Assembly: GCA_049903315.1 (NCBI GenBank)
Contig: JBNGBT010000001.1
Coordinates: 352,001-416,000, forward strand
Reading direction: 5' to 3'
DNA from: Candidatus Cloacimonadota bacterium
GTDB lineage: Bacteria; Cloacimonadota; Cloacimonadia; JGIOTU-2
DNA: 64,000 bases
The notes below the pieces were generated by a model. That model was given only the letters and a program-made list of their open reading frames with translations, was not told the DNA's origin and searched no databases. Made by a program: the position numbers and the translations under genes. Shown one piece after another: positions 1-64,000 of the stretch. The first letter of the stretch is position 1. Every line of letters begins with the position of its first letter.

Positions 1-1284
1 CGTGACCGGAGCATCATCTTTCAAAGCATTCTCGATAATAAGTATCACTTCATCAAAATTTTGGATGGAAACGAATAAACATTTGAGCAATTCGGAGTCA
101 CAACCCGAAATATGTTCCGACATGGGCTGTGCCAATGAGAGATAATTTTTTAGTGCGATCAGGTCGCGGGGGTATGCTTTATTTGTTCCCAGCTTGCTTA
201 TAATACGCTCGATGTCACCAATTTCAGAGAGTATTTCTATGATGCTATTGCGTGTGCGGCTTTTATCGAGAAGTTCCTCAACACTATTGTGACGCTGGAT
301 GATGAGTTCCTTTTTCATCAGGGGATTAAGCATCCAGTTGACCAGTTTTCGTCCACCCATAGGAGTTTTCGTCTCATCCATCACATCAAGAAGAGTGCCA
401 TGCTGGGAACGTGTGCGCATAGATTCTGTGAGTTCGAGATTATGTCTGGAAAGTGCATCCACCTGCATGAATTGTCCTTCAGAATAGAAGCTGAGTGTGT
501 TGATGTGAGAAAGATCACTATCTTTCAAGTCTTTTATGTAAGAAAGAATTGCTGCTGAAGCACAGACCGCAGTGTTTTTTCCCGAAAGTCCGAATCCTTC
601 GATAGAGAGTATATTAAAATGGCTTTTCAAGATATCTTCAGCTTCAGGAAATTCGTAACGCCAGGTTTCATATTCCGTAAATGCAGGATTATAAAAGAGG
701 TTGATCTTTTGCTTAAAATCAGATTCTATTGTTTCTGGAATAAGAATTTCCGTAGGATGAATTCTGGCAATCTCATCGACAACTCTATCGGGGGGAACTT
801 CTGTACAGGAAAATTCACCAGTAGAAATATCTATAGATGCAATGCCGCAGTTTGTTTTTCCTTCATACACGGCACTGAGGTAATTATTTCCTTTTCCCTG
901 AAGAAAATTTTCTTCAAGAATAGTGCCCGGAGTGATCACTTCTACGATTTTTCTTTTAACAAGTTTCTTTGCTTTTTTCGGATCTTCAACCTGCTCACAG
1001 ATCGCAACTTTGACACCATTGTCTAATAACTTTTTTAGATAGTTTTCGAGTGCATGATAGGGGAATCCTGCAAGTGGAACAGGATTTTTCTTTTTTTTAT
1101 CTCTTGTTGTGAGTGTTATGCCCAACAGTTTTGAAGCTGTTTTTGCATCTTCAAAAAAAGTTTCATAAAAATCTCCCATCCTGAAAAGCAGGAGTGCATC
1201 CGGCTGCTCCTTCTTTATTGAAAGGAACTGCTGAATGAGAGGTGTGTGTTCGTGAGGAAGGTCAGGAGATTTCTTTTTTGTCAT
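1..1284 (-). CDS. mutS: DNA mismatch repair protein MutS, N-terminal part (runs off the left edge)
   Basis: Not in the ORF track. Manual translation from the ATG at 1284 gives MTKKKSPDLPHEHTPLIQQFLSIKKEQPDALLLFRMGDFYETFFEDA, containing the MutS domain I signature (FRMGDFYE). The start overlaps the upstream stop (ATGA). Confidence 0.95.
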   Translation of the reverse strand, partial: MTKKKSPDLPHEHTPLIQQFLSIKKEQPDALLLFRMGDFYETFFEDAKTASKLLGITLTTRDKKKKNPVPLAGFPYHALENYLKKLLDNGVKVAICEQVEDPKKAKKLVKRKIVEVITPGTILEENFLQGKGNNYLSAVYEGKTNCGIASIDISTGEFSCTEVPPDRVVDEIARIHPTEILIPETIESDFKQKINLFYNPAFTEYETWRYEFPEAEDILKSHFNILSIEGFGLSGKNTAVCASAAILSYIKDLKDSDLSHINTLSFYSEGQFMQVDALSRHNLELTESMRTRSQHGTLLDVMDETKTPMGGRKLVNWMLNPLMKKELIIQRHNSVEELLDKSRTRNSIIEILSEIGDIERIISKLGTNKAYPRDLIALKNYLSLAQPMSEHISGCDSELLKCLFVSIQNFDEVILIIENALKDDAPVT

Positions 1285-2315
1285 GGTTTTTTATATACAT
1301 ATGAACTGATGTTTTCTTCTGCAAGCCGTTTTTTTTTATAGAGTGCTTCTTCTTCAGTGGAATAGGGACCGACACCAACAGCATAATAAATTTTTCCGTT
1401 CACGGATTTTGTAAAGACAAACGTGTTTTTCACTCCCATTTTCTTATACTCCTCCTCTGCTTCATGAGCTTGAGTTGAGTTTTCCAGTGCAGCAAGCTGA
1501 ACGATATAATTCTTCTCGAGAAGGTCATCGATCTGTGGTAAAGTTGTGAGAGATGATGAATAGTGCCCCTGCTCGATCAAAGAAACAAGCTGCTGTTCTG
1601 CAAGAGGTGAATACTGTGAATATGGATAGTCATTTGTGAGTGTTTTGTAATGCGTGATCGCATCAGTATATTTTGCTCTTTTTTCATAACTCAATCCCAT
1701 CAAATAAAGTAAGTAGGGATTAAAGTTGCTGTTTGGATTTTCTTCCTGCATTTGTGAGAACTGATCGATAGCTTTCGAATACTGCTTAAGTTCATAATAA
1801 GCAGTACCGCAATTGAGCATTGCCAGTTCCCTCTGAGAGGAATCAAGAGATATATTTATAAATTCTTTATATGAAGTGATCGCAGGAAAGTACTCCGCAC
1901 TACAGTAAAGTGCTTGGGCTTTCATGAAGAGGGCTTCTGAGTAATACAAAGAAAAGGTTTTTGTGAGCAATTTTCCAGAATACTGCTTTGCTGCTTTCCA
2001 GTCTTCATGTGTGAGGTTTATTTTCGCAAGATTGATGATTGCCCTGTCAGTGTATGCGTTTTCTTTTTCTTCCAATATTTCTTTATAATAAAAGGAAGCA
2101 TCATTTGCATTGTCAGCACATTGTCCTAAAAGATAGAGTATTTCGACTTTTTCTTCGTCAACCATACACTGTGGGAGCATAGATTTCAACTTTTGAAAGG
2201 CAGTGGCGTACTCGTTCTTTGAGATATGATTATATATAACAGAAAGGGACTGCCCCCATAAGGACATCATACATAGGGAGAAAAAGACTATAACCAGGCA
2301 GATAGTTTTTTTCAT
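1281..2315 (-). CDS. Exported TPR-repeat protein with C-terminal SPOR (peptidoglycan-binding) domain
   Basis: Signal peptide MKKTICLVIVFF..., several TPR-like helical repeats, and a C-terminal YIVQLAAL...YYAVGVGPYSTEEEA SPOR-like motif. Confidence 0.8.
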   Translation of the reverse strand: MKKTICLVIVFFSLCMMSLWGQSLSVIYNHISKNEYATAFQKLKSMLPQCMVDEEKVEILYLLGQCADNANDASFYYKEILEEKENAYTDRAIINLAKINLTHEDWKAAKQYSGKLLTKTFSLYYSEALFMKAQALYCSAEYFPAITSYKEFINISLDSSQRELAMLNCGTAYYELKQYSKAIDQFSQMQEENPNSNFNPYLLYLMGLSYEKRAKYTDAITHYKTLTNDYPYSQYSPLAEQQLVSLIEQGHYSSSLTTLPQIDDLLEKNYIVQLAALENSTQAHEAEEEYKKMGVKNTFVFTKSVNGKIYYAVGVGPYSTEEEALYKKKRLAEENISSYVYKKP

Positions 2316-2325
2316 AACCAAAATA

Positions 2326-3594
2326 TTAGCTGCTCATTAATTTCAGGAATTCCTGATTATTCTTGGTTCCTTTCATCTTGTTCTTAAGAAGTTCAATCGC
2401 ATCATATGGGCTTTGATTTTTCAATATTTTACGAAGAATAAATACACGATTTCTCACCTCTTCAGGAAGAAGTAATTCTTCACGGCGTGTGCCGGAAGTG
2501 ATAAGATCGATTGCCGGAAACATTCGCAAGTCGCTGATGGAACGGTCGAGAACAAGCTCCATATTACCGGTGCCCTTAAACTCTTCGAATATAACAGTAT
2601 CCATTTTACTTCCAGTATGAATTAGTGCGGTTGCCATTATAGTCAAACTTCCGCTTTCTTCTGTATTACGCGCAGCTCCGAAGAAGCGTTTCGGTTTGTG
2701 AAGTGCATTTGCATCGACACCACCGGAAAGCACTTTTCCGCTTGCAGGCATGAGTGTGTTATATGCCCGGGCAAGACGGGTAATACTATCAAGCAGTATG
2801 ACCACATCGCGTCCGTATTCAACCATTCTCTTTGCTTTTGCCATGACCATTTCTGCAAGGCGCACATGATGATGTGCGGTTTCATCAAAAGTGGAGCTCA
2901 CAACTTCTGAGTTTTCAGGTTTGACGATGCGCTTCATTTCAGTCACTTCTTCCGGTCGCTCATCAACAAGAAGGATAATCACATATACTTCCGGGTGGTT
3001 TGTGAGGATTGCATTTGCCAGCTTTTGAAGCAACACTGTTTTTCCGGTGCGGGGTGCAGCAACAATAAGTCCTCTTTGTCCTTTTCCGATCGGTGTAAAG
3101 AGGTCGATTATCCGGGTAGAAAGTTCGTCCTGGTCAGTTTCCAGATTGAGTTTTTCTTCGGGATAGAGCGGTGTCAGATGATCAAAATTCGGGGTTTCAT
3201 ACGCGCGTAAAGCCGGTTCGTTATTGATCGCATCAATTCTAATGAGAGCGAAGTATTTTTCATCTTCTTTTGGCGAACGTACAGGTCCGGAAATGATATT
3301 TCCCTGTTTGATATGAAATTTTTTCACCTGGGCTTTGGATACATAGATGTCGCTGGGTCCGCTTATATAATTTGCTTTTGGTGAACGCAGAAAGCCATAT
3401 CCTTCCGGAGTAAGATCTATCACGCCTGTGGTGAAGACCAATCCTTCATTTGCTGCCTGAGCATCGAGAATCGCGAACATTAAAGCTTCTTTATTCATAG
3501 TCTTAAAGTTCTTTATTTCATAACCTTTTGCGATCTTGTGAAGTTCAGGTAAGGTCATTTTTTGCATTTCTTTTAGATCAATTAAATCTTCCAT
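2326..3594 (-). CDS. rho: Transcription termination factor Rho
   Basis: [54 protein letters not shown] and [13 protein letters not shown] motifs. Confidence 0.98.
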
Positions 3595-3609
3595 AATACT
3601 CCTAAATAT

Positions 3610-4317
3610 TTATGATTTTTCATTTTTATTTTTTCTATGTTTTACTTTAAAATTTTCTTCAGCTGCTGATTTTCTAACGTATAAGGGTTCTACCTTCGAA
3701 ATATTATCAACTTCATATATGTCACAACCCTTATTGTTTTCAATGATGTCGATCAGAGATGTTGCCTTCGGAAAACAGTCAATATCTCTTGCAAAGTTCA
3801 GGATGGCATCAGTATCAAACAATGCTTGTTTTATTTTTGATTTGACGGGTCCAATAATCAGAGTTTCAGTATCTACAATTTTCATAATTTGTTCAAGCTT
3901 CGCAAAAGCAGGTGCGTGAATTTCAGCAAGATCCGATGAATATACAGCAAAGTAATATTCTTTCCTTCCTGCATCCATGAGTGCACAGATATTTTCTGAA
4001 ACTGCTGATGTGTTGTTGGCAAGAGATCTCAGTGTCGAAGTTACGTAAAGCGGTATTTTCAAACCGAAACAGAGTCCTTTGGCAGTAGAGAGCCCGATGC
4101 GCAGTCCTGTAAAAGAACCCGGTCCGATCGAAAGCGCTATTGCTGAGATGTTTTCAAGTTTCATATCTGTTTGAGCAAGCAGGTTTTCAACTGTGGGCAA
4201 GAGACGTTCCGAATGAGTCCTTTTTGCTTTGGTAGTCACATCTGCAATGATCTGACCATTACTGGAGAGAGCAATACTTTCGTAAGCTGTTGAGGTCTCA
4301 AGAGCGAGAATATTCAT
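3610..4317 (-). CDS. tsaB: tRNA threonylcarbamoyladenosine biosynthesis protein TsaB
   Basis: MNILALETST start, HSERLLP, GPGSFTGLRIG and C-terminal PLYVR. Start moved to the ATG at 4317. Confidence 0.93.
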   Translation of the reverse strand: MNILALETSTAYESIALSSNGQIIADVTTKAKRTHSERLLPTVENLLAQTDMKLENISAIALSIGPGSFTGLRIGLSTAKGLCFGLKIPLYVTSTLRSLANNTSAVSENICALMDAGRKEYYFAVYSSDLAEIHAPAFAKLEQIMKIVDTETLIIGPVKSKIKQALFDTDAILNFARDIDCFPKATSLIDIIENNKGCDIYEVDNISKVEPLYVRKSAAEENFKVKHRKNKNEKS

Positions 4318-4318
4318 A

Positions 4319-4714
4319 TCAGCAGTTATTTGCTGGTTTGTCTCCAAGGGGATTTCTGGAAACCTTTGCGGATTGGTTGGGATGAGGAACGACACAGAGA
4401 AAACGTAAAAGGGTATCATCAGTATTCTTGAATTGATGTTTTAAATGTGGTTCTACATAGATGACATCCCATTGCTGGAAGGGTTTTTCTCCTTCTTCTG
4501 TAACTAAAGTTCCTGTGCCCTGAAGTACAAAAACTTCATGTTCCCAGTCATGTGAATGAAAAGGTGTATGTCCACCTGCTTCGACCTCAAACATACGCAT
4601 GGCAAAATGAGGAGCGTTATCCTTTTGAGAAATAAGCCATCTTATCTTTGTTCTGTCTGCACCCTCTATATTAACATCTTCCAGAAGGACATCGTTGAAA
4701 TGGGTGATTTTCAT
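4319..4714 (-). CDS. Cupin-domain protein
   Basis: FAMRMFEVEAGGHTPFHSHDWEHEVFVLQG...HQFKN metal-binding cupin motifs. GGAGG RBS precedes the ATG at 4714. Confidence 0.85.
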   Translation of the reverse strand: MKITHFNDVLLEDVNIEGADRTKIRWLISQKDNAPHFAMRMFEVEAGGHTPFHSHDWEHEVFVLQGTGTLVTEEGEKPFQQWDVIYVEPHLKHQFKNTDDTLLRFLCVVPHPNQSAKVSRNPLGDKPANNC

Positions 4715-4782
4715 GGTTACCTCCAGATTTCTGAGCACCATTTAATTGTGATGTATTTATTAACTTTATTATTTCGAAGCAA

Positions 4783-4811
4783 AATCTACAAACCGTGTGC
4801 CTAAACGTCAA
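4783..4811 (-). promoter_or_regulatory. Putative sigma70 promoter for cupin-tsaB-rho-TPR-mutS
   Basis: TTGACG-17 nt-TAGATT on the minus strand with an A-rich upstream tract. Confidence 0.55.
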
Positions 4812-4833
4812 TTTTTTTTATGATTTCACAAAA

Positions 4834-5565
4834 CTAATATGTAACTTCCAAAAGATAGAGTCCTTGAGGTGATGCTGTCATACCAAGGAGTTTATAATCC
4901 TGAGTGGAAAATATTTTATCTACAAATTTTGGTTCGAGCTCTTCATGGGAAATATGTAAAAGAGTGCCGACAATCCTTCGAACCATATTATGCATGAACC
5001 TGTTTGCAGATATTGTAAAAATGAAATGAGTATCAGTCTCGCTCCAATCTGCGCGATCAACAGTACATAGTGTTGAGGGAAGCTGAGATGTGTCATGTGC
5101 AAAAACATTAAAGTCATGTGTGCCGAGTAAATATTTAGACGCTTGTTGCAAAAGAGGTAACGAGAATTTTTTATAAGGAAAATATGAGGCATAGAATCGC
5201 TCAAAAGGAGAGAATTCTTTCATGATCTTATACATATACGTTCTTTTTTTTGCAGAAAATCTCGCATGAAAAGTGTCATCCACAAATGAACATTCCTTGA
5301 TATAAATAGCTTTATTGATGATACTGTTGACCGCAGCAACAATGTTCTCTGGCTTCATTTTCGTTCCTGCTTCAAAATGGGCATACTGATTAAGTGCATG
5401 CACACCCGCATCAGTCCTGCCAGACACAGTAAGGGGAGTAGCGGTTTTAAAAATTCGAAAAAGAACCTCTTCCATGACCTGCTGGATTGTAAGCGCTTCT
5501 TTCTGTATCTGCCATCCATGAAAAGGATGTCCGTCATAACTGAACCGGAGTAAAAATTTTGTCAT
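4834..5565 (-). CDS. truA: tRNA pseudouridine(38-40) synthase TruA
   Basis: YDGHPFHGWQ, SGRTDAGVHA, FHARFSA and FMHNMVRRIVG motifs. Start taken at MTKFLL. Confidence 0.96.
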   Translation of the reverse strand: MTKFLLRFSYDGHPFHGWQIQKEALTIQQVMEEVLFRIFKTATPLTVSGRTDAGVHALNQYAHFEAGTKMKPENIVAAVNSIINKAIYIKECSFVDDTFHARFSAKKRTYMYKIMKEFSPFERFYASYFPYKKFSLPLLQQASKYLLGTHDFNVFAHDTSQLPSTLCTVDRADWSETDTHFIFTISANRFMHNMVRRIVGTLLHISHEELEPKFVDKIFSTQDYKLLGMTASPQGLYLLEVTY

Positions 5566-6203
5566 AAAATGATAAGTACGATTTGTATGAGAAATAGAAC
5601 GGGCAGAAGGAGATCCCATGCATGAAAAGAGTGTGAAAATTCGCTATTGAGAAAGCTTTCCGCAGGAGCAGAATAAATATGTACTTTTTTAAGTGATCTG
5701 TTAACAATAACTGGAAAAAGCTCAGATATATCACTCAACCCAATTCTTCTTTTTATATGATACTTATACAACTTTATCGTACGAGAATATTCACGATAAA
5801 TTATGGGAAGAAATCGAATAATGCCATAGATAAAAACTATTGATGAATTGCGTATTTTATGAGGGATAACAGTGCGCATTTGCGCAATGAATGAGAATGC
5901 CGAAGTTGATCTCACAAGCACAACAGTATAACATATCATAATAGAGATCGAACCAATTATCATTAAATCCTTGTGCCAGGGATTTCCAAATACATAGCCA
6001 ATGAGAAAGATCGAAAGTAAGAGCGGAGAAATACGCATGAGAGTATTTACGGCAGTTATAAGATTTGCGGGAAATATTATCAATGACAGACCCAGAATAG
6101 TGAGTATAGAAATCAATATAAAATTATTATGAAACATGAAGAGAAAAACGATCTGTGACATTATAAATAAAATTTTTAGAAGTGGATTAAGATGGTTAAG
6201 CAT
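5562..6203 (-). CDS. Membrane protein resembling a divergent ECF transporter T component (EcfT/CbiQ-like)
   Basis: LNPLLK N-terminus (compare LDPRxK), multiple TM helices and an IRFLPII..EY coupling-helix-like segment. Overlaps the truA start. Confidence 0.55.
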   Translation of the reverse strand: MLNHLNPLLKILFIMSQIVFLFMFHNNFILISILTILGLSLIIFPANLITAVNTLMRISPLLLSIFLIGYVFGNPWHKDLMIIGSISIMICYTVVLVRSTSAFSFIAQMRTVIPHKIRNSSIVFIYGIIRFLPIIYREYSRTIKLYKYHIKRRIGLSDISELFPVIVNRSLKKVHIYSAPAESFLNSEFSHSFHAWDLLLPVLFLIQIVLIIL

Positions 6204-6212
6204 GAGATGATA

Positions 6213-8447
6213 TTATTGTTTGGGAACCTCCATATTTTTTTCTGGTTCAGGAATTATGAGAACACTATCTTCTTCAATCGAAACCTGAATTGAGTCAATA
6301 ATCGAGAGAGTATCCTGAATTGTATATAAAGAATCCGTAAAGGCTGTGCTATCCTGTACGACGACCAATGAATCAATTATCACTGTGGTATCTTTTTCTA
6401 CTTCAAAAGGAATGAAATGTACCCCATCAAAGAAATCAGAGAGCTCGGATTTCAGCTGGTGTTCAGGATATTTCGTGAAAAACTCTACTAAATATGGTCT
6501 GGCAGAGGTAGTATCTTTGCTCTCTTCTACATAGAGATAGGATTTCAAATATAATGCCTGCGGATAGACTTCCGTGGAATCATAATTTAATAAAATTGTA
6601 TCTAAATATGCATGGCTTTGTTCGAGTGATACAGAATCAAAATAAAAGTCCAATGCTTTTTTCAAATACTGCTGTGCATAGTGTTCATCGGGATCTACCA
6701 GCTCATATGGTTCATTGTTGATAAGTTTTTTTGCTGCGATCGTATATTTTGATTTCGGATAACCAGTTTCAAGAAGCATGTAAATTTCTGAAGCTTGATC
6801 CGCATCCTGAAGTTTCTTCTGATATGTCCAGAGTTTCATAAAAAGTGCTTTTGCAATGATCTCTCTCTCGAATTCCCGAATAGTATTATTAAGATTTTCT
6901 ATTTTCACAAGGAGCTGCTGTTTGGGAGGAACAAGAATTTCCTCTACCTCCGCAAGGGTGGTGTCTGCCATCGTAGTATCAACAAACACGCTGTCTGTAA
7001 AAGATGTATCAAAAACCGCTATTTCTCTGATACTATCAGTAAGTGCTGTGTCGGGTATGGCAGTGAGGATCGAGTCATTTTCGATCTCTGCCATTGTCAT
7101 GGAATCAATAATTGTAACGACAGAATCTTGTTTATGAACTATGAACTCCACTTCAAGGGAATCAGTGACAGAAAGGGTGTCTAAGCCAGTTTCGATCGAG
7201 TCCTGTTCGGGGTAGTAGAGCATCAAAACTTTGTTAAGTGAATCAAGCTCGAGCTTGAGAAGAGGGAGGCGTTCAAGGATCTCGTTGTACATTGCAAGTG
7301 CAGAATCCGGCTGGTTCAGGTCGAAATTATAGTACTCAGCGAGTTGAAATTGGAACTCAACGATCTCTTTTATCTGGCTGCTGCTTTGGATAGTCTGATA
7401 GCTGATGAGCTCCTGAGCTATTTTCAATTTATTATTAGCTTGATCGACCAGTCTCTCACTAAGTTGCTTTATGGTAATAGCCTTAAATTTTTCCACAGCA
7501 AGTTCATAATCCTGTAGTACACTAAAATAAATATCAGCCCAGTAATAATAGATTTCGGATACTATTTTATTTCCCTTATTGTTTTCTATGATAGTCTCAA
7601 ATAATTTGAATGCTTTTTCCGTATTTCCAAGATGGGCTTCACAGAGAGCTATATACATTCTTATTTCAGGAAGTCTGGAATAATCAACTTCAGTTTCATT
7701 TAACCTTTCAAATACTGGCAGCGCTTCTGCATAATTTCCGGTTTCCAAAAAAATATTCCCGATGTAGAATAAGGCATCAAGTTGATATCTTTTGGTTGGT
7801 TTTTCTGCAAGAAAATTTCGAAATGCAAGCTCCGCATTGCGATATTCTCCATTTATATACACTATTTCTGCGTAGAGGAACATTGCTCTGAGATGGGATT
7901 TCCTTTTTAGATCGGTGTTGAGCAGTTCCAAAATTGTATCCTTAGCATCATTAAATTTATTCTTCTTAATGTAATAATCAGCCAGATCGAAGTATGCGTC
8001 TGTGCGAACTTCCTGAAATCTCGGATTTGTGAAGATCGCTGAGAATTGTTTCATGGCTTCATCATATTCTTTCATTCCAAGATAGGTTTTGGCAAGATAG
8101 AGTTTTGCGATCGGATAAAGTTCATATTTGTTATAATACTTTTCATACTCCTGGAATTTTCGAAGAGCTTTTATATAGTATTCTTGCTCATAATAGCATT
8201 GTCCCATCAGCAGAATTGCATTGTCGACCCATTTATTCGTGGGATATTCCTGTATGATGTAAGCGCACTTGCCAATTGAGGTTTCGAATTTCGTGTCGAT
8301 GCCAGGGGATACTTTTCCGTCATTCTTTTCTTTCGCATCCATTGCTTCTGCATAGTATTTTTGCGCATTATAAAAGGTATTATAATAGACGCAACCTGCG
8401 AGTAAAAACAGGACTGATAGAATTAGAAGAAATAAACGGATTTTCAT
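6213..8447 (-). CDS. TPR-repeat lipoprotein, possibly SprE/PorW-like
   Basis: Lipobox LLAG-C followed by YYNTFYNA, many TPR repeats, and two acidic low-complexity D(S/T)-rich linkers. Confidence 0.7.
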   Translation of the reverse strand: MKIRLFLLILSVLFLLAGCVYYNTFYNAQKYYAEAMDAKEKNDGKVSPGIDTKFETSIGKCAYIIQEYPTNKWVDNAILLMGQCYYEQEYYIKALRKFQEYEKYYNKYELYPIAKLYLAKTYLGMKEYDEAMKQFSAIFTNPRFQEVRTDAYFDLADYYIKKNKFNDAKDTILELLNTDLKRKSHLRAMFLYAEIVYINGEYRNAELAFRNFLAEKPTKRYQLDALFYIGNIFLETGNYAEALPVFERLNETEVDYSRLPEIRMYIALCEAHLGNTEKAFKLFETIIENNKGNKIVSEIYYYWADIYFSVLQDYELAVEKFKAITIKQLSERLVDQANNKLKIAQELISYQTIQSSSQIKEIVEFQFQLAEYYNFDLNQPDSALAMYNEILERLPLLKLELDSLNKVLMLYYPEQDSIETGLDTLSVTDSLEVEFIVHKQDSVVTIIDSMTMAEIENDSILTAIPDTALTDSIREIAVFDTSFTDSVFVDTTMADTTLAEVEEILVPPKQQLLVKIENLNNTIREFEREIIAKALFMKLWTYQKKLQDADQASEIYMLLETGYPKSKYTIAAKKLINNEPYELVDPDEHYAQQYLKKALDFYFDSVSLEQSHAYLDTILLNYDSTEVYPQALYLKSYLYVEESKDTTSARPYLVEFFTKYPEHQLKSELSDFFDGVHFIPFEVEKDTTVIIDSLVVVQDSTAFTDSLYTIQDTLSIIDSIQVSIEEDSVLIIPEPEKNMEVPKQ

Positions 8448-8452
8448 GTATC

Positions 8453-9982
8453 TTATTCTAAGCTGCCCACCACTTTTTCTACTTCTTCAAGAATTTCGCA
8501 TGATCTTACGAGTTCTTTCATTGTTGTATGGTCGGGATAAAGAGGTCTGTCAATGTCGAGGAATTCAACATATTTTCGTATGACTTCTTTTGCTTTTGTA
8601 ACACCAGCGCCAAATTTATATTCTTCTTCGCGAAAATCAAGTGCTTGTGTTGCAGCCATGAACTCGATGCCAAGAATGCCATATGCATTGTCCATGATCT
8701 GGAAATTCTTTATCGCAGTATTCATTCCCATTGAGACAAAGTCCTCCTGATCGGCAGCAGCGGGTATGGACTGAACTGAAGCAGGTGCCGAGAGAATTCT
8801 TTGTTCAACTATCTGCATATCCGCAGTATATTGGCTGAGCATCATACCGGAGAACATACCTGCCCCTTTTGTAAGAAATGCAGGTAAACCCACGCTTAAT
8901 GCCGGATTGTTCAGTCTGTTCATGCGACGTTCTGACATGACAGAAACCATGGTGATCGCTGCACTTATCATATCCATAGGAAGCGAGACAGGAGAGCCCT
9001 GAAAATTTGCGCCGGAAAGTTGAATCTTTTTATCCGGGAAGAAAACCGGATTGTCTCCCACACCATTGAGTTCTATTTCAACTTGTGAGCGAGCATATAC
9101 AATGGCGTCGTGTGCAGCGCCAATAACCTGCGGAGTTGAGCGCATAGAATAGGCATCCTGTACTTTGCATTTAACTCTGCCTTCTGCAAGATCCCCACCT
9201 TTGACAAGTTTACCAATCGATTTTGCACAGCGTATTGCGCCTTTGAATCCACGAGCTTCGTGCAACAACGGAGTATATGGCTTCATGTTTGCTTTAAGTG
9301 CTTCGAGGGACATTGCTGCTGCTATTTCTGCCTGTTTGAGCCATCGGTTGGCATCGTACAGCATTATAGCACTCATCGCAGTTAAAAGGTTTGAGCCATT
9401 GATCGCAGAAAGTCCGTCACGGGCTTTCAAACCTGGAACTGGTATTCCGGCTCTATCCATAGCTTCTTTGCCTTCAAGAAGCTCACCCTTATAATACGCT
9501 TTACCTTCTCCGAGAAGAAGGAGAGCGATCTGGGACATCGGAGCAAGGTCTCCACATGCACCGACAGAACCTTTCTGGCATACAAAAGGTGTAACACCTT
9601 TATTGAGCATCGCTGCCAATGTGAGAGGAATTTCCGGACGGCATCCAGAGTTGCCTTTCACAAGCACATTAATTCTCCCTGCCATAGCACCGCGAACATA
9701 TTCAATAGGAGCTGGATCACCGATCCCAGCAGCATGATTGTATACTAAATAACGTTGAAAATCTTCCATCTGTTCGTCGCTGAGTACAACTTCCGAGAAT
9801 TCTCCAATGCCTGTGTTCACGCCATACATGATTTCATGAGTTTTTATTTTTTCTTCCAGCATTGCACGGCATTTGTTGATGCGGTCGATACTTTCCTGTG
9901 GGATCTCAACTTGTTCATTTTCCCGTGCGATCTTCACGACCTTTTCAATAGTTAAATTATACCCATTCAAAACTATAGCCAT
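8453..9982 (-). CDS. MIO-family aromatic amino acid ammonia-lyase with non-canonical Ala-Cys-Gly tripeptide
   Basis: YGVNTGIG, GSVGACGDLAP, INGS, QDAYSMR, DNP and QEDFVSM motifs. Confidence 0.9.
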   Translation of the reverse strand: MAIVLNGYNLTIEKVVKIARENEQVEIPQESIDRINKCRAMLEEKIKTHEIMYGVNTGIGEFSEVVLSDEQMEDFQRYLVYNHAAGIGDPAPIEYVRGAMAGRINVLVKGNSGCRPEIPLTLAAMLNKGVTPFVCQKGSVGACGDLAPMSQIALLLLGEGKAYYKGELLEGKEAMDRAGIPVPGLKARDGLSAINGSNLLTAMSAIMLYDANRWLKQAEIAAAMSLEALKANMKPYTPLLHEARGFKGAIRCAKSIGKLVKGGDLAEGRVKCKVQDAYSMRSTPQVIGAAHDAIVYARSQVEIELNGVGDNPVFFPDKKIQLSGANFQGSPVSLPMDMISAAITMVSVMSERRMNRLNNPALSVGLPAFLTKGAGMFSGMMLSQYTADMQIVEQRILSAPASVQSIPAAADQEDFVSMGMNTAIKNFQIMDNAYGILGIEFMAATQALDFREEEYKFGAGVTKAKEVIRKYVEFLDIDRPLYPDHTTMKELVRSCEILEEVEKVVGSLE

Positions 9983-9999
9983 AGTGAGCTCCTTTTATG

Positions 10000-11586
10000 T
10001 TATAATTCGGTTGTAATTAGTCGGAGTGTTTTTTCTATGTCAATATATGCAACTTTATCCCGATCCCAGAAACTCACTCCTGCATTACGCAGCTTAGTAT
10101 AGATTCCCAAAGTTTTCTTCCCAAAGGTATGCTCTGGTGTTTTATTTTCGAAGTCGGGATCGATTCGTAGTCTCAAATCAAGTGCCTGGCATGCAGTGAT
10201 GTATTCGATAGCGATTATTTTTCGCACATTTTCCAGAATTTCTCTGAACTGCCTGGCAGCGATCGTGCCCATGGACACGTGGTCTTCGACATCTTCACTC
10301 GTTGGAATGGAATCCACGCTCGCAGGATGCGCAAGCACTTTATTTTCGGAAACCAAAGCTGCTGCCGTATATTGAAGGATCATAATGCCACTTTGCAAGC
10401 CCGGGTCTGTAGTGAGCATGCTGGGAAGTCCGTGACTCAAAAACTGAGAAGTAAGTTTAAAAATTCTTCTCTCCGATATATTTCCAAGTTCAGCAATAGC
10501 AATTTTTAAAAAATCACAGACCTGTGCAATAGGCTCACCATGAAAATTTCCACCCGAGAATGCTTTGATAGGTCTGTCTGCTTCGGGAATGATAAGTGGA
10601 TTATCCGTAACTGCATTAGCTTCGCGCTCAATGATATTGGCTGCAAAATCGAATGTTTCTTTGATTGGACCAACAACTTGCGGAAAGCATCGCAAAGAGT
10701 AGCTGTCCTGCACTTCGGATTTTCTCGAGTCTATCAGTGCACTGCCTTCGATAAATTCCATAACTTTTCTTGCGATTTCAATCTGACCTTTTTGTCTGCG
10801 GAGTTGATGAATTTTTGGTTGGAATGCATCGGATACGCCTCGCAATCCCTCGAGAGAAGCAGTGAAAATCTTTATTGCATTTTCAAGGAGAATCTGTGCT
10901 TCGACAAGCGCAAGCGCAGCGATCGCAGTCATGACATTAGTGCCGTTGTTCAGTGCGAGTCCTTCTTTTGCATCAAGTACTACACGATCGATACCTGCAT
11001 CGTGCATAGCTTTTAGTCCGGAAATTGTTTTTATGGAACAGTTATCCCGGTCAGTATTCTCTTCAATTATTACCCGACCGCTATATTCTTCAAGTTCCTG
11101 TTCTTCACCGCGGGATAGTACTAGGATGATATGTGAAATCGGTGCTAAATCTCCGCTTGCACCCACAGAACCTTGTGCAGGTACTGCCGGGTGAACTCCT
11201 TTGTTCAACATCTCAATAAGCGTTTCAAGAGTATTTAGTTTGATACCGGAGTATCCACTAGCAAGAGAATTGATTCTGAGGAGCATACTCGCTCTCACGG
11301 TTTTTACAGGAAGATAATTTCCTACTCCCGTGGAATGGCTGATGATGAGATTTCTTTGCAGTTCTTTCAATTTTTCAGGAGCAATACGCTTATCTTTAAA
11401 AGCCCCAAAACCTGTATTCACACCATACACGACATAATTTTTCTTTATAATTTCATCGATACAATCACGGCATTTCTGAATCTTTCTCTTCGCTTCCTCA
11501 GTAAGAGCAACCTTTGCTTTTTGTTCGGCTACTGAGTAAATCTGCTCAAGAGTTAAGGATGTGCCGTCTAAGTAAATCGTGTCCAT
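10000..11586 (-). CDS. hutH: Histidine ammonia-lyase
   Basis: YGVNTGFG, LIISH, GSVGASGDLAP, KEGLALNNG, QDSYSLRC, GGNFHG and EDHVSMG. Start taken at MDTIYL. Confidence 0.88.
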   Translation of the reverse strand: MDTIYLDGTSLTLEQIYSVAEQKAKVALTEEAKRKIQKCRDCIDEIIKKNYVVYGVNTGFGAFKDKRIAPEKLKELQRNLIISHSTGVGNYLPVKTVRASMLLRINSLASGYSGIKLNTLETLIEMLNKGVHPAVPAQGSVGASGDLAPISHIILVLSRGEEQELEEYSGRVIIEENTDRDNCSIKTISGLKAMHDAGIDRVVLDAKEGLALNNGTNVMTAIAALALVEAQILLENAIKIFTASLEGLRGVSDAFQPKIHQLRRQKGQIEIARKVMEFIEGSALIDSRKSEVQDSYSLRCFPQVVGPIKETFDFAANIIEREANAVTDNPLIIPEADRPIKAFSGGNFHGEPIAQVCDFLKIAIAELGNISERRIFKLTSQFLSHGLPSMLTTDPGLQSGIMILQYTAAALVSENKVLAHPASVDSIPTSEDVEDHVSMGTIAARQFREILENVRKIIAIEYITACQALDLRLRIDPDFENKTPEHTFGKKTLGIYTKLRNAGVSFWDRDKVAYIDIEKTLRLITTEL

Positions 11587-11587
11587 A

Positions 11588-12280
11588 TCAGAAGTGTTTC
11601 TCAAGGGAGAGTGTAAATCTCTGAAGAATGTGGTCGTAACCGCAATTCAGCGAGACAGTATTTTCCTTGGTAATTCCTTTATTGTAACGATGCACAGATT
11701 GCACTGCCTTGACCATACTCACCAATCTGTTTACAAGCATTCCCGCAATTGTAAATTTAGAGATGATCTTATATTTATTTTTCTCGCGCCGAAGTTCGCC
11801 GTATTTATACCACACATCCGTCGAACCCCAATCCCATGCTTGATCTCCTATATAAAGATATTCTTCGAGGAATTGATCGAACTCCTCTTGTGTCCAATCA
11901 CCGTAATATAAACCATTACGTGCATAAAGGCGAACATGATTATTGTATTCCTCACTTGAATAGTAATCCTGAAGAAGTTCATAATAAAGATCATCAGCAT
12001 TCGTGATTTGTGTTCCGGATTTAGCATCTGCGTATTTCTTGTAATCGTTCTCCGCCCATTTTGCCTGTTGCAAAAAGTTGAAATAACCCAGCCACAACAA
12101 TGTCTCAGTCGCAAGACTTGCAATTCCCGATGCGGTGTTTTTTGCATATAATTCACCTGTTCCTGGAATGGCAAAGGACATCAACGCTGCCAGTGCTTTT
12201 GATTTGGGTTTTTGAGCATGAAGTATTGAAGTGCTCAGTACGATAATAATAAGTGCGATGATTAAAAATTTATATTTCAT
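11588..12280 (-). CDS. Hypothetical exported/membrane protein
   Basis: Signal peptide followed by KSKALAALMSFAIPGTGELY (a TM2/DUF5683-like start). Ends in Phe and is coupled to its neighbours. Confidence 0.6.
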   Translation of the reverse strand: MKYKFLIIALIIIVLSTSILHAQKPKSKALAALMSFAIPGTGELYAKNTASGIASLATETLLWLGYFNFLQQAKWAENDYKKYADAKSGTQITNADDLYYELLQDYYSSEEYNNHVRLYARNGLYYGDWTQEEFDQFLEEYLYIGDQAWDWGSTDVWYKYGELRREKNKYKIISKFTIAGMLVNRLVSMVKAVQSVHRYNKGITKENTVSLNCGYDHILQRFTLSLEKHF

Positions 12281-15200
12281 TTTGTGATTCCAATCTTAAC
12301 TAATTCGCTTTTTCCGCCAACTTTGACCATTGCGAAATATACTCCTGATGCAACATTGTCAATCGGCCATACATATTCATTATTAATATATGCAGTGATC
12401 TGCTGTTCATCATTGAATAGAATGTCCGCTGCAAGGTTGTAGATTTTGATTGATGATTTTGCATCCTGGTTTGAACGTATTCTTATTCTGACCTGTCCTG
12501 ATTCTGCAGGATTGGGATATGTGAGAATAGTGAATGTCGCAGTCGAATCGGGATTTCCTTCTGAGAGGGCTGTAACACAAGCAGTTCTTTGGGGTCCGTT
12601 TTTATATCCGTTCCAGTAGACCTCAGCAGTAGAATTTTCAGGGGGAGGGAAGGAATACATCTGAATAAGAGAATCAGAAATCGGCAAATACAACATCGAT
12701 GATGTACCGTTCTGAGAGATCAAGGGAGATGCAAGTGCCAGACCGTTCGCAAAGCTATACATTTTCTGAATCGTGCAATTGTTGTCGATCGCCTGAGTCC
12801 AGTTCGAGGAAGTGGGCAGATAGAGCGAAATATTTTCAGCCAAAAAGTCCTGCCCGATTATCGGTGAAACAGATGCTGAATAGGACACATCATAAGGCAT
12901 AACAGGAGTTTTGTTTAAAAATGAGCCATTTGGCTGAAGGATGAATATCATATTGTCCGCAGTAAAGACAACATCATGAATGCCGTCATCATTCACATCT
13001 CCAAGAGAAATGTTGGAAAAATTTGCAACAGGATAGGTGGCAGAGTCAAATATCTGGGTAACAACACCGTCAGCAATGACATATATAGAACCGAAATTAT
13101 CCTGAATATAAATTCTCTGCTGATGAACAAAGTCTTTCATCACGCTCTCTATAAGCGGATAGTGATTTCCGATTTGAGTTCGTATAGGAAATTCTTCAAG
13201 CAGCGTTAATGCTGTGTCATAAATGGCAACAGTATTTTCATGTGTAATTGCAATGAGTTCATCGATAATTGGGTCAAAAGCGATTTTTTCGATATGTGTA
13301 TTTTCCTGTGCAATGACAGTGAGAGCGTCTCCATTAAATCTCAATTTTTTTAAACCAAGATCAGTTGGAACGATGATATCATTTACAGAAACCTGGATTG
13401 GAGAATCGGTGATCCATCTATCGAGTTTGATCCCGGATACTGTGATCGGCGGGTAATGCATGATATCAAAGTGAATGAATGCAATCGAATCCTCCATACT
13501 TGCAATGATGTATTTCTTTTGTGAAATTTCCGCAAGTGAAAGTGGGTGGGTGACCGGTTTGTGGAGTGAAAGAGAATATTCTCCAAAGAGATCGTCAGAT
13601 ATCATCAGCAAGGAATCCGAAGCAGTAACGAGAAGATTGGAGTTGAAAAGGTTATTTTTATAATGAATAAGCTCGTGTGCCGGATTGAATTTCTGCACCG
13701 GTTTGTAGGATGTGATCTGATCATAGGTTTGATACTGAAAAGCAAAGGACATCTCAACACCATAATTGCTTATATCAGTTATCTCAAGCAGAGAATTTAT
13801 ACTTTCGTTGCTGAACGAGTTCGGTCGCGTATTTGGTGCAAGTTTATAATTATGATATCGATTTGTGTCACCGGGAGTCCATGTGCCTGGTTTCGTTTTG
13901 AAAAATGGCTCATAGCAAGTGCCGTATGGAAAATATGAATAAGGATTGCCAATGTCTTCGATGCCATCTGCTTCGACGAGTTTGACTCCGCGACGGGAGG
14001 ATTGAGTGTTCACCATATTCGCATCAAAGCGGTTGTACCAATCATCATCGACTTCAACGAGTTCGTCATAGATCACATAATCATCGATGTGCCAGATGCA
14101 CAATCCGCCGTTCGTTTCAGCATCAAGATATGTGTCATACGTAGGAAGGAAATAGTCAAATTCGTAATTGTTTCGGTCAGTTTCAGGATTCATAGGATAG
14201 AGGGGTACGCGTCCTGTGATGTCATCAACTTTGATGACCGGAGCTCCTTGATTATCCAACTCGACTTCCCGGTTTTCTATCAAAAAATATTCTTTATTAT
14301 TAATAGGAATTTTAACAAATTGAGGAAGAAGCGCATCTGGAAGTTCAGCAGCAAGAACAGTGATTTCCGATGGTGAATCCACAGTGATAAATTTTCCGGA
14401 AGCTTCTAACTCCTTACCCCATATCAAAATGCGGGACCACGCAGATGGTAGCGTCGGAAGAACTGCTTCTATCACAAGGGAATCCGGGGGTGTCTGCATT
14501 GTGTCTATCAGAACTGCGGAGCCAAAACCACCACTGTCCATAATGTCCCAGTACCCAACTGCGGGATACATGTTTGATGTATTATACAAGTCCACAAAAC
14601 CAAGTCCGTGACCGAATTCATGAAAAACTTCAGCATTTATGGAACCAAATCCGTAGATGAAGTGATCATTCTTATAAAAATCCTGAGAAATAGTTTCCGG
14701 GGAGTTACCTCCGGATTTCACAAAATAAGTGCTGTCATTCACTGCAATAGAATCATCTCTCAGATGAAAATAGCAGGATGGAATATCACTGGGTGTGTCA
14801 TAGAAGACATCATGCTGCCAGTCCGAACCGGCATGGATTATCATAATATGATTATACTCAGAAAAGATGATGTCTGGAGTGAGCACAAATTCTGTAGTAT
14901 CCGCAGTAGTAATTGCATCTTTGAAATATTGAATTAATCTGTCTGATTTTAGATCGTAATCTTCTGTATCAGGCCAGTAATATGCCATCTGTTGCGGCAT
15001 TTGATATGCTGTGTCAGCCTGATGAGGGAATATCTTGAAATGGAAATTTTTCTCTTGGAGTGGATTGAAGGTGTTCAGCTCTCCGAGACTCGCAGTTTGG
15101 TAGTAGTATTGCATTGCTTTCACAGTTTGATGAAAGAATGTTGAGTCGTGTGGTGGAGAACCTATAGTACTTATCGAATCCATAACACCATCCACTTCAA

Positions 15201-15519
15201 AGTAATCCCAATGTCCAAAATCAAATGTGCCATTTCCTGTAGTGTTCGGATCATCATCAGGAATGAAATCAACAAGTATGACCAGCAGATTCACTCCTTC
15301 AAAGCCATCTTTTGTGAGACTGGTGAATTTATCAGATAATCCCTGTGTAGAGTATATTTTGTGATGCACTTCAGAAGGAAGCTTTTTTAGTTTCTCATAT
15401 CTCTTCTGCACTTCCTGGGCCGGCAGTTTTTTGAATGTGTAGGAGGGAGATTTGGCATAAAGGAAGAGAGGGAGCATAAGAAAAAGAAATATATATGTGA
15501 GAATTTTTGAAATTTTCAT
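12277..15519 (-). CDS. Secreted M6 (immune inhibitor A-like) zinc metalloprotease with propeller-like region and T9SS-type C-terminal domain
   Basis: Signal peptide, LVILVDF, IIHAG, HEFGHGLGFVDLY, WDIMDSG, EYFLIENR and GLCIWHID. C-terminus YPNP...IKIYNLAADIL...VASGVYF...KIGITK. Confidence 0.85.
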   Translation of the reverse strand: MKISKILTYIFLFLMLPLFLYAKSPSYTFKKLPAQEVQKRYEKLKKLPSEVHHKIYSTQGLSDKFTSLTKDGFEGVNLLVILVDFIPDDDPNTTGNGTFDFGHWDYFEVDGVMDSISTIGSPPHDSTFFHQTVKAMQYYYQTASLGELNTFNPLQEKNFHFKIFPHQADTAYQMPQQMAYYWPDTEDYDLKSDRLIQYFKDAITTADTTEFVLTPDIIFSEYNHIMIIHAGSDWQHDVFYDTPSDIPSCYFHLRDDSIAVNDSTYFVKSGGNSPETISQDFYKNDHFIYGFGSINAEVFHEFGHGLGFVDLYNTSNMYPAVGYWDIMDSGGFGSAVLIDTMQTPPDSLVIEAVLPTLPSAWSRILIWGKELEASGKFITVDSPSEITVLAAELPDALLPQFVKIPINNKEYFLIENREVELDNQGAPVIKVDDITGRVPLYPMNPETDRNNYEFDYFLPTYDTYLDAETNGGLCIWHIDDYVIYDELVEVDDDWYNRFDANMVNTQSSRRGVKLVEADGIEDIGNPYSYFPYGTCYEPFFKTKPGTWTPGDTNRYHNYKLAPNTRPNSFSNESINSLLEITDISNYGVEMSFAFQYQTYDQITSYKPVQKFNPAHELIHYKNNLFNSNLLVTASDSLLMISDDLFGEYSLSLHKPVTHPLSLAEISQKKYIIASMEDSIAFIHFDIMHYPPITVSGIKLDRWITDSPIQVSVNDIIVPTDLGLKKLRFNGDALTVIAQENTHIEKIAFDPIIDELIAITHENTVAIYDTALTLLEEFPIRTQIGNHYPLIESVMKDFVHQQRIYIQDNFGSIYVIADGVVTQIFDSATYPVANFSNISLGDVNDDGIHDVVFTADNMIFILQPNGSFLNKTPVMPYDVSYSASVSPIIGQDFLAENISLYLPTSSNWTQAIDNNCTIQKMYSFANGLALASPLISQNGTSSMLYLPISDSLIQMYSFPPPENSTAEVYWNGYKNGPQRTACVTALSEGNPDSTATFTILTYPNPAESGQVRIRIRSNQDAKSSIKIYNLAADILFNDEQQITAYINNEYVWPIDNVASGVYFAMVKVGGKSELVKIGITK

Positions 15520-15591
15520 ACGTAACGTTCCGCTATTATTTCTACTCTGTGATGTAGAATCAATTTATATTTTATGTAGATAATACTTAGT

Positions 15592-16644
15592 TTAGAATGT
15601 AACACCTAATGAGAAGGTTTTATTATTAGTGGTCAACTCACCAGCAGGTTGAAGAGCAAAGTCAAAATAGAGTTCTTTTCCTTTTGAGAATTCATAACTG
15701 ATACCACCGCCAAAGGAGAGACCCTGAATATGACCGGCAACATCATTCACATACCCGACGCGAAGAGAGATAAGGTTGTAGTACTTGTATTCAACACCGA
15801 TATTTTCAATCATAGAATCAAGTTCATTTTTAAATCCATCATCACCCCAGGACGTAAAAATTCGTTTCCAGAGTGGATCATTGTTGACCATCATCTTATT
15901 AATGTCACCTGTTACAGTGAGTTTATTGTATTTGTTATCGAATATTCTGTAGGATAAACCAAGCTTGAGATTGAGAGGCATTGGCTGTTTTGATTCTGAG
16001 TTTGCATAACTCATATCTGGACCGAAATTCTGAATGTTCACACCAAAGTCGAGCTTGGGAATGAAGAAATTCTTCTTGAGAAGTCCAAGGTCAACAACAA
16101 AGGTGTAACCCGTTCCTTCAGCATCCATAAGCTCTTCGATAAGAGGTGCAAGACCGCTGATAACGCCTTTTAAATTGATGCCAACTCCGAGATTATCTGT
16201 TAGCTTAGTTCCATAGGAACCGCCAACAGCGATTTCATAACTGGTGAATTTTTGCAGAGGGTGACCTTCGGCATCATATGCTTCCTGTTCTCCATACGTC
16301 ATATAGGTAATATTGAGTCCAACCGTACCGATGCCTTCGAAATATTGAGAATATCCAAGGTATTCATAATACATGTCATCAATGATGTCACCAAACCAGT
16401 TTGAGTGCATAAGACCGAGTTCTGAATTGTCCTGGAAAGCCAGTCCGCCCGGGTTCCACCAGGATGCAAAACCTCCATCTGCAATTGAGACAAAGGAATG
16501 ACCGAGTCCGTTTGGACGTGAGCCCGGTTCAATAAGAAGGAAAATACATGTTGCTTCCGAACCTGCAAAAGCAAACTGTGTGAAAATTACTGTAAAAGCA
16601 ACGATTAAAAGAAGCGAAATGCTGAGTTTATTTTTTATTTTCAT
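15592..16644 (-). CDS. PorV/PorQ-family outer-membrane beta-barrel
   Basis: FLLIEPGSRPNGLG and WWNPGGLA motifs, P.NLKLG, alternating beta-strand pattern and C-terminal Phe. Confidence 0.8.
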   Translation of the reverse strand: MKIKNKLSISLLLIVAFTVIFTQFAFAGSEATCIFLLIEPGSRPNGLGHSFVSIADGGFASWWNPGGLAFQDNSELGLMHSNWFGDIIDDMYYEYLGYSQYFEGIGTVGLNITYMTYGEQEAYDAEGHPLQKFTSYEIAVGGSYGTKLTDNLGVGINLKGVISGLAPLIEELMDAEGTGYTFVVDLGLLKKNFFIPKLDFGVNIQNFGPDMSYANSESKQPMPLNLKLGLSYRIFDNKYNKLTVTGDINKMMVNNDPLWKRIFTSWGDDGFKNELDSMIENIGVEYKYYNLISLRVGYVNDVAGHIQGLSFGGGISYEFSKGKELYFDFALQPAGELTTNNKTFSLGVTF

Positions 16645-16686
16645 GATAAAAACTCCTTTTCATATTTTGAAATTTCATGGGAAAAT

Positions 16687-16716
16687 ACCTCAAAACGCGG
16701 TATGTCCGTGTGAGGT
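16687..16716 (-). other. Imperfect stem-loop between tRNA-Leu and the PorV-like gene
   Basis: ACCTCA...TGAGGT outer stem with an imperfect inner stem, followed by ATTTT on the minus strand. Confidence 0.3.
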
Positions 16717-16781
16717 GCACGCGATATGTTATTAACTAACAAATAACAATATATGTCACTCCTTTTATAAATATTTTTATC

Positions 16782-16868
16782 TGGTGCCGAAGGCCGGACT
16801 CGAACCGGCACGAACCTAAGTTCGCTGGATTTTGAGTCCAGTGCGTCTACCAATTTCGCCACTTCGGC
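16782..16868 (-). tRNA. tRNA-Leu(CAA)
   Basis: Minus strand reads GCCGAAGTGGCGAAATTGGTAGACGCACTGGACTCAAAATCCAGCGAACTTAGGTTCGTGCCGGTTCGAGTCCGGCCTTCGGCACCA. It has an acceptor stem, anticodon CAA, long variable arm, GTTCGA T-loop and encoded CCA. Confidence 0.97.
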
Positions 16869-16876
16869 ATGGCTAA

Positions 16877-16904
16877 AAGCTACGATGGTCATAATTGATG
16901 TCAA
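16877..16904 (-). promoter_or_regulatory. Putative sigma70 promoter of tRNA-Leu
   Basis: TTGACA-16 nt-TAGCTT immediately upstream of the tRNA. Confidence 0.5.
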
Positions 16905-16914
16905 ATTATTTCTC

Positions 16915-17994
16915 TCAATCCAGTTCGTTATCGATTGGTTTTAGAGTGTCTTCACCGGTTCCTGTTTTTGCTTTGATCAATTCAAGCTTCAAGCGTAATA
17001 ATGCAGCGGTCTCTACATCTGTTTCATTATCGATCATAATTTGATATATATAAACAAGCTCTTTGTTCAGTCCGAGCTCTTCATATATTTTTGCAAGCAG
17101 TTGATAGTACTCATTTTTCTCTTCTTGAGGAGTGGTTTCAATAATATAGTTAAGCGTATCTATTGCTTGAAGAAATTGATGATTTGCCACCAAGCCATTA
17201 ATAAACAACTCATAAGAATCCGACTTCAATTCCGAATGCGGGAATCGATTAAGAAGGGCGATGGTCGTCTCAACTGTTTTATCCCAATTATTTTGTGATT
17301 TATATACAATTGAAAGGTTATAATAAACAGAATCAAGCCATGTACAGTGGGGATACGTATCAATAAGGAAAGTATATTCTCTTATTGCTTCATCAAAATT
17401 GCGAACAGTTACATAGTAATTTGCGAGCTCAAATTGCAGCTTTGGCACCTTTGAACTCAGTGGGAATTTTTTTATAAATTGAGTGTATATTTCCGTAGGA
17501 TTTTTGTAAATTCCAAGATAATAATTACATTTTTCAACCTGAAGAAATGCATGATCCTTGTCTTTTAAAGGGCTATTAAAATATATAAATTGTGTGTAGT
17601 AATGCTTTGCCTTTTCGTAATTCTTTTGAGAAAAATATATGTTTCCTATTTCCCTTAATGATAAAATTCCAAAATCATCAAGCGGATAGTCTTTATAGTT
17701 TTTCTCCAATACAGAAAGCGCAGTGTTTGTGCTATCAAGTGCGGCATAAGATTTTCCGACCAGGTACATCGCTTCAGCAAAAAAGAGTCCATTCGGATTG
17801 TCATGCACATACTCTTTAAGCTCAGTAATTGCTTGAGCATATAATTCATTTTCAAAATCAAATTTTCCGGTGAAGAAAACGATCAGGGAATCCTGATTTT
17901 GTACTTCCTTATTCACTACAGTATGTAACTCGACTTGAGCACAAAGTGATGCAGTTGATATTAGAAAAATAAGGATAAATAAGATTTTTTTCAT
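16915..17994 (-). CDS. Exported TPR-repeat protein (BamD/CpoB-like repeats)
   Basis: Signal peptide MKKILFILIF (ATG at 17994) and repeated Y..L...YP.S-type TPR motifs. Confidence 0.75.
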   Translation of the reverse strand: MKKILFILIFLISTASLCAQVELHTVVNKEVQNQDSLIVFFTGKFDFENELYAQAITELKEYVHDNPNGLFFAEAMYLVGKSYAALDSTNTALSVLEKNYKDYPLDDFGILSLREIGNIYFSQKNYEKAKHYYTQFIYFNSPLKDKDHAFLQVEKCNYYLGIYKNPTEIYTQFIKKFPLSSKVPKLQFELANYYVTVRNFDEAIREYTFLIDTYPHCTWLDSVYYNLSIVYKSQNNWDKTVETTIALLNRFPHSELKSDSYELFINGLVANHQFLQAIDTLNYIIETTPQEEKNEYYQLLAKIYEELGLNKELVYIYQIMIDNETDVETAALLRLKLELIKAKTGTGEDTLKPIDNELD

Positions 17995-17998
17995 TGAA

Positions 17999-20900
17999 TT
18001 AATCGAGTTTGACAGACACAATCTTCGAGACACCCTCTTCTTCCATTGTAATGCCATACAAATAATCCACAGCTTCAATAGTACGTTTGTTGTGCGTAAT
18101 GATAAGGAATTGTGTGTCGGATGAAAATTTATTTACCAACTGAAGAAATCTGCCCACATTTGAATCATCAAGAGGGGCATCGATCTCATCGAGGATACAG
18201 AAAGGACTCGGCTTTACAAGATAAATAGAGAAAAGGAGCGCTATTGCAGTGAGAGCTTTCTCTCCGCTTGAAAGAAGGCTGATATTCGTTATTTTCTTTC
18301 CTTTGGGATTTGAATATATCTCAATTTTTGAGTTAAGAGGATCCGAGGGATTTTCCAGCTTGAGTACACCCTTTCCACCGTTAAAGATTTCTTTGTAGAT
18401 TGAATCAAAGTTCTTTTGAATGATGGTAAAAGTGTTCATGAACATTTTTTCGGCAGTCTCGTTGAGTTGGGATATCGCTTCCTGAAGATTAGTTTTGGAA
18501 TCAACAAGGTCTGTTCTCTGTTCATTGAGAAATTCCAACCGCTTTTTTTGCGTTTCATAATCATTAATTGCAGCAAGGTTTATTGGTCCCAGATTTTCAA
18601 GACGTTTCTCCTGCTTTTCTCTGTCTGTTTGCAACTCAACCGTATTAAGTTCTTCATAATCCTCTGCTCTATCGTGAGATAGATCATGGTGATAATGCTG
18701 TATCACATCATCTTTCAAATGTTCGATCTTCAGTTTCGTTTCCTGGATTTTGAGTTCGATCTCGTTCTTATCTCTTGAGAATACTTCCTTTTTATATTCG
18801 AGATCATGCAATGTCATCTTGAGGGTATCGAGCTTTTTCCTGAGTTCGTGGAATTCGTTTTCTATACTTACGTTTTTTTCTTTGAAAGTATGCAGTTCAT
18901 CGACTTTTTTCTTAAAGGAAATCTCATACTTTTCAGTTTCTTCTAGCAGGTCTTCTATCTCTTTTTTCAATGGTTCGATCGAATTCTGTAATTTCTCCAG
19001 TTCCTGTTCATTTGCCAGCGCAGTTTCTTTGATACGAATTATGTTCTGATTTATATATGCGATATCTTTATCGAGTTTGGTGACTTCGATTTTTTGGTCA
19101 TTAACCAATTCTTCATAGCGGTATTGCTCTTTGCGGGTTACTTTCAGTGATGCCTGAACAGATTCCAGCTTTTGCTGAAGAGCTTTTTCTTCTTGTACCG
19201 GAATTTCACCGAGTTTTACTTCAACAGCGTCCAATCCTTCCAGGATTTCGGATTGCTGCGTTTCTATCTCTGAGAGTTGCTGTTTATTATCTCTCACCAA
19301 CTCCTGAAAATTATCCCTCTGAATAGTAATATTGATGAGCTGTTTTTGATCTTTTTCAAGTTGATCTGATGTGAGAGCAATGTCTTTTGTCAGAATTTTT
19401 ATTTGTTCATTAATTTGTGATTTTTTAGCGATTATTTCTTCAATGGATCGCAGTATTTTGGCATTTTCACCTTGTAAGCCTGATATTTTTTTATCGATAT
19501 TATGCAATTCTGCTTTACGGCTGAGAAGTCCTTTTGAAGATGAATCAATCCAGTGGGTGGTGACCATTCCGCGGTTTGAATATATCTCACCAGTTCTCGT
19601 AATAAAGTAGAGAATTTTATCATCATTTTGATATTGATTAGTAAGAGTAAGTGCGATATCACGATTTTCAACAATATAATAATTCTCAAGCAACTTTGGA
19701 TGGACGATTTCAGTCTTGAAGGTGAGTATCTCAATAAGCGGGACTGCATTTTCAATCTTGATCATCTGCGGGTTTTTTTTCTGACCTGTATTCTTGATTA
19801 TAAGCTGGGATGTGAGCTTCTCTTTCTGTAAGTAGGAAACGAGTTCTTGAATATCCTGCTCTTCACAAATGGCAGAAAGAAGTATGTTCCGTAATGCCTG
19901 TTCGATAAGACCGGCATACTCGTCTTTCACAGAAATATTTTCAGCAAGGGTTGTGAGTTTTCTATCTTTGAATTTTTCCAGAAGCGCTTTGGTGCCGTCC
20001 GAATATCCTGCAAAATTCCTTTCCCATTCCTTAAGTTGCTGCTTTTCATTTTCAAGAGCCTTAATTCTGAAAAGAAAATCATGAGATTCATCACGCAACT
20101 TTAGTTCTTTTTTATTGAGATCTTCAAGACTTTTTTCATGAGAGATACTCTTGTCACGAATTGCCTGGAGTGATTGTGTGCTTTGCTGCTGTTTCTTTTC
20201 ATGTTCTGTTACCAGCTCGCAGAATTTCTCATATTTGTTTTGATAATCATTAATTTTCTCTGCAATACGGTTAACCTGTTCTGTGATAAGCCGCTGTCTG
20301 GTTTCAAGCTCATTTTGTTCATTCAACAACTTCTGTTTTTTGGATTGGAACTCATTTATTTTACTATAGATATCATCATTTTCTTTATAAAGTTCTTGAA
20401 CATTTTCTTTGATCTCAGCGAGTTTTTTTTCTAATTTTTCAGCTTGTTCTTTTTGGAAGATAAGGGATTCTTGAGCTTCTTTGATTTTTTTATATTCTTG
20501 ATCTAGAACATCAGAACCGGACTCTTTTTGCAGTTTTATTACTTTTATGCGCTCTTGGTTGTCCTCGAGTTTGTTTTTATTATTTGTTATCTGTTGCTTG
20601 TTGAGAAGAATCTGTTTTTCAAAGGAATTTATAGCTTCTTCAATCTCGCGCTGCTTTGCCTGTTCTTGTTTCAGCTTATCTTCAATCGCAAGATGTTCCC
20701 TTTCTTTTGTGGTAAACTCAGCTTCACATTTGGAAAGATCTTTGCTGTTCAGAGTGATCTTCTCTTCAAGCTCCAGGAACTTTTCATTCATTGGTGCTAG
20801 CTGTTTATGCATTTTAAAAAAATCAATACCTGCAATTTGTATTTTGATCGTATTGATCGAGTTATTTATGTTTTGATATCGTTTTGCCTTGCCAACCTGG

Positions 20901-21520
20901 TGTCGGAGCGAACCGACCTGATATTTTACTTCGGAGATAATGTCATCGAGACGTATAAGGTCATTCTGCACAGAACTTAATTTATTTTCACATGTGCGCT
21001 GGCTTTGGTTATATTTCATTATGCCGGCAGCTTCTTCGAACAGATAGCGTTTTTCTTCATCAGAGCTGTTCAGCAGATCGTCGATCATTTTTTGCTCTAT
21101 AAAAGAGTATGCTCGACGTCCCATGCCCGTGTCGTAAAAGAGATTAAGGATATCTTTCAGACGGCAGGATTGTCCATTTATCATATATTCACTTTCACCA
21201 TCAACATAGAGCTTGCGTGTTATTTTTACTTCTTCATATTCAACAGGGAGGATTTTCTTATCATTTTCAATAATAATGGAAACTTCTGTAAAACTGTGCG
21301 CACTTCGCTTTCTTGTTCCTTTGAAAATAACATCACGCATTGTGCCGCCGCGAAGTCTTCTGGCATTCTGCTCACCCAGAACCCAGTGGATTGCATCAGA
21401 AATATTTGATTTTCCACATCCATTTGGGCCGACAATCCCAGTTAGTCCTTTAGAAAAACTAAATTTTATTGGTTCGCCAAAGGATTTGAATCCGACAATT
21501 TCAAGTTGAGATAATTTCAA
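17999..21520 (-). CDS. smc: Chromosome segregation protein SMC
   Basis: GFKSF, Walker A GPNGCGKSN, long coiled coils, hinge, LSSGEK signature and LDEIDAPLDD Walker B/D-loop. Confidence 0.97.
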   Translation of the reverse strand: MKLSQLEIVGFKSFGEPIKFSFSKGLTGIVGPNGCGKSNISDAIHWVLGEQNARRLRGGTMRDVIFKGTRKRSAHSFTEVSIIIENDKKILPVEYEEVKITRKLYVDGESEYMINGQSCRLKDILNLFYDTGMGRRAYSFIEQKMIDDLLNSSDEEKRYLFEEAAGIMKYNQSQRTCENKLSSVQNDLIRLDDIISEVKYQVGSLRHQVGKAKRYQNINNSINTIKIQIAGIDFFKMHKQLAPMNEKFLELEEKITLNSKDLSKCEAEFTTKEREHLAIEDKLKQEQAKQREIEEAINSFEKQILLNKQQITNNKNKLEDNQERIKVIKLQKESGSDVLDQEYKKIKEAQESLIFQKEQAEKLEKKLAEIKENVQELYKENDDIYSKINEFQSKKQKLLNEQNELETRQRLITEQVNRIAEKINDYQNKYEKFCELVTEHEKKQQQSTQSLQAIRDKSISHEKSLEDLNKKELKLRDESHDFLFRIKALENEKQQLKEWERNFAGYSDGTKALLEKFKDRKLTTLAENISVKDEYAGLIEQALRNILLSAICEEQDIQELVSYLQKEKLTSQLIIKNTGQKKNPQMIKIENAVPLIEILTFKTEIVHPKLLENYYIVENRDIALTLTNQYQNDDKILYFITRTGEIYSNRGMVTTHWIDSSSKGLLSRKAELHNIDKKISGLQGENAKILRSIEEIIAKKSQINEQIKILTKDIALTSDQLEKDQKQLINITIQRDNFQELVRDNKQQLSEIETQQSEILEGLDAVEVKLGEIPVQEEKALQQKLESVQASLKVTRKEQYRYEELVNDQKIEVTKLDKDIAYINQNIIRIKETALANEQELEKLQNSIEPLKKEIEDLLEETEKYEISFKKKVDELHTFKEKNVSIENEFHELRKKLDTLKMTLHDLEYKKEVFSRDKNEIELKIQETKLKIEHLKDDVIQHYHHDLSHDRAEDYEELNTVELQTDREKQEKRLENLGPINLAAINDYETQKKRLEFLNEQRTDLVDSKTNLQEAISQLNETAEKMFMNTFTIIQKNFDSIYKEIFNGGKGVLKLENPSDPLNSKIEIYSNPKGKKITNISLLSSGEKALTAIALLFSIYLVKPSPFCILDEIDAPLDDSNVGRFLQLVNKFSSDTQFLIITHNKRTIEAVDYLYGITMEEEGVSKIVSVKLD

Positions 21521-21540
21521 TGAAACTCCTAAACAATAAT

Positions 21541-23226
21541 TTAAAAACCTGTTTCCAGTCCAAAATGCACTGTGCCCTGCAAGGGACTTGTCCAGACGCC
21601 GTCCTGATAACCGATTCCGTAATCTATTTTTATAATGCCGATCTTGCTTTTGAGACGAACTCCCAGACCAACACCAATCAGACTTTTATATTCTTTGCAA
21701 TAACCATAATCAACAAAAACAAACGCACGTGAATCACGTGATAGCAGGTATCTGTACTCAAAACTGATGATGCCGAATTTGGCAGCAGTGAATTGATTGT
21801 CAACAAATCCTCTTAAGCTTTCATATCCCCCAAATGAGTATTTATCGTAATTTGAAAGGATGTCATTTTTTGTGAAGATGAGTTTGGTGAGCCCTTTTAA
21901 ATAAAAAACATTATAATAATTCAAGGGAATTATACATTCGATTTCTTCAGAAATAAATTGGTCATAGGATTTTTTAGAGCGCCATCGTATCGTGTAGTGA
22001 GTCGAATTTTTATATCCATTTCTCGGATTGACCGGATAGTCGAATTTGTTGATCTCGAGCATTGCGCCCACTCCATTTCTGTCTATACTTACTGTGTCTT
22101 CAATGGAGCTGCTGTAGGTATATTGGAGCCCGATCCTGCTGTAATTTTTCATAGTAAAGAATGATGCTATCTGAAGATCGGTGTTCACATAGGTCGTGTC
22201 CACTGTTTTTCTTCGGAGGGATCCCTCTGCTGAGATTTGTTGAGCTAGAATAAATGGCTCACGATAGGATATATAAAATTCTGAAGATTTGGAAGTCAGT
22301 TTGTTCCATTTGAGCTGCACTTCTCTGTCGGTTCCAAGAATGTTGAGAAATGAAAAATCAATAAATCCGGTAAGACGTTCCATAAAAGGGATATCTTCTT
22401 TTGAAGAAGCAAGTCCGAGCACACCCTGAAAGTGATTCATGCTTTTTTCTTTGATGGTGACCATTATCTGCCAGTTATTCAAGGGTATGATCACTGCTGA
22501 TTCAATATATTTTTTTTGTATCAGGTTATACTTTGCCCGTGCTATTTTTCTTGAGTCGTATATTTCATTTTCTTGAAAATTCAGAATAAGCTTGAGTGTT
22601 TTTTCTTTCGTGATCGTATTACCTTTGAAAATGATGTCAGAGATACGCACGAGTTCATTTTCCTTGATATTATAATTGAGAAAAAGAGAATCCTCTGAAA
22701 TTCTTAGACTATCCAGAGTCACTTTGCAGAACGGATACCCTTTCTCGGAATATATAGTTGCGATCATCTTCATGTCATAATTTGCTTTTTGGATGCTGAA
22801 TGGGGAATCCTTGTGCATAGAAAGGTAGGTCTGGAGTTTTTCCTGAGTGAAATATTTATTTCCATTAAAGGTTATATCTGCGACAAGAAGTCTTAGACCT
22901 TCATCAATGTTCAGTTTGATCGTGACGCCTTTTCCGTCATGGGAGGGAATTACTTCAGGAGGGGATATTGTTGTGAGATAAAATCCCCGCGAGAAATAGA
23001 GCTGAAGTATATTTGCGAGGTTTTGATTTAATATCTCATAGGAAAATTGTTCCTCAGTTTGAAGATCAAGAGCTTGTATGATCTCGGCATCAGTAAAATG
23101 TGTATTACCGGAGACTTCAATTGATTTGATGAGCAATTCGTTTGCGAATAGAGTAAATTTTGTAAATAAAAGAGATAAACTTATTATGAAAAAATAGAAA
23201 ATTGTTTTATTTATTTTTCTTTTCAT
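21541..23226 (-). CDS. BamA/TamA (Omp85) family protein with POTRA domains
   Basis: Signal peptide, three I.F.GN POTRA-like repeats, GGYESLRGF (VRGF-like) motif, EYRY and C-terminal Phe. Confidence 0.85.
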   Translation of the reverse strand: MKRKINKTIFYFFIISLSLLFTKFTLFANELLIKSIEVSGNTHFTDAEIIQALDLQTEEQFSYEILNQNLANILQLYFSRGFYLTTISPPEVIPSHDGKGVTIKLNIDEGLRLLVADITFNGNKYFTQEKLQTYLSMHKDSPFSIQKANYDMKMIATIYSEKGYPFCKVTLDSLRISEDSLFLNYNIKENELVRISDIIFKGNTITKEKTLKLILNFQENEIYDSRKIARAKYNLIQKKYIESAVIIPLNNWQIMVTIKEKSMNHFQGVLGLASSKEDIPFMERLTGFIDFSFLNILGTDREVQLKWNKLTSKSSEFYISYREPFILAQQISAEGSLRRKTVDTTYVNTDLQIASFFTMKNYSRIGLQYTYSSSIEDTVSIDRNGVGAMLEINKFDYPVNPRNGYKNSTHYTIRWRSKKSYDQFISEEIECIIPLNYYNVFYLKGLTKLIFTKNDILSNYDKYSFGGYESLRGFVDNQFTAAKFGIISFEYRYLLSRDSRAFVFVDYGYCKEYKSLIGVGLGVRLKSKIGIIKIDYGIGYQDGVWTSPLQGTVHFGLETGF

Positions 23227-23261
23227 AAAATATTTACCAATTCCTCACAACCTGAAACCGT

Positions 23262-23291
23262 TGTCATTCCCGAGTGTTATCCGAAATCCAG
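23262..23291. repeat. Degenerate REP-like palindrome remnant
   Basis: TGTCATTCCCGAGTGTTATCCGAAATCCAG resembles the GTCATTCCCG...CGGGAATCCAG class of small palindromic repeats, with a decayed right arm. Confidence 0.4.
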
Positions 23292-23313
23292 TAATCACAA
23301 ATTATCTGGAAAA

Positions 23314-24666
23314 TCAATACTTATACAATACCGTAAACTTAAAATTAACCTTATCCTCAGCAGGTACGTACACCTGGAATTCTAATGTATAGGCATCTTT
23401 TTTTGTGTAGGCAATATCCGATTTTGTGATCGTCCAGTTTGTACCAAGACTTCGAGTCACTTCAATGGTGACCGGTTCTTTTTTCTGATTGCGGATCTCA
23501 CACTCATATATTTCTTCGCGGGATTTCTGGCTTGGCCGGGTGCTTTCTAAAAGTATGCATTCACCTTTAATATCGAAGGCAGTGCCAATCGTGATCTCGA
23601 CCTCTTCATTGCGAGGAGTATGTTCGATAAAATCCTCACCAACAAATTCTGCTGCATCATTATCCTGAGTTTTAAAAATACGCAATTTCCCCATTGGCAG
23701 TGGGATTCCAAGACCTGATTTCTCATCATTCTTGAAGCTGATTAGCACAGAAATATCATTTCCATAGTTTGCATTATAGCGATATATTTTTATAACGTTC
23801 ACATCGGTAGGATCGAAAAGAGAGAGCTGCTTCTGCTGGTTGTTATTGATATCTACAGTTTTGTTTTCCAGCGTATAAAGGTGATATTCAAAGAATTCCT
23901 TTTCAGTTATCTGTGGTTCTTCAAAACCTCCATATCCCTCTGCTTTCATAACCATGTCACGAGGCATATTCGGATACTCGGGAGCGAGATTCACATCACC
24001 AGCCATCAGCTTCAGGGTCACATCCTGGAATGCTTTTCCTGAATTATTGTTGAGAGAAATCCATGATGAAAGATTGAGATGTTCATCATCATTATCAAGA
24101 ATGCCGACATACTGAGCATCCCATGAAATACCATTGGTAATGTAGCTGAGTTTACAGGGTGTATCACCGGATTTATTGGATAACAATTCCCAGTTCAAGG
24201 TGGGTTTTGTATAGAAATTTTTGGGCATTTCCGCAAGATCAATGGTTTGGATTTCATCTCGATTTACCATATGAATGCCGCTCATTGAATTCTCTATCAC
24301 AATTGTATCATAGTCAAAGGACTTAAGGATACCGCTGTAGAGGTCGCCGCTTTTTACAACAATAGAAATACTTTTATCCAGATATTTATTTAAAATTTTA
24401 TTTGTATTCGCTAGATCATACTCGAAGTTTTGCTGTGTAATGATGACCTTATCAGAAGCTTTAATCGGTTCAAGATGAACGGATGTTGTTTGTATCGCTG
24501 CGGGAATATCATCATAGTTATAGAGGTTCAATCCCTTTTGAAGCATGATTGAAATCTCACTCCGTACTGTGGCAAAGTTCTGATTGTACACGGTCATATC
24601 TGTTGCAGTCAATGTGGCTGTACAGATAATAAAAATTCCAGTTATAGTTATGATATATTTTTTCAT
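23314..24666 (-). CDS. DUF4139-domain exported protein
   Basis: Signal peptide, TVYNQNFATV, QNFEYDL, LSYITNGISWDAQY, LMAGDVN, EYHLY and GLGIPLPMG motifs typical of this family. Confidence 0.8.
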   Translation of the reverse strand: MKKYIITITGIFIICTATLTATDMTVYNQNFATVRSEISIMLQKGLNLYNYDDIPAAIQTTSVHLEPIKASDKVIITQQNFEYDLANTNKILNKYLDKSISIVVKSGDLYSGILKSFDYDTIVIENSMSGIHMVNRDEIQTIDLAEMPKNFYTKPTLNWELLSNKSGDTPCKLSYITNGISWDAQYVGILDNDDEHLNLSSWISLNNNSGKAFQDVTLKLMAGDVNLAPEYPNMPRDMVMKAEGYGGFEEPQITEKEFFEYHLYTLENKTVDINNNQQKQLSLFDPTDVNVIKIYRYNANYGNDISVLISFKNDEKSGLGIPLPMGKLRIFKTQDNDAAEFVGEDFIEHTPRNEEVEITIGTAFDIKGECILLESTRPSQKSREEIYECEIRNQKKEPVTIEVTRSLGTNWTITKSDIAYTKKDAYTLEFQVYVPAEDKVNFKFTVLYKY

Positions 24667-25295
24667 TCTTCCTCGCTTTCTTGTAAGATTTGTTTTATTT
24701 TAGATACGATCATATCAATTGCAATTGCATTCATGCCACCTTCGGGCACAATTATATCAGCAAATCTTTTTGATGGTTCCACAAACTCAAGATGCATCGG
24801 ACGCACGGTTTTCATATATTGATTGTACACAGACTCGAAGGTGCGCCCGCGATCTTTAATATCTCGTTTGATCCTTCTCAGAATGCGTACATCAGCATCA
24901 GTATCAACAAATATTTTGATGTCCAGCAGATTGCGCAGCTCCTTGTTTTCAAAGACGAGAATTCCCTCAAGCATGATTACTTTGTGGGGTGAAATAGGAA
25001 TGGTTTGCTTCATTCTCAAGTGAGTGGCAAAATCATACTGGGGCATTTCGACAGGGACATCATTTTTAAGGTTGCTCAGGTGCTTCATGAGAAGTTGAGT
25101 GTCAAAAGCATCAGGATGGTCAAAATTGATGTTTTTGCGTTCATCAAAACTCAGTTCTTTATGAGATTTGTAATACGCGTCCTGTTTGATAATGAGTACA
25201 TTCGGCTCATTAAGCTCTTCAATGATCCTCTCTGCCAGAGTTGTTTTTCCCGATCCTGTACCGCCTGCGATTCCAATAATAATATTCTTGCTCAT
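24663..25295 (-). CDS. udk: Uridine kinase
   Basis: IGIAGGTGSGKTT, NFDHPDAFD, RRIKRDIKDRGR and FVEPSKRFADII. Confidence 0.95.
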   Translation of the reverse strand: MSKNIIIGIAGGTGSGKTTLAERIIEELNEPNVLIIKQDAYYKSHKELSFDERKNINFDHPDAFDTQLLMKHLSNLKNDVPVEMPQYDFATHLRMKQTIPISPHKVIMLEGILVFENKELRNLLDIKIFVDTDADVRILRRIKRDIKDRGRTFESVYNQYMKTVRPMHLEFVEPSKRFADIIVPEGGMNAIAIDMIVSKIKQILQESEEE

Positions 25296-25343
25296 AGTAC
25301 CTTCATGTTTCGAGTTTATGTGAGTATTTTGTCAATTTTCAAG

Positions 25344-26243
25344 TTATTTTCTGTCACCATGCGGGTGAGCTGTTTTATATACTTCTTTTAATTTCTGCAT
25401 GGAAGTATGGGTATATACTTCGGTCGATGTCAAGCTGCTGTGCCCGAGAAGTTCCTGCACGGAGCGCAAGTCAGCGCCGTGATCCAGCATATGCGTGGCA
25501 AAGGTGTGCCGCAGTGTGTGAGGACTGTAATTTTTTGATTTTTCAATTACTTTCAAATATTTATTCACAATATATCTGAGTTCGTCAGCAGAAAGGGGAT
25601 TTCCGTTTTTTGAAAGAAAAAATTCGGGAACATCCACAGTTTTGATAAAAGAATCTCTAATTTTCAGATATTTTTCTAGAGCTGCAATCGCATAGCTTCC
25701 CATCGGAATGATCCTGGTTTTAGAACGTTTCCCAAGTACTTTGATCTGATTTTGCCTGAAATCCACATCTTTGATCTTGAGACCTGCAAGCTCTCCGATA
25801 CGGATGCCCGTGCTGTACAGCAGCTCAAGAATTGCAAGGTTTCGAATGCCATATATGTCTTCCTGATCAGGAATCTGCAGCACGAAGCGCATATCATTTT
25901 CCGTAAGAAAGGTGGCAGCATGTTTCTCAAATTTGGGGATTTTAATTTCAATGAGAGGATTGTGCGCTGTAAATCTATTCTGTATCATGTAAGAAAAAAA
26001 TGCTTTGATCGAGATAACCTTCCGCGCGAGAGTTCTGTTGCCATCCTTTTGTTCACTCAGATTCTGTAGAAAATCACGAAACATTGATTTATTTATCTCT
26101 TCGATAATGACATTTTCATCCGGGAAAAATTTCTTTATGAATTCAAAAAATTGTTCCACATCTCCGAGATATGCACGAAGTGTATGTTTTGAGTAATTTT
26201 GTGATATGAGGTATTCTTTGTATTTCTTAATTATTTTTTCCAT
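25344..26243 (-). CDS. xerC: Tyrosine recombinase XerC/XerD
   Basis: YSTGIRIGEL, PHTLRHTFATHML, GADLRSVQELLGHSSL and Y...HP. Housekeeping context with no mobile-element genes. Confidence 0.85.
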   Translation of the reverse strand: MEKIIKKYKEYLISQNYSKHTLRAYLGDVEQFFEFIKKFFPDENVIIEEINKSMFRDFLQNLSEQKDGNRTLARKVISIKAFFSYMIQNRFTAHNPLIEIKIPKFEKHAATFLTENDMRFVLQIPDQEDIYGIRNLAILELLYSTGIRIGELAGLKIKDVDFRQNQIKVLGKRSKTRIIPMGSYAIAALEKYLKIRDSFIKTVDVPEFFLSKNGNPLSADELRYIVNKYLKVIEKSKNYSPHTLRHTFATHMLDHGADLRSVQELLGHSSLTSTEVYTHTSMQKLKEVYKTAHPHGDRK

Positions 26244-26917
26244 GTGATTGGTATCGCATAGGGGATTGGGTCGGGGTAACCAACTTTCTGGAATGCAGTA
26301 ATACGCAAAGTGCAGCTTTCACATACTCCGCACGCCTTTTCCTCATTTTGGTAGCAGGACCATGTCAGATGGAGTGGTGCATGTAATTCCAAGCCAATCT
26401 TTACAACTTCTGCTTTTGTATTGTGCAGAACGGGCGTTTCAATTTCGATATGCGTGTCAGGTTTTGTGCCCTGCTCGATCGTTTTATTGAAACTTGTGAA
26501 GAAACTTTCCCTGCAATCTGGGTAACCGCTGCTGTCCTCCTCCATCGCACCAATAAATATTTTTTTTGCACCTATAACCTCTGCCCAGGACGTTGCAATT
26601 GAGAGCAGATTTGCATTCCGGAAAGGAACATAGGTCGAAGGAATGTCATTATTGCTGCTTTTTTCTGGAATCGTGAGAGCTTCATCGGTCAAACTCGAAC
26701 CACCAATTTTTTGAAGATAGCCAATATCCACATTCAGAAAGTCTTTGACTTTATAATATTCTGCAATATCCTTAAATGCCTTCTCTTCCCGCTTATCGGT
26801 TAGCTGCCCGTAATTCACATGCAATAGGCATACATAATAATTTTCCTGTGCAATTGCTGTGACTACACAACTGTCCAATCCTCCGCTGAGGAGTACGATC
26901 GCTTTTTCTTTTTTCAT
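26231..26917 (-). CDS. queC: 7-cyano-7-deazaguanine synthase QueC
   Basis: LLSGGLDS, YGQ, TYVPFRN, SGYPDCR and TWSCY...CGVCESC. Start taken at MKKEKAIV. Confidence 0.95.
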   Translation of the reverse strand: MKKEKAIVLLSGGLDSCVVTAIAQENYYVCLLHVNYGQLTDKREEKAFKDIAEYYKVKDFLNVDIGYLQKIGGSSLTDEALTIPEKSSNNDIPSTYVPFRNANLLSIATSWAEVIGAKKIFIGAMEEDSSGYPDCRESFFTSFNKTIEQGTKPDTHIEIETPVLHNTKAEVVKIGLELHAPLHLTWSCYQNEEKACGVCESCTLRITAFQKVGYPDPIPYAIPITWKK

Positions 26918-27034
26918 GATGTCCAACTGTTTGGATGCATTCAGGATTGACAAGAAATTTATGAAAGGAAAAAGAGTTAACCACGAAAACACGAAAGAGC
27001 AAGAAAAGTTTTGAAGTATGGATTATGACATTTC

Positions 27035-27062
27035 ATTAGTAATTAGAAATTAGGATTTAGGA
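27035..27062. repeat. Short degenerate heptamer tandem array in the divergent queC/dusB intergenic region
   Basis: ATTAGTA ATTAGAA ATTAGGA TTTAGGA. Confidence 0.5.
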
Positions 27063-27118
27063 TTTTTATTTATCGAAATAGTTGCCACACAAGCATGATC
27101 TATTACTATATATGAAAA

Positions 27119-28084
27119 ATGAAAACAACAGATATTTTTCATGGAAAACTTTGGCTTGCACCCCTTGCAGGATATACTGATTACGTATATCGTAAAATAT
27201 GCAAACGGTTCGGTGCAGAGGTCGTGCTCTCCGAAATGATCAGTGCAGATGCACTTATTCACAGAAACCGAAAAACGGAAAAACTGGCTGAGTTCGATGA
27301 AACAGACAGACCGATCGGATTGCAGGTATTCAGTAATACTGCTGATAAAATTGTGAAAGGGATTCAACTGCTTCAAAAATTTGAGCCGGATTTCTTTGAT
27401 ATAAATATGGGCTGCCCCATTAAAAAAGTTGTGAAGAACGGTTCCGGCGCTGCACTTCTGAAAAATCCCAAAGAAGTCACCTTAATAGTGCGAAAGACAC
27501 GACAATTATTAAAAGATTTCCTCTTCACAGTCAAAATCAGGATCGGCTGGAATTCCGATGAGCATTTTGATGAAATCGTGAAAATTATTGAAGATGAAGG
27601 AGCGTCTGCAGTTATTATCCATCCCCGCACACGGAGTCAGTTGTTTTCCGGTAAAAGCGACTGGGGTTATATACAGAGAGCAACAGAATTAGTGAAAATT
27701 CCAGTGATCGGAAACGGCGATATACTTACTTCTAAGGACGGAATCCGTATGTTCAAAGAAACCGGTTGTGACTCTGTTATGATTGGGCGGGGAGCACTCG
27801 GGAATCCATGGCTGTTTTCTCAGATCAAAGAAGAAATGGGAAATAAAAAAAGTATTCAACCTGGAATAACAGAGCTAATGAATTTGATGAAAGAGCACCT
27901 GCTGGCAAGTGTGGAATTTTATGGAGAATCAACTGCGATCAAATTGTTCAGAAAGTTTGTTCCCTTTTATACTAAGGGATTGCGCGGCTCATCCCATCTT
28001 CGGGATCAGGTAAACCATCTTCTCTCAAAAAACAAGATTATTGACGTGATAAATTCATTTGAACAGAGTGTATTCAATGGATAA
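27119..28084 (+). CDS. dusB: tRNA-dihydrouridine synthase DusB
   Basis: LAPLAGYTD, DINMGCP, GSGAALL, VKIRIGW, HPRT, GNGDI and MIGRGALGNPW. Confidence 0.93.
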   Translation: MKTTDIFHGKLWLAPLAGYTDYVYRKICKRFGAEVVLSEMISADALIHRNRKTEKLAEFDETDRPIGLQVFSNTADKIVKGIQLLQKFEPDFFDINMGCPIKKVVKNGSGAALLKNPKEVTLIVRKTRQLLKDFLFTVKIRIGWNSDEHFDEIVKIIEDEGASAVIIHPRTRSQLFSGKSDWGYIQRATELVKIPVIGNGDILTSKDGIRMFKETGCDSVMIGRGALGNPWLFSQIKEEMGNKKSIQPGITELMNLMKEHLLASVEFYGESTAIKLFRKFVPFYTKGLRGSSHLRDQVNHLLSKNKIIDVINSFEQSVFNG

Positions 28085-28958
28085 TCTAATTAAAGCAAAG
28101 CTCCTTGAAGCAGAGCATCATGGCAAAAAAAACTGGCTTCTTGCAGAAGAGATACTGCATGAACTTATTGCTGATCATCCGAACACATTCAAAGCATATG
28201 AGATATTGTATCTCATCTATATGCAGCACGGATTATTCAAAAAAGCAGAAAAGATACTCGTAAAAGGACTTGTTGTTTTTCCGAATAATAATCAATTAAA
28301 TTTTTTGATGGGAAATGTCTATCTCACTCAAAAAGGCAAAGCACATAAAGCATTGGAGTGGTACTTAAAAATTCATATTGAAACTCCAGAAATGCTTTTT
28401 AATAAATCCGTTGCACTTGTGTATCTGGACAGGAGAAAAGAAGCGGTTACCTATTTTAAAGAGATCATGCCGTACTTCAACAACCTTGTTTCAAGTTATA
28501 CATTCCTTGCAGAGCAATATGTAGCGCTCAAAGAATGGGATAATGCAATCTCAGTACTGATAAGTGCAGAAAATAAATTCCCCACAAGTAAAGAAGTAGC
28601 CCTCCTCATCGCAAAATGTTATGATAATAAAAAAAACTGGATCCAGGCATTTATTTATTTCGACAAAGCTGCCCGTTTGGGATATGAAAGTGCGGAGTTT
28701 TTCAATGAATTTGCACATTGCTGCTATAACATGGGTGATATAAAAAAGGCGATCGAACACTATAAAGCAAGCATTCAGAAAAACATATTTTTTATTAAAT
28801 CCTACATCGATCTGAGCAAGATTTATATTGCAGAGAAAGATTTCAACAGCGCGAAGAAATACCTTCATATCGCCCAAAAGATCGATCCGCTCAACATATA
28901 CATCACTCTCGCTTCAGAGCGCTTGCGTAGGATCTTTAACAAGGATGAAAAAAAATAA
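28077..28958 (+). CDS. Cytoplasmic TPR-repeat protein
   Basis: TPR-like repeats, no signal peptide. The ATG at 28077 overlaps the dusB end. Confidence 0.75.
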   Translation: MDNLIKAKLLEAEHHGKKNWLLAEEILHELIADHPNTFKAYEILYLIYMQHGLFKKAEKILVKGLVVFPNNNQLNFLMGNVYLTQKGKAHKALEWYLKIHIETPEMLFNKSVALVYLDRRKEAVTYFKEIMPYFNNLVSSYTFLAEQYVALKEWDNAISVLISAENKFPTSKEVALLIAKCYDNKKNWIQAFIYFDKAARLGYESAEFFNEFAHCCYNMGDIKKAIEHYKASIQKNIFFIKSYIDLSKIYIAEKDFNSAKKYLHIAQKIDPLNIYITLASERLRRIFNKDEKK

Positions 28959-29854
28959 TGAACAAGAGAATATTAATATTAATTCTTGCACTTTTACTCT
29001 CCGCTTTTATATGGTTTGAGATCAATCTTACAAAAGTACAGAAGGTAGATATACAATTGCCGATTACGATTTCCAATGCTCCTTCCGCGCTGGTGCCCAT
29101 CACAATAGAGCCGGAAACGATAGATTTCACAGTTGAAGGCAGAGGGCAGGATATCATGGGATACAATCTGAAAAAATTTGTGTATCATATTGATCTTAAG
29201 GACGTGCATTACGGAAGAAACTACCTGCCCATTGCCTATGATGCTCTCGAGGGTATTGAGGAATTCAATCTCAATATTTTATACAAACCGCCCTCTAAAG
29301 ATATTCTCATAGTCATGGACAATATGAATACGATGATAATTCCAGTTGTAATGGCGTTTGCGGATGAAGAGAGCCAGCAGTATTTTTTAGAAAACGAACT
29401 TGAGATAAAACCTGAAGAAATTCAAGTAACAGGTCCACAGTCTATTATTACTCAGATCGAAGCGATCGTGACAACACCTTATAATATGATGGATCATGTC
29501 AATGACCCGCATCTGAGTGTTATCCAGCCGCAAGCCCCGATGGTTTCCTATGATACTTATACGTTAGACATCACAAAGATGGAGCCGAAGATCATCCAGA
29601 AGACGATCTCGCTTATCCCGATTGATACATCAGACGGTATCGAGATCTTTCCTTCTTCTGTGAGTATAAAAGTTTCGGGAGAGCAGGAGTTCGTGAGCAT
29701 TCTCGAAGAGAAGGATATATTTGCAAAAGTAGAATTGCCGGACTCTTTCAAAGTTGATGACGTCATACCAGTTACTGTGGAATTACCGGCAGGGATCGAT
29801 CTGCTTGGACAGACTCCCACGCAAGTTCGCATCAAATCGATTCCAAATAAGTAA
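28958..29854 (+). CDS. YbbR/CdaR-like membrane-anchored protein
   Basis: N-terminal TM helix ending in W and repeated P..V.V.G-type YbbR modules. Confidence 0.7.
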   Translation: MNKRILILILALLLSAFIWFEINLTKVQKVDIQLPITISNAPSALVPITIEPETIDFTVEGRGQDIMGYNLKKFVYHIDLKDVHYGRNYLPIAYDALEGIEEFNLNILYKPPSKDILIVMDNMNTMIIPVVMAFADEESQQYFLENELEIKPEEIQVTGPQSIITQIEAIVTTPYNMMDHVNDPHLSVIQPQAPMVSYDTYTLDITKMEPKIIQKTISLIPIDTSDGIEIFPSSVSIKVSGEQEFVSILEEKDIFAKVELPDSFKVDDVIPVTVELPAGIDLLGQTPTQVRIKSIPNK

Positions 29855-30870
29855 TGAAAAAGCCCCTTATTCTTGCAATTGAAACGTCATGCGACGATAC
29901 ATCTGCAGCACTTGTCGATGGAAATTGTGATGTACTCTCCAATGTGATATCTTCGCAGGAAGAAGTGCATCTGAAGTATGGGGGAATTGTCCCGGAACTT
30001 GCCTCGCGCGAGCATATCCGCACTCTTATCCCGATCGTGGAAATGGCTCTTGAAAAAGCGAATGTAAATTTACAACAAATAGATGCAATCGCAGTGTCTG
30101 CAAATCCCGGGCTTATCGGCTCTCTGCTTGTGGGGGTTTCATTTGCAAAGGGATTGGCTTTCAGCATGAAGAAACCTCTTATTGCAGTAAATCATATTTT
30201 CGGTCATGTGTTCGCTAATTTTCTGGAGCACAAAGATATTGAATTTCCTTTTTTATCTCTCATTGTATCTGGCGGGCATACGGAGTTGGTGATTTTCTCT
30301 TCACCAGTAGAATACACAATTCTTGGTAAAACTGTGGATGATGCCGCAGGTGAAGCTTTTGATAAGATCGGAAAATTACTTGGACTTCCATACCCGGGAG
30401 GTCCTCATATTGATGCGCTGGCTCGTGATGGCAATAAATCTGCAATTGCATTTCCTCTGCCCATGCTCAGGCACGATAATTTTGATTTCAGTTTCAGTGG
30501 TCTAAAAACCGCTGGCATGCTCTACCTCAAAGACAAGGGTGATTTGGACGACGCTCAAACACATGATTTTACTGCAAGCTTTCAGTATGCGATCGTTGAG
30601 GTACTTCTCCGCAAAACTATCAAAGCACTTGAGGAACATTCATTAAAAACACTCCTGCTCGCAGGTGGAGTTGCTGCAAATTCCGAATTGAGAAGTACTT
30701 TTACAGAGTATTGTAAAGAGCATGACATCAAACTTTTTTATCCATCCGCAGAATATTGTACAGATAATGCAGCTATGATCGGAGCTGCCGCACAGTTCAA
30801 ATATAAAAATAAAAAATTCTCATCCCTCGAACTGAATGCCTCAGCAGTAAAAGGCATGAAAATGTTATGA
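29854..30870 (+). CDS. tsaD: tRNA N6-adenosine threonylcarbamoyltransferase TsaD
   Basis: ILAIETSCDDT, GGIVPELASREH, HIFGH, SGGHT, DDAAGEAFDK, FSFSGLKT and TDNAAMI. Confidence 0.97.
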   Translation: MKKPLILAIETSCDDTSAALVDGNCDVLSNVISSQEEVHLKYGGIVPELASREHIRTLIPIVEMALEKANVNLQQIDAIAVSANPGLIGSLLVGVSFAKGLAFSMKKPLIAVNHIFGHVFANFLEHKDIEFPFLSLIVSGGHTELVIFSSPVEYTILGKTVDDAAGEAFDKIGKLLGLPYPGGPHIDALARDGNKSAIAFPLPMLRHDNFDFSFSGLKTAGMLYLKDKGDLDDAQTHDFTASFQYAIVEVLLRKTIKALEEHSLKTLLLAGGVAANSELRSTFTEYCKEHDIKLFYPSAEYCTDNAAMIGAAAQFKYKNKKFSSLELNASAVKGMKML

Positions 30871-31991
30871 TATTTTTCTCTGTGCTGTATGGGCTGACAG
30901 CTCTGTATTGCTTGTTCCTTTTATTCCTTATTGTGGGAACCTTCAGAGTCAACGGGAAAATTTCTTCGAGAAAAAAAAATCATTTTATCTCAGTAATTAT
31001 TGCAGCCCGGAATGAAGCCAAGCATTTGTCATCTCTGCTGAAAAATTTACTTAAGCAGGAATATCCTCAAGACAAATATGAGATCATCATTGTGAATGAC
31101 CGCTCCACAGATAAGACAGAGTATATTCTTGAGAATTTTTCTAAAAAATATTCCCGTATTAAATACATTTCTATTAAAGATGAGATTCCCGGACTTGTCG
31201 GGAAGAAGCGCGCTCTTACCGAAGGAATTAACAATGCGCAGGGAGAAATTCTTCTCTTTACAGATGCCGATTGCAGACCAGGGAAATTCTGGCTGAGTTC
31301 TATGAATAAAGTATTTTCACGCGGATTTGATGTAGTGGTTGGGTACTCTCCATTGGTTTGTAAAAATAAAGGTTTCATGAAAAAGCTCATCTGCATGTTA
31401 AAAAAACTCGAACGGCTTGCCATGTTCACCTTATCTGCAGGCAGCATCGGGTGGAATTGGGGTATTACTGCGACCGGCAGGAACTTTGCTTACAAAAAGA
31501 ATGTGTTTGAATCACTCGGAGGATTTGAAGGAATCGGGCATATACCCTCCGGCGACGACGACCTCTTTCTGCAGAAGATAAGCAAAAGCCATTCGCACAA
31601 ACTCGGATTTGCTACTCATGCGGAAAGCTTCATGCCTTCCATCGAACAAAAGTCCGGTTCACAAACCTTCCAGCAGGAAAAAAGACGCGGCTCTAAGTGG
31701 CGATATTATCCCGCACTTATTAAATTCGTTTCACTCCTTGCCTTTATTTTTCTTTTTTCTCTAGTCGTATTTTTCATTCTTGCCTGCACCAGTATTTTGC
31801 CATGGAGAGTGTTTCTCATTGCCTTTCTCTCAAAAAGTGCATTTGATTTGCTTATACTTCTGCGGGGTACCACGATCTTCAGGGAATATGGCTCATTGCT
31901 TGTTTTTCCGTTTGTAGAAGTGCTGTATGCGCCGTATTTTGTCGTGTTCGGGCTGCTTGGCACCTTTGGGAAATATAAGTGGAAAATGTGA
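30867..31991 (+). CDS. Membrane-anchored family 2 glycosyltransferase
   Basis: SVIIAARNE, DRSTD, FTDADC, SGDDDL and QEKRRG (QxxRW-like), with TM helices at both ends. Confidence 0.88.
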   Translation: MIFFSVLYGLTALYCLFLLFLIVGTFRVNGKISSRKKNHFISVIIAARNEAKHLSSLLKNLLKQEYPQDKYEIIIVNDRSTDKTEYILENFSKKYSRIKYISIKDEIPGLVGKKRALTEGINNAQGEILLFTDADCRPGKFWLSSMNKVFSRGFDVVVGYSPLVCKNKGFMKKLICMLKKLERLAMFTLSAGSIGWNWGITATGRNFAYKKNVFESLGGFEGIGHIPSGDDDLFLQKISKSHSHKLGFATHAESFMPSIEQKSGSQTFQQEKRRGSKWRYYPALIKFVSLLAFIFLFSLVVFFILACTSILPWRVFLIAFLSKSAFDLLILLRGTTIFREYGSLLVFPFVEVLYAPYFVVFGLLGTFGKYKWKM

Positions 31992-32251
31992 AATTCAAAG
32001 TGAAAAATAGAGATTGGATTTGATTGTTCGGTTTTGTGAGAAACCATTTTTGTGAGTAGTCATTGACCACTCCATGACTTTAGCCGGGTTTGGATTATGG
32101 AAGCCCGAATAATTTTTTATTGACAACAGAAAAAGTCTGTTTTTGTTACAGTTATTGAATGATGGAATAAGGGAAAATATAAGAATGATTAAAAATGAAA
32201 AGATGTATTTTAAAAATATTTAATTAAAATCATGCAAATAAATGAGAATCT

Positions 32252-33094
32252 ATGAACTATATTGGTAAATACGAGATAAATAAAGTATATTGCGGTGATT
32301 GCGTAGAACTGATGACATTAATTCCTGATTCATCTATAGATTTAGTAGTTACTTCACCACCATATGATAAAATTCGTTTTTATAAGGGAGATTTGGAATT
32401 TGATCTTCATAAAACAGGACAACAAATCTTTAGAGTTTTAAGGGATGGTGGTGTAGCAGTAATGGTTATTCAAGATCAAACAAAAAATTTCGGGAAATCA
32501 TTAACTTCATTTAAGACAATAATTGACTGGTGTGACAATATTGGATTCAAATTATTTGAAACAGTGATTTATCGAAAACATGGGTCAGAAGGAGCATGGT
32601 GGACGAAGAGGTTTAGAGTTGATCATGAATATATGCCGATATTTTTAAAAGGATATAAACCCAAATATTTTAATAAAGAACCGTTAAAAATTCTCTCAAA
32701 GCATGGTGGTAAAGTTATGACAGGTAGTGGTTCGAGAAAAACTAATGGTGAAACACAACCAACTGTAACAAGACAAATAAATCGAAAAAAATGTCGAGGT
32801 ACAATATGGGAATATTTAATGGCTGGTGATAAAAATCCGTTAAAGAGGAAACATCCAGCAGTTTTTCCAGACAAGATACCGTATGATTTTATACAATGTT
32901 TCTGTCCTGAAAAAGGTGTCGTTTTAGATCCATTTGCCGGTAGTGGATCAACTTTAGTTATGGCAAAAAAACTTAACCGTAATTTTATTGGATTTGATAT
33001 TGTACCAGAATATTGTGATTTAGCAAATGAACGCTTGAAAAAAGAAACTAATGAAGATCAAACAAACATTTTTTCAAACATAAAAAAAAAATAA
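32252..33094 (+). CDS. Site-specific DNA methyltransferase, N4-cytosine/N6-adenine type, beta motif order
   Basis: Catalytic VTSPPY near the N-terminus. HPAVFP and the SAM-binding LDPFAGSGST motif near the C-terminus. Confidence 0.93.
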   Translation: MNYIGKYEINKVYCGDCVELMTLIPDSSIDLVVTSPPYDKIRFYKGDLEFDLHKTGQQIFRVLRDGGVAVMVIQDQTKNFGKSLTSFKTIIDWCDNIGFKLFETVIYRKHGSEGAWWTKRFRVDHEYMPIFLKGYKPKYFNKEPLKILSKHGGKVMTGSGSRKTNGETQPTVTRQINRKKCRGTIWEYLMAGDKNPLKRKHPAVFPDKIPYDFIQCFCPEKGVVLDPFAGSGSTLVMAKKLNRNFIGFDIVPEYCDLANERLKKETNEDQTNIFSNIKKK

Positions 33095-33104
33095 AGGTTA
33101 TAAT

Positions 33105-34130
33105 ATGGCTATTCAAGATTTAATAAAAGATAAAACAGACCAAATTGATTATGAATCTATTTGTGCAAAGTATAGTTGGATTTTAGAAGAGAATCATTGT
33201 TGCGTTTTAAGTCCTGATAGCGACGGATTCCTTTGTGGTTTATTTATGTCGATGTTCCGCAATTGGAAAATTGTGGGTTTTTATGATGGGAAAGTATCAG
33301 TGGTGAATAAAAAGTATATAAATGAAAATCCTATATTTTTGGATATTGAAATATTCAGAAATGAAATTCGTAGTATGGGGCACCACATGTTATTAGTTAA
33401 TAAAAAACATGTACCCGACGAATGGAAAAATTTTGATAATTGTATTCAACCAAATAATTTACGAAAATATGATGGAAGGAGTAATTTCAGATTAAAATAC
33501 CCATTAGCAACAATCCATATGCTAATAAGTATTGTTTCATATAAATTAAAAGATATCACAATTCCTGAATCAGCTATACCTCCATTATTTTTTACAGACG
33601 GTGTATTTAACGTTTTGTTCCGTTACCCAGAAAATGTTTTGAACTGGTTAAATTATTTAAGGATCAATGAAAGTTGGAACCCACTAAAAGCAATTTTTGA
33701 GAATGACAGATATAGCGTTTTTACATTAATGAAGGAAATGGACAATTTTTTTCGTAGAAGAGATGCCATAAGTATCAGTAAAGAGCGGGGTGATAGACTA
33801 AGGATTTCAAACAAAGATGGTACACCTGCAAACATTGAAAAAATTTCAAGTGGTAATTGCATTATTAATTCAGATGCGAAAAAGAGAATTCTTGATTTTA
33901 TGCAAATTTTATCTGATTTAACTGAATGGGAATATAAAAAACATGATTGGTTTTGCTGGGAAGATATGAAATTTTATCAATTTAAAAAAGGTGATTTCAA
34001 AAGTGATAAAAAAACGATTACAATTCAAAATTTCAAAGAATTTATTGAAAAAAAGCCATTATCATGGGCAATGACAAGTGGTGACAATATTGAATATACT
34101 CTTGAGGAGCCAGACAAACTATTTAAATGA
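33105..34130 (+). CDS. Hypothetical protein with DHH-phosphoesterase-like motifs (candidate cognate nuclease)
   Basis: LSPDSDG (DxDG-like), IFLD, MGHH (DHH-like) and FFTDG occur in DHH-family order. Starts 10 nt after the MTase stop. Confidence 0.55.
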   Translation: MAIQDLIKDKTDQIDYESICAKYSWILEENHCCVLSPDSDGFLCGLFMSMFRNWKIVGFYDGKVSVVNKKYINENPIFLDIEIFRNEIRSMGHHMLLVNKKHVPDEWKNFDNCIQPNNLRKYDGRSNFRLKYPLATIHMLISIVSYKLKDITIPESAIPPLFFTDGVFNVLFRYPENVLNWLNYLRINESWNPLKAIFENDRYSVFTLMKEMDNFFRRRDAISISKERGDRLRISNKDGTPANIEKISSGNCIINSDAKKRILDFMQILSDLTEWEYKKHDWFCWEDMKFYQFKKGDFKSDKKTITIQNFKEFIEKKPLSWAMTSGDNIEYTLEEPDKLFK

Positions 34131-34301
34131 TATTTGCACAATTATAAGTATACTATATAAAATAACTGTACTAAATGCAACAATCTTTAATTATTTTCTT
34201 TTACATTGTAAGATTGTTTCAATATCCAAGTTGTCGAAGTAATCTACTTAGCCATTTTTATTGACAACCATCCTTTAATCCAAGAATTCATCTCAATCAT
34301 T

Positions 34302-35078
34302 ATGAAAGTACGAGTTTTAGCAAGCGGCAGCAAAGGAAATTGTATCCTGGTTTCAGGGCAGGAATCTGCCCTTTTGGTGGATGCCGGACTGAGCTTGAAA
34401 CGTCTCAAAGAGATACTTTTTGACATTGATTTTCCCATTCAGAATATTCAAGCTGTTATTATATCTCATGAGCATTCTGATCATATAAAAGGTGCCGGCG
34501 CGATTGTCCGAAATCTTGGAATTCCTTTGTATGTTAATGAAACGACTTATCGTGCTGGCCTGAACAGATTTGGCAGAATTAGAGAAGTTAATTATTTCGA
34601 AAATGGCACACGTTTTACGATGCAGAGTTTTTTGATCGAGCCCTTTTCCGTTCCTCATGACAGTGTGGATAGTTCATGCTTTCTGATCTCGGAACGCAGC
34701 AATGAGTGTAAGCTTGCAGTTCTTACTGATCTGGGGTATCCCACTGCACTAGTCAAACAGAAAATGAAGAACCCGAGCACAATAATCCTGGAAAGTAATC
34801 ACGATATTGACATGCTCATTAACGGTCCCTATGCATGGTGGCTCAAACAGCGTGTCAAAGGCAAGCATGGGCATCTTTCAAATGTGCAGGCATCCGAACT
34901 TGTTGACGAGATACTGCATGACGGATTGAAGAATATCGTGCTTGCGCATCTCAGCGAGACAAATAACGAACCGGAGCTTGCTTATCTTGCAATGAAGAAC
35001 TTTCTTGCAAGTAAAAATGCAACGTGCAACCTGTTTGTGGCAGGGCAGTACCAGCCCACAGAATGGATCGAGGTATAA
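34302..35078 (+). CDS. MBL-fold metallo-hydrolase (YycJ/WalJ-like)
   Basis: LASGSKGN, LVDAG, SHEHSDH, VPHD, TDLG, ESNHD, GHLSN and LAHLS. Confidence 0.9.
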   Translation: MKVRVLASGSKGNCILVSGQESALLVDAGLSLKRLKEILFDIDFPIQNIQAVIISHEHSDHIKGAGAIVRNLGIPLYVNETTYRAGLNRFGRIREVNYFENGTRFTMQSFLIEPFSVPHDSVDSSCFLISERSNECKLAVLTDLGYPTALVKQKMKNPSTIILESNHDIDMLINGPYAWWLKQRVKGKHGHLSNVQASELVDEILHDGLKNIVLAHLSETNNEPELAYLAMKNFLASKNATCNLFVAGQYQPTEWIEV

Positions 35079-36026
35079 ATGATACCATATCTGTTACTCG
35101 TCGTTGCTTTTATTCTACTCGCCAAAGGTGCGGATATTTTTATCCAGGGCGCATCGAATATTGCTCAATACCTTCGAGTTTCACCATTGTTTGTAGGTCT
35201 GACCATTGCAGCGATCGGCACGAGTGCACCGGAAGCAGCAGTAAGCATAAAAGCGTCACTTGTAGGGGTGAATGGGATTGCATTCGGGAATATTGTCGGC
35301 AGCAATATTGCTAATATCTGTCTGGCGATCGGCATTGCAGCGTTGATCAAACCCCTTCATTTTGAGAGCAGCACCATCAGAAAAGAAAATCCCTTTATGA
35401 TCTTCATCACAGTTCTTATGATGCTGTTTGTGATAAATTTTACACCGCAGAAAACCGGATTTGTCGTAGTGTCGCGCATTGAAGGAATTATATTCCTGTT
35501 GCTTTTTGTTGGATTTCTTTTTTATCTATACAGGATGGCACAGCAAGATCGAAGAGAGAAGCAAACTCACGAAGAAGCTAAAACGTCACTTTTAAAAAAT
35601 ATATCTCTTACTGTTGTTGGGGGTGCTGCGATTGCCTTTGGCGGACATCTGGCTGTGGAAAATGCTACTAAAATTGCATTTTTGTGGGGTGTGAGCGATA
35701 AGGTCATCGGCATGTCTGTTGTTGCGCTGGGAACCTCGATTCCGGAAATCGTGACATCGATCGTTGCAGTAATAAAAGGCAAAGTCTCGATAGCTATCGG
35801 TAATATTGTCGGGAGTAATATTTTCAATATTCTCTTTGTTCTAGGAATAGCTTCAACGATAAAGCCCATTGTCCTTGGTTCTGATGTCGTAAGGGATGCG
35901 GCTGTATGTCTCTTCGTTTCGCTGCTGTTCTTTGCTTCTTCGCGATTTTTGAAAAGCGTGGGTCGTATTCAAGGATTGATATTAATTGTAATTTATGGCG
36001 TATATATATTTTCCCTTTTCAAATAA
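35079..36026 (+). CDS. Calcium/sodium antiporter (YrbG/CaCA family)
   Basis: Two alpha repeats (GTSAPE...GNIVGSNIAN and GTSIPE...GNIVGSNIFN) and about 10 TM helices. Confidence 0.93.
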   Translation: MIPYLLLVVAFILLAKGADIFIQGASNIAQYLRVSPLFVGLTIAAIGTSAPEAAVSIKASLVGVNGIAFGNIVGSNIANICLAIGIAALIKPLHFESSTIRKENPFMIFITVLMMLFVINFTPQKTGFVVVSRIEGIIFLLLFVGFLFYLYRMAQQDRREKQTHEEAKTSLLKNISLTVVGGAAIAFGGHLAVENATKIAFLWGVSDKVIGMSVVALGTSIPEIVTSIVAVIKGKVSIAIGNIVGSNIFNILFVLGIASTIKPIVLGSDVVRDAAVCLFVSLLFFASSRFLKSVGRIQGLILIVIYGVYIFSLFK

Positions 36027-36090
36027 CTCATATGAAATCGACTAACTTGACGAAAAATTTGACATTACTTTATTTCTGGGCGGAGGTACA

Positions 36091-37272
36091 TTGATAAAAG
36101 TAATTCAAGAAAAATGCATTGGGTGCAGTAAGTGTATACCTGTATGTCCTTATCAGGCAATTACGCTTGTGGACAAAAAAGCAGTAATTGATTTGAACGC
36201 ATGCACTCTTTGCAGTGCGTGTGTGCCCGAGTGTCCGGTCGATGCGATAATCATTGAGAAAAGCCAGGAACAGGCAGTAAATCTTGCTGATTATTCCGGT
36301 GTCATGGTTTTTGCCGAACAGAAATTTGGCACGATCATGCCCATATCTTTTGAGATGCTCAGCAAGGCACACGAACTTGCTGAAGCGCTTGGCAAACAAG
36401 TCACTGCAGCATTGCTCGGATATAACTTTCATGACCAGGCAGAGGAGCTTATCCATTATGGCGCTGATAAAGTAATAGTTGTCGATGATGCATTTCTTGA
36501 AAATTTTCTTGATGAACCTTATACACAAGCCCTTGCACATATAGTGAACAAATACAAGCCGGAAATACTCCTCAGCGGTGCAACAGCGATCGGACGTTCC
36601 TTTGTTCCGCGATTAGCAGTTGAGCTTCAAACCGGACTGACTGCGGACTGCACTGATCTGGATATTGATCCTGAAAATATGGAACTTATTCAGACTCGAC
36701 CTGCCTTTGGCGGCAATATCATGGCAAAGATACGAACCACGAATTATCGACCTCAAATGGCAACGGTCCGGCACAAGGTCTTCGATCATCTCCCAAAGGA
36801 TGAATCAAGAAAAGGGCAGATTATTCAAGAAAAAGTAACCTTTGATGCAACAAAATTCTTGTCTAAATTTTTGGAATATATAAAAGATGAAACTCAAAGT
36901 GTGAAGATCACGGATGCTGATATTATTGTGACAGGTGGTCGTGGTATTAAATGTGCAGAGAATTTTTCTTTGATAAAAGAACTTGCATCGACATTGGGTG
37001 CTGCTGTCGGCGCATCCAGGGCTGCGGTCGATGCTGGCTGGATGGAATATTCCCACCAGGTCGGGCAGACCGGTAAGACAGTCAAACCGAAGATATATGT
37101 TGCATGTGGAGTTTCCGGAGCAATTCAGCATCTTGTTGGTATGCAGTCATCAGATATTATCATTGCGATCAATAAAGACAAAGATGCTCCGATCTTCAAG
37201 GTCGCAGATGTCGGCATCGTTGGTGATCTTTTTGAAGTGATCCCTCAGCTCATTAAACAGCTTTCTCGATAA
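36091..37272 (+). CDS. etfA: Electron transfer flavoprotein alpha subunit with N-terminal 2[4Fe-4S] ferredoxin
   Basis: Two CxxCxxCxxxCP motifs, then TGLTADCT, RPAFGGN, GASRAAVD, QVGQTGK and GVSGAIQH. TTG start after a GGAGG RBS. Confidence 0.93.
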   Translation: MIKVIQEKCIGCSKCIPVCPYQAITLVDKKAVIDLNACTLCSACVPECPVDAIIIEKSQEQAVNLADYSGVMVFAEQKFGTIMPISFEMLSKAHELAEALGKQVTAALLGYNFHDQAEELIHYGADKVIVVDDAFLENFLDEPYTQALAHIVNKYKPEILLSGATAIGRSFVPRLAVELQTGLTADCTDLDIDPENMELIQTRPAFGGNIMAKIRTTNYRPQMATVRHKVFDHLPKDESRKGQIIQEKVTFDATKFLSKFLEYIKDETQSVKITDADIIVTGGRGIKCAENFSLIKELASTLGAAVGASRAAVDAGWMEYSHQVGQTGKTVKPKIYVACGVSGAIQHLVGMQSSDIIIAINKDKDAPIFKVADVGIVGDLFEVIPQLIKQLSR

Positions 37273-37301
37273 TAATTTTATGTAATATAAAGTTGGTAAA
37301 C

Positions 37302-38516
37302 ATGGAATTTACAAATATTTTAGTTGTGAAAAATGCCAAAGAGCATGGAGTGGAAAATCTCTATGTGACAAACGGCAAGTATTCTGCTAAGTCCTATGAT
37401 AAAATACAGGCAGATTGTGCCGGGCTTGTTGCGTATCCCTCGCTCATCAATATTCATGATCATCTTGTGGGGAACTGGGTGCCCAAAGGTGGACCAAGTA
37501 GACCGTATGAAAACACGAGTGTGTGGGTGCAGGAGCTCAATGATTCCGAGCCGGTTAAAGAGCGTGATAAATATCTGAAAAATCCGGTGAGTCATCTGCT
37601 CGAAGATGCGGGAATGGACCTGGCAATGCTTGGGGTGTACAAAAATATTTTTTCAGGCGTAACCGTTGTTCAAGATCATGTGCCGCGCCAGAAAGAAGAG
37701 TATTATCAGCATTTTCCAATAAAGATCATTTCCGATTTCCAGCAAGGACACTCTATAACTGGTAAGAACTGGTGGGGAGGTGACGAGCTTCCCGAAGAGA
37801 TGAAAAAAACCAAAGGGAAGATACCTTTTATTATTCATCTGGCTGAAGGCAGTGATGATTCAGCTCGCAATGAGTTTGACGGACTGGTAGAGCAGGGACT
37901 TCTAAAAAGCAATTCGATCCTTGTTCACTGCACGGCACTTACGACCGAGCAGTTCAAAAAACTCAAAGAGGTTGGCGCAAGCATTGCATGGTGTCCGAAT
38001 TCCAATATATATCTGCTTGGAATCACCCTGGATATTGATACAGTTCTGAAATTGGGGATCAATATCTGTCTTGGAACAGATTCGACATTATCAGGAAGTA
38101 CAAATTTATTGAAAGAGATCATTTACACGAAGCAGACATTCCCGGAAATCTCCAATAGAACACTTTTTAAAATGGTGACAGAGAATCCTGCAAAAGCGCT
38201 TATGCTCGATACGTATCATGGGAAAATCGAACCGGATGTTGATGCAAATTTGCTCCTGACCAGAATGAACAAAAAAGATCCCTATGAAAATTTTGTTTCA
38301 CTCAATTCATGTGATATCGAGCTTCTCATGTATACAGGCAAGCCGATTTTCGGAAAGGTCGAATATTTGAAATATTTCTCCTGGGATGCGAAAGATTATC
38401 ATCTCTTTGAATGCAACGATTGCAAAATGTTCGTGACAGGTCATCCCGAAGAGATACTGAAAAAGATAGAAAAAAAGTTAGGATATAAAAAACACTTCGA
38501 TTATCTGCCATTTTGA
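37302..38516 (+). CDS. Amidohydrolase-superfamily metal-dependent hydrolase (deaminase-like)
   Basis: INIHDH, IHLAEG, LVHC, WCPNSN, LGTDS and TENPAKAL. Confidence 0.82.
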   Translation: MEFTNILVVKNAKEHGVENLYVTNGKYSAKSYDKIQADCAGLVAYPSLINIHDHLVGNWVPKGGPSRPYENTSVWVQELNDSEPVKERDKYLKNPVSHLLEDAGMDLAMLGVYKNIFSGVTVVQDHVPRQKEEYYQHFPIKIISDFQQGHSITGKNWWGGDELPEEMKKTKGKIPFIIHLAEGSDDSARNEFDGLVEQGLLKSNSILVHCTALTTEQFKKLKEVGASIAWCPNSNIYLLGITLDIDTVLKLGINICLGTDSTLSGSTNLLKEIIYTKQTFPEISNRTLFKMVTENPAKALMLDTYHGKIEPDVDANLLLTRMNKKDPYENFVSLNSCDIELLMYTGKPIFGKVEYLKYFSWDAKDYHLFECNDCKMFVTGHPEEILKKIEKKLGYKKHFDYLPF

Positions 38517-39148
38517 TGGAACTATCTGAAATTTTTTATAGTTTACAAGGGGAGTCCTCATACGCGGGACTCCCTTGTGTTTTTGTGCGCCTGGCGGGGT
38601 GTAATTTGCGCTGCACATACTGCGATACAAAGTATGCGTATGAATCTGGATTCACACTATCAATTAAGGATATCATAAAAGAAATTGAGAAATATCATCC
38701 AGTGAAGCTTATAGAAATTACTGGTGGAGAGCCGCTTTTTCAAAGCGAAGTTATTGAGCTTATGCAGCTTTTGATAAAGAAAAAGTATACCGTCCTGCTG
38801 GAAACCAACAACTCGATTTCATTGGGAAATGTGCCAAAGCAAGTTGTTAAAATTGTTGATTTTAAAACACCTTCCAGCGGTATGAGCGATAAGATGTTGT
38901 GGGATAATATTCAGTATTTCAATGAACATGATGAGCTTAAATTTGTTATTTCTGACAGTGAGGATTTTGATTGGTCGATTCGTGTTATTGAAAAATACAA
39001 TCTATTAAAATTTCAGATACTGTTTTCTCCAGTTTTTAATAAACTTGATGTGACTAAGTTAGCAGATTGGATTCGAGAAACAAAAAAGAATATTCGATTG
39101 AATTTACAATTACATAAATTATTGTGGGGTAATAAGCGGGGAGTATAG
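38516..39148 (+). CDS. queE: 7-carboxy-7-deazaguanine synthase QueE (radical SAM)
   Basis: EIFYSLQGES, FVRLAGCNLRCTYCDT, ITGGEPL, LETN and LQLHK. Confidence 0.9.
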   Translation: MELSEIFYSLQGESSYAGLPCVFVRLAGCNLRCTYCDTKYAYESGFTLSIKDIIKEIEKYHPVKLIEITGGEPLFQSEVIELMQLLIKKKYTVLLETNNSISLGNVPKQVVKIVDFKTPSSGMSDKMLWDNIQYFNEHDELKFVISDSEDFDWSIRVIEKYNLLKFQILFSPVFNKLDVTKLADWIRETKKNIRLNLQLHKLLWGNKRGV

Positions 39149-39157
39149 GATTCAAAA

Positions 39158-41653
39158 CTAGTTTAAGGTTAGCATAACCATCTTCCTCACCACCGCATGT
39201 CCATTGTATTCCAATTTGTATAAATACGTCCCTGGTGCGACCTGTCTGCCCTGCCCGTCCGTGCCGTCCCACACAATTTCTGTTCTCACCCAAAAATCAT
39301 CTTTGTTCCCTTCATATCTTCTCACAAGCTGACCTTTTGTATTGTATATGGAAAGCGTATATTCCTTTATCCTTTCATAATCCGCTGAGATGAAAGATAT
39401 TGTGGTGGATTCCTTAAAAGGATTAGGTTTATTTTGGAATAAATACAAATTATGAATAAAACTGGTATCCGGTTCATCTACACCATATCCTTGATACTCA
39501 TAAGCACCAATGTCTATTCTTCCATTAAATATTCTTTGATTACCCGCTAAGTCCGTTGCTGGAAGATGCAGCCCTGTTGTGTCCGGTGTGCCGGCGTCGA
39601 CGCATGGTGAGTTTTTTGACAACTCATAACTGTAGGGATCGCCGCCAACAAAAAGGGGATCTTCATCTATGTTTCCCTCTCCCCAAATAATGGTTCCGTT
39701 GTTATTTGTATTTATACCATTAATGCTGTCTTTGATGTTCGTATAGGAAATAGTAACAGAGTTTGGATCTCCGTTAGATAAAAAACAAATTTCCTTTTGG
39801 GAATTGTTCCTCAAAATACAATTTATTATTGTAAGGTTCGTATTCCATAATTGTCGGATTGTCCCCTCCGAGCAATCGGAGTTGTCACATATTGTACAAT
39901 TTATTAAAGTAGGTCCCTCGTCGGAAGATCCGTTATAGATATGAATTCCACTTGTTTGGGAATCAGTATTATTAATAATTTGTGTATTTATTAATACGGG
40001 ATTGGATTGAGCAGTAAATCCCATAGCACCAGCTCCTGTTCCCTCAGGATCAATAACATTATCCCGTATGACACAATTAACAAATACTGGATCACTATTT
40101 TCATATATTGAAACCGGCTCGTCTTGTAATAATACAGAAGGATCACCAAATATTTTTACGTTCTCAAATATCGGACTGCAATTATCCAAACAAATAATAC
40201 TTGATCCTATCTCTGCTAAATTATCTTTTAATGTAATATTTTTAAATATAGGACTAGAATCATAACCAATATAAATACCACCACCAGAATATGAATTACC
40301 ATTCTGTATCGTTAAATTTTCTACATTAATATGATCATCATTCCAAACAAAGGTCAAAATATTAGATAAATCACCTCCATCGAGAATTGTATTATCCTCA
40401 TCTTCTCCAATAATTGAAACATAACTACGACAATTTAATGGGAATACCTCATCGGTCAGAGATGATGAATATGTGCCATTTTCCAGATGTATTGTATTAG
40501 GATTGGTGTTGTCGGGTTTAATTTTTGATAAAGCAAAGGATATGTTTTTTAAAGGATCACTATACGTTAAGCCACTATTATTGTTATTACCTACAGGACT
40601 TACATACAAATCATGATTAACAGGTTCTATCTTATAGTTAAGTATATCAAAAGTAAAGCTATCCATGGGATAAACAAAGTAATCATCGGGTACACTAACA
40701 GTAAATGTGTCTAGAACAATATCCATCGTGTTACAATCTATGGATCGAATATCGCAACCGATCCCAGCATAATTTAAAAATATACTGCATCTGTGATCAT
40801 TATTAAAGATTGCAGAAGCATTATCCCAAAAATATATACCTCCTCCGTTATATTGAGCACTATTGTTTTTAATATTTACATCAGACAGACAAACAATGGA
40901 TGTTTTACAGTATATACCACCTCCACTACCTGCTCTATTCCTTGATATAATACAATTTCTCACGTTCGGGTGACTATTATCACAGAAAATACCACCTCCT
41001 CTACTTGAGCTTCCATATGGCTTACCACTTCCATTCTCAATAGTATATCCACAGAGAACAGCGGTTGTATCCTCCCCGTTTTCGAAAGTCACAACACTTC
41101 CGTTTTGATTGCCATCAATTATAGTTCGATGGATAAACGAGTCTCCCAGTGTCGTAATGTATAAGCTCGCAACCGTTATGTTTTTACCATTATAATTTAT
41201 GTTCTCATAGTAGGTTCCGGGATAGACTAAAACTGTATCTCCATTGAGTGAGTTGTCTATTCCTTCCTGAATAGTCGTATAATCACCTATTCCGTTGATA
41301 TCGACAATGATTGTTGTTGGTTTCCAGGTGGGATTTACTTGAACGAAATGATTATTTGGTTTATTTGGAACATCACGAAGAATTTTTATGGTATATTCCC
41401 AGTCATTTCTGATTTGACCTCCTTCGTTTTGCCAGCCATTGAACGGATCAAACCAGAACACATGAAAATCATGAGAATAAACCGCTATGAGTCTTTCCTT
41501 TTCAATCAAATCAGCAAAGACAACCTCCGGTGCTTCACCGTCGGGTCCTATCCATGGAAAGGTCTGGGTGTAGATTACATATTTATCATTCGCAGATAAT
41601 GCATTTGCTAAAGCAATGAAAATTATCAATCCTAAAAGTACTATTCTTCTCAT
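39158..41653 (-). CDS. Secreted right-handed beta-helix (DUF1565/Pmp-like repeat) protein with T9SS/FlgD-type C-terminal domain
   Basis: Signal peptide, DYTTIQEGID...GDTVLVYPGTYYEN, GGGIY repeats and SPCVDAG...IDIGAYE. C-terminus FQNKPNPF...IYNTKGQLV...WDG...PGTYLYKL. Confidence 0.85.
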   Translation of the reverse strand: MRRIVLLGLIIFIALANALSANDKYVIYTQTFPWIGPDGEAPEVVFADLIEKERLIAVYSHDFHVFWFDPFNGWQNEGGQIRNDWEYTIKILRDVPNKPNNHFVQVNPTWKPTTIIVDINGIGDYTTIQEGIDNSLNGDTVLVYPGTYYENINYNGKNITVASLYITTLGDSFIHRTIIDGNQNGSVVTFENGEDTTAVLCGYTIENGSGKPYGSSSRGGGIFCDNSHPNVRNCIISRNRAGSGGGIYCKTSIVCLSDVNIKNNSAQYNGGGIYFWDNASAIFNNDHRCSIFLNYAGIGCDIRSIDCNTMDIVLDTFTVSVPDDYFVYPMDSFTFDILNYKIEPVNHDLYVSPVGNNNNSGLTYSDPLKNISFALSKIKPDNTNPNTIHLENGTYSSSLTDEVFPLNCRSYVSIIGEDEDNTILDGGDLSNILTFVWNDDHINVENLTIQNGNSYSGGGIYIGYDSSPIFKNITLKDNLAEIGSSIICLDNCSPIFENVKIFGDPSVLLQDEPVSIYENSDPVFVNCVIRDNVIDPEGTGAGAMGFTAQSNPVLINTQIINNTDSQTSGIHIYNGSSDEGPTLINCTICDNSDCSEGTIRQLWNTNLTIINCILRNNSQKEICFLSNGDPNSVTISYTNIKDSINGINTNNNGTIIWGEGNIDEDPLFVGGDPYSYELSKNSPCVDAGTPDTTGLHLPATDLAGNQRIFNGRIDIGAYEYQGYGVDEPDTSFIHNLYLFQNKPNPFKESTTISFISADYERIKEYTLSIYNTKGQLVRRYEGNKDDFWVRTEIVWDGTDGQGRQVAPGTYLYKLEYNGHAVVRKMVMLTLN

Positions 41654-41916
41654 ATCGCTTCCCTATATATAATAAAATATAATAGCTTTTCTATAAAAAG
41701 AAACTCCGTGTTTCAAACCTATTTTCTTCATTTTTACTCATTAGTTTTCTTATTGAGGATATTTTTTTTTGTCAAATTTATTTATTTTTGAATCATCATG
41801 AATCATTCATGACGGCATGTTTGAATAATGAATAATAAACATTGATTTATAATTTGTGAAGTTGAAAACCTTTCGAACGGTTGTTTCAGACGTCCTTCGC
41901 AATGGTTCGGTTGGGG

Positions 41917-41958
41917 CTGGACTTCATGATCCCGATGTGTCGGGAGATTGGAGTTCAG
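41917..41958. repeat. Compound hairpin / REP-like element downstream of guaB
   Basis: CTGGACTTCA/TGGAGTTCAG outer stem (2 G-T pairs) enclosing a TCCCGA-TGTG-TCGGGA inner stem. Confidence 0.55.
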
Positions 41959-42053
41959 TACGATGATAGTAGCTTAGTGTTTAATACTGGATTCTTGTTT
42001 TTTGCAGGAAAAAAAATTTTTTATTATCGGAACACTCCACTCCCCTCGCTCTA

Positions 42054-45187
<3,134 letters not shown>

Positions 45188-45360
45188 ATATAAACCTTGA
45201 GCCCAATCATTGAGACCCTGAATCCTTGTCAAATTTTTCGACTGCTGATTTCAAACATGAGCAATATTGTACCTACTGAGTGAAATTCTTGACACCTGAA
45301 GAACCCCCCAAAAAAGAGAGATACATCCTTATTTATCAGGATGATTTTTTAGGAGGATAC

Positions 45361-46914
45361 ATGTCAGTATCAGTAGCTCCAGATGGAACTGTATTTTCAT
45401 TTCCAACTCCGGAAGAAGATAAAGTTGAGTTTGATATTCTGAAGAGACTATCAGAAGAAGAAAGAAAAAAAGGGAGAAAGATCGTTGTCGTTCAAGGGAT
45501 GGGATTCGTCGGTTCTGTAATGGCAGCAGTGGTTGCAGATGCAGAAGATAAAAACGGAGAACCAATGTATTTTGTACATGGCAACGACCTTGTATCACGC
45601 AGATCATATTGGAAAATCCCGGTCATTAATAGTGGCAAACCACCCGTGAACGCGGATGATCCGGAAATTCCGAAAATTTTTCCACGATGTGTGAAAGAGA
45701 AAAAAACTCTGCGTGCGACATGGCATCCCGGGGTGTTTACTTTTGCTGATATTGTTGTCGTGGATATCCAATTGGATGCTCAGAAACCCGTTCTCGGGCA
45801 AGCCGAGGAAGGATACTGTGACCTGAATGCTTTTAAACAGGGGATGAGAACGATTGGGAGAAGTATCAAGCCCGAATGCCTTATACTGATTGAAACGACC
45901 GTTCCTCCGGGCACTTCTGAGAAAATAGTAAAGCCGGTTCTCGAAGAAGAGTTTACAAAACGAGGAATTGATACAGATAAATATCCTCCAATGATAGCTC
46001 ATTCCTATGAACGCGTGATGCCCGGCTCAAAATATGTCAGCTCTATACGAGATTACTGGAGAACATTTTCCGGTATCAACGAAAAGGCGGCTGATCTTGC
46101 TGAGGAATTCCTCACAAATGTACTCAACACTGAGAATTTTCCAATTTGCAGGTTGGGTCATACCAATGCATCAGAAATGGCAAAGGTGCTAGAAAATTCT
46201 TATCGTGCAGCCAATATTGCCTTTATGTTCGAGTGGGCAAAACTCGCTGAAAATATCGGAGTAAATCTGTTTGATGTGATAAAATCAATCAAAGTCCGTA
46301 AGGGTACTCATGATAATATGCTACGCCCAAGTTTGGGAGTCGGTGGCTATTGCCTGACAAAGGATCCGGTACTTGCCAACTGGGCAGCGGAAGCATTGTT
46401 TGGTTTGGAAGATAAACTTCCAATGGCTGTAAGTGCCGTAAATATAAATGATCTCATGCCCATGCACACGCTCGAGATAATTGAGGATGCATGTCCCTCT
46501 CTTCAGGATAAACGCATTGCAATTCTCGGAGTTTCCTACCTGCAAAATGTAGCTGATACTCGTCATTCCCCGACAAAATTGCTCTGGGAAAACCTTATGG
46601 AAAAAGATGCCATCATTTCTGTGCATGATCCTCTTGTCGAAGTGTGGCCCGAGCTTGGAGATATGAGAATTGAAAAGAAATTGAGCAAAACACTTTATGA
46701 TGCTGAAATCGTTGTATTTGCTGTCGGGCATAAACCATATAAAGCGCTCGCTCCTGAAGACGTAGTCGCAATGTGCGGAAGAAAACCCCTGATCGTTGAT
46801 TGCTCCAATTTCCTCATTGATAAAAAAATCCAGAAATATCTTGAGCTGGGGTGCAATGTGATTGGTGTTGGTAAAGGACACATTACACAGCTAAAAAAGA
46901 ATTTAAATAAATAA
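45361..46914 (+). CDS. Nucleotide-sugar dehydrogenase (UDP-glucose/GDP-mannose/UDP-ManNAc dehydrogenase family)
   Basis: QGMGFVG, IETTVPPGT, ERVMPG, KVLENSYR, GVGGYCLTKD and DTRHSP. AGGAGG RBS precedes the ATG at 45361. Confidence 0.88.
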   Translation: MSVSVAPDGTVFSFPTPEEDKVEFDILKRLSEEERKKGRKIVVVQGMGFVGSVMAAVVADAEDKNGEPMYFVHGNDLVSRRSYWKIPVINSGKPPVNADDPEIPKIFPRCVKEKKTLRATWHPGVFTFADIVVVDIQLDAQKPVLGQAEEGYCDLNAFKQGMRTIGRSIKPECLILIETTVPPGTSEKIVKPVLEEEFTKRGIDTDKYPPMIAHSYERVMPGSKYVSSIRDYWRTFSGINEKAADLAEEFLTNVLNTENFPICRLGHTNASEMAKVLENSYRAANIAFMFEWAKLAENIGVNLFDVIKSIKVRKGTHDNMLRPSLGVGGYCLTKDPVLANWAAEALFGLEDKLPMAVSAVNINDLMPMHTLEIIEDACPSLQDKRIAILGVSYLQNVADTRHSPTKLLWENLMEKDAIISVHDPLVEVWPELGDMRIEKKLSKTLYDAEIVVFAVGHKPYKALAPEDVVAMCGRKPLIVDCSNFLIDKKIQKYLELGCNVIGVGKGHITQLKKNLNK

Positions 46915-46929
46915 TTTTCGGATAAAACA

Positions 46930-48999
46930 ATGTCAGATATTCATCGAATAAAAGAACATCCAATTCTTGAAATTATAGAGAAGAAATCTATTCCCTTTTA
47001 TTGGAATGATCAGAAACTCTTTGCTCAAGAAGGTGAAATGATTGCATCTGCGCTGATTGCGCATGGAATACATGTGTTCGGACATCATGTGAAAGATAAG
47101 AGTCCGCAGGGCATTTTTTGTGCGAATGGGCAATGTGCTCAATGTGCTGTCATCGCTAACGGAATTCCAGTGAAATCGTGCATGACACCTGTATCAGAAA
47201 ATATGATTGTGCGAAGCTGCGAAGGACTTCCCGAGTTACCCGAAGTTGATGGAATTCCATCATTTGATCCAGTCGTGGAGTATGAAACTGATGTACTTGT
47301 AATCGGGGGAGGACCATCAGGATTATCCGCAGCAATTGAACTTTCAAACTACAATGTGCCACTCATTTTGATTGATGATAAATCTGAATTGGGCGGAAAA
47401 CTAGTCCTTCAAACACATAAATTCTTTGGCTCTATAAAAGATTGTTATGCGGGGACTAGAGGAATCGATATTGCGAAGATATTATCTGATAAACTTTCAC
47501 AATATGAGACTGCTACAGTATGGACAGAAAGTACTGCCCTATATGTTTTCAGCGATAAAAAAGTAGGAGTTCTCAAAAATAATTCCTATATATTGATCAA
47601 ACCAAAGATCGTGTTGAATGCTGCTGGTGCAAGAGAGAAAATGCTGGTTTTCCCAGGTAATACATTACCGGGTGTGTATGGGGCAGGAGCATTTCAGACC
47701 CTTGTAAATCGGGACATGGTCGTTCCATCAAAAAGAATTGTAATAATTGGCGGAGGGAACGTCGGCTTGATCGCAGGATATCATGCTTTGCAGGCAGGAA
47801 TTCAAGTTGTAGGACTTGCAGAAGCTCTTCCTGAATGCGGTGGCTATAAAGTGCATAAAGACAAACTTCAGCGTTTAGGAGTGCCCATTTATACATCACA
47901 TACAATTCTTTCTGCGAATGGAAAAGACCGGGTTGAATCTGTTACTCTTGCAGGAGTTGACGAGAATTTTAAACCAATCTCGGGAACTGAAAAAACTATT
48001 GACTGTGATACGATCCTCATTGCAGTGGGGCTTAATCCAATCGATGAGTTCCACAAAGAAGCAGAAGAAGCCGGCATGAAAGTCTTTTCAACGGGAGATG
48101 CTGAAGAGATTGCAGAAGCATCATCAGCAATGTTCAATGGGAAAATAACCGGTATCAAAATTGCGAAAGCTTTGAATAAATCCTCAAAAAAGATTCCTGA
48201 AGAATGGAGTAAAAAAGCATTGATTTTAAAGAGTCCCCCAGAGAGAACTCTGCCATATATACTTCCCGAAGCAAATGAAGGTGTTTTTCCTGTTTTTCAC
48301 TGCGTCCAGGAAATTCCATGCAATCCCTGCACTTCAGTATGCCCTCTCAACCAGATTAAGATAAGCGACGAAAGTTTGCTTGGACTTCCCACATTCGAGG
48401 GCGAATGTACAGGCTGCATGAAATGCCTTACAGTTTGTCCAGCACTCGCTATCACTATGGTTGATTACAGAAGGGATTTACATCTTCCCACAGTATCTAT
48501 TCCTTATGAAATTGGGAATCATCCGATAGAAGCTGGGCAGGTAATCAATGTTGTTGACCTTGAAGGTGAATTCCTCGAAGAGCTCGCTGTGATTAATATT
48601 CGCAATACAAATACAAAAACTCAAATCATACAGGTGAAAGCTCCGTCTTACATCGCAAAAAAGATTGCAGGTGTGCGCATTCAAGAACCTTCAGTTTCAA
48701 ACGCATGGGAGAGTCCGCGATTGGATACAATTGATGATACAGTAATTGTTTGCCGATGCGAACGTGTCACAGCTGGTGAGATACGTAAATGGATTCGAAA
48801 AGGCATCACGGATATGAACCAGCTCAAGCAGTTGACAAGAGCTGGCATGGGCGCTTGTGGCGGCAAGACCTGTGAATCACTCATTTTAAGAATGTACAAG
48901 GAAGAAGGATATTCACTACAGGATATCACGTATAATACACGCCGTCCGCTCTACGTAGAAATGCCGCTCGAAATTCTTTCCAAAACTAAAGAGAAGTAG
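46930..48999 (+). CDS. Multidomain FAD/Fe-S oxidoreductase (sarcosine oxidase/proline dehydrogenase alpha-like, fused to ferredoxin and BFD-like domains)
   Basis: N-terminal FCANGQCAQC...SC [2Fe-2S] motif, GGGPSG and GGGNVG Rossmann motifs, CNPCTSVCP/CTGCMKCLTVCP ferredoxin motifs and C-terminal CRCE...GMGACGGKTC. Confidence 0.85.
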   Translation: MSDIHRIKEHPILEIIEKKSIPFYWNDQKLFAQEGEMIASALIAHGIHVFGHHVKDKSPQGIFCANGQCAQCAVIANGIPVKSCMTPVSENMIVRSCEGLPELPEVDGIPSFDPVVEYETDVLVIGGGPSGLSAAIELSNYNVPLILIDDKSELGGKLVLQTHKFFGSIKDCYAGTRGIDIAKILSDKLSQYETATVWTESTALYVFSDKKVGVLKNNSYILIKPKIVLNAAGAREKMLVFPGNTLPGVYGAGAFQTLVNRDMVVPSKRIVIIGGGNVGLIAGYHALQAGIQVVGLAEALPECGGYKVHKDKLQRLGVPIYTSHTILSANGKDRVESVTLAGVDENFKPISGTEKTIDCDTILIAVGLNPIDEFHKEAEEAGMKVFSTGDAEEIAEASSAMFNGKITGIKIAKALNKSSKKIPEEWSKKALILKSPPERTLPYILPEANEGVFPVFHCVQEIPCNPCTSVCPLNQIKISDESLLGLPTFEGECTGCMKCLTVCPALAITMVDYRRDLHLPTVSIPYEIGNHPIEAGQVINVVDLEGEFLEELAVINIRNTNTKTQIIQVKAPSYIAKKIAGVRIQEPSVSNAWESPRLDTIDDTVIVCRCERVTAGEIRKWIRKGITDMNQLKQLTRAGMGACGGKTCESLILRMYKEEGYSLQDITYNTRRPLYVEMPLEILSKTKEK

Positions 49000-49005
49000 G
49001 ATAGC

Positions 49006-50157
49006 ATGAATATGAATTTTGATATCATTGTTATTGGCGCAGGTTCGGTGGGAGTACCGATCGCTTTATATCTCGCTGAAAAGAAATTTTCTGTTCTTGT
49101 CATAGAAAGTCTGGCTTCTCCGGGACAGGGACAGAATAAGAAAGCAATTGGCGGAATTCGTGCGACACATTCCGATAAAGCAAAGATCCACATTTCTTTA
49201 GAGTCGATAGACATTTTTTCCACATGGAAAGAGATTTATGGAGATGATATCGAATGGCGGTCCAACGGCTATTCATTTCCTGCTTATACTGATGCGCACG
49301 AACAACTGCTCAAAGACCTTTTAAAAATTCAAAAAAGTTATGGGCTCAATATAGATTGGATATCTGCTGAAGAGTTCCTCAGAAAAGCACCAGGTGTCAA
49401 TCCCAGTGGTTTAAGAGGATCAACATTTTCTCCCGAAGACGGCAGTGCATCTCCATATCTTGCACTTAACTATTTTTATTTCAAAAGTATGGAATATGGT
49501 GCTTCTTATGTTTTTAAGGAAGAGGTTTCAGAAATCATTAAGGAGGGGGGCGGATATATTGTTAAGACAGATGCAGACAAATCCTATTCTACAAAATATA
49601 TAATCAATGCTGCTGGAAATGATGCGAAGCGAATAGGGGATATGCTCGGTTTAGATATCCCTGTAGTTCCTGATAGTCATGAGGGTGGAATTACTGATGC
49701 AGTTCAGCACTTTTTTGATCCAATGATCGTCGATCTCAGACCTGCAGAGAATTCAAAGAATTATTATTTTTATCAGCGACCAGAAGGACAGGTCATTTTC
49801 TGCATCACTCCCGAACCTCCAATTGTCGGCACGGATAGCAGGGCGACATCTGTTTTTCTTCCACAGGTGACTCAGAGGATGCTAGATCTCTTTCCTCGTA
49901 TGAAGAACTTAAAAGTACGCAGAACCTGGCGCGGACAATATCCTGCAACTCCTGATGGCTTTCCAATACTTGGAGAAACTAAACTTGAGGGATTTTATCT
50001 TGCTGTTGGAATGTGCGGACAGGGATTTATGCTTGGCCCCGGAATAGGAAAATTATTTGCTCGTTTACTCTCAAATTCCCTCTCTGATGACGACAATGAT
50101 AATCTGAAATCGTTAAGTTTATACAGAAATTTTGGTGCTGAAGAAAAGTTCAAATAG
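49006..50157 (+). CDS. FAD-dependent amino-acid oxidoreductase (DAO family; sarcosine oxidase/proline dehydrogenase beta-like)
   Basis: VIGAGSVG, INAAG, RTWRGQYPATPDGFPILG and GMCGQGFMLGPG. Confidence 0.85.
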   Translation: MNMNFDIIVIGAGSVGVPIALYLAEKKFSVLVIESLASPGQGQNKKAIGGIRATHSDKAKIHISLESIDIFSTWKEIYGDDIEWRSNGYSFPAYTDAHEQLLKDLLKIQKSYGLNIDWISAEEFLRKAPGVNPSGLRGSTFSPEDGSASPYLALNYFYFKSMEYGASYVFKEEVSEIIKEGGGYIVKTDADKSYSTKYIINAAGNDAKRIGDMLGLDIPVVPDSHEGGITDAVQHFFDPMIVDLRPAENSKNYYFYQRPEGQVIFCITPEPPIVGTDSRATSVFLPQVTQRMLDLFPRMKNLKVRRTWRGQYPATPDGFPILGETKLEGFYLAVGMCGQGFMLGPGIGKLFARLLSNSLSDDDNDNLKSLSLYRNFGAEEKFK

Positions 50158-50170
50158 CTCAATTTTCTAT

Positions 50171-50186
50171 AGCAAAATTTGTGCCC
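50171..50186 (-). promoter_or_regulatory. Sigma54-like -24/-12 element
   Basis: Minus strand GGGCACAAATTTTGCT (GG-N10-GC), compared with consensus TGGCAC-N5-TTGC. Confidence 0.35.
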
Positions 50187-50266
50187 AAAATCCTTCGCGC
50201 AAATGAGGGTTTTTCTCCTAACTTACAGTTATATAAGAAGTTCTAATTTCATTACGAAAAAAAATA

Positions 50267-50371
50267 TTATGCACCTTATCAAAAATTATCAAAAATTCGC
50301 AAATGGCACAATAGAAGGTAAATAGCAAATTTGTTTTTTTAAAATAACCGGTTATCCACAAGTTGTGCACA
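50267..50371 (+). promoter_or_regulatory. Cluster of DnaA-box-like 9-mers
   Basis: Perfect TTATCCACA at 50352-50360. Variants TTATGCACC (50267), TTATCAAAA (50276, 50286) and TTGTGCACA (50363). Confidence 0.45.
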
Positions 50372-50377
50372 GCAAAA

Positions 50378-52117
50378 TCAGCGGATAACAGCAAGTTTCA
50401 TCGTCGCTTTTGTGTCTCCGACTTTGAGTAGACAATAATAGATGCCGGAAGAGACATTTTCAGGAGTATAATTCACTTCAATCGTTCCATTATTTGTGCC
50501 ATCAATTGTTATTTCATCAATCAACTCACCCGCGAGATTGTAAATTGATATCTTGGCATCTGAATGATCCTTAATAGTAACAAGAAATTTTCCCTGAGTA
50601 TAAGTATTTGCATTAAAGGGATTTGGATAATATCTGAATATATTCCCTTTAGAAATATAATGGGATATAGTGGCAGATGAGGAATTCCCAAACTCGTCAT
50701 TCGCATGAAGTTGGAATTCATAATCACCGGTATCAAAAGAAGTTGAATAACTTGTCGCGTGAATAATAGACGAATCTTTGATTTCAGTAAAATTTGTGTC
50801 CAAACTTGCTTTGTAGTATAATCTATAAGAGAGATCAGTTGTAGCGACAACTTCCCAAGAAAAATTTACTATTTCACTTACTGAGGTAACGGAAAAATCT
50901 TTCATAATGGGTTTAGCAGAAAAATGGTCTATAAAGTAGCTAAGGAATCTATCCCATTCCGTAAGATCGTTGAAGTCTAAATTGTAATAAAGTTCCCAAT
51001 TGAAATAATAAAGAGTGGGGGGGAAATGGACACTCATTCTTCCAAGTTGCGGATAAAGAACATCCTGGTAAAGAGCACTGTAGGCAATAGTCATTGAATC
51101 TACCAGAGAAGCAATTTCTTCTGCTACAGTGTGCACATTTTTATTAAGAAAAGAAACTTCGTTGAAGAATTCCCAAAGATCTAAATTGTTTCCGCTTATG
51201 TGAAAGCAGTTGCTGTAAGCATCATGGTAAAGATCATTATAAATAGCTTCTGAGTAGTTTCTTGTAAATTCTCTCAGCTTGTTTAAATACACTGAATAAT
51301 TATTCATTTCAATAGCAGAAAATGATATAGTTGATCCCCATTGACAATTTGTTGTGTATGAGTTTATATATCGGTTTACGAGTTCCTCAGAAAGTTCGTA
51401 GGGAGAGCAAATAGGGTTATCCACCATATAATTAAAAAGTCCATACTGAGAACATGCAGTACCAGGTGCAGCTCCATACAATATACCATCAACAGGCACA
51501 GTAAATTCCGAGCCAGCGACAATATCACAATACTCATAAATTTCTGTAATTACTTCTGTGGTCTGCATAAGGCATGCATCAAAAACGAGAATATCGATTG
51601 GATAACCTATGGATGAAATTGCCTCTTTCAGTTCACCTTCTGCGACACTCATTCTATCACCAAAAAAAGAATCTGAGCAAATCCACTTTACCTCTTCCTC
51701 ATCTTTGGTCCAGCCATTTCCATGGTCCCATATGATGAGTATTCTTTTTTTTGAGGGGGCGTAATTAAAGCCCCAGTTTGCAAAACCTGCAAGTGTTTGC
51801 GGATCTGCGGAATTTATTTCACCGAGATCATCCAGCAGTATCGAGCCGATCGAATCAGGATTCGTATCATGTTGTATCAAATATCTTCTGCTTGTCGTGA
51901 AGTATGGGGGATAATTCGGATCATTTAATGGATCTACCTGTATGATAAAAGTTACAGAATCATTATTGGCGACTGCTTCCATCTCATTGATGTCCACAAA
52001 AGATTGTTGACTCAAGCTATTATCTGCTGCAATATAAACGAGAACTGTCCATTGGTTATCCGCAAATATTTGTATAGTAAGAATGGATAAGAAAATTACT
52101 AGTAAAAAACTTTTCAT
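50378..52117 (-). CDS. Clostripain-family (C11) cysteine peptidase with T9SS-type C-terminal domain
   Basis: Signal peptide, WTVLVYIAADNSL, DINEME, catalytic WDHGNG and FDACLM. C-terminus YPNPF...IYNLAGELI...VSSGIYY...KLAVIR. Confidence 0.88.
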   Translation of the reverse strand: MKSFLLVIFLSILTIQIFADNQWTVLVYIAADNSLSQQSFVDINEMEAVANNDSVTFIIQVDPLNDPNYPPYFTTSRRYLIQHDTNPDSIGSILLDDLGEINSADPQTLAGFANWGFNYAPSKKRILIIWDHGNGWTKDEEEVKWICSDSFFGDRMSVAEGELKEAISSIGYPIDILVFDACLMQTTEVITEIYEYCDIVAGSEFTVPVDGILYGAAPGTACSQYGLFNYMVDNPICSPYELSEELVNRYINSYTTNCQWGSTISFSAIEMNNYSVYLNKLREFTRNYSEAIYNDLYHDAYSNCFHISGNNLDLWEFFNEVSFLNKNVHTVAEEIASLVDSMTIAYSALYQDVLYPQLGRMSVHFPPTLYYFNWELYYNLDFNDLTEWDRFLSYFIDHFSAKPIMKDFSVTSVSEIVNFSWEVVATTDLSYRLYYKASLDTNFTEIKDSSIIHATSYSTSFDTGDYEFQLHANDEFGNSSSATISHYISKGNIFRYYPNPFNANTYTQGKFLVTIKDHSDAKISIYNLAGELIDEITIDGTNNGTIEVNYTPENVSSGIYYCLLKVGDTKATMKLAVIR

Positions 52118-52184
52118 AGGGAATAATTAAATTAATAATATTTTAATGTCAAATACAATATTATTGATATTAAATTTACAATTA

Positions 52185-53276
52185 TTACTGATTTAATAGC
52201 CATAAGAAAAATTTTTCATACTTATCGATTGTTTTCTCAATAGTGAAGCGTCTCATTAGCATCTCTTTTGCATTTTTCGATAATCTTAAACGTTCTTCTA
52301 GTGAACTAGCTAATATAATAACAAAGTCAGATAGTTCTTTTATGTTGTTATTTTCGAATAATAAACCTGTAGTATTGTGATTTATAAGATCGATGTTACC
52401 TGCTGCTTTAGTTGCAATTATTGGTACATTCAAGAAGATAGATTCTAATAATGACTGAGAAAGACCTTCTGTGATTGACGGAAGGATGAAGATGTCAAAC
52501 AATCTATAAAAATCTAGTACATCATCTGGTGGTATTTTTCCAAGGAAATATAAGGTATGATTATCAGGCAATGAGTTGATTAATTTTTCATTAAGATCTT
52601 TAATTGTAATACCGATAAAAAAGACCTTAAAGGACATGGATTTTATTAAATTTAACGCATTTATAAGTTGCTCTTGCTGTTTATGTCTTGAGACACATCC
52701 AATAACGATGTCACCATTTCTAATAGTAAAACGATCCTTTAATTGGTTTATATCTTTAGAAGGTGTATTAGCATATTTTTCAACTGGTGTGCCATTATAA
52801 ATAACTTTAATATGATTGTAAGGTATAAGGAGAGTGCGATGTAGAGCTCTTTTAATACCATTACTTACAGCAACGATTTTATTTGTTCCAATTGTATAAA
52901 ATAATCCCTGAATAAAACTACCGCTGCTCTTCGGCACTTGCCTTCTCGTATGGACCAATTTGAGATTAAAGCCATATAACCACTTTGTAAAAATAGATAA
53001 ATATCTGTCGATGCTTGCTTGAGCATTTACTATTTGTATATTATGTTTTTTTACTATATAGGCAATCAGTTTGATGGATTTTAGATCAATCTTGCTTTTG
53101 AGCGGAATAGCAATTAAATGAACATTCGAACAGGCGAACATTTTATAAAGAAGAGTATTTTTTCTACAACCAAGATATACATTATGTCCCCTCCTTGCGA
53201 GTCCTTCACATAGGTATTTTATTGAAAAAGAAGATCCAGCGATATTTCCCTGATATGAAAGGAATAAGATATTCAT
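52185..53276 (-). CDS. Family 4 glycosyltransferase
   Basis: VIYNG, DIFILPSITEGLSQSLLES and TGLLF. Very AT-rich. Confidence 0.88.
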   Translation of the reverse strand: MNILFLSYQGNIAGSSFSIKYLCEGLARRGHNVYLGCRKNTLLYKMFACSNVHLIAIPLKSKIDLKSIKLIAYIVKKHNIQIVNAQASIDRYLSIFTKWLYGFNLKLVHTRRQVPKSSGSFIQGLFYTIGTNKIVAVSNGIKRALHRTLLIPYNHIKVIYNGTPVEKYANTPSKDINQLKDRFTIRNGDIVIGCVSRHKQQEQLINALNLIKSMSFKVFFIGITIKDLNEKLINSLPDNHTLYFLGKIPPDDVLDFYRLFDIFILPSITEGLSQSLLESIFLNVPIIATKAAGNIDLINHNTTGLLFENNNIKELSDFVIILASSLEERLRLSKNAKEMLMRRFTIEKTIDKYEKFFLWLLNQ

Positions 53277-53277
53277 A

Positions 53278-54279
53278 TTATTGTGTGCTAAAAAATATCT
53301 TGATTTTCTGAAAAATTTCTTCGGGTTTGATCAGCTTCATACAGTTGTGGTGCCCTTGAGGACATTTCTGTCCACCATGTAGAGAACAAGGTCTGCAAGG
53401 AATATTTACTTCAAATACTATGTCTCTTTCTCTATTTGGAAAGAATCCATATTGTTTTACAGTTGGCCCAAAGATCGCAAAAACATCAGTCTTCATTGCA
53501 TTAGCAATATGAACAGCTCCGCAGTCATTACTAATGAGAAGGTCACATTTTTGTAGAATTGCTGCTGATTCTAGAACCGTTGTGTGTCCTGCAATATTTA
53601 TTGCATCACTCTCCGGTTTGATCCTATCACAAAGATCCATTTCTTCAGGACTGCCTACTAATATGATAGAGAAACCTGCTTCAGTAAGATTTTTTGCAAG
53701 TTCTTGATAATATGTTTCCAACCATCTTTTGGTATGCCATACAGAGCCCGGAGCAAAAGCAATCTTCTTTTTAGCCTGATCAAGACCGGAAAGTAAGATA
53801 TCAGCTTTTTCAAAATCATCAGCATCTGGAAATAGTTCGGTTTGAATATCAAACACTTCTGTTGAAAATGGTGTGAGGAGATCAAGGTTTTTCTGTATAC
53901 GATGTACTTGTTTTCTGAATTGAACTCTATGCGTCAGCAATAATGATGATAACCATCTTTTAAATCCAACTCGTGTTTTAATATGAGAGAAGAAGACAAG
54001 GAAGGATGTGGTCATCGAGCTGTGCGGTAATAAAGCGATGTCATAGTGCTTTTTCCTAAGTATAGATAATGTCTTTATGAAGTTAACGATCTTATGCTTT
54101 CTCTTATCAAAGACAAGTATCTCATTGATGTGAGGATTTTGCTTCAACACGTCCTGAGTTTGGGGTATGACAAGAACATCGATTTCGCTGTTAGGGAAAA
54201 GTATTTTCGTTGCTCTTATAAGGGGTGTTATAAGAATAACATCTCCAAGAAAAGCAGTGTGTATGATAAGTATTTTCAT
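53278..54279 (-). CDS. waaF: LPS heptosyltransferase II-like (GT9)
   Basis: AFLGDVILITP, APGSVWHTKRW, ISNDCGAVHIA, IFGPT and CRPCSLHGGQKCP. Confidence 0.8.
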   Translation of the reverse strand: MKILIIHTAFLGDVILITPLIRATKILFPNSEIDVLVIPQTQDVLKQNPHINEILVFDKRKHKIVNFIKTLSILRKKHYDIALLPHSSMTTSFLVFFSHIKTRVGFKRWLSSLLLTHRVQFRKQVHRIQKNLDLLTPFSTEVFDIQTELFPDADDFEKADILLSGLDQAKKKIAFAPGSVWHTKRWLETYYQELAKNLTEAGFSIILVGSPEEMDLCDRIKPESDAINIAGHTTVLESAAILQKCDLLISNDCGAVHIANAMKTDVFAIFGPTVKQYGFFPNRERDIVFEVNIPCRPCSLHGGQKCPQGHHNCMKLIKPEEIFQKIKIFFSTQ

Positions 54280-55367
54280 AGTAATTCTTTATATAAAGCC
54301 AAATATTTTTCCACAGTATTATTGATCGAGAAATTTTGTACAGATTCAAGAGCATTTCGCGCTAGCCGTTTTCTTAATTCTTCATCATTATACAATCGAA
54401 ATATTAATTTTACTAAAACTTCCGGATCATCAACAGGAATCAGGATTCCATTATGATTATTTTCTATTAATTCGGGGATACCGCCTGTATGAGTTGCAAT
54501 TACTGGCAAACCAGCAGCTTGAGCATCTAATATCGAGGAACCGAGTCCCTCCTGCTTAGAAGGGAGAACAAATAAATCTGAAATCTTCAGGAATAAGTTA
54601 ACATCTGTTTGAAATCCCATGAAGAGAAAATTTTCTCTTATGTGTAATGCTTCGACTTTCTGCTTGAGTTCATTCTCGTGCTTGCCGCTGCCAAGTGCGA
54701 TAAAATAAATATTATTATTCTTTTCAATGACCAATTTTGCTGCTTCGATCAATGACTCATATCCTTTATTCTTCTCCAAAGCGGCTATAGTTATGATAAT
54801 GAAACTATCCTGTGGGATGCGGAGCTTCTTCTTGAGCTCTGCTTTATTAGGAGTAGTATCGCTGGGGAAAAAAATCCCGCTTGGGATCGTAATGAGCTTT
54901 TTTGCATTGATACCTTGCTCAATCAATGAGTTCTTGATAAAATCAGAAATGCAGACAATTTTATCCAAATACGGATTTTGATATTTCCAGACACTGAATA
55001 AATTTTTTCTGATTGGATAGGCAACTCTTTTCGTATAGATCAGAGAAAATGCCGGATGGAATAATTTAGAAATAAGACCGATTGATAGGGCATGAGCGGT
55101 ATGAGCATGGAGGATGTTTGCCTGTTCTCGTTTCAGTAGTTTCGCGATTTTGAAAACTGCATGAATATCCATTTCTCCTTTCATCCTTATTTCAGTGTGA
55201 GGTAGATTTTTATTTCTGCAGAAGTCACTGAGGTTTGAACCGGGTTGACAGATAAGATGGGAATAGATGTTATAAGTACTGAGTTTATCCATAAGATATC
55301 CAACTTGGCGCTGACCACCCCTCCAGGTTTTTGAAGTATCTATATGAAAAATTCTCGGATTATTCAT
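54276..55367 (-). CDS. Family 4 glycosyltransferase
   Basis: WRGGQRQ, HAH, FVLPSKQEGLGSSILDA and GGIPE. Confidence 0.9.
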   Translation of the reverse strand: MNNPRIFHIDTSKTWRGGQRQVGYLMDKLSTYNIYSHLICQPGSNLSDFCRNKNLPHTEIRMKGEMDIHAVFKIAKLLKREQANILHAHTAHALSIGLISKLFHPAFSLIYTKRVAYPIRKNLFSVWKYQNPYLDKIVCISDFIKNSLIEQGINAKKLITIPSGIFFPSDTTPNKAELKKKLRIPQDSFIIITIAALEKNKGYESLIEAAKLVIEKNNNIYFIALGSGKHENELKQKVEALHIRENFLFMGFQTDVNLFLKISDLFVLPSKQEGLGSSILDAQAAGLPVIATHTGGIPELIENNHNGILIPVDDPEVLVKLIFRLYNDEELRKRLARNALESVQNFSINNTVEKYLALYKELL

Positions 55368-56292
55368 TGCTTGATTTATACAACTCTTTAAATTTGTTAA
55401 TAATTATATCAACCGATATATCATTGATGTTACCTGTATGGGATACTATCTTTCGTGATGACGGAGTGTTATAAAACCACTGGCTTACAGGACCACCAAT
55501 TTTATCGCCTTCGTCTTTGAAGAGTACTATCCTTGGCACATCATAGATATGAGCAAAATGTACGGGACCGCAATCGTTAGAAACGATATATTTTGATTTG
55601 AAAATTAGTTCCTTAAGAGATATAATATCCAGATCGATGAATAGCTTAAATTCTTCTGATAATGGTTCCAGCGAATTTAAAAGATTTTTATAGTGGGATT
55701 GGATAACAAAAGCTACAGGTATTGATTTATTGATTTCCTTTGCTACTTTTACGAAGTTATTGATATCATACATCTTTTCTATCCTGCCGGCTACTGGTAT
55801 GAATAGACAACTATCATCTTTAATCGTTTGGGAAATGCCCGGTTCAAGATCAGTTTTTCCAAGGATTTTAAGATAATTGAATGAGATATATTCAGATATA
55901 TCAAATGGAATTTTTTTCTTAAGTAAAAAACTTGTTGATGATGTGAAACCAATAGAATTTCTTGTATGTATTCTATTTGCTAAAATATTACACCTAAAGG
56001 ATTCCTTACGAAGCTGAAAAACAGAAGCTGGAGAGATAGTTTTTAAATTTCTAATGAGTGATAGGATATGTTGGGGATTGTTTTTATATTTACCATAAAT
56101 AATTGTTTCATCGATACAACCAAATATTTTAAGATAAGATGTAGAAGCTTCGTTTGGTGCTACTCCTATGATTTGATGACCGGTATATTCCTTTCTTAAT
56201 TCTTCGAAAAAGGGGATTTGAGCAATCTGTCTTCCAAGAAAAGGTTTGTTTTCAAGGAACACTATTATTGGAGCTTTTTCATTTTTCATCAT
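55360..56292 (-). CDS. Divergent family 9 glycosyltransferase
   Basis: VSNDCGPVHFA GT9 motif. AT-rich. Confidence 0.7.
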   Translation of the reverse strand: MMKNEKAPIIVFLENKPFLGRQIAQIPFFEELRKEYTGHQIIGVAPNEASTSYLKIFGCIDETIIYGKYKNNPQHILSLIRNLKTISPASVFQLRKESFRCNILANRIHTRNSIGFTSSTSFLLKKKIPFDISEYISFNYLKILGKTDLEPGISQTIKDDSCLFIPVAGRIEKMYDINNFVKVAKEINKSIPVAFVIQSHYKNLLNSLEPLSEEFKLFIDLDIISLKELIFKSKYIVSNDCGPVHFAHIYDVPRIVLFKDEGDKIGGPVSQWFYNTPSSRKIVSHTGNINDISVDIIINKFKELYKSSNE

Positions 56293-56312
56293 TTAGGCAT
56301 TTAAGCAAAAAT

Positions 56313-57263
56313 TTAGATATCAAAAAGAATGAAGTTTTTAAAGTACCCGATCTGATTACCTCTATTCAGATTATTTTCTAAGAAGGTTAATAACTGATTT
56401 CTAAATTTTTCATGCTTGTATTTTTCTCGCAAAGGATTTGGTTTGCCTGTGAACTGAAGTTTATCCTGCCAGTTGAATTCAGATAATTTTTTCTCCATTA
56501 CCGCAGGATGAGTTCCACGGAATGTTGCCAATTTATTCAATGGTCCATAATCGAAATAGCTATCCAACTTATCGTAATGCTCTTTTGCCCTTTTTGAACC
56601 CCAGTGATTTGTATGGAAATACCTTCTTTTATTCTGCATCAGATGAGGGGGGCGCACCCATCCATAGTGATACACATAAGCATCAATAAGCGCAACTTTC
56701 AACTTATATGTATCCTCTTGTTGTCTATAATTAATGCCATCAAAATGAGGGATTCTTCTAAAGGATTGAGCTGATTCCCACGAATGGATATCCGGATCAT
56801 TCCTTATAATTCTGATCTCATAAGGATACCATCCATGGCTTTTATGATAATGAGAGTAATCTCCCCAGAAGTGAAAATATTTAAAAAGCAATCCTTCGAC
56901 TTCAGGATTTTCCAATAAATCCTCACATCGCTTATGAATAATGGACAGATCTTTCTCATGGATAACTTCGTCTCCCTGCAGATAAAAAAGCCAATCTCCT
57001 GTGCAGGCATTTTTAGCAATATCAGTTTGATGAGCATGCTCCATTCCTCGAGGAAATTTCTCAATATCCCAAACAGTATCAATAATCCTTATCTTAGGTG
57101 AGTTTATTGCTTCGATTTTTTTTCTGGATGTATCGTCTTGATCACCTTTGCCCACGGCAATGACAAATTCATCCACAAGTGGCAGAATAGATTTAATTGT
57201 TTCAACAACAGGATAATAGAGTTTTACCCCATTTCGAACAAAAGAGAAACCGCTTATCTTCAT
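56313..57263 (-). CDS. GT2-like glycosyltransferase
   Basis: MKISGFSFVRNG..LYYP, GDWLFYLQGDEVIHE and YHYGWVR. Confidence 0.8.
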   Translation of the reverse strand: MKISGFSFVRNGVKLYYPVVETIKSILPLVDEFVIAVGKGDQDDTSRKKIEAINSPKIRIIDTVWDIEKFPRGMEHAHQTDIAKNACTGDWLFYLQGDEVIHEKDLSIIHKRCEDLLENPEVEGLLFKYFHFWGDYSHYHKSHGWYPYEIRIIRNDPDIHSWESAQSFRRIPHFDGINYRQQEDTYKLKVALIDAYVYHYGWVRPPHLMQNKRRYFHTNHWGSKRAKEHYDKLDSYFDYGPLNKLATFRGTHPAVMEKKLSEFNWQDKLQFTGKPNPLREKYKHEKFRNQLLTFLENNLNRGNQIGYFKNFILFDI

Positions 57264-57303
57264 GTTTTTAAATATCTCTCTACATATCATTTATTAATGT
57301 AAT

Positions 57304-57708
57304 TTAACATTTTTTATTTTTTTTTGAGTTTATATGATCTTTGAGTATGGTTGTAGAGATTTCAGGTGTTCTTTCCAGATATACAACTTCGCAGTATTCC
57401 TTCAGAAAGTCGAATTTGCCTTCCCAGTCGTTGCCCATTATGAATACATCGACATCGTGCTTAAGGATATCGTCTATTTTTTGATCCCAGCCATTTTCCG
57501 GTATCACTTCATCGACATATCTGATTGATTTTATAATTTCAGCGCGATGTGCGAATGGTTGCACACATTTTTTCCCTTTGATAAGATTGAATTCATCGGT
57601 TGATATCCCCACGATAAGATAGTCACCAAATTCTTTTGCGCGTTTAAGTAATCGAAAATGCCCGTAATGAAGGAGGTCATAAGTGCCGTAAGTAAGTATT
57701 TTTTTCAT
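57304..57708 (-). CDS. tagD: Glycerol-3-phosphate cytidylyltransferase
   Basis: TYGTYDLLHYGH, STDEFN, IRYVDEVIPE, MGNDWEGKFD and RTPEISTT. Confidence 0.9.
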   Translation of the reverse strand: MKKILTYGTYDLLHYGHFRLLKRAKEFGDYLIVGISTDEFNLIKGKKCVQPFAHRAEIIKSIRYVDEVIPENGWDQKIDDILKHDVDVFIMGNDWEGKFDFLKEYCEVVYLERTPEISTTILKDHINSKKNKKC

Positions 57709-57716
57709 ATTTTTCT

Positions 57717-58793
57717 CTAATAAATCTTAGCTTTTTCAGAACCAGTAAGAACTCTCAATCCGGCTTCAGCCAGCGCTTCCATTTCACCTTCACCGGGAAA
57801 AAGATAGATTGGAGCGATAAACGCTGTGCGTTCCTGTATCCAGCCGGTAAGATATTTATCATATGCAAGTCCACCAGTAAGAAATATAGCATCAACTTTC
57901 CCTTTAAGCACGGTTGCATATGCCCCAATCTCTTTAGAAATCTGATATGCCATTGCTTCAAGGATCTGGCGGAATTTTTTATTACCTTTTGCAACTTCTT
58001 TTTCAATTTCAATATCATTATCTGTACCAAGATAACCGATTAAGCCACTGGACTTTGTGAATATTTTCTCAATCTCGGTTTTTGTGTATTTACCGGAAAA
58101 ACACATGTCAATTATTCCACTCAAGGGAAGTGCACCAGCTCGTTGTGGAGAAAAAGGTCCCATTCCGAGAAGAGCATTATTAACATCTACAACCTTTCCT
58201 TGCTTTATAGCTGCAACACTTATTCCACCACCCATGTGAGCAGCAACAAAATTGCATTCATCGAAAACTTTATTGAGTTTCTTTGCAGTTTTACGTGCGA
58301 TAGCTCTTATGTTCAAAGCATGAAAAAGACTTTGTCTGACAATTCCGGGAACGCCGGAAATTCGGGCAATGTCCTCCATCTCATCGACAGTTACAGGATC
58401 AGCAACATAGCATGGAATATGAAGCTCTTCGGAGATTGATTTTGCTATAAAAGCTCCCAAATTTGATGCATGGACTCTTCCGCAAATTGTTGGATCTTTC
58501 AGATCAGCAAGCATTTTTAGATTAATTTCAAATACTCCGCTTGGTACCGGTCGCAAAAGACCTCCACGACTTACAATTGCATCAAGTGAATCAAGAGGGA
58601 TGTCATTTTCTTCAAGAGCTTCTTCAACAATATTTTTTCTGAACTCAAACTGATCGATCAGTTCTTCAAAGGGAGAAAGTTCTTCCGGGGTGTGATTGAG
58701 TGTTTTTTTGAATACTTCTTTATTATTCTCAAATACTGCTATTTTTGTGGATGTTGAGCCGGGATTAATTACAAGAATGCGAAAATCAGGCAT
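57717..58793 (-). CDS. buk: Butyrate (branched-chain carboxylate) kinase
   Basis: ILVINPGSTSTK, RGGLL, HASNLG, DPVTVDE, FHALN and HMGGGIS. GGAGG RBS precedes the ATG at 58793. Confidence 0.93.
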   Translation of the reverse strand: MPDFRILVINPGSTSTKIAVFENNKEVFKKTLNHTPEELSPFEELIDQFEFRKNIVEEALEENDIPLDSLDAIVSRGGLLRPVPSGVFEINLKMLADLKDPTICGRVHASNLGAFIAKSISEELHIPCYVADPVTVDEMEDIARISGVPGIVRQSLFHALNIRAIARKTAKKLNKVFDECNFVAAHMGGGISVAAIKQGKVVDVNNALLGMGPFSPQRAGALPLSGIIDMCFSGKYTKTEIEKIFTKSSGLIGYLGTDNDIEIEKEVAKGNKKFRQILEAMAYQISKEIGAYATVLKGKVDAIFLTGGLAYDKYLTGWIQERTAFIAPIYLFPGEGEMEALAEAGLRVLTGSEKAKIY

Positions 58794-58846
58794 GCATCCT
58801 CCAAAATTTTTTCCCAAAATCTCTTGAAGATTTATAAGTGGTCAAT

Positions 58847-58873
58847 AAAAAAACCCCGCTCATAGGCGGGGTT
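58847..58873 (-). terminator. Rho-independent terminator of the tandem barrel genes
   Basis: AACCCCGC-N6-GCGGGGTT stem followed by a T run on the minus strand. Confidence 0.85.
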
Positions 58874-58895
58874 AAAACTTATTTACGTTTTATAC

Positions 58896-59831
58896 TTAAA
58901 ACAAGAATCCAAATTCGAGGGTGAGGGCACCACCAAAGTCCTTATCAAATCCGGCTTCGGTTTTCTTCATAGAATCATAATTGTATTCGAGTTTCATAAA
59001 TGCACTCTTCATAGGTTTCATATTGAGACCTGCGATGAAGTTAAAATCTTTCATCTCATTCTTTGAGAAATACCCAATGTAGGGTTTGATCAATTTAACG
59101 TACGGAGCCATGAAACCTTTTTCATAAGTAACCATGCCCCAGAGAGTGAGGTCGTCAGTATTTTTGTTGTCGTCATCGAGATTGTAGGCTTGAAGATCAA
59201 ATCTTACCATGCTATCAAGCTTATAACAAACATCGACTCCCCAATCAATCATACGACTATCTTTAAACGCTTCTCTTGCACGTATTGATCCTCCAAGTCT
59301 CAGATTCTCAACATATTTTGTTTGAGCTCTGAAACCAAGTGTTGATGGTATATCCACTGTTCCTGCCGCATTACCCATGTCAGCCCAGTAAAGACTGAAG
59401 TAATGAGCAGCGCACCAGTCAATGGATAGCTTCACCATGAGTTCACTTGCAAAAGCACCTTGATAATCGTATGGTTCGTAAATACTGATGATATTCGAAG
59501 GTGCCTTCGGGAAGGAACCAAAATCACAATACATTTTTCCAAAGGATACTTTACCAATTATCCAAGGGTATTTTTGAAAGTATGAATAATAGGTTTTAAA
59601 CAGATCCAGCGATGCCCATGCTTGGTTAACGGTCAGTTCTGGAGTAGTCTCAGTTAGGCTTTTAATGCCAAAGGAAGTAAAATAATTATCACCCTTCCAG
59701 CATAGTCTCATATCGTTGAAATGCCAATATCGCTGGTGGGCTTGTGAAGTATAGTAAAAACTCACTTCATGAGCCATCAAATATGAACCTAGCAAAAGGA
59801 GAGTGATAAGAATCACAATAAATTTTTTCAT
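58896..59831 (-). CDS. Hypothetical outer-membrane beta-barrel protein, paralog 1
   Basis: AAGGAG RBS, signal peptide, aromatic-rich amphipathic strands and C-terminal LTLEFGFLF. Confidence 0.7.
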   Translation of the reverse strand: MKKFIVILITLLLLGSYLMAHEVSFYYTSQAHQRYWHFNDMRLCWKGDNYFTSFGIKSLTETTPELTVNQAWASLDLFKTYYSYFQKYPWIIGKVSFGKMYCDFGSFPKAPSNIISIYEPYDYQGAFASELMVKLSIDWCAAHYFSLYWADMGNAAGTVDIPSTLGFRAQTKYVENLRLGGSIRAREAFKDSRMIDWGVDVCYKLDSMVRFDLQAYNLDDDNKNTDDLTLWGMVTYEKGFMAPYVKLIKPYIGYFSKNEMKDFNFIAGLNMKPMKSAFMKLEYNYDSMKKTEAGFDKDFGGALTLEFGFLF

Positions 59832-59885
59832 AAATGTCTCCTTATCTTTCATTAATAATGAAGATTGGATTATAAATATTCATAA

Positions 59886-60782
59886 TTAAAATACATAACC
59901 TGCTTGGAGAGTAAGTATATTACTTCCGCTACCTACTGAGTTGCGGTTGTATTCTAATTTCATGAATACATTGTCCATAGGTTTCATATTTAGACCAACG
60001 ACGATATTATAGTCGTCCATAGCATTCTTTGAGAAGTAACCCGCATAGGGTCGAGTAAGTTTGACAAATGGAAGATCAAATCCTTTTTCATATGATACAA
60101 TACCGAACATGTCCATTTGGGTCGTATCAGTAGTAAGGTCTTTTTGAACGCTGTATCCCTGGATATTGATTTTCACGCTTTTTGCAAGAAGCCAGCAAAT
60201 GTCAGCACCAAATTCAACTATGTTACCAACATCAGGATAGTCCTTGTCATTTGAGATCAGGTTCTTACCTCTAACAGAACCACCAATTTTCAGATCAGCC
60301 ATACTATAAGTAAGACGGATTCCCATAAAAGATGGTTTATCCCATGGTTGATTCCATGCTATTCTACCGGCATCAGCCCAGTATGCCTGCCATCCAAAAT
60401 CACCAAACATACCACAAAAGTCCAGCATAACAGCAGATTCTTTGAGTCCTAAAGCTGTTGGCTGGAAAATACTGATTTCTTTAGAGGGCAGATTTTCGAA
60501 GTTACCAAAGGGATACCACACCATACCAACTTTTGCGCCAAAAGTCTTACCTCCAAATTTCATCCAGGCTTCATTCAAAACCAATGGATTCTGTCTTAGG
60601 AGTGGGGTGGCATTCAAATCTACACCCCAATTACCCTTGTACCAATCAAACCGAATACCATTGTCGGTGTAGTGCCAGTAGCGCTGATGAGCTTGACTTG
60701 TGTAATAGAAACTTACTTCACTTGCGATGGCAAAAGAAGTAATTACACACATTAAAAGAACAAACAACACAATCTTTTTCAT
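59886..60782 (-). CDS. Hypothetical outer-membrane beta-barrel protein, paralog 2
   Basis: AAAGGAG RBS, signal peptide and C-terminal LTLQAGYVF. Shares N- and C-terminal motifs with 58896..59831. Confidence 0.7.
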   Translation of the reverse strand: MKKIVLFVLLMCVITSFAIASEVSFYYTSQAHQRYWHYTDNGIRFDWYKGNWGVDLNATPLLRQNPLVLNEAWMKFGGKTFGAKVGMVWYPFGNFENLPSKEISIFQPTALGLKESAVMLDFCGMFGDFGWQAYWADAGRIAWNQPWDKPSFMGIRLTYSMADLKIGGSVRGKNLISNDKDYPDVGNIVEFGADICWLLAKSVKINIQGYSVQKDLTTDTTQMDMFGIVSYEKGFDLPFVKLTRPYAGYFSKNAMDDYNIVVGLNMKPMDNVFMKLEYNRNSVGSGSNILTLQAGYVF

Positions 60783-60932
60783 TCATTTCTCCTTTCATTT
60801 TCATACATAGAGAATGATTGAACAACCATAATTCCATGTCATACTTATGATTTTCTCTAATATTGAATTAATGAAAATTACTTTATTTGCCAAATACCTA
60901 TTATTCAAATATTTGTCAAATTTTTTATTATT

Positions 60933-61895
60933 TTAATGAAAAAATTCTAATCCAAGAGAAATTCTGTGAATATTATCCAAGTCTGAATTATTCTCAAATG
61001 CATACTGCAAAGTGTAATTTTTATACGAGATAAAAGCACCTGCAGTAAAATATTCTCTATCAATTCCACATGCGATTGAAAGGAAGGGGGCAAAATCAAG
61101 AAGCATGCCTGCATGGAAATCAAAGCTTGCTTTGCCAGCAGATAATTGGGCAGATTCCTTACGGTTTTCAAAATATATATCCGTTTGACACAGCAATCGT
61201 GAGGGTACATTTATAATTGGAAAAATAAATCCTGCACTTGCACCAGCAAAAATGTTTGGAGAAACGGTTTCTGTTTCACCATTTTTCCACCAGATTGTCG
61301 TTCCAATCATATCGCGAATATTCAGACCAACTTGAATTGCGTTATTAATTTTATATAGAAAGCCTGCATCAAGTCCAATTCCAGAAGCCTTAATATCACC
61401 GATTGTTCTGTAAATAAGTTTTGTAGTGACACCAAAAGTAATATTATTGTACAATTTTGAACTGAATGATAAATAACCAGTATAATCAGCATCGCTCACA
61501 TGTTTATATGCATAGGGAGGATTATGAACTGAAATGGTATCATTAGGATCTTCAAGCTCTGTAAGCGGAATGCCGGAAATGCCTGTTCGAGTAATGAGAA
61601 AACCAAATTTCTTTGATTCATCAAGGGGATAAATTGCGCTGACCGCATCATATTTTAGATTTCCTGCGTATTCTTCAGAATGCATAATATTAAAAGAAAG
61701 GTGATTGCAATAATAAATTCCTGCTGGATTCCAATAGGTTGCTGTAGGATCATCAGCGAGAGCAACAAAAGCATTTCCAAGGGCTCGGGATCTTACACCA
61801 ACTCCAATATTCAAAAATTCACCCGCATACTTATCTGCATAAGATATGCTACTAAAAATAAAGAGCACTATTAGTAGAATAAATATTTTTTTCAT
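60933..61895 (-). CDS. PorV/PorQ-family outer-membrane beta-barrel
   Basis: KYAGEFLNIGVGVRSRALG, ADDPTATYWNPAG and C-terminal HRISLGLEFFH. Confidence 0.78.
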   Translation of the reverse strand: MKKIFILLIVLFIFSSISYADKYAGEFLNIGVGVRSRALGNAFVALADDPTATYWNPAGIYYCNHLSFNIMHSEEYAGNLKYDAVSAIYPLDESKKFGFLITRTGISGIPLTELEDPNDTISVHNPPYAYKHVSDADYTGYLSFSSKLYNNITFGVTTKLIYRTIGDIKASGIGLDAGFLYKINNAIQVGLNIRDMIGTTIWWKNGETETVSPNIFAGASAGFIFPIINVPSRLLCQTDIYFENRKESAQLSAGKASFDFHAGMLLDFAPFLSIACGIDREYFTAGAFISYKNYTLQYAFENNSDLDNIHRISLGLEFFH

Positions 61896-64000
61896 AACAC
61901 CTTAATATAATCTGATATAATTTTTTTTAATTCGCCAGAATCGAAAGATATTGTCAACTTTATTAACTCACCATCTTTTCTGATCGACAGAATCCGCCCT
62001 TTGCCGAAGCTCATATGTTCGACTCTTTGCCCTACTTTGTATATGTCGTCCTGTGTGCCCAGATCAAAGGATTTTTTTGTAGTATGCCTTTTGGGATAGT
62101 GTTCATTATTTGAATGAAAGTTTGTCATATCGAACATTTGAAAATGACTCTTATTTATATCATTAAGAAAACGTGATGGAAAAGAGGACATTGTTGAATC
62201 GTAATATCTGCGTGATTGAGCATACGATATGAACAGCTCTTTGATCGTTCGTGTCATTGCAACATAAAACAACCGCCGCTCCTCTTCAATATCACCTGTG
62301 GATTCCATGGAATTTCTATGAGGAACCAATCCGTCTTCCGCGCCTACAATGAATACATAAGGAAACTCAAGCCCTTTTGCATTATGCATTGTCATCAGAG
62401 ATACAAGATCTCTATCGGTGTCAGCATAGTCAATATCAGAAACTAGCGAGAGATTCTGCATATATTCCTGAAGCGAGGGTTCTTTATCATGAATAGTAAT
62501 AAAATTTTCTGCAAATTCATCTGTCGAGGCAACAAACTCACGAATGTTATCTGCCTTGCTCTCACCTTCGATCGAATCGTCATGTCTATAAAAATCCAGT
62601 ATTTCAGTGATATCAATAACCTGTTTTACTAGTTCATTAATTGGCTTATGCTGAGCAAGTTCAATAAAACCAGCTATCATATTTTTGAACAACTTGAATT
62701 TCTCTTTTGCTGCAGAAGATAGGGCTTCGCTTGAATCAACTTCATCAATTGCATTAAAAAGAGAGTTGTTTTTCTCAACGGCAAAATCTAAAAGGTGCGT
62801 TATTGATGTTTTGCCAATTCCTCGTTTAGGGAAATTTACTATTCTTAAAAAACTCTCATTATCCTTTGGATTTGCAATGAGTCTGAGGTAGGCAATAATG
62901 TCTTTGATCTCTTTACGTTGGAAGAAGTTTACCCCTCCTATGATCCGATAATCAATATGATCTTTGATGAACTGGGTTTCGAGAACTCGGGATTGCGCAT
63001 TGGTTCTATAAAATATCGCAATATCTTTAAGGGAAACATCGTGTGTATCATGAAGCTCACTTATTTTTTGAGATATTACTATCGCCTCATGGCGTTCATT
63101 TTGGGTGTTATATAATGAAATATCATTTCCGTCATTTTTCTCTGTCCATAGCTCCTTCTTGTGCCGTGACTGATTATGTGAGATAAGCTCATTTGCCGCA
63201 GAAAGTACTCGTTTTGGAGATCGGTAATTCTGCGTCATACGAATGATCTGCGGCTTTTTATAATCATCTTCAAAGGACAATATATTTCCAATATCAGCCC
63301 CACGCCAGCTATATATTGACTGATCGTCATCACCAACCACACAGATATTTTTGTGCTTTTTAGCAAGCAAATAAGCAAAGCGGTATTGGGCAAAATTTGT
63401 ATCCTGGTACTCGTCGATCATCACATATTTAAATCTGTCTTGATAGCGTTCCAGTACATCTTTTTGATTCATAAAGAGTTTCACTGTGTAAAGAAGCAGA
63501 TCATCAAAATCAACGCCATTATTTCTTAAGAGATATTTTTGGTAAGCTTCATAAATTTCCTGAAGATACTTTCCATAATATGAATCATCTATAGAAAATT
63601 CATTATATTCAATTAGATTGTTTTTTTGTTGTGAAATGATATTAAGTATCTTTTTTATAGGGAAGTTCGTTTCTGCGAGGTTTATTTCTTTGAGAACATT
63701 TTTCATGATACGCTGCTGATCAATATCATCGTAAATAGTATAATTCTGTGTGACAGGAAGGTGTTGGGATTCGGTTCGTAATATTCTTGCACACATCGAG
63801 TGAAATGTTCCAACCCATAGGTAGCGAATATCAATATTGAACTGATCCTGAAGCCGATTTTTCATTTCATTTGCAGCTTTATTGGTAAAGGTAACTGCCA
63901 GAATATTATGAGGATTCACTTTTTTTTCTGAAATAAGATAGGCAATACGATGTACGATACAGCGTGTTTTTCCGCTACCTGCACCGGCAAGGATAAGCAC
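61892..64000 (-). CDS. uvrD: ATP-dependent DNA helicase UvrD/PcrA (5' end beyond the right edge)
   Basis: LAGAGSGKT, TFTNKAA, IDEYQDTN, VGDDDQSIYSWRGA, QNYRS, YRTNAQSR, MTMHNAKGLEF and EEERRLFYVAMTR. Confidence 0.95.
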   Translation of the reverse strand: MLILAGAGSGKTRCIVHRIAYLISEKKVNPHNILAVTFTNKAANEMKNRLQDQFNIDIRYLWVGTFHSMCARILRTESQHLPVTQNYTIYDDIDQQRIMKNVLKEINLAETNFPIKKILNIISQQKNNLIEYNEFSIDDSYYGKYLQEIYEAYQKYLLRNNGVDFDDLLLYTVKLFMNQKDVLERYQDRFKYVMIDEYQDTNFAQYRFAYLLAKKHKNICVVGDDDQSIYSWRGADIGNILSFEDDYKKPQIIRMTQNYRSPKRVLSAANELISHNQSRHKKELWTEKNDGNDISLYNTQNERHEAIVISQKISELHDTHDVSLKDIAIFYRTNAQSRVLETQFIKDHIDYRIIGGVNFFQRKEIKDIIAYLRLIANPKDNESFLRIVNFPKRGIGKTSITHLLDFAVEKNNSLFNAIDEVDSSEALSSAAKEKFKLFKNMIAGFIELAQHKPINELVKQVIDITEILDFYRHDDSIEGESKADNIREFVASTDEFAENFITIHDKEPSLQEYMQNLSLVSDIDYADTDRDLVSLMTMHNAKGLEFPYVFIVGAEDGLVPHRNSMESTGDIEEERRLFYVAMTRTIKELFISYAQSRRYYDSTMSSFPSRFLNDINKSHFQMFDMTNFHSNNEHYPKRHTTKKSFDLGTQDDIYKVGQRVEHMSFGKGRILSIRKDGELIKLTISFDSGELKKIISDYIKVL

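Follow-up and report, generated by a model that had tools for sequence, protein, structure and literature searches.

A DHH-like protein paired with a beta-class DNA methyltransferase as a putative restriction endonuclease with the candidate site AGSCT

The window, a stretch of 64,000 nucleotides from a Candidatus Cloacimonadota bacterium, contains a DNA methyltransferase (MTase) gene followed by the gene of a 341-aa partner. We regard this pair as a likely restriction-modification (R-M) system because of the MTase pairing, the predicted DHH fold of the partner and the avoidance of AGSCT by its hosts. The best explanation, in which we have good confidence, is that an orthodox Type IIP system uses a DHH-fold endonuclease at a site, AGSCT, that is probably new. 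The host is probably marine, judging from the nearest named locus and the run labels. A preliminary description of this DNA had proposed a Type II-like two-gene module with a DHH-fold effector. This proposal is supported by the DHH-like model, the conserved ligands and the linkage to the MTase in 80/80 loci (the best 80 of 155), with the function remaining putative. Coordinates are collected in Table 1.

Table 1. Features of the MTase-partner locus, in positions of the window
Feature	Position	Strand	Basis
14-nt direct repeat TTTTTATTGACAAC, left copy bounding the insert	32114..32127	+	repeat comparison
Beta-class amino (likely N4-cytosine) DNA methyltransferase, 280 aa	32252..33094	+	PF01555, PADLOC, solved relatives
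DHH-fold protein (predicted), 341 aa, putative restriction endonuclease	33105..34130	+	model, fold searches, MTase linkage
N-terminal DHH-like catalytic domain, approximately residues 1-187	33105..33665	+	conservation, profile register, D. radiodurans RecJ ligands
Catalytic-domain motifs S36-x-D38-x-D40, D80-x-E82, G92-H93-H94, D165	within 33105..33665	+	
C-terminal half, residues 188-341; predicted dimer helices 198-223, remainder candidate DNA-recognition part	33666..34130	+	
14-nt repeat, right copy, TTGACA-bearing, 5' of the metallo-beta-lactamase-fold gene	34255..34268	+	

The two genes lie in an insert of 30% GC at a variable site, which is flanked by genes for a glycosyltransferase and for a metallo-beta-lactamase-fold protein. 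As described at first, the two ORFs (280 and 341 aa) are adjacent, with an intergenic gap of 10 nt, and are AT-richer than their flanks: the MTase gene has 31.2% GC and the partner gene 29.4%, against 41.2%, 42.2% and 43.4% in three flanking genes and 38.5% in the genome. Homology to relatives restarts at the right copy of the repeat, and the same element also starts the inserts of four relatives. Judging from its TTGACA alone, the right copy may serve as a promoter; a promoter and terminator scan stayed at chance level (11 found, 14.7 expected). One contig from four runs spans positions 32927-35300 with 0 differences, and no RNA run was listed for the sequence.

The site was compared in eight same-genus relatives. 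It is empty in three of them (G062, G144 and G201), and in four others (G185, G200, G102 and G100) it holds different cargo, including MTase-like ORFs as judged by eye. The remaining relative, G054, has the gene pair at the same site with the partner split, and an Mrr_cat/STAND gene after the pair. Across the phylum, the distribution of the MTase-partner family is patchy, with detection in 8 of 201 genomes.

The assignment of the first gene to the beta-class MTases was borne out. Its product matches PF01555 (E 2.6e-37, 129.4 bits with a cut-off of 26.7) and the PADLOC oMTase/MTase_II models (E 1e-46), the top PADLOC model being “orphan methyltransferase”, and its solved relatives include M.PvuII (1boo, E 2.9e-15). 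The motifs are intact and follow the beta order, with TSPPY near the N-terminus and DPFAGSGST near the C-terminus. As a rule, SPPY in an amino-MTase goes with m4C, which is likely the mark made here.

The partner has 0 matches in Pfam, NCBIfam and PADLOC, the last of which had been named in the preliminary description. Two matches in PHROGs (E approximately 0.2) are not significant, and comparison with the PDB by sequence or profile gave chance rows only. PF01368, the Pfam DHH family, does not match the partner and reaches 1 of 62 family members, at E 0.072. By tblastn, no match was found in annotated phages and one distant match was found in plasmids. The ESM Atlas clusters have no common Pfam family (0.95-0.96), and one of them is mostly viral. 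Homologues amount to 637 at 90% clustering, with 337 representatives at 50% clustering, and all source names shown are “hypothetical” or “uncharacterised”. A homologue from a named organism is CDG65940.1 of Methanobacterium sp. MB1. Common as the partner family is in uncultured bacteria and archaea (the 637 clusters), the copies of Pfam, NCBIfam and PADLOC that were searched do not detect it, and the MTases of this family would accordingly be scored as orphans.

Four motifs noted earlier in the partner were found in the order given, namely LSPDSDG (residues 35-41), IFLD (77-80), MGHH (91-94) and FTDG (163-166). D38, D40, D80 and H94 are invariant in 150 aligned homologues, D165 is present in 149, and residue 82 is E or D in all 150. 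Residue 92 is G in 149 of these, with residue 93 being H in 125, Q in 19 and N in 6. In an alignment of distant members (62 rows, 25% mean column identity), D40, D80 and H94 are kept in 62/62, D38 in 61 and D165 in 59. Near-invariance across both sets argues against a chance occurrence of the motifs. The likeness to the DHH motif set, however, stands only in part: DxD, the motif-II Asp and the later Asp are present, whereas motif III is not literally D-H-H, being GHH in the partner and often GQH or GNH in homologues. The DHHA1 motif GGGH is absent from both the partner sequence and the family consensus.

The AlphaFold model of the partner has a pLDDT of 93 and a pTM of 0.92. We compared it with 48,161 solved chains using VIA, for which 50 rows were shown. 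All of the top 26 belong to the DHH superfamily, with 141-208 residues aligned at Z 4.2-7.3, and the next row, an unrelated protein, drops to Z 3.8; every DHH score lies below 8, the level under which, by the tool's own warning, a match may reflect a common arrangement. The best match is Cdc45 (8ouw_E; Z 7.3, rmsd 4.2, 192 aligned), and archaeal RecJ2 (7ykv_A) has Z 6.9, rmsd 4.0 and 198 aligned; RecJ, GAN, DhhP, NrnA, GdpP, PggH and family II pyrophosphatases make up the other DHH rows. Foldseek places RecJ first both in the PDB library (E 0.024) and in the viral one (E 0.009). Four small profiles were made from the PF01368 proteins that 10 genomes contain, and HHalign gave weak probabilities against them (0.4-15%), with a register in which DxDG, the motif-II Asp and GHH/DHH are aligned and D165 coincides with the motif-IV Asp or lies next to it. 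Taken singly, none of these scores is strong; the DHH-fold assignment is drawn from the unbroken run of one superfamily together with the motif register.

The metal ligands of D. radiodurans RecJ are D79, D81, D83, D135, H159 and D223, according to the available text of PMC4846377. Their counterparts in the partner are S36, D38, D40, D80, H93 and D165, so that 4/5 of the metal-binding aspartates have conserved equivalents. The comparison with RecJ and NrnA proposed at the outset therefore came out in favour of the DHH fold, through both the 26 first-ranked entries and the conserved ligands. The predicted metal ligands are D38, D40, D80, H93 and D165, accompanied by H94, with E82 as a family-specific extra acid. 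On the model, the partner probably works like a DHH metal phosphoesterase and would be a divergent member of the superfamily, neither a RecJ nor an NrnA.

It had also been stated that the partner shows no recognisable restriction endonuclease (REase) motif. This agrees with our results: in the rows shown, neither the whole model nor its C-terminal half matches any of the known folds PD-(D/E)xK, HNH, GIY-YIG, PLD and HALFPIPE, and Pfam and PADLOC scans of 62 members gave no match to a known REase family. A restriction enzyme with a convergent or vestigial DHH likeness could take its catalysis from an unrecognised or degenerate known motif elsewhere, for example in the C-terminal half. The low sequence and structure scores to DHH proteins suit this reading, as do the lack of a fold match for the C-terminal half and its acids D230 and E330, found in 142/150 close members each. 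These acids drop to 25/62 in distant members, where D38, D40, D80, H94 and D165 stay at 59-62 of 62. With the four motifs in DHH register and 26 DHH entries outranking everything else, we consider such an enzyme very improbable.

Folded alone, the C-terminal half has a pLDDT of 92. It has no VIA match at Z of at least 5 (the best, Z 4.5, being generic helical hairpins) and no Foldseek match at E of at most 0.001, a lack that is no evidence for a new fold. Whole-model alignments to DHH-DHHA1 proteins extend to residues 323-336. We infer that this half reads the DNA sequence.

The homodimer prediction scored 0.61, with 0.00 for the best control. Of 30 solved homodimers, 20 reached the mark, as did 1 of 23 single chains, a benchmark only roughly applicable here, given that the partner run used its own alignment and Mn. 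At least 98% of contacts are shared between runs, pLDDT being 93 or higher, and the predicted interface comprises residues 168-179 and 198-223. The model supports a homodimer, and does not show one. NrnA-type DHH enzymes dimerise as well, so a dimer is not specific to palindrome cutting.

In terms of gene neighbourhood, we examined the best 80 of the 155 partner loci found. The same MTase family directly adjoins the partner in 80/80 of these, which upholds the expectation that homologues would consistently neighbour it; the adjacent MTases are 50-92% identical to that of the window. The orientation is convergent in 58 and tandem in 22, including one overlapping tandem. Hosts are Bacteroidota, Patescibacteria, Bacillota, Planctomycetota, Elusimicrobia and archaea. 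In the reverse direction, starting with the MTase, 80 metagenome loci were read: 70 contain the partner (51 as an intact gene, 12 truncated at a contig end, 5 partial and 2 split), 5 lack it and 5 are too short for a judgement. The MTase is the more conserved of the two (69% identity against 55% for the partner, 78 pairs). The identity matrices of both proteins are correlated (Mantel rho 0.37, 0/999 permutations), in a set where kin are not independent. Broken partners lie beside whole MTases in four loci (L006, L009, L105 and L118). An apparent slot exchange in L178, with a 124-aa ORF carrying D...ExK in the partner's position, was set aside, this ORF having no Pfam match.

The search for controller genes covered 63 upstream frames, which came from 50 of the 58 loci with convergent genes. 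A gene with the PF01381 HTH (XRE-HTH) lies directly 5' of the partner in 37 of the 58, two archaeal loci have other HTH types, and in P0178 an HTH is fused to the partner, as judged by eye. The controller-like HTH shares an operon with the partner and not with the MTase. This C-R/convergent-M layout is that of controller-regulated Type II systems.

For the recognition site, AGSCT was the starting candidate, and all 32 palindromic 5-mers were then ranked without favouring it. AGSCT ranks 1/32 in this genome, with 1190 observed against 2104 expected (O/E 0.57). It is the most depleted word both in the flanks (O/E 0.39) and in the genes (0.15) of the 80 loci, a site being present in just 10 of the 80 gene pairs, and no flanking base extends it. 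In a grouping by record title, which took in 71 of the 80 and omitted 9, AGSCT ranked first in 5 of 6 taxon groups, namely the Bacteroidota-group, Patescibacteria, Bacillota, Elusimicrobia and Planctomycetota; archaeal loci avoid it weakly (0.74, rank 7). It is also first in a second set of 80 metagenome loci, at 0.42.

Carriers and non-carriers were compared on genome samples of 7-100 kb, with the whole genome used for G000. Intact carriers are depleted in AGSCT in 6/6 cases (O/E 0.57, 0.05, 0.17, 0.53, 0.53 and 0.05); in genomes whose partner is broken or partial, the values are 0.39, 0.05 and 0.27. Non-carriers outside the genus have values of 0.82-1.33 in 13/14, and the unrelated non-carrier G216 has 0.55. 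Same-genus non-carriers are also depleted (3/3; 0.72, 0.31 and 0.48), which speaks against the link. In its available text, Rusinov 2015 (PMC4687349) attributes site avoidance solely to orthodox Type II systems and states that it can persist as a trace of lost systems. Persisting avoidance would fit a hotspot where systems come and go. Avoidance of AGWCT is just as strong in two genomes, G003 (0.05) and G018 (0.04), and some lineages may therefore use AGNCT or carry a second system. From these indirect statistics we infer AGSCT as the candidate recognition site, with AGNCT in some lineages.

The site tables in 5 supplement files of PMC4687349 list GCSGC, ACNGT and AGCT and contain neither AGSCT nor AGNCT. 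Both words are likewise missing from 6 supplementary files of PMC4752239 (without a positive control), the main text of PMC6329791 and 2 files of the PMC2441816 supplement. In the literature available to the search, whose scope excluded REBASE, subscription journals and bioRxiv supplements, nothing was found naming either word as an R-M site. The occurrence in PMC10745947 was a primer artefact.

The linkage, the controller genes and the site avoidance would suit any site-dependent toxin. The pair could then be a methylation-gated defence or addiction module, whose DHH enzyme is toxic without being a site-specific endonuclease, for instance as an exonuclease or nickase that is loaded where AGSCT is unmethylated, or as a site-activated nucleotide phosphoesterase. 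To our knowledge, characterised DHH enzymes are exonucleases or small-substrate phosphoesterases, and so are all the close structural matches of the partner. We nevertheless find this module unlikely: it would come with no sensor, ATPase or third gene, the GGGH DHHA1 signature of NrnA/NrnB-type enzymes is absent, and the two-gene and C-R/convergent-M layouts suit a palindrome cutter, as does the predicted two-fold dimer.

Distant homologues retain the same motifs. One of them, P0201, forms a fusion with an MTase that shares only 26% identity with that of the window. L106 has primase, metallophosphoesterase and SbcC-like genes as neighbours on a large viral contig, and another homologue precedes dnaE on an Alkaliphilus megaplasmid. 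Next to both L106 and L160, replication or repair genes were seen and an MTase was not, and for this reason a DHH-like fold does not imply restriction. An origin of the restriction branch in replication or repair is plausible.

The partner might instead be an accessory repair or processing nuclease for the MTase, similar to Vsr, and not a defence effector. The depletion of AGSCT could be driven by the MTase alone, RecJ and Cdc45 relatives work in repair and replication, distant members adjoin primase, SbcCD-like and dnaE genes, and LexA fusions occur in 5/8 long MTases tested. We give this possibility little credence, as the controller-like HTH goes with the partner, the partner decays where the MTase remains whole, and the strain-variable site also hosts other MTase and nuclease genes. 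Vsr, moreover, accompanies m5C enzymes.

Returning to the Type IIP reading, we can outline how such a system may work. The MTase would mark AGSCT in host DNA, probably as m4C, and so confer protection, a step that relies on the avoidance statistics. On the models, phage or plasmid DNA entering the cell would be bound at unmethylated AGSCT palindromes by the predicted partner dimer, in which each of the two DHH metal centres would hydrolyse one strand. The RecJ cleft is described as too narrow for dsDNA in the available text of PMC4846377. Without the DHHA1 features by which RecJ is restricted to single strands, duplex DNA may gain entry, and a non-DHHA1 C-terminal half may leave the cleft open, turning an exonuclease scaffold into a site-specific endonuclease.

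As for the enzyme itself, we lean, with less assurance than for the system as a whole, towards a sixth REase catalytic fold: a dimerised RecJ/Cdc45-type DHH domain that has lost the DHHA1 signature and become a dsDNA endonuclease with the new specificity AGSCT, recruited from a nuclease family tied to replication in large phages and megaplasmids and combined with at least two MTase lineages (P0201). Five REase folds are listed by Orlowski and Bujnicki 2008 (PMC2441816, available text), with 56 characterised enzymes unassigned. DHH or RecJ is mentioned neither in the available text of that paper nor in that of a 2023 review (PMC10273834), and no DHH-fold restriction enzyme was found in the available literature searched, REBASE being outside its scope. 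The system itself is likely of a known kind, a Type II R-M system, the novelty lying in an enzyme fold absent from the available text of PMC2441816 and PMC10273834. If true, this would be a sixth REase fold, in which a scaffold of ssDNA exonucleases came to cut duplex DNA at a specific sequence. With a predicted site and predicted catalytic residues, the proposal can be tested in E. coli using two genes, and AGSCT itself may prove useful as a new tool specificity.

Among known systems, those of PvuII type (IIP) have in common with the pair separate MTase and partner genes in tandem or in the C-R/convergent-M layout, with the XRE-HTH gene 5' in 37/58 convergent loci, as well as a palindrome avoided by hosts as the candidate site, a mobile, AT-rich and patchy cassette and an MTase related to M.PvuII. 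PvuII-type systems have a C-protein architecture. Unlike them, the window's own copy of the cassette has no C protein-like controller gene, and none of the five listed REase folds is seen in the rows shown for the partner.

The RecJ, RecJ-GAN and Cdc45 branch provides the best structural matches to the model (Z 6.2-7.3), and the partner has counterparts of D81, D83, D135, H159, H160 and D223 of D. radiodurans RecJ. In contrast with RecJ, D79 is replaced by Ser and D158 by Gly, D80-x-[ED]82 is added and GGGH is missing. The C-terminal half is unmatched alone, and 341 aa are too short for the extra domains of RecJ. The partner is also a predicted homodimer and strictly MTase-linked; the host genome has three ordinary PF01368 genes besides it.

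NrnA, GdpP, PggH and DhhP are similar in size and in the modelled N-terminal fold (Z 4.9-5.9), and they gave the best HHalign result of the four profiles (14.6%, pairwise E 0.002). DHH and GGGH are the hallmark motifs of DHH-DHHA1 phosphodiesterases according to the available text of PMC10570053. The partner lacks both hallmarks and sits in a mobile MTase cassette. Finally, PabI, of the HALFPIPE fold, shares the route of discovery, an unannotated gene moving together with an MTase (PMC10273834, available text). Its fold is unrelated, and PabI is a metal-independent glycosylase, whereas the partner keeps a metal-type cluster of carboxylates and histidines.

The site between the glycosyltransferase gene and the metallo-beta-lactamase (MBL)-fold gene, where the cassette lies, is an insertion hotspot across the genus (31991-34302 in the window; relatives' loci L108-L115). 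Inserts at this site start with the element TTTT(A/C)ATTGACAA. Some relatives carry 5' stubs of the MBL gene at the hotspot, repeated and fused to other ORFs.

At one locus (L178:1374-1748, minus strand), the convergent slot of the partner, adjacent to the same MTase, is filled by an ORF of 124 aa that shows a D...ExK pattern; no Pfam match was found for this ORF. In genome G018 (L118:3808-9080, read by eye), the partner is truncated and the MTase is whole, with a transposase-like ORF and another gene between them.

As for the MTase, some are extended by fusion. A complete LexA, with DNA-binding and S24 peptidase parts, precedes the MTase in one fused ORF at Patescibacteria loci. This fusion was present in 5 of 8 long MTases tested, drawn from the 22 exceeding 340 aa.

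LexA-MTase fusions among the fetched loci
Feature	Coordinates	Strand	Note
LexA-MTase fusion	L015:4172-5617	-	Patescibacteria locus
LexA-MTase fusion	L017:6000-7451	-	Patescibacteria locus
LexA-MTase fusion	L045:6006-7550	-	Patescibacteria locus
LexA-MTase fusion	L064:5988-7448	-	Patescibacteria locus
LexA-MTase fusion	L073:6014-7456	-	Patescibacteria locus

Distant members of the partner family occur in other settings. One is found on large viral contigs (L106:383-7205, also L107) next to primase, metallophosphoesterase and SbcC/Rad50-like genes, and no MTase was seen near it in the 8.5 kb fetched. Another, on an Alkaliphilus megaplasmid (L160:3956-5044), retains the family motifs, with dnaE directly downstream and ribonucleotide reductase nearby. 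Furthermore, the 623-aa homologue P0201 is a natural fusion of a full DHH-family domain with a different beta-class MTase, 26% identical to that of the cassette.

Lastly, in terms of depleted words, both AGSCT, the cassette's candidate recognition site, and AGWCT are nearly missing from samples of genomes G003 and G018 (L140-L149), with observed/expected ratios (O/E) of 0.04-0.05. This suggests AGNCT specificity, or else a second system, in their genus. Across the whole source genome (G000), further strongly depleted words are GGCC (O/E 0.30), GCCCGC (0.31), GGCGCC (0.41), GAGGC (0.46), GTCGAC (0.49) and CAGCTG (0.53), possibly the sites of other restriction-modification systems, present or past.
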